Assembly: GCF_006345805.1 (NCBI RefSeq)
Contig: NW_021834602.1
Location: forward strand, 2,692 to 66,691
Direction: 5' to 3'
Length of the DNA stretch: 64,000 nucleotides
Origin: Octopus sinensis
Lineage: Eukaryota
Under the pieces are notes generated by a model. That model made no database searches. It was given only the letters and a program-made list of their open reading frames with translations, and had not been told where the DNA came from. The position numbers and the translations under genes are program-made. Below, piece after piece: positions 1-64,000 of this stretch. The number at the start of each line of letters is the position of its first letter. Within the stretch, counting starts at the first letter, position 1.

Positions 1-407
1 AGGACCATTTAAGGCGAATTCAAAATATTACATTATATAATTAGGGCTTAGTAAAATAAATTACTTTGCCACATACTGAACTTAGTAGAAATAGCAGCCA
101 AAAAAGATTTTTTTCTTAGCATTTCTACTACTTAAAGAAAATTTCTCTCAGATAATGTTTACTCTAGACAGCTCACGAAGGTTTGGGGGTAAATACAGAA
201 AAATATCACAAGTACATAGATCGTTTGAGTACGTCAACGTTTCAAGATTAGCCAAATAAAATCAGCATTCTTTCGTCAGCTCAAAATTCTAATTGGATTG
301 GAAACACTAAAAAGAAGGAACTTTACCTATCAGCGAACTTGTCGCTTCAGATGAACCAGTCCAACTAAACAGTGTCAACAAATTCAAAATGCGCAGGCGT
401 AAAATTC
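1..407 (-). mobile_element. Inverted copy of HHR element family B (runs off the window start)
   Basis: 1-407 is the reverse complement of 579-988, differing mostly by homopolymer indels. It switches to the direct copy at the shared 'aattc' (403-407). Confidence 0.8.
224..285 (-). ncRNA. Type I hammerhead ribozyme, family B (inverted copy)
   Basis: Reverse complement reads tttgag-CTGACGA-aaga...tctt-GAAA-cg(ttga)cg-TA-ctcaaa, the same as 706-767. Confidence 0.8.
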
Positions 408-1041
408 GCCTTAAATGGTCCTTTTACATACTGAACACTTGATGAAATTGATTAATTAATTAATTTTACCCTCAATTGTTGATATTATAATTCATTTCTC
501 TCGGTTATACTGCCTCGGTTCTCGCGGTTAAAATATAATGTTTGCTAGATAGACCACGTGGGTGGAATGGGGAGTGCAGAATTTTACGCCTGCGCATTTT
601 GAATTTGTTGACACTGTTTAGTTGGACTGGTTCATCTGAAGCGACAAGTTCGCTGATAGGTAAAGTTCCTTCTTTTTAGTGTTTTTCCAAATCCAAATTA
701 AGAAATTTGAGCTGACGAAAGAATGCTGATTTTATTTGGCTAATCTTGAAACGTTGACGTACTCAAACGATCTATGTACTTGTGATATTTTTCTGTATTT
801 ACCCCCAAACCTTCGTGAGCTGTCTAGAGTAAACCTTATCTGAGAGAATTTTCTTTAAGTAGTAGAAATGCTAAGAAAAATCTTTTTGGCTGGCTATTTT
901 CTACTAAGTTTCAGTATGTGGCAAAGTATTTTATTTTACTAAGCCCTAATTAATAATGTAATATTTTGAATTCGCCTTAAATGGTCCTTTTACATACTGA
1001 ACACTTGGTGAAAATGATAATAATTAATTTTACCCTCAATT

Positions 1042-1047
<6 letters not shown>
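403..1047 (+). mobile_element. Non-autonomous HHR-bearing retroelement, family B (~566-bp monomer plus ~80-bp terminal direct repeat)
   Basis: 403-485 is repeated at 969-1047. It contains an HHR at 706-767, ends in (TA)n, and shares blocks with the 600-bp array unit. Confidence 0.7.
706..767 (+). ncRNA. Type I hammerhead ribozyme, family B
   Basis: Stem I tttgag(706-711)/ctcaaa(762-767), CTGACGA 712-718, stem II aaga...tctt, GAAA 748-751, stem III cg-ttga-cg, GUA triplet 759-761. Confidence 0.82.
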
Positions 1048-1076
<29 letters not shown>

Positions 1077-1265
1077 ATATATATATATATAATATATTAT
1101 ATATATATATACCGGTATAAGCACATAAATGTGAAGCAAGGTGGAAAAAGGAGTACTCAATACCCTTCGTCGGACAGTTTTGTAAAAATAACAAAACTGT
1201 CCGACGAACGGGAACTTGAAACTCTGAGTAACAACTTTTGTTATATCTCTGCTGCTTTTATAAAG

Positions 1266-1310
<45 letters not shown>

Positions 1311-1393
1311 TATATATATATATATATGCGTGTGTGTGTGTGGTTGTGTGTGTGTGTGTTATGTATACACGCATATGCCCACACAGACATATA

Positions 1394-1435
<42 letters not shown>

Positions 1436-1437
1436 TG
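1048..1437. repeat. (TA)n/(TG)n microsatellite block with short unique spacers
   Basis: Direct inspection. Confidence 0.95.
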
Positions 1438-1446
1438 CTACCTGGA

Positions 1447-1817
1447 TATGGCTGTTCGACCTTGCTACCATTTTTAACTCCAGAAAGAGCCACCTCCAAC
1501 TGGTTATAGATGCAATCTGTGCCCAGTATATATTGCATGCTGGGGAGCGCACCCCTATCATCTAGCAGACGACGGGATTACAAGACCGAACGGTTTCGGA
1601 CTACTTGTGTCCATCGTCAGTGATGAACACCCAACCACTAGAAATAACAGGAATTCCCTCTAGATCGCAATATATAGAAAACCAAACGACAATCAGTCAC
1701 TGATTGTAGCAGTTAGAAAATCGCATCAATGTGGCTGTTCGATGTTACACGCGTTTCTAACCTCAGGAAGAGCCTCCTCCAGCTGGTTATCGATGCAATC
1801 TGCACCCGGTATGTATT
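1447..1817 (-). mobile_element. Degenerate pLTR-like remnant with HHR core
   Basis: Diverged ~90-bp direct repeat (1447-1535 vs 1730-1817). Minus strand 1584-1620 reads CTGACGA-t-ggac(acaagta)gtcc-GAAA-cc(gttc)gg-TC, but stem I is broken. Confidence 0.45.
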
Positions 1818-1819
1818 GC

Positions 1820-1953
1820 ACAGGCGTGGCTGTGTGGTAAGAAGACAGTTTCCCAGCCACATGATTCTAGATTCAGTCCCACTGCGTGGCACCTTGAGAA
1901 AGTGGTTTTTACTATAGCCTCGGACGGAAACCGAAAGAAGCCAGTCGTATACG
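1820..1953 (+). mobile_element. SINE family A, 5' fragment
   Basis: tRNA-like head (tggctgtgtgg...ttcagtcccactgcgtggcacc) matching the other copies in the window. Confidence 0.75.
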
Positions 1954-2859
1954 TATATATAAATATAAAAAAATGGAACAAAACGCAATAGAAGATAAAA
2001 CATCCGGACAGATAGACGATACAAAGGTGGACAGGAAAACGACAATTAGAGGGAGAGGAAAAAAAGGACGGATCATTCGTGGCTTTCCTCCGTCAGTCAA
2101 ATTACCAGATGTCTTTACAGTTTCGAGCAGTTATACTTGAAACTGTTCGATCTGGTTGCCCCCCCCCCATAAAAAAAGTCCAAGCTAAGAGCATGGGATA
2201 TTTTTGTAATAAAGCAAGCTAATGTGTACGACAATAAAGACAACAAACGGAGAACATGTTACACAATTACAAATACAAACAACAAGAATATAACGACAGG
2301 TGTCTTTCGACTGAGGACGAGTCAAATTGAGTTGGCGTGTATAAAGTGAAAGATGTGGGCGGTCGGCAGCCAGACCAAGAACGATCATGGCTGGCCGAAC
2401 ACCGGTCACGTAGAAGAAGAGAGGTGTAGGGGGCAGCTGGATTGAAAGATTAGAAAAAAATCAAAGAGACAAAGAGAAAGTTACAGAGGAGATAAACGAG
2501 GAGGCAAAGTAGGAGTTAAAGAAAGAGAGGGCCAAGAATTGTGAGAAAGAGAGGGGGAGCGAGAAAAAGAAAAGAGGTAGAAAGTATGAGAGGAACTACA
2601 TGAAAAGGGTAAAAGAGTCGTGCAAAATTTTGAAACATACTTATTATAAGGTGAGCAAAAGTCGACGTACGTCGCTATTTATAAATGTTCGTTATACATA
2701 ATAATAAGGTACACATGCCCATATATGTACAATGATAATTGTAACATCATCTTATATTTACAGACATATATTATACATTGTACATATTCCACCAATTTAT
2801 CTAACTTCCCCAGCTTAAATCTACCCCTTCTCTTTCCTTCCCCCCTCAGTCATTTGTGC

Positions 2860-2867
2860 TATGTATG

Positions 2868-2905
<38 letters not shown>

Positions 2906-2916
2906 CATACATACAT

Positions 2917-2982
<66 letters not shown>

Positions 2983-3444
2983 ATACACATACATATATAT
3001 ATATATACATATACATATATATATACACATTATATACATACATATATATATATATATATAAAAGCACGATAGATAGATAGACAAATAGATAAAAATGTAG
3101 ATATATATGGGTGTGCATGTATGTAAGTGTATATCTATGTGTATAAATATTTTAATATATTTTCATATATACATATATATGTGCACACATATATATACAC
3201 ACACCTCTATACACATATATACATGCATGCACACGCACATCATACACATGCGTCTATACGTGTGGGAGTATGCATGAATATATATATATTTATGTATGTA
3301 TATTACATATATATGCAAATCTTTATACATATATATACGTACATATATATATATATATATATATACCTTTACATATTTATATATATATATATGTGTGTGT
3401 GTGTATTTACATATACATATATATGTAATTATATACATTAGTTT

Positions 3445-3508
<64 letters not shown>

Positions 3509-3605
3509 ATAGATAAATGCTATCTTATAAATATATATATTATATAGAAAAAGATCTATAAATGCTACCATCTACCTACACACACACACACACACACACA
3601 CACAC
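2860..3605. repeat. (TA)n, (GATA)n and (CA)n microsatellites
   Basis: Direct inspection. Confidence 0.95.
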
Positions 3606-4109
3606 TTTCTCACATTTGTAAATAAACACCCATTCATATTTACGCACACTTATATATATTTGTTGAAGGACATATAGATATACATACATAAACGCAGTTG
3701 CCGTCCGTTTTAGCAGCAAATCAAAATGCTTTTGTCGTCTGAACCTCTCGTTGATTGGTCAGGACATATCCTCACATGAATCATTCACTTCTTCATGCTA
3801 TTTCGGTTGTCGGACATATTTTTGCAGCACGTCTATCTTCCTGAACAAACGAAACAATGTCAACAAACGAGAAATAGATTGTGGATAGTAAAATTAAAAA
3901 TGACTCCATTTTCTTGTCTTCCTACAGCGACAAATATTGTAAAAGCTACTGCAATCATATATCACCATAAATGCCATACTTTTTCTCATATATATACACT
4001 ATATATATATATATATATCTTGTGGCTTTCACGTTATTTATATTTATTATGTAAAGTTGTATTAATAGTATATATATATATAAATTATATATATATATAT
4101 ATAATTATA

Positions 4110-4150
<41 letters not shown>

Positions 4151-4152
<2 letters not shown>

Positions 4153-7100
4153 TAAGCAATAAGGGTTCAGCAACGAATTGCCTTACCACATACCGAATTT
4201 AGAAATAGCAGTCAAAGGGTTATAGCTATTTCTTCTACTAAAAAGGAGATCTCAGTAAAAACAGCAATGGAAGGCTGACACAAACAGGTAAGAGAGAATG
4301 AATTAACCGCAATCTATCAAACATTTTTAAAGTTATCCACGGACGTACGTTTCGAAATCAAGTTTTAGGAAAGCATAAGAATTAAAATATTAAATATTAA
4401 ATAATTCTATCTTACCGAAACTTCTTTTCTTCAGCGTGGAATACTATAATCATAAATGATTATATATTGAATTTTGAGATACTAGGAGGTACCAACTCAA
4501 CTCAGTATCAGAGCGAGCTAGAATCCTCAACTAGTATCACCGAATTCAAATTTGTGAATGAAACTGTGTCAACAGCCCCTTCCCACCCGCGTGTAGCCAA
4601 AACAAGATGCTGTAGTCATCTACTGAGATAAAATATGGTTATCCGTAATAATGAAGGGGATGAAATTAATTAATTTGGAATAATTATCAATTACACCAAG
4701 TAGTCTTCGGCATGTAAAAGCCTCATTTGAGGAAAATTAAGTAATACTAAGCAATAAGGGTTCAGCAACGAATTGCCTTACCACATACCGAATTTAGAAA
4801 TAGCAGTCAAAGGGTTATAGCTATTTCTTCTACTAAAAAGGGAGATCTCAGTAAAAACAGCAATTGGAAGGCTGACACAAACAGGTAAGAGAGAATGAAT
4901 TAACCGCAATCTATCAAACATTTTTAAGTTATCCACGGACGTACGTTTCGAAATCAAGTTTTAGGAAAGCATAAGAATTAAAATATTAAATATTAAATAA
5001 TTCTATCTTACCGAAACTTCTTTTCTCTTCAGCGTGGAATACTATAATCATAAATGATTATATATTGAATTTTGAGATACTAGGAGGTACCAACTCAACT
5101 CAGTATCAGAGCGAGCTAGAATCCTCAACTAGTATCACCGAATTCAAATTTGTGAATGAAACGATTGTGTCAACAGCCCCTTCCCACCCGCGTGTAGCCA
5201 AAACAAGATGCTGTAGTCATCTACTGAGATAAAATATGGTTATCCGTAATAATGAAGGGTGAAATTAATTAATTTGGAATAATTATCAATTACACCAAGT
5301 AGTCTTCGGCATGTAAAAGCCTCATTTGAGGAAAATTTAAGTAATACTAAGCAATAAGGGTTCAGCAACGAATTGCCTTACCACATACCGAATTTAGAAA
5401 TAGCAGTCAAAGGGTTATAGCTATTTCTTCTACTAAAAAGGGAGATCTCAGTAAAAACAGCAATTGGAAGGCTGACACAAACAGGTAAGAGAGAATGAAT
5501 TAACCGCAATCTATCAAACATTTTTAAAGTTATCCACGGACGTACGTTTCGAAATCAAGTTTTAGGAAAGCATAAGAATTAAAATATTAAATATTAAATA
5601 ATTCTATCTTACCGAAACTTCTTTTCTCTTCAGCGTGGAATACTATAATCATAAATGATTATATATTGAATTTTGAGATACTAGGAGGTACCAACTCAAC
5701 TCAGTATCAGAGCGAGCTAGAATCCTCAACTAGTATCACCGAATTCAAATTTGTGAATGAAACGATTGTGTCAACAGCCCCTTCCCACCCGCGTGTAGCC
5801 AAAACAAGATGCTGTAGTCATCTACTGAGATAAAATATGGTTATCCGTAATAATGAAGGGTGAAATTAATTAATTTGGAATAATTATCAATTACACCAAG
5901 TAGTCTTCGGCATGTAAAAGCCTCATTTGAGGAAAATTTAAGTAATACTAAGCAATAAGGGTTCAGCAACGAATTGCCTTACCACATACCGAATTTAGAA
6001 ATAGCAGTCAAAGGGTTATAGCTATTTCTTCTACTAAAAAGGGAGATCTCAGTAAAAACAGCAATTGGAAGGCTGACACAAACAGGTAAGAGAGAATGAA
6101 TTAACCGCAATCTATCAAACATTTTTAAAGTTATCCACGGACGTACGTTTCGAAATCAAGTTTTAGGAAAGCATAAGAATTAAAATATTAAATATTAAAT
6201 AATTCTATCTTACCGAAACTTCTTTTCTCTTCAGCGTGGAATACTATAATCATAAATGATTATATATTGAATTTTGAGATACTAGGAGGTACCAACTCAA
6301 CTCAGTATCAGAGCGAGCTAGAATCCTCACTAGTATCACCGAATTCAAATTTGTGAATGAAACGATTGTGTCAACAGCCCCTTCCCACCCGCGTGTAGCC
6401 AAAACAAGATGCTGTAGTCATCTACTGAGATAAAATATGGTTATCCGTAATAATGAAGGGTGAAATTAATTAATTTGGAATAATTATCAATTACACCAAG
6501 TAGTCTTCGGCATGTAAAAGCCTCATTTGAGGAAAATTTAAGTAATACTAAGCAATAAGGGTTCAGCAACGAATTGCCTTACCACATACCGAATTTAGAA
6601 ATAGCAGTCAAAGGGTTATAGCTATTTCTTCTACTAAAAAGGAGATCTCAGTAAAAACAGCAATTGGAAGGCTGACACAAAAGGTAAGAGAGAATGAATT
6701 AACCGCAATCTATCAAACATTTTTAAAGTTATCCACGGACGTACGTTTCGAAATCAAGTTTTAGGAAAGCATAAGAATAAAATATTAAATATTAAATAAT
6801 TCTATCTTACCGAAACTTCTTTTCTCTTCAGCGTGGAATACTATAATCATAAATGATTATATATTGAATTTTGAGATACTAGGAGGTACCAACTCAACTC
6901 AGTATCAGAGCGAGCTAGAATCCTCAACTAGTATCACCGAATTCAAATTTGTGAATGAACGATTGTGTCACAGCCCCTTCCCCCCGCGTGTAGCCAAAAC
7001 AAGATGCTGTAGTCATCTACTGAGATAAAATATGGTTATCCGTAATAATGAAGGGTGAAATTAATTAATTTGGAATAATTATCAATTACACCAAGTAGTC

Positions 7101-10100
7101 TTCGGCATGTAAAAGCCTCATTTGAGGAAAATTTAAGTAATACTAAGCAATAAGGGTTCAGCAACGAATTGCCTTACCACATACCGAATTTAGAAATAGC
7201 AGTCAAAGGGTTATAGCTATTTCTTCTACTAAAAAGGGAGATCTCAGTAAAAACAGCAATTGGAAGGCTGACACAAACAGGTAAGAGAGAATGAATTAAC
7301 CGCAATCTATCAAACATTTTTAAAGTTATCCACGGACGTACGTTTCGAAATCAAGTTTTAGGAAAGCATAAGAATTAAAATATTAAATATTAAATAATTC
7401 TATCTTACCGAAACTTCTTTTCTCTTCAGTGGAATACTATAATCATAAATGATTATATATTGAATTTTGAGATACTAGGAGGTACCAACTCAACTCAGTA
7501 TCAGAGCGAGCTAGAATCCTCAACTAGTATCACCGAATTCAAATTTGTGAATGAAACGATTGTGTCAACAGCCCCTTCCCACCCGCGTGTAGCCAAAACA
7601 AGATGCTGTAGTCATCTACTGAGATAAAATATGGTTATCCGTAATAATGAAGGGTGAAATTAATTAATTTGGAATAATTATCAATTACACCAAGTAGTCT
7701 TCGGCATGTAAAAGCCTCATTTGAGGAAAATTTAAGTAATACTAAGCAATAAGGGTTCAGCAACGAATTGCCTTACCACATACCGAATTTAGAAATAGCA
7801 GTCAAAGGGTTATAGCTATTTCTTCTACTAAAAAGGGAGATCTCAGTAAAAACAGCAATTGGAAGGCTGACACAAACAGGTAAGAGAGAATGAATTAACC
7901 GCAATCTATCAAACATTTTTAAAGTTATCCACGGACGTACGTTTCGAAATCAAGTTTTAGGAAAGCATAAGAATTAAAATATTAAATATTAAATAATTCT
8001 ATCTTACCGAAACTTCTTTCTCTTCAGCGTGGAATACTATAATCATAAATGATTATATATGAATTTTGAGATACTAGGAGGTACCAACTCAACTCAGTAT
8101 CAGAGCGAGCTAGAATCCTCAACTAGTATCACCGAATTCAAATTTGTGAATGAAACGATTGTGTCAACAGCCCCTTCCCACCCGCGTGTAGCCAAAACAA
8201 GATGCTGTAGTCATCTACTGAGATAAAATATGGTTATCCGTAATAATGAAGGGTGAAATTAATTAATTTGGAATAATTATCAATTACACCAAGTAGTCTT
8301 CGGCATGTAAAAGCCTCATTTGAGGAAAATTTAAGTAATACTAAGCAATAAGGGTTCAGCAACGAATTGCCTTACCACATACCGAATTTAGAAATAGCAG
8401 TCAAAAGGTTATAGCTATTTCTTCTACTAAAAAGGGAGATCTCAGTAAAAACAGCAATTGGAAGGCTGACACAAACAGGTAAGAGAGAATGAATTAACCG
8501 CAATCTATCAAACATTTTTAAAGTTATCCACGGACGTACGTTTCGAAATCAAGTTTTAGGAAAGCATAAGAATTAAAATATTAAATATTAAATAATTCTA
8601 TCTTACCGAAACTTCTTTTCTCTTCAGCGTGGAATACTATAATCATAAATGATTATATATTGAATTTTGAGATACTAGGAGGTACCAACTCAACTCAGTA
8701 TCAGAGCGAGCTAGAATCCTCAACTAGTATCACCGAATTCAAATTTGTGAATGAAACGATTGTGTCAACAGCCCCTTCCCACCCGCGTGTAGCCAAAACA
8801 AGATGCTGTGTAGTCATCTACTGAGATAAAATATGGTTTTCCGTAATAATGAAGTCTAATTTTCTCATTATATATGCGTGATGAAAAGTAAGTATTATTA
8901 CGTGGGAGATGTATTGTGTTGAGGGTGAAATATCCTTGTTACCACAGTTTTCGAGTTTGAATCAAGTTTTGTGTAAATATATTGAAATTTCTCTTGAATT
9001 TGATCTTCACGTTGTGTAATATGAGGGAGTATTGTTTGAGCGTGTAGTCAATGTGATTAAGTTGTGTGAATGAATGGTGTTCAACAGTGTAGAAATGTGA
9101 ATGCTAGTTAGTCATTTGGTAATAATGAAGGGTGAAATTAATTAATTGGAATAATTATCAATTACACCAAGTAGTCTTCGGCATGTAAAAGCCTCATTTG
9201 AGGAAAATTTAAGTAATACTAAGCAATAAGGGTTCAGCAACGAATTGCCTTACCACATACCGAATTTAGAAATAGCAGTCAAAGGTTATAGCTATTTCTT
9301 CTACTAAAAAGGGAGATCTCAGTAAAAACAGCAATTGGAAGGCTGACACAAACAGGTAAGAGAGAATGAATTAACCGCAATCTATCAAACATTTTTAAAG
9401 TTATCCACGGACGTACGTTTCGAAATCAAGTTTTAGGAAAGCATAAGAATTAAAATATTAAATATTAAATAATTCTATCTTACCGAAACTTCTTTCTCTT
9501 CAGCGTGGAATACTATAATCATAAATGATTATATATTGAATTTTGAGATACTAGGAGGTACCAACTCAACTCAGTATCAGAGCGAGCTAGAATCCTCAAC
9601 TAGTATCACCGAATTCAAATTTGTGAATGAAACGATTGTGTCAACAGCCCCTTCCCACCCGCGTGTAGCCAAAACAAGATGCTGTAGTCATCTACTGAGA
9701 TAAAATATGGTTATCCGTAATAATGAAGGGTGAAATTAATTAATTTGGAATAATTATCAATTACACCAAGTAGTCTTCGGCATGTAAAAGCCTCATTTGA
9801 GGAAAATTTAAGTAATACTAAGCAATAAGGGTTCAGCAACGAATTGCCTTACCACATACCGAATTTAGAAATAGCAGTCAAAGGGTTATAGCTATTTCTT
9901 CTACTAAAAAGGGAGATCTCAGTAAAAACAGCAATTGGAAGGCTGACACAACAGGTAAGAGAGATGAATTAACCGCAATCTATCAAACATTTTTAAAGTT
10001 ATCCACGGACGTACGTTTCGAAATCAAGTTTTAGGAAAGCATAAGAATTAAAATATTAAATATTAAATAATTCTATCTTACCGAAACTTCTTTTCTCTTC

Positions 10101-12804
10101 AGCGTGGAATACTATAATCATAAATGATTATATATTGAATTTTGAGATACTAGGAGGTACCAACTCAACTCAGTATCAGAGCGAGCTAGAATCCTCAACT
10201 AGTATCACCGAATTCAAATTTGTGAATGAAACGATTGTGTCAACAGCCCCTTCCCACCCGCGTGTAGCCAAAACAAGATGCTGTAGTCATCTACTGAGAT
10301 AAAATATGGTTATCCGTAATAATGAAGGGTGAAATTAATTAATTTGGAATAATTATCAATTACACCAAGTAGTCTTCGGCATGTAAAAGCCTCATTTGAG
10401 GAAAATTTAAGTAATACTAAGCAATAAGGGTTCAGCAACGAATTGCCTTACCACATACCGAATTTAGAAATAGCAGTCAAAGGGTTATAGCTATTTCTTC
10501 TACTAAAAAGGGAGATCTCAGTAAAAACAGCAATTGGAAGGCTGACACAAACAGGTAAGAGAGAATGAATTAACCGCAATCTATCAAACATTTTTAAAGT
10601 TATCCACGGACGTACGTTTCGAAATCAGTTTTAGGAAAGCATAAGAATTAAAATATTAAATATTAAATAATTCTATCTTACCGAAACTTCTTTTCTCTTC
10701 AGCGTGGAATACTATAATCATAAATGATTATATATTGAATTTTGAGATACTAGGAGGTACCAACTCAACTCAGTATCAGAGCGAGCTAGAATCCTCAACT
10801 AGTATCACCGAATTCAAATTGTGAATGAAACGATTGTGTCAACAGCCCCTTCCCACCCGCGTGTAGCCAAAACAAGATGCTGTAGTCATCTACTGAGATA
10901 AAATATGGTTATCCGTAATAATGAAGGGTGAAATTAATTAATTTGGAATAATTATCAATTACACCAAGTAGTCTTCGGCATGTAAAAGCCTCATTTGAGG
11001 AAAATTTAAGTAATACTAAGCAATAAGGTTCAGCAACGAATTGCCTTACCACATACCGAATTTAGAAATAGCAGTCAAAGGGTTATAGCTATTTCTTCTA
11101 CTAAAAAGGGAGATCTCAGTAAAAACAGCAATTGGAAGGCTGACACAAACAGGTAAGAGAGAATGAATTAACCGCAATCTATCAAACATTTTTAAAGTTA
11201 TCCACGGACGTACGTTTCGAAATCAAGTTTTAGGAAAGCATAAGAATTAAAATATTAAATATTAAATAATTCTATCTTACCGAAACTTCTTTTCTCTTCA
11301 GCGTGGAATACTATAATCATAAATGATTATATATTGAATTTTGAGATACTAGGAGGTACCAACTCAACTCAGTATCAGAGCGAGCTAGAATCCTCAACTA
11401 GTATCACCGAATTCAAATTTGTGAATGAAACGATTGTGTCAACAGCCCCTTCCCACCGCGTGTAGCCAAAACAAGATGCTGTAGTCATCTACTGAGATAA
11501 AATATGGTTATCCGTAATAATGAAGGGTGAAATTAATTAATTTGGAATAATTATCAATTACACCAAGTAGTCTTCGGCATGTAAAAGCCTCATTGAGGAA
11601 AATTTAAGTAATACTAAGCAATAAGGGTTCAGCAACGAATTGCCTTACCACATACCGAATTTAGAAATAGCAGTCAAAGGGTTATAGCTATTTCTTCTAC
11701 TAAAAAGGGAGATCTCAGTAAAAACAGCAATTGGAAGGCTGACACAAACAGGTAAGAGAGAATGAATTAACCGCAATCTATCAAACATTTTTAAAGTTAT
11801 CCACGGACGTACGTTTCGAAATCAAGTTTTAGGAAAGCATAAGAATTAAAATATTAAATATTAATAATTCTATCTTACCGAAACTTCTTTTCTCTTCAGC
11901 GTGGAATACTATAATCATAAATGATTATATATTGAATTTTGAGATACTAGGAGGTACCAACTCAACTCAGTATCAGAGCGAGCTAGAATCCTCAACTAGT
12001 ATCACCGAATTCAAATTTTTGATTGAATGAAACGATTGTGTCAACAGCCCCTTCCCACCCGCGTGTAGCCAAAACAAGATGCTGTAGTCATCTACTGAGA
12101 TAAAATATGGTTATCCGTAATAATGAAGGGTGAAATTAATTAATTTGGAATAATTATCAATTACACCAAGTAGTCTTCGGCATGTAAAAGCCTCATTTGA
12201 GGAAAATTTAAGTAATACTAAGCAATAAGGGTTCAGCAACGAATTGCCTTACACCACATACCGAATTTAGAAATAGCAGTCAAAGGGTTATAGCTATTTC
12301 TTCTACTAAAAAGGGAGATCTCAGTAAAAACAGCAATTGGAAGACTGACACAAACAGGTAAGAGAGAATGAATTAACCGCAATCTATCAAACATTTTTAA
12401 AGTTATCCACGGACGTACGTTTCGAAATCAAGTTTTAGGAAAGCATAAGAATTAAAATATTAAATATTAAATAATTCTATCTTACCGAAACTTCTTTTCT
12501 CTTCAGCGTGGAATACTATAATCATAAATGATTATATATTGAATTTTGAGATACTAGGAGGTACCAACTCAACTCAGTATCAGAGCGAGCTAGAATCCTC
12601 AACTAGTATCACCGAATTCAAATTTGTGAATGAAACGATTGTGTCAACAGCCCCTTCCCACCCGCGTGTAGCCAAAACAAGATGCTGTAGTCATCTACTG
12701 AGATAAAATATGGTTATCCGTAATAATGAAGGGTGAAATTAATTAATTTGGAATAATTATCAATTACACCAAGTAGTCTTCGGCATGTAAAAGCCTCATT
12801 TGAG
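4151..12804 (-). repeat. Tandem array of 14 ~600-bp HHR-containing units (retrozyme-like, family A)
   Basis: Unit starts (actaagcaataaggg) at 4151, 4746, 5346, 5947, 6547, 7142, 7741, 8340, 9218, 9817, 10416, 11015, 11613 and 12217. Units are near-identical, and the array is flanked by (TA)n on the left and atatat on the right. Confidence 0.95.
4932..5038 (-). ncRNA. Type I hammerhead ribozyme, family A (representative; one per array unit)
   Basis: Minus strand: tccacg-CTGAAGA-gaaa...(76-nt stem II)...tttc-GAAA-c(gtac)g-TC-cgtgga. Predicted cuts lie between plus positions 4341/2, 4937/8, 5538/9, 6139/40, 6737/8, 7334/5, 7933/4, 8532/3, 9409/10, 10007/8, 10608/9, 11206/7, 11805/6 and 12411/2. 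Units 1 and 6 have 2-bp deletions next to the core. Confidence 0.85.
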
Positions 12805-13486
12805 ATATATACCCTTCTCTTCCATATAAATACATTCGAATGCTTATGGATATTTTGATACACTCACACACAGAAGCGCAGAAACGCACGTACGCATATA
12901 TAAAAGCGTATTTACATAGCTCAGAATATAGATGCATTTACACAAACAGTATGAAACAGCTCCGTATCTACTTAAGTGTATTGCTTGCTTTTCTACATAT
13001 GCCGATTTAGCAAGCCTCAGATTTATGGGAGAAAGGGAAAATGAACAGGAGCAATATTTAAGACTTTCCATAAGATTTTATTAGATTACTGGATGTAGTG
13101 CTATCTCGTGATCGAAATTGTCAGCCCATTCCATCCGCCAAGATTTTAGCCAGATGGCATCGTATCTTCCAATGCGATCATACATCTCGTCAAACACACA
13201 ATCACTCAGTTGGTTATGTTACAAAAGTATTGAAGTTAAGGGTGCAGACGTGGAAGTGCGGTTAAGAAACTCAATTTGGAACCGAGTTGTTTCAGGTTCA
13301 GTCTCAGTACGTGGTAACTTAGGCAAGTGTTTTTGTTTTTACTTTAGTTCTGAGCCGGAAGCTATGTGGACCCCGGCCGTGTGTGTGTGTGTCTGTGTGT
13401 GGAGGGGGTGATGCGGACCATACCGGACTGACTTGATGCCTCAAATTTAGTACCTAATTCAACTGAATCTTAATTATTTATATATA

Positions 13487-14530
13487 CACAGGGATTGGAC
13501 AGAATAATGGAAACACCTCGAAATTTCAAACAAATTTATTTTAATACGGGGTAAGACCGCCTTTGGCAGTAATTACAGCTTGAATTCTACGAGGTATGGA
13601 CTCGTACAAAATTTTGGATTATTTTCAAAGGAATTGTTGTCCATTCTTCAACTAAAACAGTCTCCAGTTCTTGTGGTGATGACGGTGGAAGATACCGTCT
13701 TCTTGCTTGTTTTTCTAAAATGCACCATAAATATTCAATAATATTGAGATCTGGGGACTGCAGTGGCTAGATAAGTTGTTCAACTTCACTAGAATGTTCC
13801 TCGTGCCATTCACTAACAACTTTAGCTGTGTGAATTGGTGCATTATCATTCTGAAAGATTGCGTTTCCCTGCGGAAACAGTTTTGCAACCATGGGATGAA
13901 TTTGATCAGATAAAATGCTTAAATAGTTTCGACTATTAATTCTGCCATGAAGGGAAACCATTGGGTCGGCGGATTTCCAAGATATAGCCCCAAGATCATC
14001 ACTTGTGTACTCAGCCGGTGGTCGAAATGAGGTAAAGGATGACTCGTCCCAAAAAATAACATTCTTCCTCTGCTCTAGAGTTCAATTCTGTAGGTTTTTA
14101 CTCCACTCTAAATGCTTTGCAACGTATGTTTTTGAAAGTAGTGGTTTTCTGATTGCAGTTCTGTGAAACCCGGCTTTATGCAGCACCCGGCGAACAGTTT
14201 TTGTGGAAACTGGGTCCTCGATGTGGTCATTAAGCTCTGCAATAATTTTGGAAGTTGTACTTTTGTGATCTTTTCTAACAATTCGCGTAAGTGTCCGACG
14301 GTCCCTATCTGAAAGTTTTAGTTTTCTTCCGGAGTTTTGTTTAGATGAGGAGGTTTTTCCCTCTTTCTCAAATGCTATCATTACTTTCGAAGCAGTACTT
14401 CTTGATACACCAAACTTTTCGGCTGGTTTCATTACGCTAGCACCTGCCATACGAGCACCAACAATTCGACCTCTTTGAAAGTCCGATAGATCTGTCATTT
14501 TAAAGAATTTTAATTACCTTTTTCTGGTGA
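13487..14530 (-). mobile_element. Tc1-family DNA transposon remnant (frameshifted transposase)
   Basis: ORF 14082-14498 has a paired-like HTH (MTDLSDFQRGRIVGARMAG...GRK). Downstream there are DES, FQNDNAPIH and SPDLNIIE motifs. One TIR-like end at 13487. Confidence 0.9.
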
Positions 14531-15038
14531 TATCTGAAAAGAAACAGCATTTCGTAGTAGTTTTTTCTTCTTCGGTCACATACTCTAGGCAACGTGGGGC
14601 TGCCCTGTCTAGTATCTGTTACCGAAGAGGAGATAACTATTTCATGATGCTTGCATCTGACAGTCTGAATAGGTGGCACTACCTAGTGTCTGTGACCGAA
14701 AAGGAGATAACTGTTCCGAAATGCTTGCATCACACAGTCTAGACAGGTGGGGCTGGAACTGATATTGGTGTGTCAACACCATTCTGTCTACAGCGAGAAA
14801 TTTTCTCCATGACAAAACACAGTGAATGGCTTATTTACGAGTCCAAGCGCGCCAATCGCATATTTGAAATGGTAATAACATTACATTTCAAAGTATTTAA
14901 TAAGTGATATTTTTCTGGAGTTAATCTTCATATGATTTCACAGTTAGTAGCTGTAGCATTTGCACTGTTTAGTATTAAATAAATTTTAACTAATATGCAA
15001 ATTTGAAGTGAATAAATTTATTACATTTATCGGTGATC

Positions 15039-15307
15039 TTTTACTTGTTTTAGTCATTAGACTGCGGCTATACTGGGGCACCGTCTTGAGAGATATTTTT
15101 TAGTCTTGAGGGATGAATCGACGCCAGCACTTATATATTTTTAAACTATGTCAGTATTCTATTAACCTTTTTGCCGAACTGCTAAGTTACAGGAACGTAA
15201 ACATACCAACGCCAATTCACAAGCGGTGGTGGGGGACAAAGACATACATTCATATACATAACTAACCACATACACACGTTCACATATATCTATCTTTCTC
15301 TCTCACT

Positions 15308-15343
<36 letters not shown>

Positions 15344-15344
15344 A

Positions 15345-15417
<73 letters not shown>

Positions 15418-15602
15418 ATACATACGTACGTACGTACACACACGATAGGTTTCTTTCAGTTTACGATTATTAAATCCACTCACAAAGCTTTGTTTGACAC
15501 GCGGGATATAGTAGAAGACACTTGCCTAAGGTACCACACAGTGGAACTGAACCCGGAGCCATGTGGCTGACGAACAAAGTTCTAACCATACAGCCACGCC
15601 AG
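15039..15602 (-). mobile_element. SINE family A with expanded internal (TA)n
   Basis: Same head, body and tail as the other copies. Confidence 0.8.
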
Positions 15603-16153
15603 CGACTGATATGCAAATTTGAAGTGAATGAATTTGTAGCATTTATCGGAGATTTAGTTGTATCTGGAGTGAGGTGGAGTCATTATGCCAATAAGAAACA
15701 CACGCACTGATTCTCTTTCACTTCATTATTCATTAATTCGTTAACTATTTAAAAATCAGTTAGTTAATTGTTTAATAGTTAACTAGTTGACTAATAATGA
15801 AGTAGTGAAACTGAGTCAGTGTGTATGTTTGTTATTGGTATAATGACCTTCCCGAGACACAACAAAATCTATTTCAACACACGAGTTCACATCAAGAATC
15901 ATGCCAACCGAATACAAAAAGAATGTATTCATTTCGTTCGCAATGCCTTCGCATTCGTTGCTCAAAACTTTCTTTTCTTTACAGGAAGAATAAAACCAAA
16001 ATATTTCAAATTTGTGAGGCTTAACACTTAAAGATGAACCAATTGTTGGTTTCTCGTGTTTTTAATTTTTCCAATTTTCCTCTTCCTTTTAATCTGTAGC
16101 AAAGACAATGAAATTTAAAATTTACGTGGATTAGAAAGCATAGTTTGTCAATT

Positions 16154-16386
16154 TTAATGGTAAAGAAGTTTGTTTATTATGTGACGGAATTGTTGAATCT
16201 TCGAATACACATTGTTTGCAGTCTGATCACAAGTCCTTAAATAATGGCTACCCTTTTCAACCTCAAACAACAAGGGAGACAATATATAAAGAAAATTTAA
16301 GCTATTTGTCCAAATGTCTGTTTTTACTGGAAGCCTAATAAAATCCACAAGAACCCTTATTGCTTCTTTCAAACTTTCTCCTTTTT
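16154..16386 (-). CDS. Candidate terminal coding exon, unknown product
   Basis: Pyrimidine-rich acceptor ttttatttttacag followed by an open, non-repetitive ~77-codon frame (EKGESLKEAIRVLVDF...KLLYH*). No recognisable domain. Confidence 0.25.
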
Positions 16387-16768
16387 CTGTAAAAATAAAA
16401 CAAAAACAGTAAATCAAATAATACATTCCAGGATAAGGACTTGTTAAAAGAAACCCTTTGTGGGTGGAATCGATACTGATTTAGCGGATTTTTTTTCCTC
16501 AAATGAATGTGAGTATGTCAGTAAGACAAGATTTACAGTATTCCAAGACGACAGTATTCGTAGAAGAATACACATAATTGCTATTTGATAAGCAGTTTTC
16601 GTCAAAGATTTCGTAGTAACTGATTAATACATATTATAATTTGACAAGTTAACAGCTCTGTTACAAACAACACATCTGATATTATGATAACAATGGGATT
16701 GTAGGAAATTCCCAACTGAAGAACTACCGAAAATATTAGTAGTGTTTGAAACGATCGAAAAACAGGTG

Positions 16769-16816
<48 letters not shown>

Positions 16817-17244
16817 CATATTAAAGATTAATAGAAAGACAGCACATTTCAGGAGTCGATGTTCATTTCGTCAATATATTTCCCAACATCGGAATACTTC
16901 ATAAAATTATACGTAAATATAAATATGTAGATACAGTATAAAATATAAAACATAAGTATACCCTCATGACATCGTATGAAATCGTATGTCCGTCTTTGGA
17001 AACAATGAGAAATATATATATGCACGGTCAAAATTGCATTAATCGAAATTATCAAATGAAGGAAAAGGTGGTTCAAAATGATTTTAATAGGAATCCATAG
17101 GCAAATTCACTGAATGTTCAGATTCATGCGGCCGTTTCAAGATCAGGTGATATAAAATGGGAGAACCAGTTCGATCCATCTCAGTTATTCACATTTCTTT
17201 CTTCAGAGATGACTTAAGGGAATTTAAAAGATTTTATTTTACAT

Positions 17245-17515
17245 ACTCTTACTCTTTACTCTTTTACTCTTTTACTTGTTTTACTCATGTGACTGTGGCC
17301 ATGCTGGAGCACCGCCTTTAGTCGAGCAAATCGATCCCAGGACTTATTCTTTGTAAGCCTAGTACTTATTCTATCGTTCCCTTTTCCGAACCACTAAGTT
17401 ACGGGGCGTAAACACACCAGCATCTGTTGTTAAGCGATGCTGGGGTGACAAACACGGACACACAAACATACACACACACATACATACATATATATATATA
17501 TCTACACACACACAT

Positions 17516-17574
<59 letters not shown>

Positions 17575-17732
17575 CGACGGGTTTCCTTCAGTTTCCGTCT
17601 ACCAAATCCACTCACAATGCTTTAGTCGGCCCGAGGCTACAGTCGAAGACACTTGCCCAAGGAGCCACGCAATGGGACTGAACTCGGAACTATATGATTT
17701 GTAAGCAAGCTACTTACCACACAGCAACTCCT
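17245..17732 (-). mobile_element. SINE family A
   Basis: Full head-to-tail match with internal microsatellite. Confidence 0.85.
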
Positions 17733-17929
17733 AATATGTTTTAAAATATTTTAAATTTAAAAAATTTGAATTTTGGAGCGAAAGTACATGCTGTTCAGGC
17801 GCCGCACGAAATAAAATAAATGCTGAATTTTAGTGTTTAAATAGACTGCAAAACGTTTAGCGGTGTTACTATAAGATGAGTCCAAAATATAATAAGGATT
17901 GAAGATTAAATTATATAGTCTGACCGTTT

Positions 17930-18625
17930 AAAGAGAGAAACATTTGAAAGTTGAGAAAGTTGCTAATGACTTGAACTGCAATATTCGGACAATTGAAAGG
18001 ATGAAGGAACGATACAATGCCACAAACAGCACGGATGATCGTCCACACAGTAGCCGACTTAGGGTTACAACGACACGTCAAGATCGTTCTATCATATTGT
18101 ATTTCTGTGGTAGATGGTAGAGCTAAGGTTTGGAGAAAGATGGATGAACGTCATGCCGATGGCTGTGTGGTGGAGAGAGACTCATAGGGAGGACAGAGCA
18201 TCATGGTATGGAGCAGGATTGCACTCAACCAGAAAGTTGGACCGGTGGTCTTCCAAATCAACGGCAAAGGCCGGGGCAATGGAGTAACCGCTGCTCGCTA
18301 CATCGACCAAGTCTTGAGGCCTCACTTTGTGCCATACCTTGTCCATGGTCGGATTCACGTGTTCCAACATGACAATGCCCGTGCCCACACTGCCAGGTTA
18401 AGAACAAACTTTCCAACAGCACAACATCCAGACACTGCCATGTCCTGCCCTAAGTCCGGACTGGAACCCCGTAGACCACCTGTGGGACGAAATCCAAAGA
18501 AGGCTAAATGACATCTATCCAAGGCCGACAACTGCGGTACAACTCACTGCAACTTCCAACTGTGTGGGCTGCTATCCCCATGGCCTTCATCAATCGTTTA
18601 GTGCATTCAATGTACAGAAGATGCC
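17930..18625 (+). mobile_element. Second Tc1-family transposase remnant
   Basis: Fragments VANDLNCNIRTIERM...RPHS, IMVWSRI, FQHDNARAHTAR and SPDWNPVDHLWDEI. Confidence 0.85.
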
Positions 18626-18956
18626 TGTCGGTAATCAATGCTAACGGTAGTCACACGAGATATTGAGTTAATCTCTTTGGATCCAGGACGCTCCGTCATC
18701 ACGAGACACCATGTGATGTCAAACATGTTTCAGGAAGTGACATTTTATCATTAGGAAAGAACGGTTTCTTAATTAGCACTCTTCAATCAAATACTATGGC
18801 AGTCTGTTAATAAACCGTTTTCTATTTAGTATATGTGTGATGTTTCTTTTGTGGTTCAGTATATATATATATATATATATATATACTCTTTTACTTTTTT
18901 CCGTCAGTTGACTGCGGCCATGTTGGGGCACTACTTGTCTTAAGTCGAAGAAATCA

Positions 18957-19290
18957 ATGGAATACATCGACACTGGTGAAGAAGATATACTATTAGCCAT
19001 AGATGAGGTGGACGCAAACTCAACTGCTGTTCCCGATGGTTTCCCACCAATCCTCCTCAAATCGTATAAGCGTGTCCTGGCGAAACCACTACAGATTTTC
19101 TTGCAGAGTTTTCTTGTAAATGGCAGACTGTCAAGCAAACTGAAGTAGGGAATAATATACCCAATCCATAAAGGAGGAGACAAAGTAGATGCCAACAACT
19201 ATAGGCCTATCTCTCTGACTTCACACATAAGCAAAGTCGTGGAAGGGATAGTCAGAGGGAAACTAATCGCACTCGTTGAACAAAACGACT
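18957..19290 (+). mobile_element. Non-LTR retrotransposon RT fragment (CR1/L2/Jockey-like)
   Basis: PDGFPPILLK...IIYPIHKGGDKVDANNYRPISLTSHISKVVEGIV, with an in-frame stop. Confidence 0.85.
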
Positions 19291-19454
19291 TGCTGGAGCA
19301 CCGCCTTTAGTCGAACAAATCGATCCCAGGACTTATTCTTTGTAAGCCTAGTACTTATTCTTTCGGTCTTTGTAGCCGAACCACTAAGTTACGGGAACGT
19401 AAACACACCAGCATCGGTTGTCAAGCGATGTTGGGGGGACAAGCAGACACACAA

Positions 19455-19485
<31 letters not shown>

Positions 19486-19677
19486 CATATATACGACGGG
19501 CTTCTTTCAGTCTCCTTCTACCAAATCCACTCACAAGGCTTTGGTCGGCCCGAGGCTATAGTAGAAGACACTTGCCCAAGATGCCACGCAATGGGATTGG
19601 ACCCAGAACCATGTGGTTGGTAACCACGCTACTTACCACACAGCCACTCCTGCACCTATATCCACTCCTGCGCCTAT
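19290..19677 (-). mobile_element. SINE family A (3' tail missing)
   Basis: Sequence match to the other copies. Confidence 0.85.
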
Positions 19678-20166
19678 GTAAACAATTGTAAAGACTTGTA
19701 AACAATTGAAAAAAGAAAAACCCTGTACGAAATTGTTTTGCGAAAAATCAAAAACCAAACTGAGATATACTATAAGATATCATAAAATATTGGGAAAAGG
19801 AAAAATTAGCAATCAATTATTATGGCGAAAATTCAAAAGCAAAGTTTGAGATACTCTCTAAGCGTCCATAAAGCGAATTACAATTTTCGTATCTTCTGCG
19901 CCGCATTAACTTGCAAAGACACAAGTCGACTGCAGAACGGTGGGTCAAAAAGTGTTGTTTATTCACTCATTTTAGGCAGGCCTATTTGCTTTGAACTTGT
20001 TGCGTGTGGGTCTCTTTTTTCGAATTAATAAACTCAACGCTGTAGTTCACCGTTTTATGTCAAAAATTATATCTATCAATTTCCGGAATGAGAAAATAGG
20101 CCCTCTACAAGGCACTGAAAATTGTTGTTCCTGGAAGATCCGAATGCAGCATGCATTCCTCTTGAG

Positions 20167-22650
20167 CAGGGATGTCCAACCTTTCTTGCTTTTGGGCCGA
20201 TTATACATTTATGTACTTAGATATAAACTTTTTAAAAGTTCAAAATATAGTAAATAAAGTTTTTTAATAACAAATATAAATCCAAAATAATGTGCTATTG
20301 TAAAAAATGAAATCACACACAAAATAAAATGAAAATGATTTTTGGCATTGCTTTCCTTTAATGATATTCTCAATATGTGCTTTTATGGTGATATTCTTTA
20401 CTCTAAGAATGTTAGTTAAATGACAGTCACTCAGCCTATTTCTTTCAGCAGTTTTTATGTTTTTCATGCACGAAAAGACTTGTTCACAGCAGTATGTACT
20501 ACACCACATGCACAATAGTTTTCTAGCTAAATTGTCAATCCCATCAAATTTATTGAAAGAATGCAATTTCTTGTAAAAGTCAAGAAGGGTATGTTCTCTA
20601 TGGTAAGTTTTCAAAGAATCCTTACTTTGATGTTCAATGAGTTCTAGCTAGTATTTGGCTGGTGCTTCAACATAAATAAATGAAAATGGATCACTCAACA
20701 ATTTTAGTTCAGTTTCTATCTTTATGAAGTCAGAAAATCTGGTTGAAATATCTTCTAACAAGGCTTCACATAATTTAGTGTACTTTTCAAATTTGACAGG
20801 AAATTCTTCTTGTCATTTAGATAAATTCTAAGAATGCACAATTTCTCCACCCTGCAATTAGATTATGAAAAGTTCAAATTTCATAGTAAAACTTGTTATT
20901 TGCTGAAACATTGAACAACATAATTGGTCTTTTCCTTGTAAATGCAAATTAAGTTCAGCTAACATTTCAGTGATACCTGCTAAGGAGGACAGGTTATTCA
21001 ACATTCTTCATTTGCTAAAATATCCACATTTTGCTTTTTGTTTTGCATGAACTGTTTTATTTCAGGCAACAATAACTGAAATCTATTCAAGGTTGCTGCT
21101 TGACTGAGTCATCTGACTTTTGAGAAATAAATAGCGTCTTCATATTCACTGCCAACTTCTACCAAGTATGCTTTGAATGAACGATGGTCCAAGCCCCGAG
21201 ATCTGATAAAATTAAAAACGTTCACAATATCTGTCATCAAGTGTTTCATATTTAATTTTTTAGGACATAATTACTGTTGACGAATCAAGTAAAGATAGCT
21301 AAGTACATCATGATCAACCATTTATTTGAATAAAGTAATAAACCCATTATTTTACAAGTTAATGCAGGAGCACCATGAGTTGTAATTTTATTTCTATCAA
21401 CATTGAGCTTTTCTAATAATAAATTAACATGCTCAATTATGCTCCTACCAGCTGTTGTACCTTTCATATGACATACGCCCAACATTCTTTCAATTCCTCT
21501 GATGAAAATAACCAATTGTGGAGTGTCACTTTGATCAGTACATACGTCTAATGCTAAACTGTAATGAACACATTTAAATAATTGAGTCTGAAATATACCC
21601 ATAATGCAATATACCCATAATGCAGTATACCCATAATATACCCATAATGCTGTCAGCTAAATCATCAATTCTACCAATTGTCTGATGCGACAGACTTGTT
21701 TCACTGAAGAAGTTCACCTTCTCGGGACAGGATTCATTAAAAACAATTACAATACATTCTTTTATTAATTCACCATCTATTGGTGGCTTTTCCTTCTGAG
21801 CCAATTTTTCAGCTATAAATAACTAACTTTTGCCATGTACCAGTTTTCTCAACATGTTTTTTGAAATTGTTTTGTTGTGAACTAAGCTTCTTCTTCAATT
21901 CATCTATTTTCATTTTCCTTCTTTCTCCGTATAATTCATTATATTGTGACTCATGTTTGGCAGCATAGTGACACTTAATATTATATTCCTTGCATACAGC
22001 AATTTTATCATTACATACGAGGTAGATAATATTATTGCGTGTTTCAATTACGAAATATTTTTCTGTCCATAGGATTCTGAATTTTTTCTTTCCGTCTGTT
22101 ATTTTCCTCTTCTTAGTATCAGATGCCATGGCCAAACAATGAGCTATTAAAATTAACAATTGAAATTATTACGTAATCATGCTGATATTAATATTCCAAA
22201 AATCAGAAACAAATAAAGAATAAATAGGCTCTTCCGCATAAAGTATTAGCATTAGACGAGAGACACTGAAGTAACACTGAAGTCACTGTCACTTGACTTT
22301 ATAAACAAGGTTAGGAGATAACACAATCAATATCGATCCGACTGCAAAAGATTTGAAACTGAAACAATGGCTGTTAATTATGTATCAACAAAATGGCTGA
22401 CTGTACGACGTAGAATCAGCCATTCGAGGTCATGAATCCCATGGCCTCCCTCATTTTACCTCCCTCTATTGATGTTTTCATTGGTCCGTTCAAAATAGCA
22501 CTCTCCGGGAACAATTTTCTTATCATACATTATCAAAGTAAATGAAAATATAACTAGAAAATAACAAATAGAAATAGAATTTGAATCGCCACTGGTCCTC
22601 ATGAAAATATTAAGTGAGTCACAACGCGGTCCGTGAGTTGGACATCCCTG
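20167..22650 (-). mobile_element. hAT DNA transposon (SPIN/Buster/GTF2IRD2-like), decayed transposase
   Basis: Perfect 14-bp TIRs cagggatgtccaac (20167-20180, 22637-22650). 8-bp flanks ctcttgag and ttctagag. ORF pieces WTEKYF...CKEYNIKCHYAAKH, YSLALDVCTDQSDTPQLVIFIRG and STYCCEQVFSCMK...RNRLSD. Confidence 0.9.
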
Positions 22651-22779
22651 TTCTAGAGCGTCACGTTTCCTGCATAGCACTGCGTAAAGGAAAACCTCTG
22701 TAGTCTCGCAAAACCCAAAACTCAGTATCTTTTTTCGCTTGTATTTTACGCCTTAAGAATAATGTTTCGTGTATCTCCA

Positions 22780-23040
22780 CAATATCCCCAGTACCAACTA
22801 TCTGAACTGGCTGCAGAGCAGACCCTCCGCAAATATCTCACGAACAAACCTGTTATAATCAACAGCTGTGCAATGATTCATAGCCAGTTCTTCAACAGAA
22901 AAACGAACTAAAGCTAGTTCCTTGACCCAAGAGTATAAGGAAAGAAGTACACTCCTAAGAGGAAGGGTGTTCCCTTCCAGCCATACACCTTTTCTGAGAG
23001 ACACACATTTGTTGCGTTCTTTTCGGGAGCACCGCCACTA
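22780..23040 (-). mobile_element. Merlin/IS1595-like transposase fragment
   Basis: SLRKGVWLEGNTLPLRSVLLSLYSWVKEL...TAVDYNRFVREIFAE resembles the Merlin N-terminal region. Confidence 0.55.
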
Positions 23041-23439
23041 CATCTTCATAAAGTTTCTCTCTTTACATAACTTGTGCTTAGTATGACACCCTTCTAGAGA
23101 AAGTAAAAAGCTGCATCCTCCTCAGTCTTCACTTTCTCTATCACACAAGAGCCGAAATTATTTAATTGCGGTCGTATTATATGTAGATTAAGAAATGAGA
23201 TGTGGTCGAAAAGATCCAGGAAAACGCAAGTCAAAATAATGAAAATGAGGTACAGAAATATTAAGGCCCAGACGAAGTGGTTGCGGTGGTGAAGGTGTTA
23301 CAGTCGTACACGTACAGCGCCCTTCTAACAATGAGAACAGGGCAGACAACACCGTTGATTGTTAATATGGAATCAGATACCACTGTGAGATATATAGTTG
23401 TGTGTACTATGGTGGCTTTCGATTTGCTAAAATTGCTCA

Positions 23440-23567
23440 AAATTTTCAAATTTAAATGCTCTCTTTTACTGAACCGTTAAGTTACGGGGACGTAAACACA
23501 CCAGCATCAGTTGTTAAGCGATGTTGAGGGGACAAACACCGACACAAAAACATACACACACACACAG

Positions 23568-23615
<48 letters not shown>

Positions 23616-23803
23616 ACACACACATATATATATATATACGACGGGCTTCTTTTACTTTCCATCTACCAAATCCACTCACAAGGCTTTGATTTGCCAGAGG
23701 CTATAGTAGTAGATACTTGCCCAAGGTGCTACGCAGAGGGACAGATCCCGGAAACATGTAGTTCGTAAACAAGCTACTTACCACACAGCCACTCCTACGC
23801 CTA
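23440..23803 (-). mobile_element. SINE family A
   Basis: Sequence match to the other copies. Confidence 0.8.
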
Positions 23804-23971
23804 TTGATTCTTTATTTATCAACTTATGGCAAAAATGAATTTCATTTTGCTCAACAGCACAACGAAACACACCACCTGGACCAGAAATCGAAACTACAAT
23901 CTAGTGATTTCGAATTCAGCAACCGCTAACTACTAGGCTAGGCGGCTTCATACACGCACTCTTACACAAAT

Positions 23972-24069
<98 letters not shown>

Positions 24070-24169
24070 CTTATAGATATACATACATTTTTCACATACA
24101 TACACACACTCACATAGAAACATGCATGACATTCTATCTGTCTATCATCTATCTATCTCTAAATATGTG

Positions 24170-24250
<81 letters not shown>

Positions 24251-24269
24251 TGTATAGAGAAGTAAGGAG

Positions 24270-24610
24270 TAAAGACACCCCCCACTTCGGTCACGAATGA
24301 CCTTGGGATTGGACCTAGAAAATTCCCCTGTGAGGCACAAGTCCGGAGGCAAGGTTGTTTTTGGAAGACCATCAGTCGCCCATGCATACCAGCCTCCGCT
24401 CTCCACGTCACCGATGTTATCTAAGGGAAAGGCAAAATGGGCCGATACAGCTTGGCACCTGTGACGTCGCAACTCATTTCTACAGCTGATTGAACTGGAG
24501 CAACGGGAAATAAAGAGTCTTGCTCAAGAACACAACACACAACCTGTTCTGGGAATCGAACTCAAAACCTCACGATCGTAAGTTCGACGCACTAACCACT
24601 AAGCGCCATA
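24270..24610 (-). mobile_element. SINE family C (tRNA-derived)
   Basis: Reverse complement has A box tggcgcttagtgg, B box gagttcgattcc, then ttcttgagcaagac. Confidence 0.7.
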
Positions 24611-25453
24611 CATGTATTTATGTACGTTTGCATGTGTGTGTCTGTGTCTGTGTGTCTGTCTGTCTGTGTGTATTGGTAGCTTTTATACTCTTGCAAGTCA
24701 GCTCTGATCTATATTCTCTAAGATCAAAAGCATTCTAGTCGTGACCATCGTGTTTTTTAGTCATACATATTTTACATAAGATTGGTAGGATGTGATTATA
24801 GAGTTATTATTTACTTATTTATTTGTTTACTTATTTCTTTATTCATTTTTCCAGAAGCTTAACCGAAAATTAGATTCGGATCCATGTATTTCTTTCCAGT
24901 TTTGTTTCCGCAAAATTGGTCTGTGACAGCTAAAACAGTGTTTTGAAAAATGATGATTGGTTTCGATTCCATGTGAAGTCTGTCTTCAGTTCTCAAATAA
25001 TCGTTTCTGACAGCTCATACATTCCTCAACTACACGTATACGCAGAAATACAAACACACAAATACACAAAAGACATATACGCTACAATGTGCTGTGTACG
25101 CCTCACACGCAAACGCGTATACGCGCACCCAAACATATACACATGAATACACACCTACCCTTCCTACCTCGCACACATTTCTCATAATTCTCTGTGACAG
25201 CCGACGAAGATTATTGCCATTATCCGTCAAAATCGCAGAATCATTTAAGTTATTTATTATTCTGAGAGCTTCTTAGTTTTTCTCTCTTTTTGATTTGTTT
25301 TCTATTTCCTTCCTTTCTCTCTTTCTTTCCCTTGTTTTTTCCTTCATATATTTCTCTCTCTCTCTCTCTCTCTCTCCCTCTCTCTTTCTCCCCCTCTCAA
25401 CCTCTCAACTGCTTTCATCTATAAACAATAATTTGTCTCTAATTAACCACTGG

Positions 25454-25484
<31 letters not shown>

Positions 25485-26144
25485 ACGCTAAAACGCACAC
25501 ACACACACACACACAAATATAGGTACATATATACATACACGTACATATATTTATATATGTGTATACATATATATTATATATATATATATAATATATATAT
25601 ATATATATGTATGTATATATGTGTGTATATATGTCTATATATATATATGTATATATATATGTGTGTATATCTACATCTATCTATCTATATATATATATAT
25701 ATATTATATATATGTATGTATGTATGTGTGTATGTATTTGAGAACCAATCAGTATTGAGGCTTTTTGATGGACTCCTTCGTTTGTTAGCTAATTGGATGT
25801 TTAGCTGATAGCCCTCTGAATTATTTATACACGTCAGTTGTTATTGTTATTGTTTCTGGCATGGTTATTATATTTCATGCTGCTACTGCTGCTCCAGTCT
25901 TGTTCTGCCTTTTCTCTCCCCTGCCCCCCCCCATCTTCTACCCTTCCTCTTAGATTGATTAACTTCTTAACGACCATTTCTCCTGAATAGTACGCCAGCC
26001 AGCACAAACAGAGCTCATCCGTTAGTCTTTGCTTGATAAATCCTGTTACAAACTTTTGCTCCTCTCTACAACCTTTCTCACATTCCTTGCTTAGTTCCCC
26101 CTCGCTCATTTCCCACACTACTCGCACCAAATTTAACAAGCTTT

Positions 26145-26187
<43 letters not shown>

Positions 26188-26219
26188 TCTCTGTTATTTT
26201 CTTACCTTATTATATACAC

Positions 26220-26297
26220 ATACGTACGCGTAGCTACAGATTCATGTCTACACGCTTAGAAGACTAGTCTATTATACACCTACATACAAATACATAC

Positions 26298-26342
<45 letters not shown>

Positions 26343-26593
26343 ATATATATATATATATACGTATATATACATAAATACATACACCCATACATACATACAT
26401 ATATACACATACACACACCACACGTATACATATACATACATATACGCGCATGCATACACACACAATATTGTGTATGTATATGTATATGTGTGTGTATGCA
26501 TGCGCGTATATGTATGTATATGTATACGTGTGGGTGTGTGTATGTGTATATATGTATGTATGTATGGTGTGTATGTATGTATGTATATATACG

Positions 26594-26625
<32 letters not shown>

Positions 26626-26715
26626 TATTATGTATGTATTTGTATGTAGGTGTATAATAGACTAGTCTTCTAAGCGTGTAGACATGAATCTGTAGGTACG
26701 CGTACGTATGTGTAT
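26220..26715. repeat. Near-perfect palindrome (~245-bp arms, centre ~26467)
   Basis: The unique segment at 26220-26300 is mirrored at 26629-26715. Confidence 0.85.
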
Positions 26716-27007
26716 ATATGTGAATGTATGTAGATGTATGTATGTATGAATATAACGCGTACGTGCGTGTATGTGTATGAGTGTGCGCGAATGGTGAGTG
26801 TGCGTGCTAATGAGTGGCGTGCGTGAGTGAGTGCTTGTGGTTCAAGTAGAAAGATAAATGGACTTGCTGTCGTAGCCAAGATGCTGTGACCAGCGGTCCA
26901 AAGATAACAAAAGTAATAAATGAAGATAATAAAATTAAAATTAGGGAATGGGTTTGTTTTGCATGTATATATATGTGTGTATGTGTAGGTATGTATAGGT
27001 ACATATG

Positions 27008-27040
<33 letters not shown>

Positions 27041-27224
27041 GTGTGTGTATATGTATATATGTGTATATAGGGACTTGTGTGTTGTGTGTGCATGTGTGTA
27101 TGTGGATATGTGTGTGTATGTGTGTATGTGTATGTGTGTGTATGTATATATATTTTTTCGTGTGTATATGTATGTGTGGTCGTGTGTGTAAACATACATG
27201 TGTGTGTGTATGTGTATATGCATA

Positions 27225-27265
<41 letters not shown>

Positions 27266-27733
27266 TTTTATATATATATATGTGTAGATATGTGTATGTA
27301 TATATATGTGTATGTATATATGTGTGTGTGTATGTATGTGTGTATGTATATGTGTGTGTGTGTGTGTATAAGTATACATATGTGTATAGGTATAAGTGAG
27401 AATCTCCTTATTTACCTAAAACCTTTCTTCTATATATTTTTTTATTCTTTTATTTATTCTTTTATCTAATTTACCACTGACTCCTTGACCACTCCCCCAA
27501 GTATGATATTTTTGCGCTATGCCTACCCCCAAAAAGTCCCCCACCACCACCCCTTTAAACCTCCCTAAATGTATAAATGCCAATACAATTCTTGTTAACT
27601 AGCTTCCTGAAGATTTCTCTTGAATGAAACAGTTCTAGTCCTGTAGATGCTCCTTCTATATAATAAATAATTTTACTCTGCTATGTATTGAGTACCTTAT
27701 TTACTGTGGTTAACCCCGAATCAACCCGGGACC

Positions 27734-27832
<99 letters not shown>

Positions 27833-28056
27833 TATATACGAATATAACAAGAAGGGTAGTAAATTATTTACTACCAGGTGCCCAGCACACAAAAGACGAA
27901 TAGTCATAAGACAAAAATATTATTCATATAGAAAAATATTATTCATGTAGTTATACATTAAGGGCTCCTAAATAAAGATGCCGAGTGCGGGGAACACAAA
28001 AAGGGGATGAATTTATCGAGAGTGAAAATCAAAAACGTTTACCGATAACTTTAACA

Positions 28057-28130
28057 ACTCGTACCGCGGTTTCTGCTTCTTTCTAGCAAAACACAGAATA
28101 TGTTTGCTAAGGCCAGCTTCATCAGCGAGT
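28057..28130 (-). ncRNA. Type I hammerhead ribozyme, family C (copy 1)
   Basis: actcg-CTGATGA-agct...(tagcaaa/tttgcta hairpin)...agca-GAAA-c(cgcg)g-TA-cgagt. There is an A.A mismatch at 10.1/11.1. Confidence 0.72.
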
Positions 28131-28502
28131 CGCCTGAATTTATCGAGGTCTGCAGCGATGTGGGACTATATGTTACACCCGACTACTAGCAGATCTTAAC
28201 TTTTCAAATCTCTGGCGCAGACGCAAAATTTACACGGGCATGCCGGGAAGAATTTTACGATATAAATTCATCATGTAGTATGCGAATATAAACAAGAAGG
28301 GTAGTAATATTATTTACTACCAGGTGCCCAGCACAAAAGACGAATTAGTCATAAGACAAAAATATTATTCATATAGAAAAATATTATTCATGTAGTTATA
28401 CAATTAAGGGCTCCTAAATAAAGATGCCGAGTGCTGGGAACACAAAAAGGGGATGAATTTATCGAGAGTGAAAATCAAAAACGTTTACCGATAACTTTAA
28501 CA

Positions 28503-28576
28503 ACTCGTACCGCGGTTTCTGCTTCTTTCTAGCAAAACACAGAATATGTTTGCTAAGGCCAGCTTCATCAGCGAGT
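28503..28576 (-). ncRNA. Type I hammerhead ribozyme, family C (copy 2)
   Basis: Same motif as copy 1. Confidence 0.72.
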
Positions 28577-29552
28577 CGCCTGAATTTAATCGAGGTCTGC
28601 AGCGATGTGGGACTATATGTTACACCCGACTACTAGCAGATCTTAAATTTTCATCCCCTTTTTGTGTTCCCAGCACTCGGCATCTTTATTTAGGAGCCCT
28701 TAATTGTATAACTATATATATATATTAGGAGTGTGGGGTTGAGTGGGTTTTTGGAGTATGTTGAGGTTATATGTATGTATAGGTATGTGTAAGTGGGGTG
28801 TGTATTTGTATATGTCGTGGGTGTGTGGTTTAGTGTGGTATTTGTGTGTGAATGTTTAGGTTGGGGGATTGCTATATAGGTATGTTATAGAGTTTAGTAA
28901 AGGGAGATTTTATCATTATATGTTTTTATGAGTTTTGGTTATCATGGTAGTTTTGTTAAGGAATTCGTAGTAATTTGTGTCTATTTGCGATGTCTGTTGT
29001 TTTATTGCATATTTCATTCATAATTTTTAAGTAGTTTCGTTTTACCAAGTGAATATAATTTTTAATTCCATTTATTCCATTTCTCCGTTCATAATTTTAA
29101 GTGATGTCCGTTTTAGAGCGGTAATGTGGGTTGTATGTGTGTGTGAGGGAGTATGATAAGTATTGTGTTGAAGTATTTAGCTATTTTATTTATTCATCGT
29201 TGCTAGACGTTTTTATGTGTATGTATAGGGATTATATATAGGTGTGTGATTTAGTGTATGTATTTAGATATGGTTATATATAATTAGTTATATGTGTATG
29301 GGTGTATATATAGTTTATTTTTGTTTTGTTTTATATTTTTTATTTTATATTTTATATTTTATATTTTATATTTTTATATTATATTTAATTGTTGATAGGT
29401 TTATTTTAGTTTATATATTGTTTATATATTGATATATATGGATTATATATAGGTTATAATAGATTATATATTTATATTTTTTCATTAATACTTTAATTAT
29501 TTTAAAATTATTATTTTTATATTTTAAAATATTGATATTTTAGATTGGAAGT

Positions 29553-29594
29553 CCACCTGAAGATTGTCGATCAAGACAAGAAACATTGTAGTGG
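29553..29594 (+). ncRNA. Compact type I hammerhead ribozyme, family D
   Basis: ccac-CTGAAGA-ttgtc(gatcaa)gacaa-GAAA-c(att)g-TA-gtgg. Confidence 0.65.
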
Positions 29595-29761
29595 CGGTTT
29601 TTTTTGACTTTTTATTAAAATTTATGTATTGATTAAGTTTCCTTGTTGTTTTGCAAAATAGTGGTTTTGTCTCTAATAATATTATATAATATTTTACTAT
29701 AAAATGGATTTAATCCTAAATCTGATTTTTTTCCTGTACATTGGATTTATTCCCTAATATT

Positions 29762-29795
<34 letters not shown>

Positions 29796-29933
29796 GGGCA
29801 AGCCAAATGGCGGAGTGAGTGACACGTGCCCCTTCAAGAAAAAAGTGTGCCCTTATTACACCCTTTCATCCTGGAATTGTATTTCCTTCTCACCTTGTGC
29901 CCTCTTTTCGAAAAATTCCTGGGACCACACCTG

Positions 29934-30010
<77 letters not shown>

Positions 30011-30151
30011 GTTTCGCATTTATAAAGCGCTTAGCTGTGTAGGCAACTCGTCAGACTCAAACGGCGGGAGTTATGTGTCTCCGACCATTTGAGTGTGACG
30101 AGTTTGTCTACATAGCTAAGCGCTTCATAACTTCGGAACCAATGGTCGCTC
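30011..30151. ncRNA. Diverged inverted pair of degenerate HHRs
   Basis: The minus copy (30011-30061) keeps CTGACGA and GAAA but is cut off by (TG)n. The plus copy (30088-30151) has mutated GTGACGA/GGAA but keeps cc(aat)gg-TC-gctc. Confidence 0.45.
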
Positions 30152-30231
30152 TGACCAGTCATAATGATAATTGCCTCTATAAGTGTATTACCGGTATAAT
30201 GTTTTAGAGTGTGTTTCTTCTAATGACGATG

Positions 30232-30296
<65 letters not shown>

Positions 30297-31202
30297 GTGT
30301 ATGTATGTATGTATGTATGTATGTGTGTATGTATGTAATATCTTTCGATGACCCGATTAGTGGTATTGCCAGCTGTTACTTGAGGGTATTGATTATTTTC
30401 TTTAGGGATGTAGAGATATGACATGATCTCCCCTGCTCGATAACGACATAACAATGGAGTCCCCTTCCATTCATATTTATCTTCGCCACTTAAAGCAGCT
30501 TTCTCGCATTAGACCGCAAACTTTAATTTCTTTTCTGTTGCTAACAACTTTAGCAAAAGAATTGCCATCAGTTCTGTTTGTGTTACTGAGAACAACATTT
30601 TTTTCTCATTTGAAAGGATTTGTTTTTACCTGTTTAACAAAATATATTGTTGTCGCTACTGCTGTTGCTGTTGTTTTTAACAGTATTAGTCGAAACTGTT
30701 CAAAATGATATTTTTTCATTTTCCTGTAACTATTTGTGAGTTTTGCTCCAAAATTAAAATTCCTGATTTATTATATTTCCGCTCTCTATAGTTATGCCCA
30801 TGTCCACATCTCTTAAGAAGATGCTTTTAAGAGCTACTTTGGGATGAAATAGAATTAGCTCAAGAACGACATATCTCAAGTCGCTACCGGTCCGAAATAA
30901 ATGCCCAATGCATTTCCCAAAATGAAATACCATATTTTCCAGCGTACAAGTCGACGTAGCATAACCATTCACAAATCATTACTAGATTTCAAAATTCTGC
31001 CGCATTTCATATGAAACATTTGGTCCTCCAAAGTCATCTTCATGTATATGTCGACTTATCTCTCTTGTCTGTACATATTGGTCTCAAAATTTCGACATTT
31101 ATGCCGGAAAATACAGTATTGCTTCTTCAGCCGTATATAGCAAAACCCCGAAATTATTACCCGATTACGGCAATATTTGGTAATGGACTTTGTTGAGAGA
31201 GA

Positions 31203-31235
<33 letters not shown>

Positions 31236-31753
31236 TGTGTGCGTGTGGACTGGAGAGAGACAATAGTAAATACTTTGCTTTAGTTACTCTAGTTTGGCAG
31301 ATTATAACTAAATAAGATATTCCAAAACTGCTTGGATTGATTGTAAGTCTCTTTCTCGACTTATATCTTGAGGTCGATATTACTATACATGTAGAAGCTT
31401 CCGGAAACTTGCAGGATATATTTTCAATGGAGTAGACATTTACTACAGTCCAGTCAAATATCCAGATTATTTCTACCATAACTCTTTCTGAAAAATCATT
31501 CTGACACATTGTCTTACTGCATAAAAAAAAATAACGCCCACGGTCATATTGCTTTGTGGCTTGCATAATGCTCTTCAGTTGCTCTGTGTTTCTTTACAAC
31601 AGCTTTATAAAATAGATTTTCACCAATATCTAAGTATTTATAACACCTATTGTGTCCAACAGAAGAGTGAAGGAAGTCATTGATGCTCATGCTTTAGGAT
31701 TCCCAAAAAGTTTTTCCAAGTTCGACTATGAAATATGTATGTATACATACGTG

Positions 31754-31795
<42 letters not shown>

Positions 31796-31854
31796 CATTA
31801 CGTACGTTCATGCTTACATAACATACATACATAAATATATGTGTGGCTATGGTT

Positions 31855-31890
<36 letters not shown>

Positions 31891-32042
31891 ATATATTATA
31901 TAATATAATATGTGTGGTGGGTGTGTGTTGTGTGGTATTGGTATTATATATATATAAAGGTAAATATAATACATTATACATTGTGTGTGTTGGTGTTCTT
32001 GTATGTATGTGTGTGCGTGTTTGTGTGTCTCTGTTGTATATT

Positions 32043-32084
<42 letters not shown>

Positions 32085-33344
32085 ATAAAATATATAAATA
32101 AATAAATAAATAAATATATATATATTATATATATATAGGCATGTACACGTATAGGAACATGATATTGTAAAGGAAAAAGTTGAAACAGACATGAATGTGT
32201 AAGAGATAATAAGGAAAAGTTAAAAAGATAACACTGTAAAAGAAAATGAGGTAAAATAAAATGTTGGTGTTACAAAGAAATGATTGAACAGAAATGATTG
32301 AAAGAGACGGCAGAAGGTTAAGGAAGAGAGAATGATAAAAAGGTATTTTTGAAATGCATGTATAATATGAGAATTTATAGAAATGGTAGTTAAAGCAGGC
32401 GACGATATGTGGAAGTAATGACGTTAAAAAAATGCTTCTAAAAATGTATACGCAACATGGGATTACATAGAACTAGGAAAAAAATAGACGACAACACATG
32501 GAGGAAAGATGAGGAAAAGATGTGGAAATATATACAATAGATCGAAAAGTATTGAAAATGGTAAGCAACACACGCATCATGAATAACATTTAAATAAAAA
32601 AAAAAACGAAGCCAACTTCTGAAAGAAAGGAATTGAGCAAGAAGGTTACGTTAGCTCTATTTTTGTATTCTATCCGCAGAAATTCTAAATAGATTTTTGC
32701 CTAGAATGTTATTAAATTTGGAACAATAGTTACATGAAAAGATAGTAAGGCCATATAAGTAGATCATTTGCATCTGGGGAAAGATTATAAAATATATCAA
32801 AACTATTTCAGATGAAAAGAAAGAAACACGGACGTTTGAGAGTCGAATAAAAGCCGCAGAGAACTAAGTTTGATCCAAAATCTACTACGTCAACCAACAA
32901 GAAAAAGAAAAATCGAAGGTAAAGATTATGAGACATATGAAGATAAAAGAGGGAAAAAAATGAAGGAAGTTAAAAGAGTGTTTTAATCCACTTGTAGCGG
33001 TCAACTTTTAAATCCGATCTTGGCAAAGATTAATCGGCAAAAGTAGAACGGAAATATTCAATCAAACATCCTTGGCTTGTCTCTTCCATTACCTTCGCCA
33101 CATTAAACGAAGTCGTTGAGGCGGCTCTCATACGCTGACAGGTAAACTGTGATATAAACCAGCATGGCACAGTCCTTACTTCACAGAACACAGAGCTTGG
33201 AATTCGTAGCTGACGTTGATCCTGATGACATTGTTCGTTGCCATGGTAGCAGTATTGTTTCTAGTTGTGGCAAGGGTTGTTGTAAGGGTCAAGATAGGTA
33301 AGAACCGATAATTAAAATATATGACTAACTATGGTATAGAATAT

Positions 33345-33729
33345 TTATGGTGATGTTGGTGTTGGTGGTGGTGATGGTGGTGGTGTTTGTTGTAGTGACG
33401 GTAGTGGTTGGTGTAGAAATAGTAATAGTGATAGTGGTGGTGGTGATTGTGGTGGCGGTGGTTGTGGGGATAGTGGTGGTACACACGATAATAGTAGTGG
33501 TACTGGTTGTGGTGGTTGTAGTAGTGACGTGCTGGTAGTGATGGTTGCAGTAATGGTGATAGTGTTAGTAGTGGTGGTGGTATTGGTGGTGGTTATTGTC
33601 GTGGTGCTGGTGGTGGTGGTGGTGATAGCGGTGGTAACGGTGATGGTGGAGTTGGTGTTGATAGTGGTAGTGGTATTAGTTGTGGTTGTGACAGTGGTGA
33701 TGATGGTGATCGTCGTCGTCGTCGTTGTT

Positions 33730-33816
<87 letters not shown>

Positions 33817-34057
33817 TAGTAGAGGTGGTGGTAGTAGTAGTAGTAGAGGTGGAATACCTTAAATTTTCATACTTTCTAGGTCGATAGAATAAGCACCACT
33901 TGAGTGCTAGTCGCGGAGGAGTGTGTGTGGTAGGGTGTAATCGACTTACGCTCACCTCCGAAATCGCTGGCCTTATGCCAATATTTGAAACCAATATGCA
34001 GCAGCAGCAGCAGTAGCAGCAGCAGTAGTAGTAGTAGTAGTAGTAGTGGTAGTAGTT

Positions 34058-34088
<31 letters not shown>

Positions 34089-34100
34089 AGGTGGTGGTGG
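33345..34100. repeat. Degenerate (GTG/GTA/GTC/GCA)n trinucleotide tracts
   Basis: Direct inspection. Confidence 0.9.
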
Positions 34101-34528
34101 TCCTTGTTCTTGTTCTTGCCCAAGTTTGTTCCACCTCTTGGAAGGCGTCGTCCATAACAGGCCTTGTCTCTCTCTATCGTTTGGTCTGACCAGCATGGGA
34201 CACCCTAGCAGGATCTTGCGCTCGGCTGACTTATCTCTCAGGATACTTCCTTTGAATTTGTAGACCAATTCTATACTTTCGTTGTATTCGTCCCTGACGC
34301 TACAGCCTCCTTTGGGACAAAACTGTTTTAAAAATTCTAATACAAGCATTAGGACACGGAGATTATCAGAATCTTTGGTTTAAACCAGAAACAATACTAA
34401 TAATTATATGGTATCATAAGAATTATTAACCCTTTAATTTTGAAACCGGCCATATCAGGCCTTGTTTTAAGTCTAATCTGACCAGAGATAGTTTCTCACA
34501 TCTAGACTACAATGTCAGTCTAAAAATA

Positions 34529-34599
34529 ATAGTGGTAGAATACTGGTAAGAATCCTGCCTGTCACGCGGGAGACCGGTGTTCGATCGCCCGTCGGGGAG
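34529..34599 (+). pseudogene. tRNA-Asp(GTC) pseudogene
   Basis: cctGTCacgcgggagaccgg-tgttcgat-cgcccgtcggggag matches the eukaryotic tRNA-Asp 3' two-thirds, with the anticodon at 34561-34563. The 5' acceptor strand is lost. A T5 run follows at 34613-34617. Confidence 0.7.
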
Positions 34600-34618
34600 A
34601 CGTTAACGCTGCTTTTTA

Positions 34619-35175
34619 TAGGCGCAGGAGTGGCTGTGTGGATTTGGTAGACGGAAACTGAAAGAAGCCTGTCGTATATATGTATGTATATATATGTGTG
34701 TGTGTGTATGTTTGTGTGTCTGTGTTTCTCCCCCTAGCATTGCTTGACAACCGATGCTGGTGTGTTTACGTCCCCGTCACTTAGAGGTTCGGCAAAAGAG
34801 ACCGATAGAATAAGTACTAGGCTTACAAAGAATAAGTCCTGGGGTCGATTTGCTCGACTAAAGGCGGTGCTCCAGCATGGCCGCAGTCAAATGACTGAAA
34901 CAAGTAAAAGAGAGAGTAAAAAGAGAGTAATGTATGTATGCATGTATGTATGTATGTTTGTGTGTCTGTGTTTGTCCCCGCAACATCGCTTGACAACCGA
35001 TGCTGGTGTGTATAAGTCCCCGTAATTTAGCGGTTCGGCAAAAGAGACCGATTGAATAAGTACTAGGCTTACAAAGAATAAGTCCTTCGGTCGATTTGCT
35101 CGGTTAAAGGCGGTGCTCCAGCATGGCCGCAGTTAAATGACTGAAACGAGTAAAAGAGAGAGAGCAAAGAGAGTA
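34619..35175 (+). mobile_element. SINE family A with head deletion and duplicated 3' half
   Basis: The body and tail occur twice (34705-34925 and 34955-35175). Confidence 0.8.
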
Positions 35176-35814
35176 AATTACATCATTGAAATCTCAAAAC
35201 AATAGGATAATACATGTTAGTTCAAAACATTATGGATAAATAAGCACTGCATTTAACAGTGAACTGAATGCTAAAGGGTTAAAACAAATTTAGACGAATA
35301 CGTAATGAAAATATCATATCTTACATATAATACAACACCGTTAGATACTATACTATATAATACAAAAGAAATACAAATTTGAGACAAAACACCGCACGCC
35401 TTCATATCGCGCAGCGCTACGCTCGATTTTGCAATGAAATCACACGATGAAAATAAGACAACTGAAAAATAATAATAACGCTTGCTTCTTCCTTTATATG
35501 AAGAATTCTTTATCCTCTGTCCATAAACGTAATGTTTTGAAATTTTGCGTTAATTAAACTCGTGTTGAGATTGTTTTTGCTATCTGCTTGATTATTTGTG
35601 GCCGGCATTCATTGTTCGTTGCGTTTCATTTAACGTAAAATTGGTCTCCATGGCATGCTGCCGTTATCTTCTCTTTTGTATGGAGATAATGACATACACC
35701 CGCACATTCATGTGTACATACACTCTCACACACACACATACATAGACGTATATATCCGTACACGTATGTGTGCTTATGCATACACACACGCACATTTGTA
35801 TCTCTGTATCTCTG

Positions 35815-35857
<43 letters not shown>

Positions 35858-35866
35858 GTATATGTG

Positions 35867-35898
<32 letters not shown>

Positions 35899-36387
35899 TG
35901 TATGTATGTACGTATGTATGTATGTGTGTGTGTTTGTGTGTGTGTGTATGTATGTATGTATGTATGTATGCATAAGCTTTTTCACTTGAAACGAGCATCG
36001 ATAATCATCTTATTAAACACGAGCTATTTTAATTAAGCTACGTGATGAGTTTTGCAACTATCCAGTGGGCAAGTCAAATTAGTTTCCCCTCACAAGCAGG
36101 ATTACAATTGTATTTTTGTTATGTGAGAGTTTTATGTGAGTTTTTCATGTGAAGATATTATCGAATCTGCCATTTCACTAAATGATACGTCATGTTGTAA
36201 TCCATCCTCGGGATTAATTCAAACCTGTACAGGAATTTGTTGGATAATCCCGCCAAGAATGCTTTCGTACGTGTTGCAATGTAATCGTTTTGTGGCATCG
36301 AATCTGGTTTCAATATTTTCTCTTATAGTTGTCACAAACCAACAGGGAATAAATGGAACGAAGCGAACAATTCTAGACGTGTTTTTC

Positions 36388-36429
<42 letters not shown>

Positions 36430-36434
36430 ATATA

Positions 36435-36466
<32 letters not shown>

Positions 36467-36487
36467 TTATATATATATATATATAAT

Positions 36488-36534
<47 letters not shown>

Positions 36535-36693
36535 TACATATCTAATGCATGTATAATATATACATATAGATATATATAATACATATATATATAGAGAGAG
36601 AGAGAGAGGAAAGAGAGAAAGAAAGAGAGAGAAAGAGAGAGAGAGAGGTAGAAGAGAGAATAGAGGTAGATAGATAGATAGATAGATAGATAG

Positions 36694-36734
<41 letters not shown>

Positions 36735-36768
36735 TATAGATATACACGCCTACACGCACACAGCCAAG

Positions 36769-36801
<33 letters not shown>

Positions 36802-36904
36802 TATATACTTTGATACTTTGATAGGTTTCGGCCATTATTGGCCCAGGCCATGTCTAACTTAATAGCACCACTTAATATACACAGACACACACACACACAC
36901 ACAC

Positions 36905-37122
36905 ACGAGGGGCTGCTAAATAGTTCTTAGCTTTGTGATTAAAGAAAATACAGGAGCATACGTTAATTATGATTTTAATCAACATATTCCCCTCTCAGAA
37001 TCATACACTTATTGCAGCAGTCTTTCACTTTTTTTATAAGTTCTGTAAGAGAATTTGGAAGATTGGGCCTCTAACCAGGCATTTCGCGACACCCTTAGTG
37101 CTAAGAATTTTTCAGCACCTCT
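36905..37122. mobile_element. Mariner-type MITE
   Basis: Degenerate inverted ends gaggggctgctaaatagttcttagc / gctaagaatttttcagcacctc. Confidence 0.5.
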
Positions 37123-37135
37123 TCCAATCTATATC

Positions 37136-37202
<67 letters not shown>

Positions 37203-37229
37203 CTCTCTCTCTCTCTATCCATATATATA

Positions 37230-37274
<45 letters not shown>

Positions 37275-37301
37275 GTATATAGATAGATAGATAGATAGAT
37301 G

Positions 37302-37378
<77 letters not shown>

Positions 37379-37995
37379 ACACGTTTAGAAATGTCCGCTT
37401 CGTTCCATTTATTTCCTGTTGGTTTGCGACAAAGTAAAAGAGAAAATACTGAAACCAGAGTTGCCGCCAAACGATTAGTCTGCCCTTTCCCGAGGCGAGC
37501 ATGATTTCTTGAAGTGATACCCTAATTAGATTTGATTATTCAAAAAGCATATACCACCGGCCTCTCTCAATTATTTCTTGTAGTTCATTCTCATTTCATT
37601 TATGCAAATTAGCTATGCAATACATAAATAAATATTCTACGCTTTTTTGTATATGTCATTTTCTATAGCCTCGGGTTGGCTCATATACTGTGAGTAAAAC
37701 TGGGTAGATGAAACTCTGCAAAATTTTACCCACCCCGTTGGCAGAATGTATCAGACCAGTCATGTTATGCAATATCTCACAGTCTTTATACTGAGAATAA
37801 AAGTATATTCGTCTATGGAATACTCGATTACATATGAGCTAATATACATAAAATGTAATTCAAGCGATCGTACATCTGTATAATCATCGTCGAAACCAAC
37901 CGAGATTCATTTGCTTTATAAATATACACAACAAATTCCTAGAAATAATATATATATAGATATTATACATATATACATACATATATATATATTAC

Positions 37996-38038
<43 letters not shown>

Positions 38039-38774
38039 ATAATACATATAAATAATAATATAAATAAATATATATATATATATATATAATATATATATAT
38101 ATATATCTATATATATATATAATATATATATCTCTCACAAGTGTATATATATATAAATACGCATATATAGATATGTATGATAAATATATGTATGTACATG
38201 TACGTACATAAATATATGTTTGTACATATACATGTGCGTGTATGTGTGCATATATGTCTGTACGTGGTTATAAATATGGCGTCGAACTACAGCCATCACG
38301 CTGTCTTCAGTTGTGTTTTATAGCCAACACTTTGCTTTCTATATAAGATACCCTATGGCTAACAGTCTTCACGCAGCTGACGATCAAACAACATATTTCC
38401 CACAGTCTACACACGAGCGCGCACGCGCGCGCATACATGCAGATACATAACCACACACACACACACGCACACGTGCTAGCACATATACGTGTATGCAGGA
38501 TTGTGTATACCTGTGTGTGTATAAGGAGTTAGACAGATACATATATACAAGCATACGCCCGTACATACACACACACACACACATATATATATGTATGTAT
38601 ATATATATATATATATACTCTTCATTACTATATATGTAGTACTATATATATTTCCTTAGTAAGCATCATCAATCTTCACTGTCTTCATATACCCATACAT
38701 GCATATGAACATAGATACACACACACATACACACAGACACATACATACATATATATATGTATATATATGCATAG

Positions 38775-38812
<38 letters not shown>

Positions 38813-39273
38813 TACATACATATATATATTTAGCCACACGTTAAACTACTGACTCACACAGTGACGCAAACACACAGATATATACTTACAGACTTAAACA
38901 AACTCACTCACATGCACAACTACAAGCACACACACACACACACACACGCACACACGCACACACACGCACACACACACACGCACACACACACACTACTCTA
39001 TGAAATGAAATGATATTTATGAGTTAGATATTTTTGTCATTTATATATTTAGCTATATATTATTATTATCATTATTACAGTTTTTTAAAGTTTTTAATTA
39101 TCTCTCTTAGTTTCTGATTAATTGATTTAGAAAAGTTTTAACTACAACGAAGAAGATGAGGAGCCACTCGGCTACAAAATACTAACGACATCTTTCTCCT
39201 AATCACACATCATGGATAGATGGATCTCTGTCGTGCAACGATGAGGATTCAGTTGTTTGATAAACTGAATTAC

Positions 39274-39418
39274 CTGCTCCTGAATTAACGTGTAAGAGGC
39301 TGAGTATTCTTTAAATAATTCTCGGACATAATCAGCTTGACACAGGAATGCACTTTTGAATAATGGGATTCTGTGATGTTTCCATTTATTTAAGTTAACT
39401 CTCAAGGCATTGCAGAAC
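39274..39418 (-). CDS. Candidate internal coding exon (145 nt), unknown product
   Basis: Acceptor ttctatagccttag|G and donor CAG|gtaatt. Open frame FCNALRVNLNKWKHHRIPLFKSAFLCQADYVRELFKEYSASYTLIQEQ. Confidence 0.4.
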
Positions 39419-39650
39419 CTAAGGCTATAGAAATTGATGTTTGCCCAGGATATCACGCAAATAAATTGAACTCCGACCTCGTGGTAGCGAAATCAACATT
39501 TTAAGCAGTTGGTCACACTACGCCTTGGACATCACCTGGCATATTGGCTTCAAATATCAGCACAATGCCAGCAATTTCGGAGGAGGGCGGAAGTCGATTT
39601 ATTCCCACTCCTCTTTCATCATACTTAACTTTTATTTATTTTATCGACAC

Positions 39651-40090
39651 AGGCGTAGGAGTGGCTGTGTAGGCGTAGGAGTGACTGTGTGGTAAGTAGC
39701 TTGCTTACCAACCACATGGTTCTGGGTTCAGTCCCACTGCGTGGCACCTTGTGCAAGTGTCTTCTACTATAGCCTCGGGCCGACCAAAGCTTTGTGAGTG
39801 GATTTGGTAGACGGAAACTGAAAAGAAGCCGGTCGGATATATGTATATATATGTGTGTATGTGTGTGTGTGTGTGGTGTATATGTTTGTGTGTCTGTGTT
39901 TGTCCCCTCAACATCGCTTGACAACCGACGCTGGTGTGTTTACGTCCCCGTAATTTAGCGGTACGGCAAAAGAGACCGATAGAATAAGTACTAGGCTTAC
40001 AAAGAATAAGTCCTGGAATCGATTTGCTCGACTAAAGGCGATGCTCCAGCATGGCCACAGTTACATGACTGAAAGAAATAAAGAGTACAG
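39651..40090 (+). mobile_element. SINE family A, full length
   Basis: A box tggctgtgtgg, B box ggttcagtccc, internal (TA)/(TG) tract, aagagta tail. Confidence 0.9.
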
Positions 40091-40204
40091 GAAGTATGAA
40101 ACATAAAGTCAAGCTAGGCAAAATTTGAACTCATAACCTAAAGACGGAGGAAATACCGCTAAGCATTTTGTCCAGCATAGAAACGAATATGACAATTTGG
40201 TGAC

Positions 40205-40500
40205 AATTTCAGAGGGCGTAAGTCACTTACCCCCATTCTCTACCCAGTAGTCAACTGGCACTTATTCTTATTTCTTTATTGCTCACAAGGGGCTAAACAT
40301 AGAGGGGACAAGCAAGGACAGACAAAAGGATTAAGTCGATTACATCGACCCCAGTACGTAACTGGTACTTAATTTATCGACCCCGAAAAATGAAAGGCAA
40401 AGTCGACCTCGGCGGAATTTGAACCCAGAACGTAACGGCAGACGAAATACCGCTAAGCATTTCGCCCGGCGTGCTAACGTTTCTGCCAGCTCGCCGCCAG
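40205..40500 (-). mobile_element. SINE family B
   Basis: Reverse complement ggcggcgagctggcagaaacgttagc...gggttcaaattccgccgaggtcgactttgcc. Confidence 0.8.
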
Positions 40501-40519
40501 TACCTAACTGGCACTTATT

Positions 40520-40941
40520 CTATCTCTTTACTCTTTTACTCTTTTACTTGTTTCAGTCATTTGACTGCGGCCATGCTGGGGCACCGCCTTTAGTCGAGCA
40601 AATCGACCCCAGGGCTTATTTTTTGTAAGCCTAGTACTTATTCTATGGGTTTCTTCTGCCGAACCGCCACGTTACGGGGACATAAACACACCAGCACCGG
40701 TTGTCAAGCGATGTTGGGGGACAAGCACAGGCACACAAAGATATACACATACACATACATACATATATATATATATACGGCGGGCTTCTTTCAGTTTCTG
40801 TCTACCAAATCCTCTCACAAGATTTTGGTCGGCCCGAGGCTACAGTAGAATACAGTTGCCCAAGGTTCCACGCAGTGGGAATGAACCCAGAACCATGTGG
40901 TTTGTAAGCAAGCTACTTATCACACAACCACTCCTGCGCCT
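40520..40941 (-). mobile_element. SINE family A
   Basis: Sequence match to the other copies. Confidence 0.85.
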
Positions 40942-41262
40942 ACCGACTCCCATCGACCCAGAAATTATGAAAACTAAAGTCAAACTTGGTGGAATTTGAA
41001 CTCATCATGTAAATATGAACAAAATGTACCTAAGCAATTTATCCACGCCGTACTAACGATTCTGCCAGCTCGCCGCCTTAACACAATCTTACATATTAAA
41101 AATAATGAAGTATACATCTGATAATATCATGCTAAATACACATAAAAATACGGTATATCACGAGCAAAACTCCTTTAATCATAAACCTGCTCAATCACAG
41201 TCGACTTCTGATTAAGCAACCACAACAATAAAATAGCACAAAAACAATTACAAAACAATATA

Positions 41263-41562
41263 CAGTAATCCCTCTGCTATCGCGGGTGTTACGTTCCAAA
41301 ACACCCCGCGATAGGTGGAAATTCGCGAAGTAGAAACAGTACTCTACTGTAATTTTTTTAATACTATTTGTATATATCTCGTTTTGGGATTTGGTATGCA
41401 AGATTCTTCATGTGAGCTCGTGTGTTGAAGCTTATTTTGTTGTGTCTGAGAAGAGTCATTCTCTTATAGTGCCTTATTATTTAACATATGTGTATAGATA
41501 TGTAAGTGCGTACGTTTGATGTATGTATTCTGCATATTCATATTTTTGTGTGTTTATGTGTT

Positions 41563-41605
<43 letters not shown>

Positions 41606-42063
41606 CTTTATCTCCTTGTGTATGCATGTCTGAGTGTGTGTGTGTATAGGTTTTTGTGACTATGTACAGTGTTATTATGGATAGATGTGTGTCTCCATAT
41701 TTGTCCTTGAGTGAAGTGAAGCGTGTGTGTATATGGGCATGTGTTTCAGTCTTCATTTGCGTGTGTGTGTGCTTGACTGTTCATATTGCCTATGTACCTA
41801 TCCGTCTGTATGTCTATCTGTTTACTTTCACATCCATTTGCCTGCTTACATGTGCATATACATATACGTATACAAACACACACACACACACACACATTCT
41901 ACTAGTATATAAATATAAACTGAGGATATGTGGATATGATTACCTACTACGTATATTTCCTATTTAGTACTGGGGCTGTTGCAAAACAACAATACGTGGT
42001 AATCGACGTAAGCTTAAATAATAAACCGCGATAAGTGAAACGCGATATGGTGAGAGATTACTG
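41263..42063. mobile_element. Tigger/pogo-like MITE with microsatellite-filled interior
   Basis: Ends cagtaatccctc and gagagattactg, with subterminal ccgcgata motifs. A similar right end occurs near 54690-54725. Confidence 0.5.
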
Positions 42064-42954
42064 CAATTGAAGTGAACACACTATCTGCAGCTCCTATTCA
42101 TATTATCTGATGCAGTACTGTATATTTAAACGGTGTCTGGGAAATATAGGCCGGTTTCAACCTTAGTTCTGTAAATTTTCAACTGACCCATTCGTTGATA
42201 AAGGGAATTTGGTCCTCATCGTTAAAGCAATGCTTCTCGAACCCCTATAACTGTCCTTTTCTCCGACCCGTTTTTTCTTTCACTATCACGTTTTCAATGA
42301 CTCCTTGCTATTCGTCAACAAAATTAAATACACGTCAAAAATGGCTGCCGACAGGTTTATCGCTATTAAAAGCCACTTGACTGCGACCATGCTGGGGCAC
42401 AGTACTGAAGGTTTAATCGAACGCGTCAACTCCAATACTTGCCTGATTTTTACTCAGTCTGTCGCTTTTGCCGAACCGTTAGATTATGGGGACGTAAACA
42501 AACCAACAGCGATGTCAAGCGTTGAATGGAGACAAACACCGTCACACATATGTCTGTGCATGTGTGTGCGTTTGTGTGTATGTACAACTTTCAGTTTCCT
42601 TCTACTAAATCCACCCACAAAGATTTGGAGGGCTTGGGGTTATAATAGAAGACATTTGCCCAAACTGCCACGCAGTGGGAGTGAACTTGGAAACAAACAT
42701 AATATGTAATATCAAAACAACATTTCAACCAGAAAAATTACCTGGTGGTTTGCATGCTGAATGGAAATTGAAAATATTTTTTCACAATTAAGGCAATTAA
42801 AAGACGCTTGTATTACATTCGAACACCCACTTTGCCCCCAGGTACGCAACAATATTTCTATCGCCCACGTTTTGAATCGCTGCATTGAAAATATCGCCAC
42901 GCAATAGATTTCTGCTAAATATATATATGTGTGTGTGTGTTCGATTTTTGTTTA

Positions 42955-43020
<66 letters not shown>

Positions 43021-43174
43021 CATATATACATATATATGTATGCATACATATATATATATATATAATTAATCCCAAAAAGAAACGAAGAAAAAACAAGAAA
43101 ACGACTCGTGGACGTAAACAGACGCTCAGGGAAGAAAAGTAATGTGTGTGTGTGTGTGTGTATGTGTGTGTATG

Positions 43175-43209
<35 letters not shown>

Positions 43210-43318
43210 CTGTGCATACATATACAAACGTAGGTATATATATATATAGATAGAAAGATATAATAGATAAGCACAAACATATCTGTATAAGTATGTCTAT
43301 AGATATGTGTGTGTGTGC

Positions 43319-43372
<54 letters not shown>

Positions 43373-44279
43373 GCATGTATGAATGTATGTATGTATGTAT
43401 GTATGTATGTATGTATGTATGTGTAGGAGCATGGATGTATATGAGCCTGTATAGATGTATACGTGTATTAAAATATCTACATATATGATATATTGGTAAT
43501 CTTTTGAAAGACGGAATAAAAGGGACACGTATGCAAGTACAGAATCGTGACATGCCTAGATGCACGACTACCACGCCACGCACGAATAACAAACAAGTAG
43601 ACTTACACGCGCACACGCTTACACACAAGCGTGTACATGCGCGCTCTCACAGACACTCAGTCTGCGCGTATTGACATTGTTTAAACTTGATAAAAACAAA
43701 TCTCAAGCCTTAACAAAAATCATTTACACCCACACAATCGCACTCAACGTTCTGTCTCATATATGTCTTAGAAAGTATAATTTCTTCTACATTGAGCACA
43801 AGGCCTGAAACTTGGTGGGAAGCCGCTAGTCGATCACATCGATTCCAAGTGCTTGACTGGTAATTATTATTTATCGGCCCCGAAAGGATAAAAAGCAAAG
43901 TCGATCTGAACTCAGAACGTAAAGAGCCGGAAGAAAAAGCCGCTAAGCATTTTATCCGACGTGCTAACGGTTCTGCCACCTCACTTCCTTAGAAATAATA
44001 ATAATCATAATTCTTAATACTGAAGGTACAAGGCCTGACATTTTGGGGAAGAGGCTAAGTCGATTTCATCGACCCCAGTATTCCGAAAGGATGAAAGGTG
44101 CAGTCGTCCTCGGCCGGATTTGAAATCAGAACGTAAAGACGGACGAAATGCCAGTTAGCATGTTGCTCGGTGTGTTGATGATTCTGCCAGGTCTTCGCCT
44201 GATAACAACAACAACAACAACAATAATAATAATACTTATAATGATAATAATGATAATAATAATAATAATAATAATAATA

Positions 44280-44324
<45 letters not shown>

Positions 44325-45470
44325 GGATGCTAAAATTTGTTGAAAAATATGAAAGACCGAAAAGGGTGCTAAAAGTTGTTGAAAAACATGAAAGACCGAA
44401 AAAACTTCACTCTATTCTGAAAGAGAGCAAAAAATTCGCTTCTGATCTCTTAGATGCCTACCAGATTGATCAGGTTGAAGGAAATGCGCCAACTGCTGCT
44501 GCAAAGAAAATAAAATTAATTGCAAAGACAAAAGCACATGAAAAATTAGCTAGCAGATGGGAACAAAACCTCTCCATGGCAAGTATGTGGCCCGTAGCAA
44601 ACAAGCTGATGTCGACCAGAAACACACGCACCAATGTTTATGAAGCTCAGGGCTAAAAGCAGAGAATGAAAGTTTCATATTTGCTGCCCAAGGCCAAAGC
44701 TTATTAACCCGGAACTACCAAGCCAATTTGTTAAAAAATGGAGCTGACCCAAAATGCCGTTTCTGTAACGATGAGATTGGAACTATAGACCACCTAATCT
44801 CAGGATGTAGAGTCTTAGCACCTGTAGAATATAAAGCAAGACAAGACAGAGTCGACCAGTATTTACACTGGACAATATGTCGGCATTATAAAATCAAAAC
44901 CGCTGACAAATGGTATAAACACCATCCTGAAGCTGTGATTGAGGGAGAAAATGTATCGATTCTCTGGGACTTCCCCGTACATACCGACAAAACTATAAAA
45001 GCTAATAAACCGGATATTATTATAAAAAATCAGACAAAAAAAGGTGTCTTTATTAATTGATATGAGTATTCCTTGCGATCACAATATAGCGGCGAAAGAA
45101 ATATAAAGACTTGCTAATAGAAATTGAAAATATGTGACATCTGAAGGCGACTACAGTACCAGTGATTGTAGGATCTCTAGGAATGATAAAAAAAAGGTAC
45201 TGAAATCTATTTGAAAATGATACCAGGCTTACCATCCCTACAGGAAGTGCAAAAAATCGTGTTAACTGAAACGGCTCATGTACTGAGAAGAGCATTATCG
45301 CTGTGAAAACAACATCCATTCAGGAATTTATTCATTTATTTTTTTAAATACATATTTTACCTGTGAATTTGCATGTGTAATCTGGGAATGCGTACAATGA
45401 GCTTCTCTGCCCTAGGTGTATGGAAAACACTCGGCGAGAAATGGAAGAAAATTTGAAGAAGGAAAAATAA
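44325..45470 (+). mobile_element. R4/Dong-like RLE non-LTR retrotransposon, 5'-truncated
   Basis: CCHC motif (CRFC...DHLISGC), then ILWDF...KANKPDIII...LIDMSIP (PD-D/ExK restriction-like endonuclease) and PVIVGSLG. Stop at 45304-45306. (TAA)n on both sides. Confidence 0.85.
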
Positions 45471-45498
45471 TAATGATAATAATAATAATAATAATAAT

Positions 45499-45865
45499 AA
45501 CTCATTGAAATTGAGAAAATGTGGCATCTCAAGGCGGTTACAATACCAGTGATCGTAGGAGCACTAGGAATGATCAAGAAGGGAACCGAAAATTATATGA
45601 GAATGATCCCTGGCTTACCATCCCTGCAAGAAGTGCAAAAGATTGTCTTAACTGGTACATCACACGTATTGAGAAGAGCATTGTCGATGTGAGAACTGTT
45701 GCTGCTCATGTATTTTAATTTAACTTAAAAATTTTTTTTTTTTAAATGAACGAACTATTGAGTTTGGTTTAATGGCCTACCAATGTATACTATAAGTTTC
45801 TTTGCCCTAGGAGTCGGGAAGACACGCGGCAAGAAATGGAAGCAAATTTGAAAGAAGAAAAAAAT
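45499..45865 (+). mobile_element. Second, shorter Dong-like 3' end
   Basis: LIEIEKMWHLKAVTIPVIVGALG...RRALS and a similar 3' UTR end followed by (TAA)n. Confidence 0.8.
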
Positions 45866-46386
45866 AATAATAATAATAATAATTTCTTCCGAATAATAGC
45901 TGCAGCATCATCAATAACAAGTGCAGAAGTACTAGAACGAGAAGAAGCACGAACAGGAGGAAAAGGGTGAGCAAGAAGGAGAGTAAGAACAACGGTGAAC
46001 ATAAGACAAGGAGATGGTCCGTCGATACCGAAAAGAAAAGAAGGGAGAAAATTGTGTCGTACGTAATTACAGAAGATTCATACGATGTTATTTGGTTAAA
46101 CGTAGTGACGTCAGAATTAATTAGTAACGGAGGCCATATTGGATTAACTTCAGACCATTAACAGGGAATCTTGAAGCAATGCACAAACAAGAACGTGTGC
46201 GCGCACACACACACACGCACAAATACAAATACAGGCGCGCATATACACTCGTAAGAAACCAAATAAACGTACACATGCCCAAATATACACACATTCACAC
46301 GTATGAAATTCACAGAAATTGTAAAACAAAATATTACACACTAATAGACCAGACATACATCTTAACCATGATATACATGTGTGTGC

Positions 46387-46418
<32 letters not shown>

Positions 46419-46423
46419 GTATA

Positions 46424-46456
<33 letters not shown>

Positions 46457-46499
46457 CTGTATGTATATGCATATATATATATATATTATATGTGTTCTT

Positions 46500-46847
46500 T
46501 TCTTTTATTTGTCATTTAACTGCGGTCATGCTGGAGCACCGCCTTTAGTCGAATAAATTGACCCCAAGACTTATTCTTTGTAAGACTAGTACTTCTTCGA
46601 TTGGCGTCTTTTGCCGAACTGCTAAGTTACAGGAACGCAAACACACCGACATTGGTTGTCAAGTGATTGTGGATGGACAAATGCAAACACATAAATACAT
46701 ACATACATACATACATACATACATACATACATACATACATACGTACGTACATACATACATACATACATACATACATACTTACATACATACTTACATACAT
46801 GCATACATACATACGTACATACGTACATACATACATACATACATACA

Positions 46848-46881
<34 letters not shown>

Positions 46882-47316
46882 GATACATACATATTCTTTT
46901 ATTCTTTTAACTGTTTCAATCGTTCGATTGCAGCCTTGCTGGGGCACCACCTTAAGGTGTTTTAGTCAAACAAATCGACTCCAGGACGTATTCTTTGTAA
47001 ACCTAGTACTTATTCTAACGGTCTCTTGTGCAGAGCCGCTAGTTACGTGAACGGAAACACACCAACATCTGTTGTGAAGCGATGCTGGTGGTGGTGGAGA
47101 CAAGTACAGACTCGGACACACAACTACACACACACACACATAAATATATATATATATATATATACGACGAGCTTCATTCAGTTTCCGTCTACTTACAGGG
47201 CTTTGGTCAGCTCGAGGCTATAGTAGAAGAGACTTGCCCAAGGAGTCAAGCAGTGAGACTGAACCCAGAACCATGTGATTGGGAAGCAAGTTTCTTACCA
47301 CGCAGCCACGCCTGCG
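46500..47316 (-). mobile_element. SINE family A plus an extra 3' half joined through (TACA)n
   Basis: Tail and body at 46500-46695 and again at 46895-47130. Head at ~47316. Confidence 0.8.
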
Positions 47317-47376
47317 CATATACACACACAGAGAGACACACACACATAGATAGATCGATCGATCGATCGATAGATG

Positions 47377-47464
<88 letters not shown>

Positions 47465-47514
47465 TTTAGATGGATGGATGGATACATACATACATACATA
47501 CATACATACATACA

Positions 47515-47550
<36 letters not shown>

Positions 47551-48129
47551 TGCATGCATATATGCCTATGTATATGATAGACCTGCTGCATCCAGTCGTG
47601 GGTCTCTGGTTTAGGAGTTCCATGATTTTGAGATGTTTGGAACCACCTCTTATCTACCATTACCCACAAGCTCTTCTGTGACCTTGCGTCGTACCACCTG
47701 GCAGCGTCCCAGCCATGGGTTAAATAATATACGAGCAGTTTGGTATCCGAGGGCGCTGCAAGCTCATCGTTAGTGAAGGTCACCTGGACGTTTTCAAGAC
47801 ATCCATCTAGGAGAAAGCTAACTCGTATATAAAACCCGTTGCTCAACCGAACAGGATATCTTACACTTTGCTTATCTTTAGGCTTCTTGTCATTTTGTGT
47901 GAGAATCGTTGTGCAAGCTGCACTCGACCTGCAACCTTTTCGTCAGTACTGTTGACATTTACCTGCAAGTGTTGATTATGCTCAGGGGTCCTGAACCATT
48001 TTTGACCTATGGACGCTTTTGATTCCTCTTTTCCTCGGATGGACTCCCATAGCAATTCGATGTTTAAAAACACCTATTGTATTTTTATAGTTAAATATTT
48101 TTTAGGAATTACTCTTGTTAACCTTTTAC

Positions 48130-48517
48130 TAGGTTTCAGTCATCTGATAGCGGCCATGCTGGAGCGCCGCCTTTAGTCGAATAAATCGATTCCAGGAATT
48201 ATACTTTGTAAGTCCACTACTTATTCAATCGTTCCCTTTTTCCGAACTGCTAAGTAACGGGGACGTAAACATACCAACATCACATCGGTTGTCAAACAAT
48301 GGTAGGCGGACAAACACAGACACACAAATATATATATATATATATATACATATACGACGGACTTCTTTCAGTTTCCCTCTACCAAATCCACTCAAAAGGC
48401 TTTGGTCGGCCCGGGGCTATAGTAGAAGACACTTGCTCAAGGTGCCACGCAGAGGTAATGAACCCGGAATCATGTGGCTGGTAAGCAAACTACTTACCAC
48501 ACACCCACTCTTGCGCT
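48130..48517 (-). mobile_element. SINE family A
   Basis: Sequence match to the other copies. Confidence 0.85.
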
Positions 48518-48659
48518 TATGAATTGTATAAAAATTAAGGTAGATTGTGTATTCTAGAAGTATAGCCAATTTATTGCACAAACTTTACTGATCTGAAGCA
48601 CAGTTTTTCATGGCCCCTCAAAAGTTACCGTGGATAACCAATTTATTGCCCACACGTGG

Positions 48660-49032
48660 CTAAACATACAAGACGAAGGGATTAAGTCGATTACATCGAC
48701 ACCAGTGTGTAACTAGCAATTATTTAATCGACCTGAAAAGGATGAATGGCAAAGTCGACCTCGGCGGAATTTGAACTCAGAACGTAGCGGCAGACGAAAT
48801 ACCTATTTCTTTACTACCCACAAGGGGCTAAACACAGAGAGGACAAACAAGGACAGATAAGCGGATTAAGTCGATTATATCGACACCAGTGCGTAACTGG
48901 TACTTAATTTATCGAACCCGAAAATATGAAAGGCAAAGTCGATCTCGGCAGAATTTGAACTCAGAACGTGCGGCAGACAAAATATCGCTAAGCATTTCGC
49001 CCGGCATGCTAACGATTCTGCCAGCTCGCCGC
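48660..49032 (-). mobile_element. SINE family B, partial dimer
   Basis: Body repeated, with junction gacgaaatacc|tatttcttta at ~48803. Confidence 0.8.
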
Positions 49033-49319
49033 CCTTCCCCAATTTATCATATTGCATCTGTGGTCCCCACCACTAAAACAAAAATCTTACATGGAGCCCC
49101 ACCCCATCCCACGAGGGTCGATATTGACCCCGGTTGAGAAACCGCTGGTCATGTTCTTCTAACGAGTAGACAGCCATCATGTATATAACCATATACATAG
49201 ATGGTGGAAGTGTGGCAGAATCTATCGAGCGTTGAACAAAATGCATTTTGGTATTTGTTCTGCTTTTTATGTTTCTGAGTTCAATATACGCAAAATTTGC
49301 CTTTCATCATCATAAATAA

Positions 49320-49895
49320 GACCACCACCACCGCCACAACCAAATTTCACAAAAGATGCATGCATTATAACAATCACAGTACGGCCAACCACCCACTTAG
49401 TCGTCCACACCACACTATTAACACTAACACCGCCACTGCCATCAGCACCACCACCACCTCCAACAATACAAATACCACCGTCACCACCACCACCACCACC
49501 ACAGCCAGCACCAACCCAACCGCCACCACCACACCTACCACCAACATCACTACCACCACAACCACCACCACCGCAACCACCACCACCACCATCACCACTA
49601 TAATTATAAGCACAACTATTACGAATACCACCACCTTTAGCAAATTAAAACTACCTCTAACAATACGAACAGATATACAATACCCACCCAACAATATATT
49701 GAAAGACAAAACGCCACCACCACCACCACCACCTTCATCACTGCCAACACCTTCAAAAACTACAACATCAATAACAACAACACAAACAACATCATCAATG
49801 CGATCGATGCTCAAAAGAATAAGAAATATCAAAGGAATATGGTAGGATATATATTTATACATATATTTTACCCAGGGGAATAAGAGTACGTATAT

Positions 49896-49932
<37 letters not shown>

Positions 49933-49964
49933 AGTGGTGGTGGTGGTGGTGGTGGTGGTGGTGT

Positions 49965-49995
<31 letters not shown>

Positions 49996-50156
49996 GGTGA
50001 CGATGATGATGTTGGTGGTGGTGGTGGTGGTGGTGGTGGTGGTGGTGGTGGTGGGTGGTGTGGTGGTGGTGTTGGTGGTGGTGGTGATGATGATGATGAT
50101 GATGGTAGTGGTGGTGGTGGTTTTGGTGGTGGTGATGATGATTATGACGATGACGT

Positions 50157-50193
<37 letters not shown>

Positions 50194-50341
50194 AATGATG
50201 ATGATGATTACGGCGATGATGTTGATGATGATGATGATGATTACGACGTTTACGTTGATGATGTTGAAGATGATGATGACGATGATGATGACGAGACGAC
50301 GGCGGTAATGGCTATGATGGTAGTGACTGTGATGATGTTGT

Positions 50342-50382
<41 letters not shown>

Positions 50383-50410
50383 CTAATTGTTGTGATGGTG
50401 TATATGTTGG

Positions 50411-50460
<50 letters not shown>
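49320..50460. repeat. Degenerate (ACC)n, (GAT)n, (GGT)n and (CT)n tracts
   Basis: Direct inspection. Confidence 0.9.
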
Positions 50461-50467
<7 letters not shown>

Positions 50468-50749
50468 CACACACATACGCACGTTCACATGTACATATAA
50501 TGTTTATATGCATATAGTGTGAGCCCTTATATCCATTACAAATAATGCTGCCAAACGGTTATTGTTATCAAAGTTGGCGGAGATCATATTCTTTTTATCT
50601 GATTGCTTTGCGTGAAATTCCAAGCTGTTCCGAAGTGAACCTTGGACATTTCACAAATATGCATATGTACATATAAGATCCTTTCACCCACGCATATACA
50701 TAGGTACAAAGCGCCCGCATAAAGACTAGTTTTTTTAAGACGAATCACT

Positions 50750-50998
50750 AAGTTACAGGGACATAATCACTCAAACACCGTTGTCAGGTGGTAGGTCGGG
50801 AGCAAACAGACACAATGACACACACACAAGTATATAGTACTGACCATTTCCCAGCTCCCACACCACACACCACCACACCACGTCATACCACACCATAACC
50901 AAGTAGAAGACACTTGCCCAAGGTGCCACGAAGTGAGACTGAACCCGGAACCATGTGGTTGGTAAGCAATACCTACCACACAACCACTCCCGCGCCTA
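50750..50998 (-). mobile_element. SINE family A, internally deleted
   Basis: Sequence match to the other copies. Confidence 0.7.
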
Positions 50999-51023
50999 TA
51001 TGTATGTATATATATATATATAT

Positions 51024-51313
51024 GGAGGCGCAATGGCTCAGTGGTTAGGGCAGCGGACTCGCGGTTTCGATTCCCAGACCAGCGTTGTGAGTGTTTATTG
51101 AGCGAAAACACCTAAAGCTCCACGAGGCTCCGCAGGGGATGGTGGCGATCCCTGCTGTACTCTTTCGCTACAACTTTCTCTCACTCTTTCTTCTGTTGGC
51201 CTGCTCGCTTAGCCAGCGGGTGGTGTCATTGGAATGCTAAAAACAATGCGAAGCGCATTGTGACCAGCGGTGTGTAGCAACATCTGATAGCCTGGTCGAT
51301 CACGGTGATCACG

Positions 51314-51318
<5 letters not shown>
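51024..51318 (+). mobile_element. SINE family D (tRNA-derived)
   Basis: ggaggcgcaatggctcagtggttagg...ggtttcgattccc head, and a (gatcacggt)n tail running into (TA)n. Confidence 0.75.
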
Positions 51319-51353
<35 letters not shown>

Positions 51354-51436
51354 GATAGATAGATAGATAGATGATAGATCACCGTGATCGACGAGGCTAT
51401 CAGATGTTGCTACACATCGCTGGTCACAATGCGCTT

Positions 51437-51483
<47 letters not shown>

Positions 51484-51652
51484 CTGTATAGGAACACAGT
51501 GACTCAAGGCCAAAGAGTTTCGTGCGTTAGCACTTACCATAAAACTCTCAGACCTTGAGTCACTCTGTTACGTCTGCTAAATAAAAATATTTAACATGTA
51601 CTAATGGTCTGAGTTCTACTTTCCTGTTTGCATCAACATACCTATATATATA

Positions 51653-51698
<46 letters not shown>

Positions 51699-51954
51699 GA
51701 AATGAAGAAAATGCTGACAAAATAATTTAAGTAAGGGAGAGTGTATTTAATTGGTGAAAGTTCTCTTGAGAAAAAATCTATCAGAAAGGAACTCTATCTC
51801 TCTTAAAAAAATATCTTTTGAAAGCATAACAAATGCGCAACCGTAAAAAGAACTTCACCAATTAAATACACTCTCCCTTACTTAAATTATTTTGTCAGCA
51901 TTTTCTTCATTCCTTTTTTTATATATCACAACTCGTGTTCCACATCTCCTTTTT

Positions 51955-51992
<38 letters not shown>

Positions 51993-52237
51993 CATACATA
52001 TAAGATGCTAGAATAGATCCGTTATGGTCTTACCACTAAGAGAGGAATGTTCTCAAGAAAACTTAGTAAACGCCAGAACGTAAGCGAGCAAGGTAAATGA
52101 AAAGAAACATCCTTCTTATATGTATGTAATATGATTTTTCTGAATCTTCAGATTTTAATATGCTAGACCACTAGTTTTAAATTGATATTAATCAGATTAG
52201 TATTTGAAATTTATATTTATATATATATATATATATA

Positions 52238-52614
52238 GTTATCCGTATAATGAAAGGGTGAAATTAATTAATTTGGAAAAATTATCAATTACACAAGTAG
52301 TCTTCGGCATGTAAAAGCCTCATTCGAGGAAAATTTAAGTAATACTAAGCAATAAGGGTTTAGCAACGAGTTGCCTTACACATACCGAATTTAGAAATAG
52401 CAGTCAAAGGGTTATAGCTATTTCTTCTACTAAAAAGGGAGATCTCAGTAAAAACAGCATTTGGAAGGCTCTCTCTTACTGTTTGTGTCTGCCTTCCAAA
52501 TGCTGTTTTACTGAGATCTCCCTTTTTAGTAGAAGAAAATAGCTATAACCCTTTGACTGCTATTTCTAAATTCGGTATGTGGTAAGGCACTCGTTGCTAA
52601 CCCTTATTGCTTAG

Positions 52615-52615
<1 letters not shown>
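52238..52615. mobile_element. Fold-back fragment of the 600-bp family A unit (no HHR)
   Basis: 52238-52469 matches the array unit across its junction, and 52470-52615 is the inverted copy. (TA)n on both sides. Confidence 0.9.
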
Positions 52616-52647
<32 letters not shown>

Positions 52648-52879
52648 CATATATATACACACACACATATATATGTATATATATTATATATAATATTATA
52701 TATATATATATATACATATACACACATGCACACCAGCATGTAAGTATGCGTTTCTATGCATGCAAATATTTTACATATTTATCTTGAAAGAGAGCAGGGT
52801 GGTATTTGAGGAGAGACTGAGTTACAAAGAAAATTGAAACAAAGACACAAAAGGAAGAAAGGAAAGCAAGAAAGAAGGA

Positions 52880-52930
<51 letters not shown>

Positions 52931-53143
52931 TAGGTAAGAATGAAAGAAAGAAAGAAAGAAAGTCTAACTGAGTCATGTGGGACATATAGCCGGCCTTTCT
53001 ATACAACAACTATTTCATTATATTATAGGTTAAGAAAAAAATAGGGTTCTTAAAATGAGTACAGACAATCAAAGACCAAGGAACAGATCAAAAATTGGCT
53101 GCTGTAATCGTTGTTGTTGTTGTTGTTGTTGTTGTTGTTGCTG

Positions 53144-53175
<32 letters not shown>

Positions 53176-53309
53176 GGTGTATAGTGAAATGTGTTGGCCT
53201 TCTTCATGCTGCACGTATATTTACTATTGTTCTTGTAGAAAAAAAAGCTACGCCTTCTTTTTTTTTGTTCTTTGCTGTATCATATGTTTATCCGTGCATC
53301 CATACATGA

Positions 53310-54000
53310 ATGAATATGTATGTGTGTGTGGTTGTGTGTGTTTATGTATGTGTTTGTATGTGTGTGTGCGTGTCTGTCTGTGTTTGTGCATGTATGTGTG
53401 TGCGTGTGAACGTGTGTATTTGTGTGTGTGTGTGTATACTCGTGTTTTGGGTATGTGCGTGCGTTTGTGTTGTGGTTGTGTGTGTGCGCGCGTGTGCTTG
53501 TTTCTGTGTGTCTGTGTTTGTGTGTGTATGCATGTGTCTGTGTATTGTGTGTGTGTATGTATTCGTGTTTTGGGTATGTGCGTATGTTTGTGCTGTGCAT
53601 GTGGGAGTGTGCGCGTGCGTGGCTTGTGTTTTGTGTGTCTGCATGTGTGTGTGTATGCGTGTGCGTATGTATTTGTGTGTGTGTGTGTAAGTGTATCTGT
53701 GTGCGTCTGTGCGTGTCTGTGTTTGTGTATGTGTGTGCGTGTGTTATGCATGCGTGTATATGTGCGCGCGTGCGTTTGCCTGTGTTTTTGTGTGTCTGTG
53801 TTTGCGTGTGTATATACGTGTGCGTGTGTATATACCTGTGCGTGTGTTTATACCTGTGCGTGTGTATATACGTGTGCGTGTGTATATACGTGTGCGTGTG
53901 TATTTGTGTGTATGCGCGAGTGTTTGTTTTTGTGTGGTTGTGTGCATGTGTGCATGTGTGCATGATTGTGTGTGCGATTGTGCGCGCATGTATGTGTGTT
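53310..54000. repeat. Degenerate (TG)n with a ~20-bp minisatellite near 53810-53900
   Basis: Direct inspection. Confidence 0.9.
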
Positions 54001-54007
54001 TAGCTAT

Positions 54008-54260
54008 ATACGAGATGGAATCAAAAAGTTCTCGGACTGGTTCTGTAGCGTACCAACAGACGGCAGCACATGGTTGCGTGCGCAATGAAATCTAGCAGTG
54101 ACCTTCACGAGAGAGTCTGCCGAATGACAAAAATTTATCTTTGTGTGATCACGTGTATGCCGAAGTTTACGATTTTGTCATTGACAAGAACAAAGATCCA
54201 ACGAGAAATTTTGCGTTAAACTTGAGAACTCTGCTGCAGAGACATTGAGTATGTATGTGC
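54008..54260 (+). mobile_element. Mariner 5' end fragment
   Basis: ta-cgag...aaaaagttctcggactgg end and decayed DKNKDQR..FCVKL..SAAETLSM. Confidence 0.55.
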
Positions 54261-55159
54261 ACGCATGCAAACAAGTGGCCCAAAATGGTAATATAACCGT
54301 ACATGAATAAGTCTCGGTGTCGATATCTTCGACTAAAACCCTTTAACGCGGTGCTCCAGCATGGCAACAGTCAAATGACTGAAACAGGTACAAAAATGAA
54401 AGAATATTCCGTACATATGCAGGACATGCAGAAACATGATTATCTTTTAATTGTAACAAGGAACAAGTATGCATATGTACATTATTCTTACGTATAATCC
54501 CACGATTATCGCGTGTGGTACGTCCCTGAACCTCCCACAGAAATAATTAAAATTAAAAAAAAATATAAATACCTATGGGCCACAGAAACCCGCGATATAC
54601 CGAGGAGTCCGCAATATAAATTTACATATGTTAGAAAAATATGCAATGTACTGAGTGTGCAATAGGTGAACCGTGATGTACAGCGTACGTGATAGGTGAA
54701 CCGCGATATGGCGAGGGATTACTGTATACACGTTTAAACACACACAGCAAACATGCACCCTATTGCTTCACATACACGCACAAGCACATGACGAGTATCC
54801 TCGGACAAGCACCCACACAGTAACAGAAAACAATGACACATGCACACGTATACACACGCACAAACACACACAGCATATGCAAACATACTAGCTTTATTTA
54901 CACAAGCGTGCATACACATGCACGCTCACACATGTCAGATAGCCTCATACACACACACACACGCTTGCATACACAAACACAAACACACAACGCATACAGG
55001 CAATAAGCGTTGTTTTGTGGTTTTGAAGACGAATGTCCCGCGTTGTTCTATCAGGCACTATTTTGCAAATCCTTTTTGCTAAATTGAAAGGGATATTTAT
55101 TTTGATGTGTTTCGGGTGGCATGAGTTAAAGAGAAGATATTGTTTTGAATCAGTTGTTA

Positions 55160-56300
55160 ACTCGGGACTTTCGTCTTCAAGACCTCAAAACAAAGCTTAT
55201 TGAAAGACAATATCCACCCTCTCTTATCGACAAGGGAATTAAACGTGCCAAACAGACACAAAAACACTAAGAACAACAAAACATAACACTATACCTCAAC
55301 TCAAAACATTACTATTTATATCAACACACAATCCCAGAAACAGTGAGGCATTCAACACTATTGTGCAAACTCTTCCTTTACTAACTAGAGCTCCAAAAAT
55401 GAACGACATCCTGAAAACACACAAACTCATCAAATGCAAAAAACAAGACAAATCGCTAAAGAGACTACTAACAAATGCGAAACTTTACAAAACAACCACG
55501 AAATCAACGGTTGACAAATGTGGACGCCCAAACTGTGGAACCTGCTCTAACTTGATCAAAGGCTCGGATTTCATTTTCAGACAATGACAGAGGTTCACAA
55601 TTAAAACTAGTTTCACTTGTGCCTCAGAGAACCTAATTTATGTAATAACCTGCTCGGGTTGCGGACACAACTATATTGGACATACGAGTATGACCTTGAG
55701 AAAGAGAACTACTCTACATAAAAAGCAAATCCGTTTCCCGCAATACAGGCAAATTCCTCTCAGTGAACATATAGAAAAATGTGCAGATAACATCAAACCA
55801 AATTTCACAGTCTTCCCCTTCTACCAGTGCAAAGACACAATCTCTCCACTAGAACGTTTAAATAAAGAAACTTTTTTCATTGAAAATACAGAACACGTCT
55901 TAATATGCACGCATAACCAACTTTTATCTTTTTACATATTTCAATTCACGATTACATCACTGTACATAAATCACCTCACTAAACAAGGTTTTCGAAACTT
56001 GTTTTTGTCTTTACGCATATATATTCCCCTCCCATTAGCGAAAGCTGAACAGTTATCTCCCTTATCCACAACAATAACAATAATAACGATAACCAATTAC
56101 CTCCCTTTATTTATCTACTTGTGAAGTCATTCACTCATGAATTTCATGACACACAACATGGACAAAATTTCTTCTTAAGAAAAAATGCATATTCAAACAA
56201 GTAAAACATAATATCATGAATAGCGATAGCAAAACCGGTCGATATATTAAAAATTATATTAAAACTATGTAAGTGTGCGTATTTTCCTTTTTTAATTTCT
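55160..56300 (+). mobile_element. Penelope-like element 3' remnant (RT linker plus GIY-YIG endonuclease)
   Basis: RLQDLKTKLIERQYPPSLIDKGIKRAK, then CGRPNCGTC and FTCASENLIYVITCSGCGHNYIGHT...RTTLH...LSEH...E. Stop at 55585-55587 and frameshifts. Ends at (TA)n. Confidence 0.85.
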
Positions 56301-56340
<40 letters not shown>

Positions 56341-56418
56341 ATTTTAAAATGTGTTATGATTATTATTGGATAAAATCCTATATAAACCCAAGTACCAGTT
56401 AAAAAATGGAGAAGAGAA

Positions 56419-56545
56419 TTCATACGATCGTTTCGAATGATAATACTGACATGCAAGAAAACATGGAAAAATCAAATTAATTATGATAATAATTAAAATA
56501 ATAATTAAATTAAATTAATTAGGTATTACCATTCTCTTCAGTGGA
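56419..56545 (-). ncRNA. Type I hammerhead ribozyme with 100-nt stem II, family E (stem I partly degenerate)
   Basis: tcca-CTGAAGA-gaatggtaatac...gtattatcattc-GAAA-c(gatc)g-TA-tgaa, with a 12-bp basal stem II. Confidence 0.62.
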
Positions 56546-58994
56546 AAAAATTAATAAAACATCAAAAAAGGTATTAAGAAAAGAATAGCACAATAAAACT
56601 ACAGAGAGCCTGTGTCGAATAAAGTTGATCGGATATTCATAACAAGAATGTGAAATAGGGAAAAGTGATATAGGAACATGTTAATGTAGTGTTGAGTCTA
56701 TCTGTGTAAGAATCTATTTATTTTATCGAGAAACTTACATCAGTAAAATAATTGTCCTTATTCACGAAATATCAGTGGTAACTCTATAGCCTACATGAGA
56801 CACACACACACGCAAACAAATTGCGCTTAAATACGAACTATCAGTAAGTCAACTATTTTGTAAATATAGGAAGTTATAAGTACATTGGAATATCTAAGCT
56901 AAGTTTGTATTAATCTTAGTTATTATACCACAGACATTATACTATCTTATTTTCCAATGCACCAGATTTAAGACTAAAAATATTCTAGCCTTTTCCCCCC
57001 CAGGAATACGTTATCCGATGAAGTTTTTTGTCTTTTTTATTGTTTCTTTCCAAGATGGTAAAATGTAACTTAGACAGATTTGTCGGTTAATTCTAATAGT
57101 TCGAATGACCGTTTTTCGTTGAAATTACCGACTGTTCCGCCTATTGTGCTATTGATCTTGTTAGTCTTCGATGAATTACTAATTTTATAAAAATATCCTT
57201 CTCCCCAAGAAGAAACCATAAAAATACACCATACTTCCATCAACAAATCTAACCATGTGTCTATACACCCAGCCTTCCAGCCATTCATATACATATACAC
57301 ACGCACACACACACATGTATACATGTGTGTGTATATACATATACATATATTGCACATACACACACATATGCATTTACTTACATATGAGTGAGTGTGTGTA
57401 AATATATAGAGGTATATAGATAGATAAGTAGAGAGACAGACAGATAGATAAATAGATAGATGCATGTATTTATATGTATAGAATCATAGATACAAGCATA
57501 CTTTCACACATACATATATGTATACATGCATGCATACATATATGCATACATACACACGCACATACATACATAACATACATACATACATACATACATACAT
57601 ACATACATACATGCATGCATGCATGCATACATACATACATACATACATACATACATACATACATACATACATACATTCATACATACATACATATAAACAA
57701 ACATTCAAGCATACAAACATGCTAGATGGCATCTGTGATCGATCTGTTTGGTTACAGAACTCCTAACACGAAGCGAAGCCCTCAATTTGTGAGATATTAT
57801 ATGTCCTGCTGTATTGTGTTACAATTGCTGTTCAGTAACAGAATAACAGAGATCGATGGAAACGATAATACTAAACTCAAATCAAATTGTTTCTTTCCAA
57901 AGAACATCAAAAAATTTCGGGAAAAAATACATCCAACAGCTGGGCAAATGCTATCATTGGATTCTAAATGAAAAATGAATACAGGAACCACCAGTTGCGA
58001 ATTTATATTAAACTAATTCAGAATTTGCGAAGATTGCTGATCAGAATCTCTCAGAAATAAACTAATTGCCCAGAAACCCGAACCCGCAATGATAAGTCAA
58101 CAACCGAGAAGGGACACACACAGGTAAAGTAATTGCACTTAAGCACGAAGTATCAGTGGTTAGTCAAAACATTTTATTATTGTAGGAAATTGTAAAGGCA
58201 TAGGAGCAGCAACACTAACTTTGCGTAAAACTCACAAACATTATATCACAGAATGAACGATTGTAAATTCTCGGCCGGAAGTTTTATCGTTATTTCTCCG
58301 GAAGTTTTATCGTTATTCCGAGAAAAATTTGCGATGTAACTAGGCAGCACAATCGTGGAACATATGCAGAACAAGCTATGGAATGAATGATGTGTAAAAG
58401 TCTCTTCCAAAAATGCCATCTCTAGTGAAAATATCGAACGAAAATCACCCGAGACAGATCAGAAATCAAGTTGTTGGTATAGGAAATTTGTTATTACTGA
58501 AAACCACGTTACCTTGTTTCAAATATTACTGGAATCTGGGTTTCATGTGCCAGATTGGTTGGCAGTTACACGAAGAGTATTTGAGTTTAAGAATCTTGAA
58601 TCATACAAATGGTAAAAAGACAAAAAACTACAAGCCTCGCTTAAACGTTTTGTATAAACTGTATACAAATTATTTAAATGTGTTTCTCGTACATGAATGT
58701 AAGAAAAAGGTTGTGGTGACAAATGAAGAAGCTGGCGAAATAAAAGGGGTTTAGGACAGTCGGAAGGCTATTCGTGAACAAAACTGTTCCCGGGAAAACA
58801 GAGCGGCAGCATCGAAGTCCAACGACGATGGCAAGCCTAAAAGAAAACGTTTCGCTTTTTCGGTCATGACAAAAAAAGTTACTACACCTTGTCAACATTC
58901 TGACGTTAAAGATTACAGCATAAACAACAGCAAACACTACGAATAAAAGCAGCTATCATTGTGACATATAGCATTAAGTTATCAATGGTAGTAT

Positions 58995-59360
58995 TTCAAG
59001 TAAGGCTTAGCAGTGTTTCGTCTGTCTTTATGTTCTGAGTTCAAATTACGCAGAGGTCGACTTTGCCTTTCATCCTTTCGGGGTCGATAAATTAAGTACC
59101 AGTTGCGTACTGGGTCGATCTAATCGACTAGCCTCCTCCCCCAAACTTTCGGGCCTTGTGCCTAGAGTACAGAAGGATGATAGTATTTCAAGTGAAAAAA
59201 TAAGGCAAAATCGTTAGCACGCCGGGTAAAATGCTTAGCAGCATTTCTTCTGGTTCTGAGCTCAAATTCCGCCGAGGTCGACTTTGTCTTTCATCCTTTC
59301 GGGATCGATAAAATATGTTGAATCTTGGGGTCGATGATAACCGACTTCCCCTTCTCTCCA
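58995..59360 (+). mobile_element. SINE family B fragments
   Basis: gaggtcgactttgcctttcatcctttcggggtcgataaa occurs twice. Confidence 0.75.
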
Positions 59361-59749
59361 AACCGCTGGTCTTGTGCCAAAAATGTGAAACTAATATTTC
59401 AGGTGAAAAATAAGTACCAGTTGAGTACTGGTGTCCATATAATAGATTTAACCCTTTCCCTGAAATTGCTTGTTAACCCTCTTCCCGAAATTGTTGGTAA
59501 CCCTTTCCTCGAAATTGCTAGCCTTCTACCAAATTCCAAACCAATATTTCAGGCATCGGCTTTATTGTAACGCTCCCTGTTACGTGAGACCCTTCTCAGT
59601 CCGGACGAAGAAATCTGAAGGCCACATGATAGAATCAAGAAGGAAGAGACCGATTACTGTCACCCATATATATGATATTGATAACCCTCAGCCGTTTTTA
59701 AGTAATATTTACGACATCAAGAGACACAGCTGGTCACAGTATTCTTATT

Positions 59750-60163
59750 TCTTTATTACCCGCAATGAGCTAAACACAGAGAGGACAAACAAGGACAGAC
59801 AAAACGGATTAAGTCGATTACATCGACCCCAGTGCGTAACTGGTACTTAATTTATCGACCGCGAAAAGATGAAAGGCAAAGTCGACCTCGGCAGAATTTG
59901 AACTCAGAACGTAACGGCAGACGAAATACCTATTTCTTTATTGCCCACAAGGGGCTAAACACAGAGAGGACAAACAAGGATAGACAAACGGATTAAGTCG
60001 ATTATATCGACCCCAGTGCGTAACTGGTACTTAATTTATCGACCCCGAAAGGATGAAAGGCAAAGTCGACCTCGGCGGAATTTGAACTCAGAAAGTAACG
60101 GCAGACGAAATACCGCTAAGCATTTCGTCCGGCGTGCTAACGTTTCTGCCAGCTCGCCGCCTT
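59750..60163 (-). mobile_element. SINE family B, partial dimer
   Basis: Same junction as at 48803, here at ~59930. Confidence 0.85.
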
Positions 60164-60769
60164 AAGAGGTAAAACAAGAATATTGACAAGGAGATGTGCG
60201 TCTTCTGAACCTGATAGATACACTTTCACTGTTCGGGAAGAGAAGAAACTTACTCAATACCTGATCAATAAAACAGCTAAGACCGCTTACAAACCACAGC
60301 AGTGTGATAGAAAATGCCGATAGTGTCAAATTCTATTATGTCAAATTAGATAAATCTGCATTGTTGTTCGTCGTTCATACTGTTGTAAAGGTTGTCAGCC
60401 GATAATATTGCTATCTTTTCCACCTTTAATCAACAAATATTATATTTGCTATGCTATTCAAAACTATTTTATGTTCATCAATTACCGTTTATTTCAGTCA
60501 TTAGCTTGCGGCCATGCTTGGGCATCGCCTTTGGGGATATAGTCGACGAAATCAATCCTACTACACGTTTTTTCAAGTCATGGTAGTTAACGCCGAAACG
60601 TTAAGTTATATGGGACGTAAACAAACCAGCGCCGTCAGTCAAACGGTGATGGGCGTACAAACAAGACACAAATAGAAAGATGTATGCCATAGATATGTGT
60701 TTATACAAACACACGCACACAGAGACATATACTCACACACATGCACACGTGTGTATGTGTGTCTGAGTG

Positions 60770-60839
<70 letters not shown>

Positions 60840-61046
60840 GTAAGAGATCTTTCAGCTTAGTGGTATAGAGCGCTCAGCCGAAATTTCATTGGGGTAGATT
60901 CTCTGTACAAGGATTGCTGATCACTTTTCTCCGTCTTCTAAGCTGTCTGCGCAGCCTTCTGCGTTCGAGAGTTCCTTCATTTTCTGAAGAATACCGACAC
61001 TCGCGGCGCTTATATGTTCGTTTACGATATATATATATATATATAT

Positions 61047-61088
<42 letters not shown>

Positions 61089-61364
61089 TATATAATATAT
61101 ATATATATATATATGTCTGTGTGGTGTGTGTGTGTGTGTGTATTAGAGCATACATACACGAACACTTCCATAGTTTCATGCATACATTAGCACACATATA
61201 CACATACCTGTATACATGCATGCACACATTCTTACGTATTACGAGAGAGACAGACAGACAGACAAACAGACAGGGAGCTTGATGGATCAGGCAGACAGAG
61301 AGATAGAAAGAGAGATAGAGAGATAGATAGATGCGCATTTATACATGCTTACATGCATACACGC

Positions 61365-61398
<34 letters not shown>

Positions 61399-61459
61399 AT
61401 TATTATTTCTAAATCTCTCAAAGAGAGATATTCAGTAACAGTTCTTTACAGTAAAGACT

Positions 61460-61959
61460 ATTTGCCGACATAATGTGGCTGTCCTGAAAGGGACGATTGT
61501 TGCTGTTTTTTAGCCCCACGAAACATCATTTCCAGCTGGCTATACGACACAGTATCTGTGCTCTTATATTTCTGAATAGGGAGTCCAGCACCCCCATCCA
61601 CCACAAAGCAGCATCTTTGGACCGGTTTCTGGCCTTTGAAGAACTGCTACTGAAGTCTCTCTTTGAGAGATTTAGAAATAATAACGTTTCTATTTATTAG
61701 ATCAGTGACTGTGTGTCACCTTGAAAGCTATATTTTTGAACGGTAATTCAGCAGCACGACGTCACCAAGCAAATACTCTGTGTTGATAAAGAGCAATAGC
61801 CTAGAAACTGGTCCACAATTGTTGCTTTGGGCTGGACAACATATTCGAAAATATAAGTACACAGATATTGTGTCGTATAGCCAGTTATAAACGATGTTTA
61901 CTGGGGCTAAACAACAGTAATAATCGTCCCTCCCGGACAGCCACATTATGTTGGCAAAT
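61460..61959. mobile_element. MITE with long (~110-bp) imperfect TIRs
   Basis: atttgccgacataatgtggctgtcc...tagcccca and ggctatacgacacagtatctgtg are mirrored at 61850-61959. Confidence 0.7.
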
Positions 61960-61976
61960 TCTCTTCACTTTATATA

Positions 61977-62519
61977 TTGGGCTGTCCGGAATGTTCGTGC
62001 TAATTTTTAAAGGAAAGAAAAAGGTCTATAAATACTTGCAATTACCCAAGTTTAACAGGTGCTCATGAACGACGGATTTTGATTGGTTGAGGCTTTCTGC
62101 CAATTCTCGGGTTGTGCAATGTGGGTTATGATGAATTAATGACATGATTTGACCATCATCTATAGTGGATTATCTGCCTGATCGCTCTTTATCAATAAGG
62201 CTACAATCTCCAGCTCGGAACCTTGCGAACCACTTCCGTACAGTTTTTTCGGATAAAGAAACATCACCGCATATTTCTAACCCTTTACGGAAAAAGAAAA
62301 ACATGAAGTGCCGAAAATGAACTTTCTTATCTTCCATTTTAAACGGTTACAGAATTATCACAGGTTATAGGAACATAAATCTTCTTCCACGAAAAGATAG
62401 CTTAAACTGTGCTCTAAATGGAGGTGTAGACAAATCCTATTTCATGGACTCAACCATGTTCTAAAATAAGTAGAAAGGTAAGCTACTATAAATCGGCACG
62501 AACTTTCCGGACAACCCAA
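61977..62519 (-). mobile_element. Internally deleted mariner
   Basis: TA-flanked ~24-bp TIRs ttggg(c/t)tgtccggaa(t/a)gttcgtgc. Minus-strand remnant MEDKKVHFRHFM...TVRKWFARFRAGD...ERSGR. Confidence 0.88.
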
Positions 62520-62594
62520 TAGATATATATTGATAAAAATGGTAAGACAACAAAAGAATGAAAGAGACCTCGATATTATGTAAATAGAGGAATT

Positions 62595-62760
62595 TATCTG
62601 TAAAAGTAATATGTGACAATTATTCGGTAGCCATGTTTCGGATGCCGAGGTGGAAATCCACGCCGCCATCTCTTCAGTTATCTGGCCATCAGAACCACCT
62701 CGGCATCCGAAACTCGGAGTTTTATCATGGCTACCGAACGAATAATTACTTTTACAGATA
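62595..62760. ncRNA. HHR split across an inverted duplication, family F
   Basis: The minus strand has gataa-CTGAAGA-stem II-GAAAC with a 13-nt deletion. The plus strand has the stem II 3' half-GAAA-c(tcgga)g-TT-ttatc. Perfect 19-bp inverted arms at 62635-62653 and 62695-62713. Confidence 0.5.
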
Positions 62761-62777
62761 TATATATACATATATAC

Positions 62778-62825
<48 letters not shown>

Positions 62826-63384
62826 TATATATTATTACATATATATGTGTATATATGCCTGCGTTATGTGTTTCTGTGTGTGTGTATATGTACGTACATA
62901 AACAATAAACAAACAACATCTACAACGCAGACCAGTAGTAATTCACTGGTCTAATACTAATTCACACATGCTCTAACAAACACACACACTCACACGGACA
63001 CACGCACACGGACACACACACACACACTCTATAACACAAACATGCGATACAGTAACATGCACACATGCATTTGGATGAACTGACTTACAACATAAACACA
63101 CACAATCATAAACGTTAACCACTTAACACTGATACACATTAAACAGACGCTTAGTCACAAGCAATCAACAATACACATCACATATCGAACATAAACACAC
63201 GTTCACACCGACACACCCATGCACATCCTCTCTTGCCTTTGATCTCTGCCGATAAGTGTTCTATATTTCCGATCAACGAAAACTACTTAGACATTCAAGT
63301 ATAATGTAAGTAGCAGAGTGTTTCAACTAATACTTGTGTGTGTGTGTGATGTGCATGTTTGTGTGTGTGCGTTTGTGTGTGTAT

Positions 63385-63660
63385 GTATTCGTGTGTGGGT
63401 GTGAGTGAGTGTTTGTATCTCTGTGCATGCGAGTACATATATATAAAGATGAGAATGTGTGTCTGTCTGTGTGAATCCCTAAAACTTGAGAACTACGCAC
63501 CCAATTTCATTCAAATTTTACACGTGCCTTACTTAGGGTGCATGTAGTGTCATAGGTGCCAAAACATTTTAACTTCTTGTCTAGTGCGAGCCCAGAGTAA
63601 TATCATATCTCCTCCAATATTTCAGTATTACGTGTCAAATAACATCTTTCTTATTTTAAT
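63385..63660 (+). mobile_element. Possible Helitron/DINE-like non-autonomous element 5' part
   Basis: atatataaagatgagaatgtgtgtctgtctg...ccaatttcattcaaattttacac resembles HINE/DINE 5' ends. Confidence 0.35.
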
Positions 63661-63751
63661 GTCAGATACTTTCACTTCAGTAGTTTCACTTTAATACTGA
63701 AACTATTACAGTGAAACTATTATCTCACATATATACAGGCATACATACAAT

Positions 63752-63786
<35 letters not shown>

Positions 63787-63825
63787 TTATATATACATGT
63801 ATATATATATATGTATATACATGTT

Positions 63826-63867
<42 letters not shown>

Positions 63868-64000
63868 AATATTTATATATACATGTTTATATATGATATA
63901 TATATATACATGTATGTATATATAGATGTATATGTATAATGTATATGTGTAGATGTGTGTGCATATATATACATGAAATATGTACAATATATACACCCAT

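What the first reader, a model, noticed from the sequence alone, without database searches (positions are those of the whole stretch)
4151..12804. The 600-bp 'satellite' is an array of 14 hammerhead ribozyme units (retrozyme-like)
Seen: each unit's minus strand reads tccacg-CUGAAGA-[stem II]-GAAA-C-GUAC-G-UC^cgugga, a complete type I core with a 6-bp stem I and a GUC cleavage triplet. Established: tandem type I HHR repeats (metazoan retrozymes, and pLTRs of Penelope-like elements) self-cleave multimeric transcripts into monomers that can circularise. Inference: a minus-strand transcript would give ~600-nt monomers or circRNAs, larger than the few-hundred-nt animal retrozymes I know of. I do not know of a description in this lineage.
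Basis: partly seen in the sequence, partly recalled or inferred. Interest (0 to 1): 0.92.

Follow-up and report, generated by a model that had tools for sequence, protein, structure and literature searches.

The report
Hammerhead-ribozyme tandem repeat (animal retrozyme)
The 600-bp "satellite" is a tandem array of a non-coding mobile element whose every unit carries a self-cleaving hammerhead ribozyme motif; this is a known kind of element (an animal "retrozyme"), here as new families in what is probably an octopus genome, with clear insertion footprints.

Summary
Window 4152-12804 is a tandem array of a ~601-bp unit that is >99% identical between copies. Each of the 14 copies carries on the minus strand UCCACG-CUGAAGA-[83-nt helix II]-GAAA-C-GUAC-G-UC^CGUGGA. 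Twelve copies have an intact core and two have 2-nt deletions.

An explicit type-I hammerhead descriptor gave 0 hits in 300 dinucleotide shuffles of the window. The same scan, plus inspection, found three more hammerhead-bearing repeats:
- family B (1-1045), a ~55-65% identical homologue of A
- family C (27835-28726), a 446-bp tandem
- a marginal single motif D (29553-29594)

Between the homologous families A and B, every core nucleotide is kept. Four of 6 helix-I pairs and 2 of 4 basal helix-II pairs changed by double compensatory substitutions.

All six observable 3' junctions abut (TA)n. Two independent family-A insertions share one terminus. Inverted 5'-truncated copies sit head-to-head. 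This is the Penelope-like-element insertion signature.

Rfam covariance models detect none of the motifs, and cleavage is untested. The unit size lies inside the published range (51-972 bp).

Verdict: new families of a known kind, the metazoan non-LTR retrozymes. Interest is moderate.

The parts
4152..12804 (-). Family A retrozyme-like tandem array: 14 hammerhead-bearing units of ~601 nt. In the sense (minus) direction it starts at consensus position 209 and ends at consensus position 195.
   Evidence: Units are >99% identical (4 substitutions; the rest are 1-2-nt indels, all but one private to a single unit). GC is 34%. No ORF exceeds 59 aa.
4932..5038 (-). Representative family A hammerhead (107 nt): helix I UCCACG/CGUGGA, core CUGAAGA, 83-nt helix II closed by G10.1-C11.1, GAA, then helix III A-U, C-G with the palindromic loop GUAC, then C17. 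Cleavage lies between 4938 and 4937.
   Evidence: MFE -19.9 kcal/mol with helices I and II formed and the core open. Intact copies, given as [C17-6, C3+6]: 12406-12512, 11800-11905, 11201-11307, 10603-10708, 10002-10108, 9404-9509, 8527-8633, 7928-8033, 6732-6837, 6134-6240, 5533-5639, 4932-5038.
7329..7433 (-). Defective hammerhead copy: CCACG-CUGAAG has become CCAC-UGAAG (G2.1 and C3 lost).
4336..4440 (-). Defective hammerhead copy: a 2-nt deletion at the A9/G10.1 boundary (CTGAAGAGAAAAG has become CTGAAGAAAAG).
8855..9130 (-). Secondary insertion inside one unit: 264 bp plus a duplicated 12-bp target site (CTTCATTATTAC). It is single-copy in the window and post-dates the array.
4069..4151 (.). 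(TA)n tract abutting the 3' (sense) end of the array: ...GCTTAGTAT|ATATAT.
52238..52470 (-). Second family A locus, inverted part (consensus 300 to 66). Its 3' end runs into (TA)n at 52215-52237.
   Evidence: 96% identity to the consensus
52470..52616 (+). Second family A locus, direct part (consensus 45 to 195), head-to-head with the inverted part. It ends ...GCTTAGTAT|(AT)n, the identical terminus to the main array.
   Evidence: 95% identity
403..1045 (+). Family B element, direct copy: 1.13 units of ~565 nt. It is homologous to A and ends ...CAATTGTGAT|(AT)n. The first 5 nt (403-407, AATTC) are shared with the inverted copy, so the 5' end lies somewhere in 403-408.
1..407 (-). Family B inverted, 5'-truncated copy, head-to-head with the direct copy. 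It runs off the window start.
   Evidence: 95% identity to the direct copy
706..767 (+). Family B hammerhead: UUUGAG-CUGACGA-AAGA..UCUU-GAA-ACG-UUGA-CGU-A^CUCAAA.
224..285 (-). Family B hammerhead in the inverted copy; sequence identical to the direct copy's.
27835..28653 (-). Family C: 1.8 tandem units of ~446 bp (97% identical). The 3' (sense) end abuts (AT)n 27737-27838.
28502..28577 (-). Family C hammerhead: GACUCG-CUGAUGA-[45-nt helix II with an A.A mismatch at its base]-GAA-A-CCGCGG-U-A^CGAGUU. Helix III is a single base pair with a palindromic loop. The second copy is at 28056-28131.
28650..28726 (+). Family C inverted 77-bp fragment at the upstream end; it abuts a (TA)7 tract.
29553..29594 (+). 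Marginal candidate D, a compact minimal hammerhead: CCAC-CUGAAGA-UUGUC-GAUCAA-GACAA-GAA-AC-AUU-GU-A^GUGG.
   Evidence: The relaxed descriptor expects 0.025 hits per window. Single copy, helix I only 4 bp.

Best explanation
The array is a family of metazoan non-LTR retrozymes: non-coding, non-autonomous retroelements related to the pseudo-LTRs of Penelope-like elements (PLEs).

Proposed cycle:
1. The minus strand is transcribed as a longer-than-unit RNA.
2. Each unit folds a type-I hammerhead. Because helix III is only 2 bp with the palindromic loop GUAC, two neighbouring motifs most likely pair into a double hammerhead and cut after GUC. This releases ~601-nt monomers with 5'-OH and 2',3'-cyclic phosphate ends.
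3. A host tRNA ligase can close these into a compact circular RNA.
4. New genomic copies are made in trans by a PLE reverse transcriptase / GIY-YIG endonuclease that nicks (TA)n tracts. It primes cDNA synthesis on AU-rich patches of the RNA, giving tandem, partly tandem and inverted 5'-truncated insertions.

Shown here: the motif, its statistics, covariation, the fold predictions, the non-coding nature of the unit and the insertion footprints.

Inferred only: transcription, cleavage, circularisation, the identity of the mobilising enzyme, and whether the 14 units arose in one reverse-transcription event or by later unequal crossing-over.
For: (1) Complete hammerhead core in 12 of 14 units: C3-A9, G10.1-C11.1, G12-A14, A15.1-U16.1, C17, and a 6-bp open helix I.

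(2) There were 0 descriptor hits in 300 shuffles of 64 kb.

(3) Family B is homologous to A and collinear with it from the cleavage site. It keeps all 11 fixed core nucleotides and differs only at the free positions N7 and H17. It changes 4 of 6 helix-I pairs and 2 of 4 basal helix-II pairs on both sides without breaking any. Over the four motifs, 93% of cells are paired, 10 of 11 pairs show double changes, and 0 of 500 shuffles reach this.

(4) An unrelated tandem family C carries the classical 1-bp helix III with a palindromic loop.

(5) MFE folds recover helices I and II with the core open. Co-folds predict double hammerheads: -57.2 vs 2 x -22.4 kcal/mol for A, and -31.2 vs 2 x -10.1 for B.

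(6) The 601-nt monomer folded as a circle gives -160.4 kcal/mol against -118.6 +/- 5.9 for shuffles (z = -7.0). The antisense strand gives z = -3.1.

(7) No ORF in the unit exceeds 59 aa, GC is 34%, and there is no tRNA-like part.

(8) All six observable 3' junctions abut (TA)n, although perfect (TA)>=6 covers only 3.7% of the window. Two independent family-A insertions end at the same nucleotide, consensus 195. Inverted 5'-truncated copies lie head-to-head in A-52k, B and C.

(9) (TA)n bias and tandem/inverted insertions are published PLE traits (PMC8557442). Retrozymes are proposed to be PLE-dependent.

(10) The array meets the published operational criteria for an 'active' non-LTR retrozyme.
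Against: - Rfam 15 hammerhead covariance models give no match to any of the four motifs, at gathering thresholds or at E<=10 in short sub-windows.
- Helix II of family A is 83 nt long, so the canonical loop1-loop2 tertiary contact cannot be assumed.
- Families B, C and D lack the usual G10.1-C11.1 pair.
- The fold z-scores of the isolated motifs are weak (-1.3 to -1.6 for A, -0.2 for B).
- No RT or GIY-YIG ORF was found in the window, though only ORFs >=130 aa were examined.
- The array's 5' end is not at the cleavage site. The template of this insertion was therefore either uncleaved, or circular, or the array grew at the DNA level.
- No expression or cleavage data are available, and no copies outside the window could be retrieved.
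- The pair counts are inflated, because three of the four motifs were selected by a pairing descriptor. Only the A-to-B comparison is unbiased.
Confidence: 0.8

Rival explanations
1. An ordinary satellite derived from a retrozyme or PLE pseudo-LTR. A single short insertion (consensus 209 to 195) was amplified to 14 units at the DNA level by unequal crossing-over or replication slippage. The hammerhead is carried along as a relic with no present role.
For: Unequal crossing-over preserves the phase of the array ends, so the termini do not tell the models apart. The published model of satellite birth from PLE ends is exactly this. Two of the 14 cores are damaged.
Against: Twelve of 14 cores are intact, and the family has at least one further dispersed insertion with the same terminus. 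The hammerhead is kept with compensatory changes between families A and B, which points to selection on the fold during family divergence. Nearly all variants are private to one unit, with no higher-order pattern.
Confidence: 0.2
2. The whole 14-unit array was made in a single event by rolling-circle reverse transcription of a 601-nt circular RNA, primed at consensus 195 from a (TA)n nick. This is a sub-variant of the best explanation that commits on how the array arose.
For: Units are >99% identical and variants are almost all singletons, a star-like pattern. The 3' terminus is defined and shared with an independent locus. The 14 uncleaved hammerheads are easier to explain with a compactly folded circle than with a linear 8.4-kb transcript. 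The rolling-circle model is proposed in the literature.
Against: The 5' ends of the A array (consensus 209) and of the B direct copy fall within <=7 nt of homologous positions. That suggests a defined RNA 5' end, for example a transcription start, which a circle does not have. The singleton variants are mostly homopolymer indels that may be sequencing errors.
Confidence: 0.3
3. The repeats are pseudo-LTRs of an autonomous Penelope-like element whose ORF has been lost locally, not a separate non-autonomous family.
For: The insertion architecture matches PLEs: partial tandems, inverted 5'-truncated copies and (TA)n targets. Retrozymes and pLTRs are phylogenetically interleaved in Xenopus.
Against: Three independent loci of A and B contain no ORF between repeats. 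No RT or GIY-YIG was found among ORFs >=130 aa in 64 kb. Fourteen head-to-tail units without internal sequence fit the retrozyme pattern, not a PLE.
Confidence: 0.1
4. The hammerhead-like motif is a chance match in a satellite, or the copy number is an assembly artefact.
For: Rfam gives no hit. The near-identical units with homopolymer indels are typical of long-read assemblies, where array length can be wrong.
Against: There were 0 of 300 shuffles with any hit. Three further independent motifs occur in the same window. There is covariation between homologous families. An assembly error could alter the number of units but not the motif.
Confidence: 0.03

Closest known systems
Metazoan non-LTR retrozymes (Cervera & de la Pena 2020, PMC7229834; Li, Clavereau & Pollet 2026 preprint, 10.64898/2026.07.22.740005)
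   Same: AT-rich, non-coding tandem repeats, each unit with a type-I hammerhead. The monomer RNA is highly self-paired. Arrays range from dimers to tens of units. The element is proposed to depend on PLEs. The unit length of 601 nt lies inside the reported 51-972 bp range.
   Different: Helix II is unusually long (83 nt in A, 45 nt in C), so the canonical loop1-loop2 contact is not evident. The families are not described for cephalopods in the searchable literature. The consistent (TA)n junctions and the shared termini seen here are not mentioned in the passages I read (no occurrence of 'microsatellite').
Newt/axolotl satellite-2 hammerheads (HHR_Amex1/2)
   Same: Helix III is very short (1-2 bp) and capped by a palindromic tetraloop. 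These ribozymes cleave poorly as monomers and well as dimers. Families A (2 bp + GUAC) and C (1 bp + CCGCGG) have the same design, and co-folding predicts the double hammerhead.
   Different: The amphibian units are 330-350 bp with a short helix II and conserved loop-loop contacts. There is no sequence similarity.
Minimal hammerheads in the pseudo-LTRs of Penelope-like elements (Cervera & de la Pena 2014) and PLE insertion structure (Craig et al. 2021, PMC8557442)
   Same: Type-I motifs with a weak helix III. Partial tandems, an inverted 5'-truncated copy next to the upstream repeat, and a bias for microsatellites, (TA)n in Naiads.
   Different: No RT/GIY-YIG ORF lies between the repeats here. 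Naiads, the PLE clade reported in Octopus spp., are said to lack canonical hammerheads, so the mobilising partner is unknown.
Plant LTR retrozymes
   Same: Non-autonomous retroelements whose hammerheads excise a 600-1000-nt RNA that circularises.
   Different: Plant elements have type-III hammerheads inside LTRs, PBS and PPT, 4-bp TSDs, GC >55% and dependence on Ty3-gypsy. None of that applies here.

Membership tests
Hammerhead ribozyme, type I | Conserved catalytic core C3-U4-G5-A6-N7-G8-A9, G12-A13-A14, A15.1-U16.1, and H17 (not G) at the cleavage site | tested here: met
   CUGAAGA ... GAA-A ... U-C in 12 of 14 units of A. The same holds in B (CUGACGA, A17), C (CUGAUGA, A17) and D.
Hammerhead ribozyme, type I | Three helices around the core, with helix I open (5' and 3' ends in helix I) | tested here: met
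   6-bp helix I, hairpin helix II and hairpin helix III. MFE and centroid folds form helices I and II and leave the core unpaired. The 2-bp helix III costs only +1.1 kcal/mol when enforced.
Hammerhead ribozyme, type I | Helices supported by compensatory changes among related sequences | tested here: met
   A vs its homologue B: 4 of 6 helix-I pairs and 2 of 4 basal helix-II pairs changed on both sides, none broken. Caveat: there are few sequences, and three of the four were chosen by a pairing descriptor.
Hammerhead ribozyme, type I | G10.1-C11.1 closing helix II | tested here: met
   Met in family A. Not met in B (A-U), C (A.A) or D (U-A).
Hammerhead ribozyme, type I | Match to the curated Rfam hammerhead covariance models | tested here: not met
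   No hammerhead hit at gathering score on the whole window, nor at E<=10 on 3500-14000, 150-850 or 27950-29650. The field detects these variants with descriptors (RNAmotif, rnabob), not with Rfam models.
Hammerhead ribozyme, type I | Tertiary contact between the helix I loop/bulge and loop 2 | tested here: inconclusive
   Helix I (6 bp, then a 2x2 internal loop) and helix II (4 bp, then an AG/GA internal loop) have the usual spacing. No known contact motif could be checked. Mussel retrozyme hammerheads also lack the archetypal contacts.
Hammerhead ribozyme, type I | Site-specific self-cleavage | not testable with these tools
   Needs in vitro transcription.
Metazoan non-LTR retrozyme | Tandem repeat with at least two consecutive units carrying a complete type-I hammerhead whose MFE is below -5 kcal/mol (operational definition) | tested here: met
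   Runs of 8 and 4 consecutive intact units. MFE is -19.9 kcal/mol. My descriptor is not the authors' rnabob file.
Metazoan non-LTR retrozyme | Low GC, no coding capacity, no LTR/PBS/PPT | tested here: met
   GC 34%. The longest ORF in the unit is 59 aa. No tRNA-related sequence. The structure is head-to-tail units only. PPT was not searched specifically.
Metazoan non-LTR retrozyme | Unit length within the reported range | tested here: met
   601 nt against 150-450 bp and 51-972 bp.
Metazoan non-LTR retrozyme | Monomer RNA highly self-paired | tested here: met
   Circular MFE z = -7.0 for the sense strand, with 64% of bases paired.
Metazoan non-LTR retrozyme | Expressed as linear and circular monomer RNA | not testable with these tools
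   No transcriptome access.
Metazoan non-LTR retrozyme | Dispersed copies (mobility) and co-occurrence with PLEs | tested here: inconclusive
   A second family-A locus 40 kb away has the same terminus, and families B and C are separate insertions. No PLE ORF was seen in the window. Naiad PLEs are reported in Octopus spp.. The genome-wide picture is unavailable.
Autonomous Penelope-like element | ORF with RT and GIY-YIG endonuclease between pseudo-LTRs | tested here: not met
   No such ORF within or beside the repeats.
Plant LTR retrozyme | Type-III hammerheads within LTRs, with PBS and PPT | tested here: not met
   The topology is type I (helix I open), and there are 14 head-to-tail units without LTR structure.

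The most novel reading that the evidence does not exclude
The junctions in this window may be direct genomic footprints of how animal retrozymes integrate. Integration would be target-primed reverse transcription from nicks in (TA)n, primed by microhomology on AU-rich patches of the RNA. This yields a family-specific 3' terminus (consensus 195, found twice). The 5' terminus falls within <=7 nt of homologous positions in families A and B (about consensus 209) and does not coincide with the ribozyme cleavage site.

That would mean the copied template is an uncleaved longer-than-unit transcript starting at an internal promoter, or a circle with a fixed stop, rather than the cleaved monomer. It would also suggest that the partner is a (TA)n-targeting PLE, such as the hammerhead-less Naiads known from octopus. 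In that case the ribozyme-bearing elements would parasitise a PLE clade that has no ribozyme of its own.
Probability: 0.3. Interest if true: 0.6.

Novelty: new member of a known kind. Interest (0 to 1): 0.42.

Why it matters
Retrozymes are a recently recognised class of ribozyme-bearing mobile elements that give abundant small circular RNAs in animals. How they are copied and which enzyme copies them is still open; the authors of the 2026 preprint say so explicitly.

This window adds three or four new families, probably the first noted in a cephalopod. One has an unusually long helix II. More usefully, the window offers several independent insertions with clean junctions. These show (TA)n targeting, shared termini and inverted 5'-truncated copies.

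Those footprints tie retrozymes to PLE-type integration at the sequence level. They also give concrete, testable predictions: a transcription start near consensus 209, a priming site at 195, and a double-hammerhead requirement. None of this overturns current views.

Tried and rejected
- Rfam scans: gathering thresholds on the whole window, and E<=10 on three sub-windows. No hammerhead hit. The only weak hits were chance-level sRNA/snoRNA matches.
- TRF does not report the array; no ~600-bp period appears among its 143 rows, and its longest period in this run was 500.
- Exact-pattern scans of metagenome and viral contig collections with the 22-nt 3' half of the ribozyme: 0 hits. These collections hold little or no animal DNA.
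- Exact-ORF look-ups, to fetch other genomic copies or the species: not on record.
- Literature search for three SINE-like sequence strings: 0 papers (one search was a format error).
- Pfam scan on eight ORFs >=130 aa: only a Tc1-type HTH.
- ARAGORN: no tRNA-like parts.
- Lineage from TE proteins. The Tc1 fragment gives Oratosquilla at 71-73% and Octopus sinensis at 69%. The LINE C-terminus has Octopus sinensis as its only named hit, at 69%. This is consistent with an octopod but not decisive.
- A SINE-type (Sm-alpha-like) origin was considered and rejected: the units are head-to-tail, with no tRNA-like head and no A-tail.
- A plant-type LTR retrozyme was rejected on ribozyme topology.

Full report
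**1. Observation**

The repeat finder shows 13-14 copies with start-to-start spacing of 595-607 bp across 4152-12804. TRF does not report it: no ~600-bp period appears among its rows, and its longest period in this run was 500.

Cutting the minus strand at every GAACGUACGUC-type site gives 13 complete monomers of 596-606 nt. One monomer of 877 nt holds a later insertion. The 601-nt consensus differs from the individual units at only 4 substitutions and about 30 one- or two-base indels. Nearly all of these are private to a single unit, and many lie in homopolymers. The units are therefore effectively identical, and the array alone carries no covariation signal.

The minus strand of each unit reads UCCACG-CUGAAGA-(83 nt)-GAAA-C-GUAC-G-UC^CGUGGA. 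C17 lies at 12412, 11806, 11207, 10609, 10008, 9410, 8533, 7934, 7335, 6738, 6140, 5539, 4938 and 4342. Two copies, at 7335 and 4342, have 2-nt deletions touching the core.

**2. Is it more than chance?**

I wrote an explicit type-I descriptor with these requirements:
- helix I of at least 5 bp
- CUGANGA
- helix II of at least 4 bp, up to 110 nt long
- GAA
- A15.1-U16.1
- helix III of at least 2 bp
- H17

It hits 12 of the 14 units. It gave no hit in 300 dinucleotide-preserving shuffles of the full 64 kb on both strands.

Rfam 15 reports no hammerhead, at gathering thresholds or at E<=10. This is a real negative for membership by that criterion. However, the groups that work on these elements detect them with RNAmotif or rnabob descriptors, not with Rfam models. 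The 83-nt helix II and the 2-bp helix III are far from the Rfam seed geometry (this last point rests on my own knowledge).

**3. Independent support from the rest of the window**

The same scan found an identical pair of different motifs, at 706-767 (+) and 224-285 (-): UUUGAG-CUGACGA-AAGA...UCUU-GAA-ACG-UUGA-CGU-A^CUCAAA. They belong to a ~565-nt element, family B. It is present as a direct 1.13-mer at about 403-1045 and as a head-to-head inverted, 5'-truncated copy at 1-407.

B is homologous to A. Local blocks are 65% identical and the global alignment is 53% identical. The two are collinear when both are rotated to the cleavage site. This makes A against B a fair covariation test:
- All eleven fixed core nucleotides are retained.
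- The only core differences are at N7 (A vs C) and H17 (C vs A), the two positions that are free in hammerheads.
- Four of six helix-I pairs changed on both sides (C-G to A-U, A-U to G-C, and C-G to U-A twice).
- Two of the four basal helix-II pairs changed on both sides.
- No pair was broken.

By inspection, a ~446-bp tandem repeat at 27835-28653 carries on its minus strand GACUCG-CUGAUGA-(45 nt)-GAA-A-CCGCGG-U-A^CGAGUU. This family C has the single-pair helix III with a palindromic loop that is described for amphibian and PLE hammerheads.

A relaxed descriptor adds a marginal 42-nt candidate D at 29553-29594, where 0.025 hits per window are expected.

On a trimmed alignment of the four motifs, 93% of cells pair and 10 of 11 pairs show double changes. 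None of 500 shuffles reach this, and sliding the partners by 1-3 columns drops pairing to 28-47%. Three of the four motifs were chosen by a pairing rule, so I give weight mainly to the A-B comparison.

**4. Folding**

- The 107-121-nt family-A motif folds with helices I and II formed and the core open.
- Enforcing the 2-bp helix III costs 1.1 kcal/mol.
- Z-scores of the isolated motifs are weak: -1.3 to -1.6 for A and -0.2 for B.
- Co-folding two copies predicts the domain-swapped double hammerhead, with an 8-bp (A) or 10-bp (B) intermolecular helix III. The energies are -57.2 against 2 x -22.4 kcal/mol for A, and -31.2 against 2 x -10.1 for B. This matches the published behaviour of short-helix-III hammerheads, which cleave well only as dimers.
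- Folded as a circle, the 601-nt sense monomer reaches -160.4 kcal/mol against -118.6 +/- 5.9 for shuffles (z = -7.0). The antisense strand gives z = -3.1 and family B gives z = -3.5. Helices I and II persist in that fold.

**5. What kind of element is it?**

- The unit has no ORF above 59 aa.
- GC is 34%.
- It has no tRNA-like part and no LTR structure.
- It satisfies the operational definition of an active non-LTR retrozyme: a tandem repeat with at least two consecutive complete type-I hammerheads and MFE below -5 kcal/mol.
- Its length is inside the reported range of 51-972 bp. The average is 650 bp in ray-finned fishes.

**6. Insertion footprints**

- In sense orientation the main array begins ...GGGTATATAT|CTCAAATGAGG (consensus 209). 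It ends ...GCTTAGTAT|(AT)n (consensus 195). That is 14 units minus 13 nt.
- A second family-A locus at 52238-52616 is 95-96% identical to the consensus. It is a head-to-head pair: an inverted part (consensus 300 to 66) and a direct part (45 to 195). Both outer ends lie in (TA)n, and the direct part ends at exactly the same nucleotide as the main array.
- Family B ends ...CAATTGTGAT|(AT)n. Family C ends ...TATATTCG|(TA)n, and its 77-bp inverted fragment abuts another (TA)7.
- So all six observable 3' junctions abut (TA)n, while perfect (TA)>=6 tracts cover 3.7% of the window.
- Each junction falls on an AU-rich patch of the element (UAU|UA, GAU|AUUAU, AAC|CAUAU). I read this as microhomology priming; that is an inference.
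- Partial tandems, an inverted 5'-truncated copy at the upstream side and a (TA)n bias are published hallmarks of PLE integration, the (TA)n bias being the one reported for Naiads.
- Retrozymes are proposed to be PLE-dependent derivatives of pseudo-LTRs.
- No RT or GIY-YIG ORF was seen among ORFs >=130 aa in the window, so any partner acts in trans.

**7. Open mechanistic point**

The 5' end of the A array (consensus 209) and the 5' end of the B direct copy (plus 403-408) fall within 7 nt or less of homologous positions. By rough estimate that is a coincidence of about 2-3% for a 600-nt unit. Neither end is at the cleavage site. This hints at a defined RNA 5' end, such as an internal transcription start, and therefore at an uncleaved longer-than-unit template.

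Against that, the 14 near-identical units with singleton variants fit a one-step rolling-circle copy of a circle. Later unequal crossing-over would also preserve the end phases. The data here cannot separate these three routes.

**8. Lineage and prior description**

Two TE-protein searches both return Octopus sinensis among the few named hits, at 69% identity. One of them also returns the mantis shrimp Oratosquilla at 71-73%. The SINE-like repeats at 34620-35170 match what I remember of abundant octopus SINEs; this is memory only and is not tool-verified. An octopod source is likely but not proven.

In the searchable literature, no paper links hammerheads or retrozymes to cephalopods. The one exception is the Naiad PLE study, which lists Octopus spp. 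and notes that Naiads lack canonical hammerheads. Retrozymes are already documented in molluscs (mussel) and many other invertebrate phyla.

**9. Verdict**

This is a new family, or rather several families, of a known kind. Its useful features are a long helix II and unusually informative junctions. Cleavage, transcription and circularisation remain to be shown.

Noticed in passing
window 1-1045: A second hammerhead-bearing element, family B (~565 nt), 53-65% identical to the satellite unit. It is present as a direct 1.13-mer plus a head-to-head inverted 5'-truncated copy, and ends in (AT)n at 1045-1111.
   Followed up: yes
window 27835-28726: A third, unrelated hammerhead tandem, family C (~446-bp unit, 1.8 copies, plus an inverted 77-bp fragment). 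It has CUGAUGA, a 1-bp helix III and the palindromic loop CCGCGG. My first descriptor missed it because of an A.A mismatch at the base of helix II.
   Followed up: yes
window 29553-29594 (+): A compact 42-nt minimal hammerhead-like motif (candidate D). It is single-copy, has a helix I of only 4 bp, and lies ~300 bp from family C in an AT-rich minisatellite region.
   Followed up: partly
window 52238-52616: A dispersed older copy of the satellite family (95-96% identical) as an inverted/direct head-to-head pair inside a (TA)n tract. It lacks the ribozyme part and shares the main array's exact 3' terminus.
   Followed up: yes
window 12804 and 403-408: The 5' ends of the family A array and of the family B direct copy map to homologous positions within <=7 nt (about consensus 209), not to the ribozyme cleavage site. 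This may be a transcription start or a fixed RT stop.
   Followed up: partly
window 8855-9130: A 264-bp A/C-rich insertion with a 12-bp target-site duplication (CTTCATTATTAC) inside one satellite unit. There is no other copy in the window and its identity is unknown.
   Followed up: partly
family A consensus ~335-370 / window 540-580: A G-rich box conserved between families A and B (ACGCGGGTGGGAAGGGG vs ACGTGGGTGGAATGGGG), along with other short conserved blocks (CTTTTACAT, GTATGTGG, TAATTAATTAATTT-ACCCT). Their function is unknown; they might be recognition elements.
   Followed up: no
window 14082-14498 (-) and 18203-18511 (+): Tc1/mariner transposase fragments: an HTH_Tnp_Tc3_2 domain, and a DDE-region ORF with ...HVFQHDNARAHTA.... 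The best named relatives of the first are in Oratosquilla oratoria and Octopus sinensis.
   Followed up: partly
window 44327-45060 (+): Two adjacent ORFs that look like the C-terminal zinc-knuckle part of a LINE-type retrotransposon protein. The only named relative is from Octopus sinensis (69%).
   Followed up: partly
window 34620-35170 and 59746-60114: SINE-like interspersed repeats, each present as a tandem pair (246-bp and 184-bp periods). The first matches my memory of octopus SINEs, but no tool or paper confirmation was obtained.
   Followed up: partly
whole window: Very high microsatellite density: 143 TRF rows and 108 perfect (TA)>=6 tracts in 64 kb. The (TA)n tracts appear to serve as landing sites for the ribozyme-bearing elements.
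   Followed up: partly
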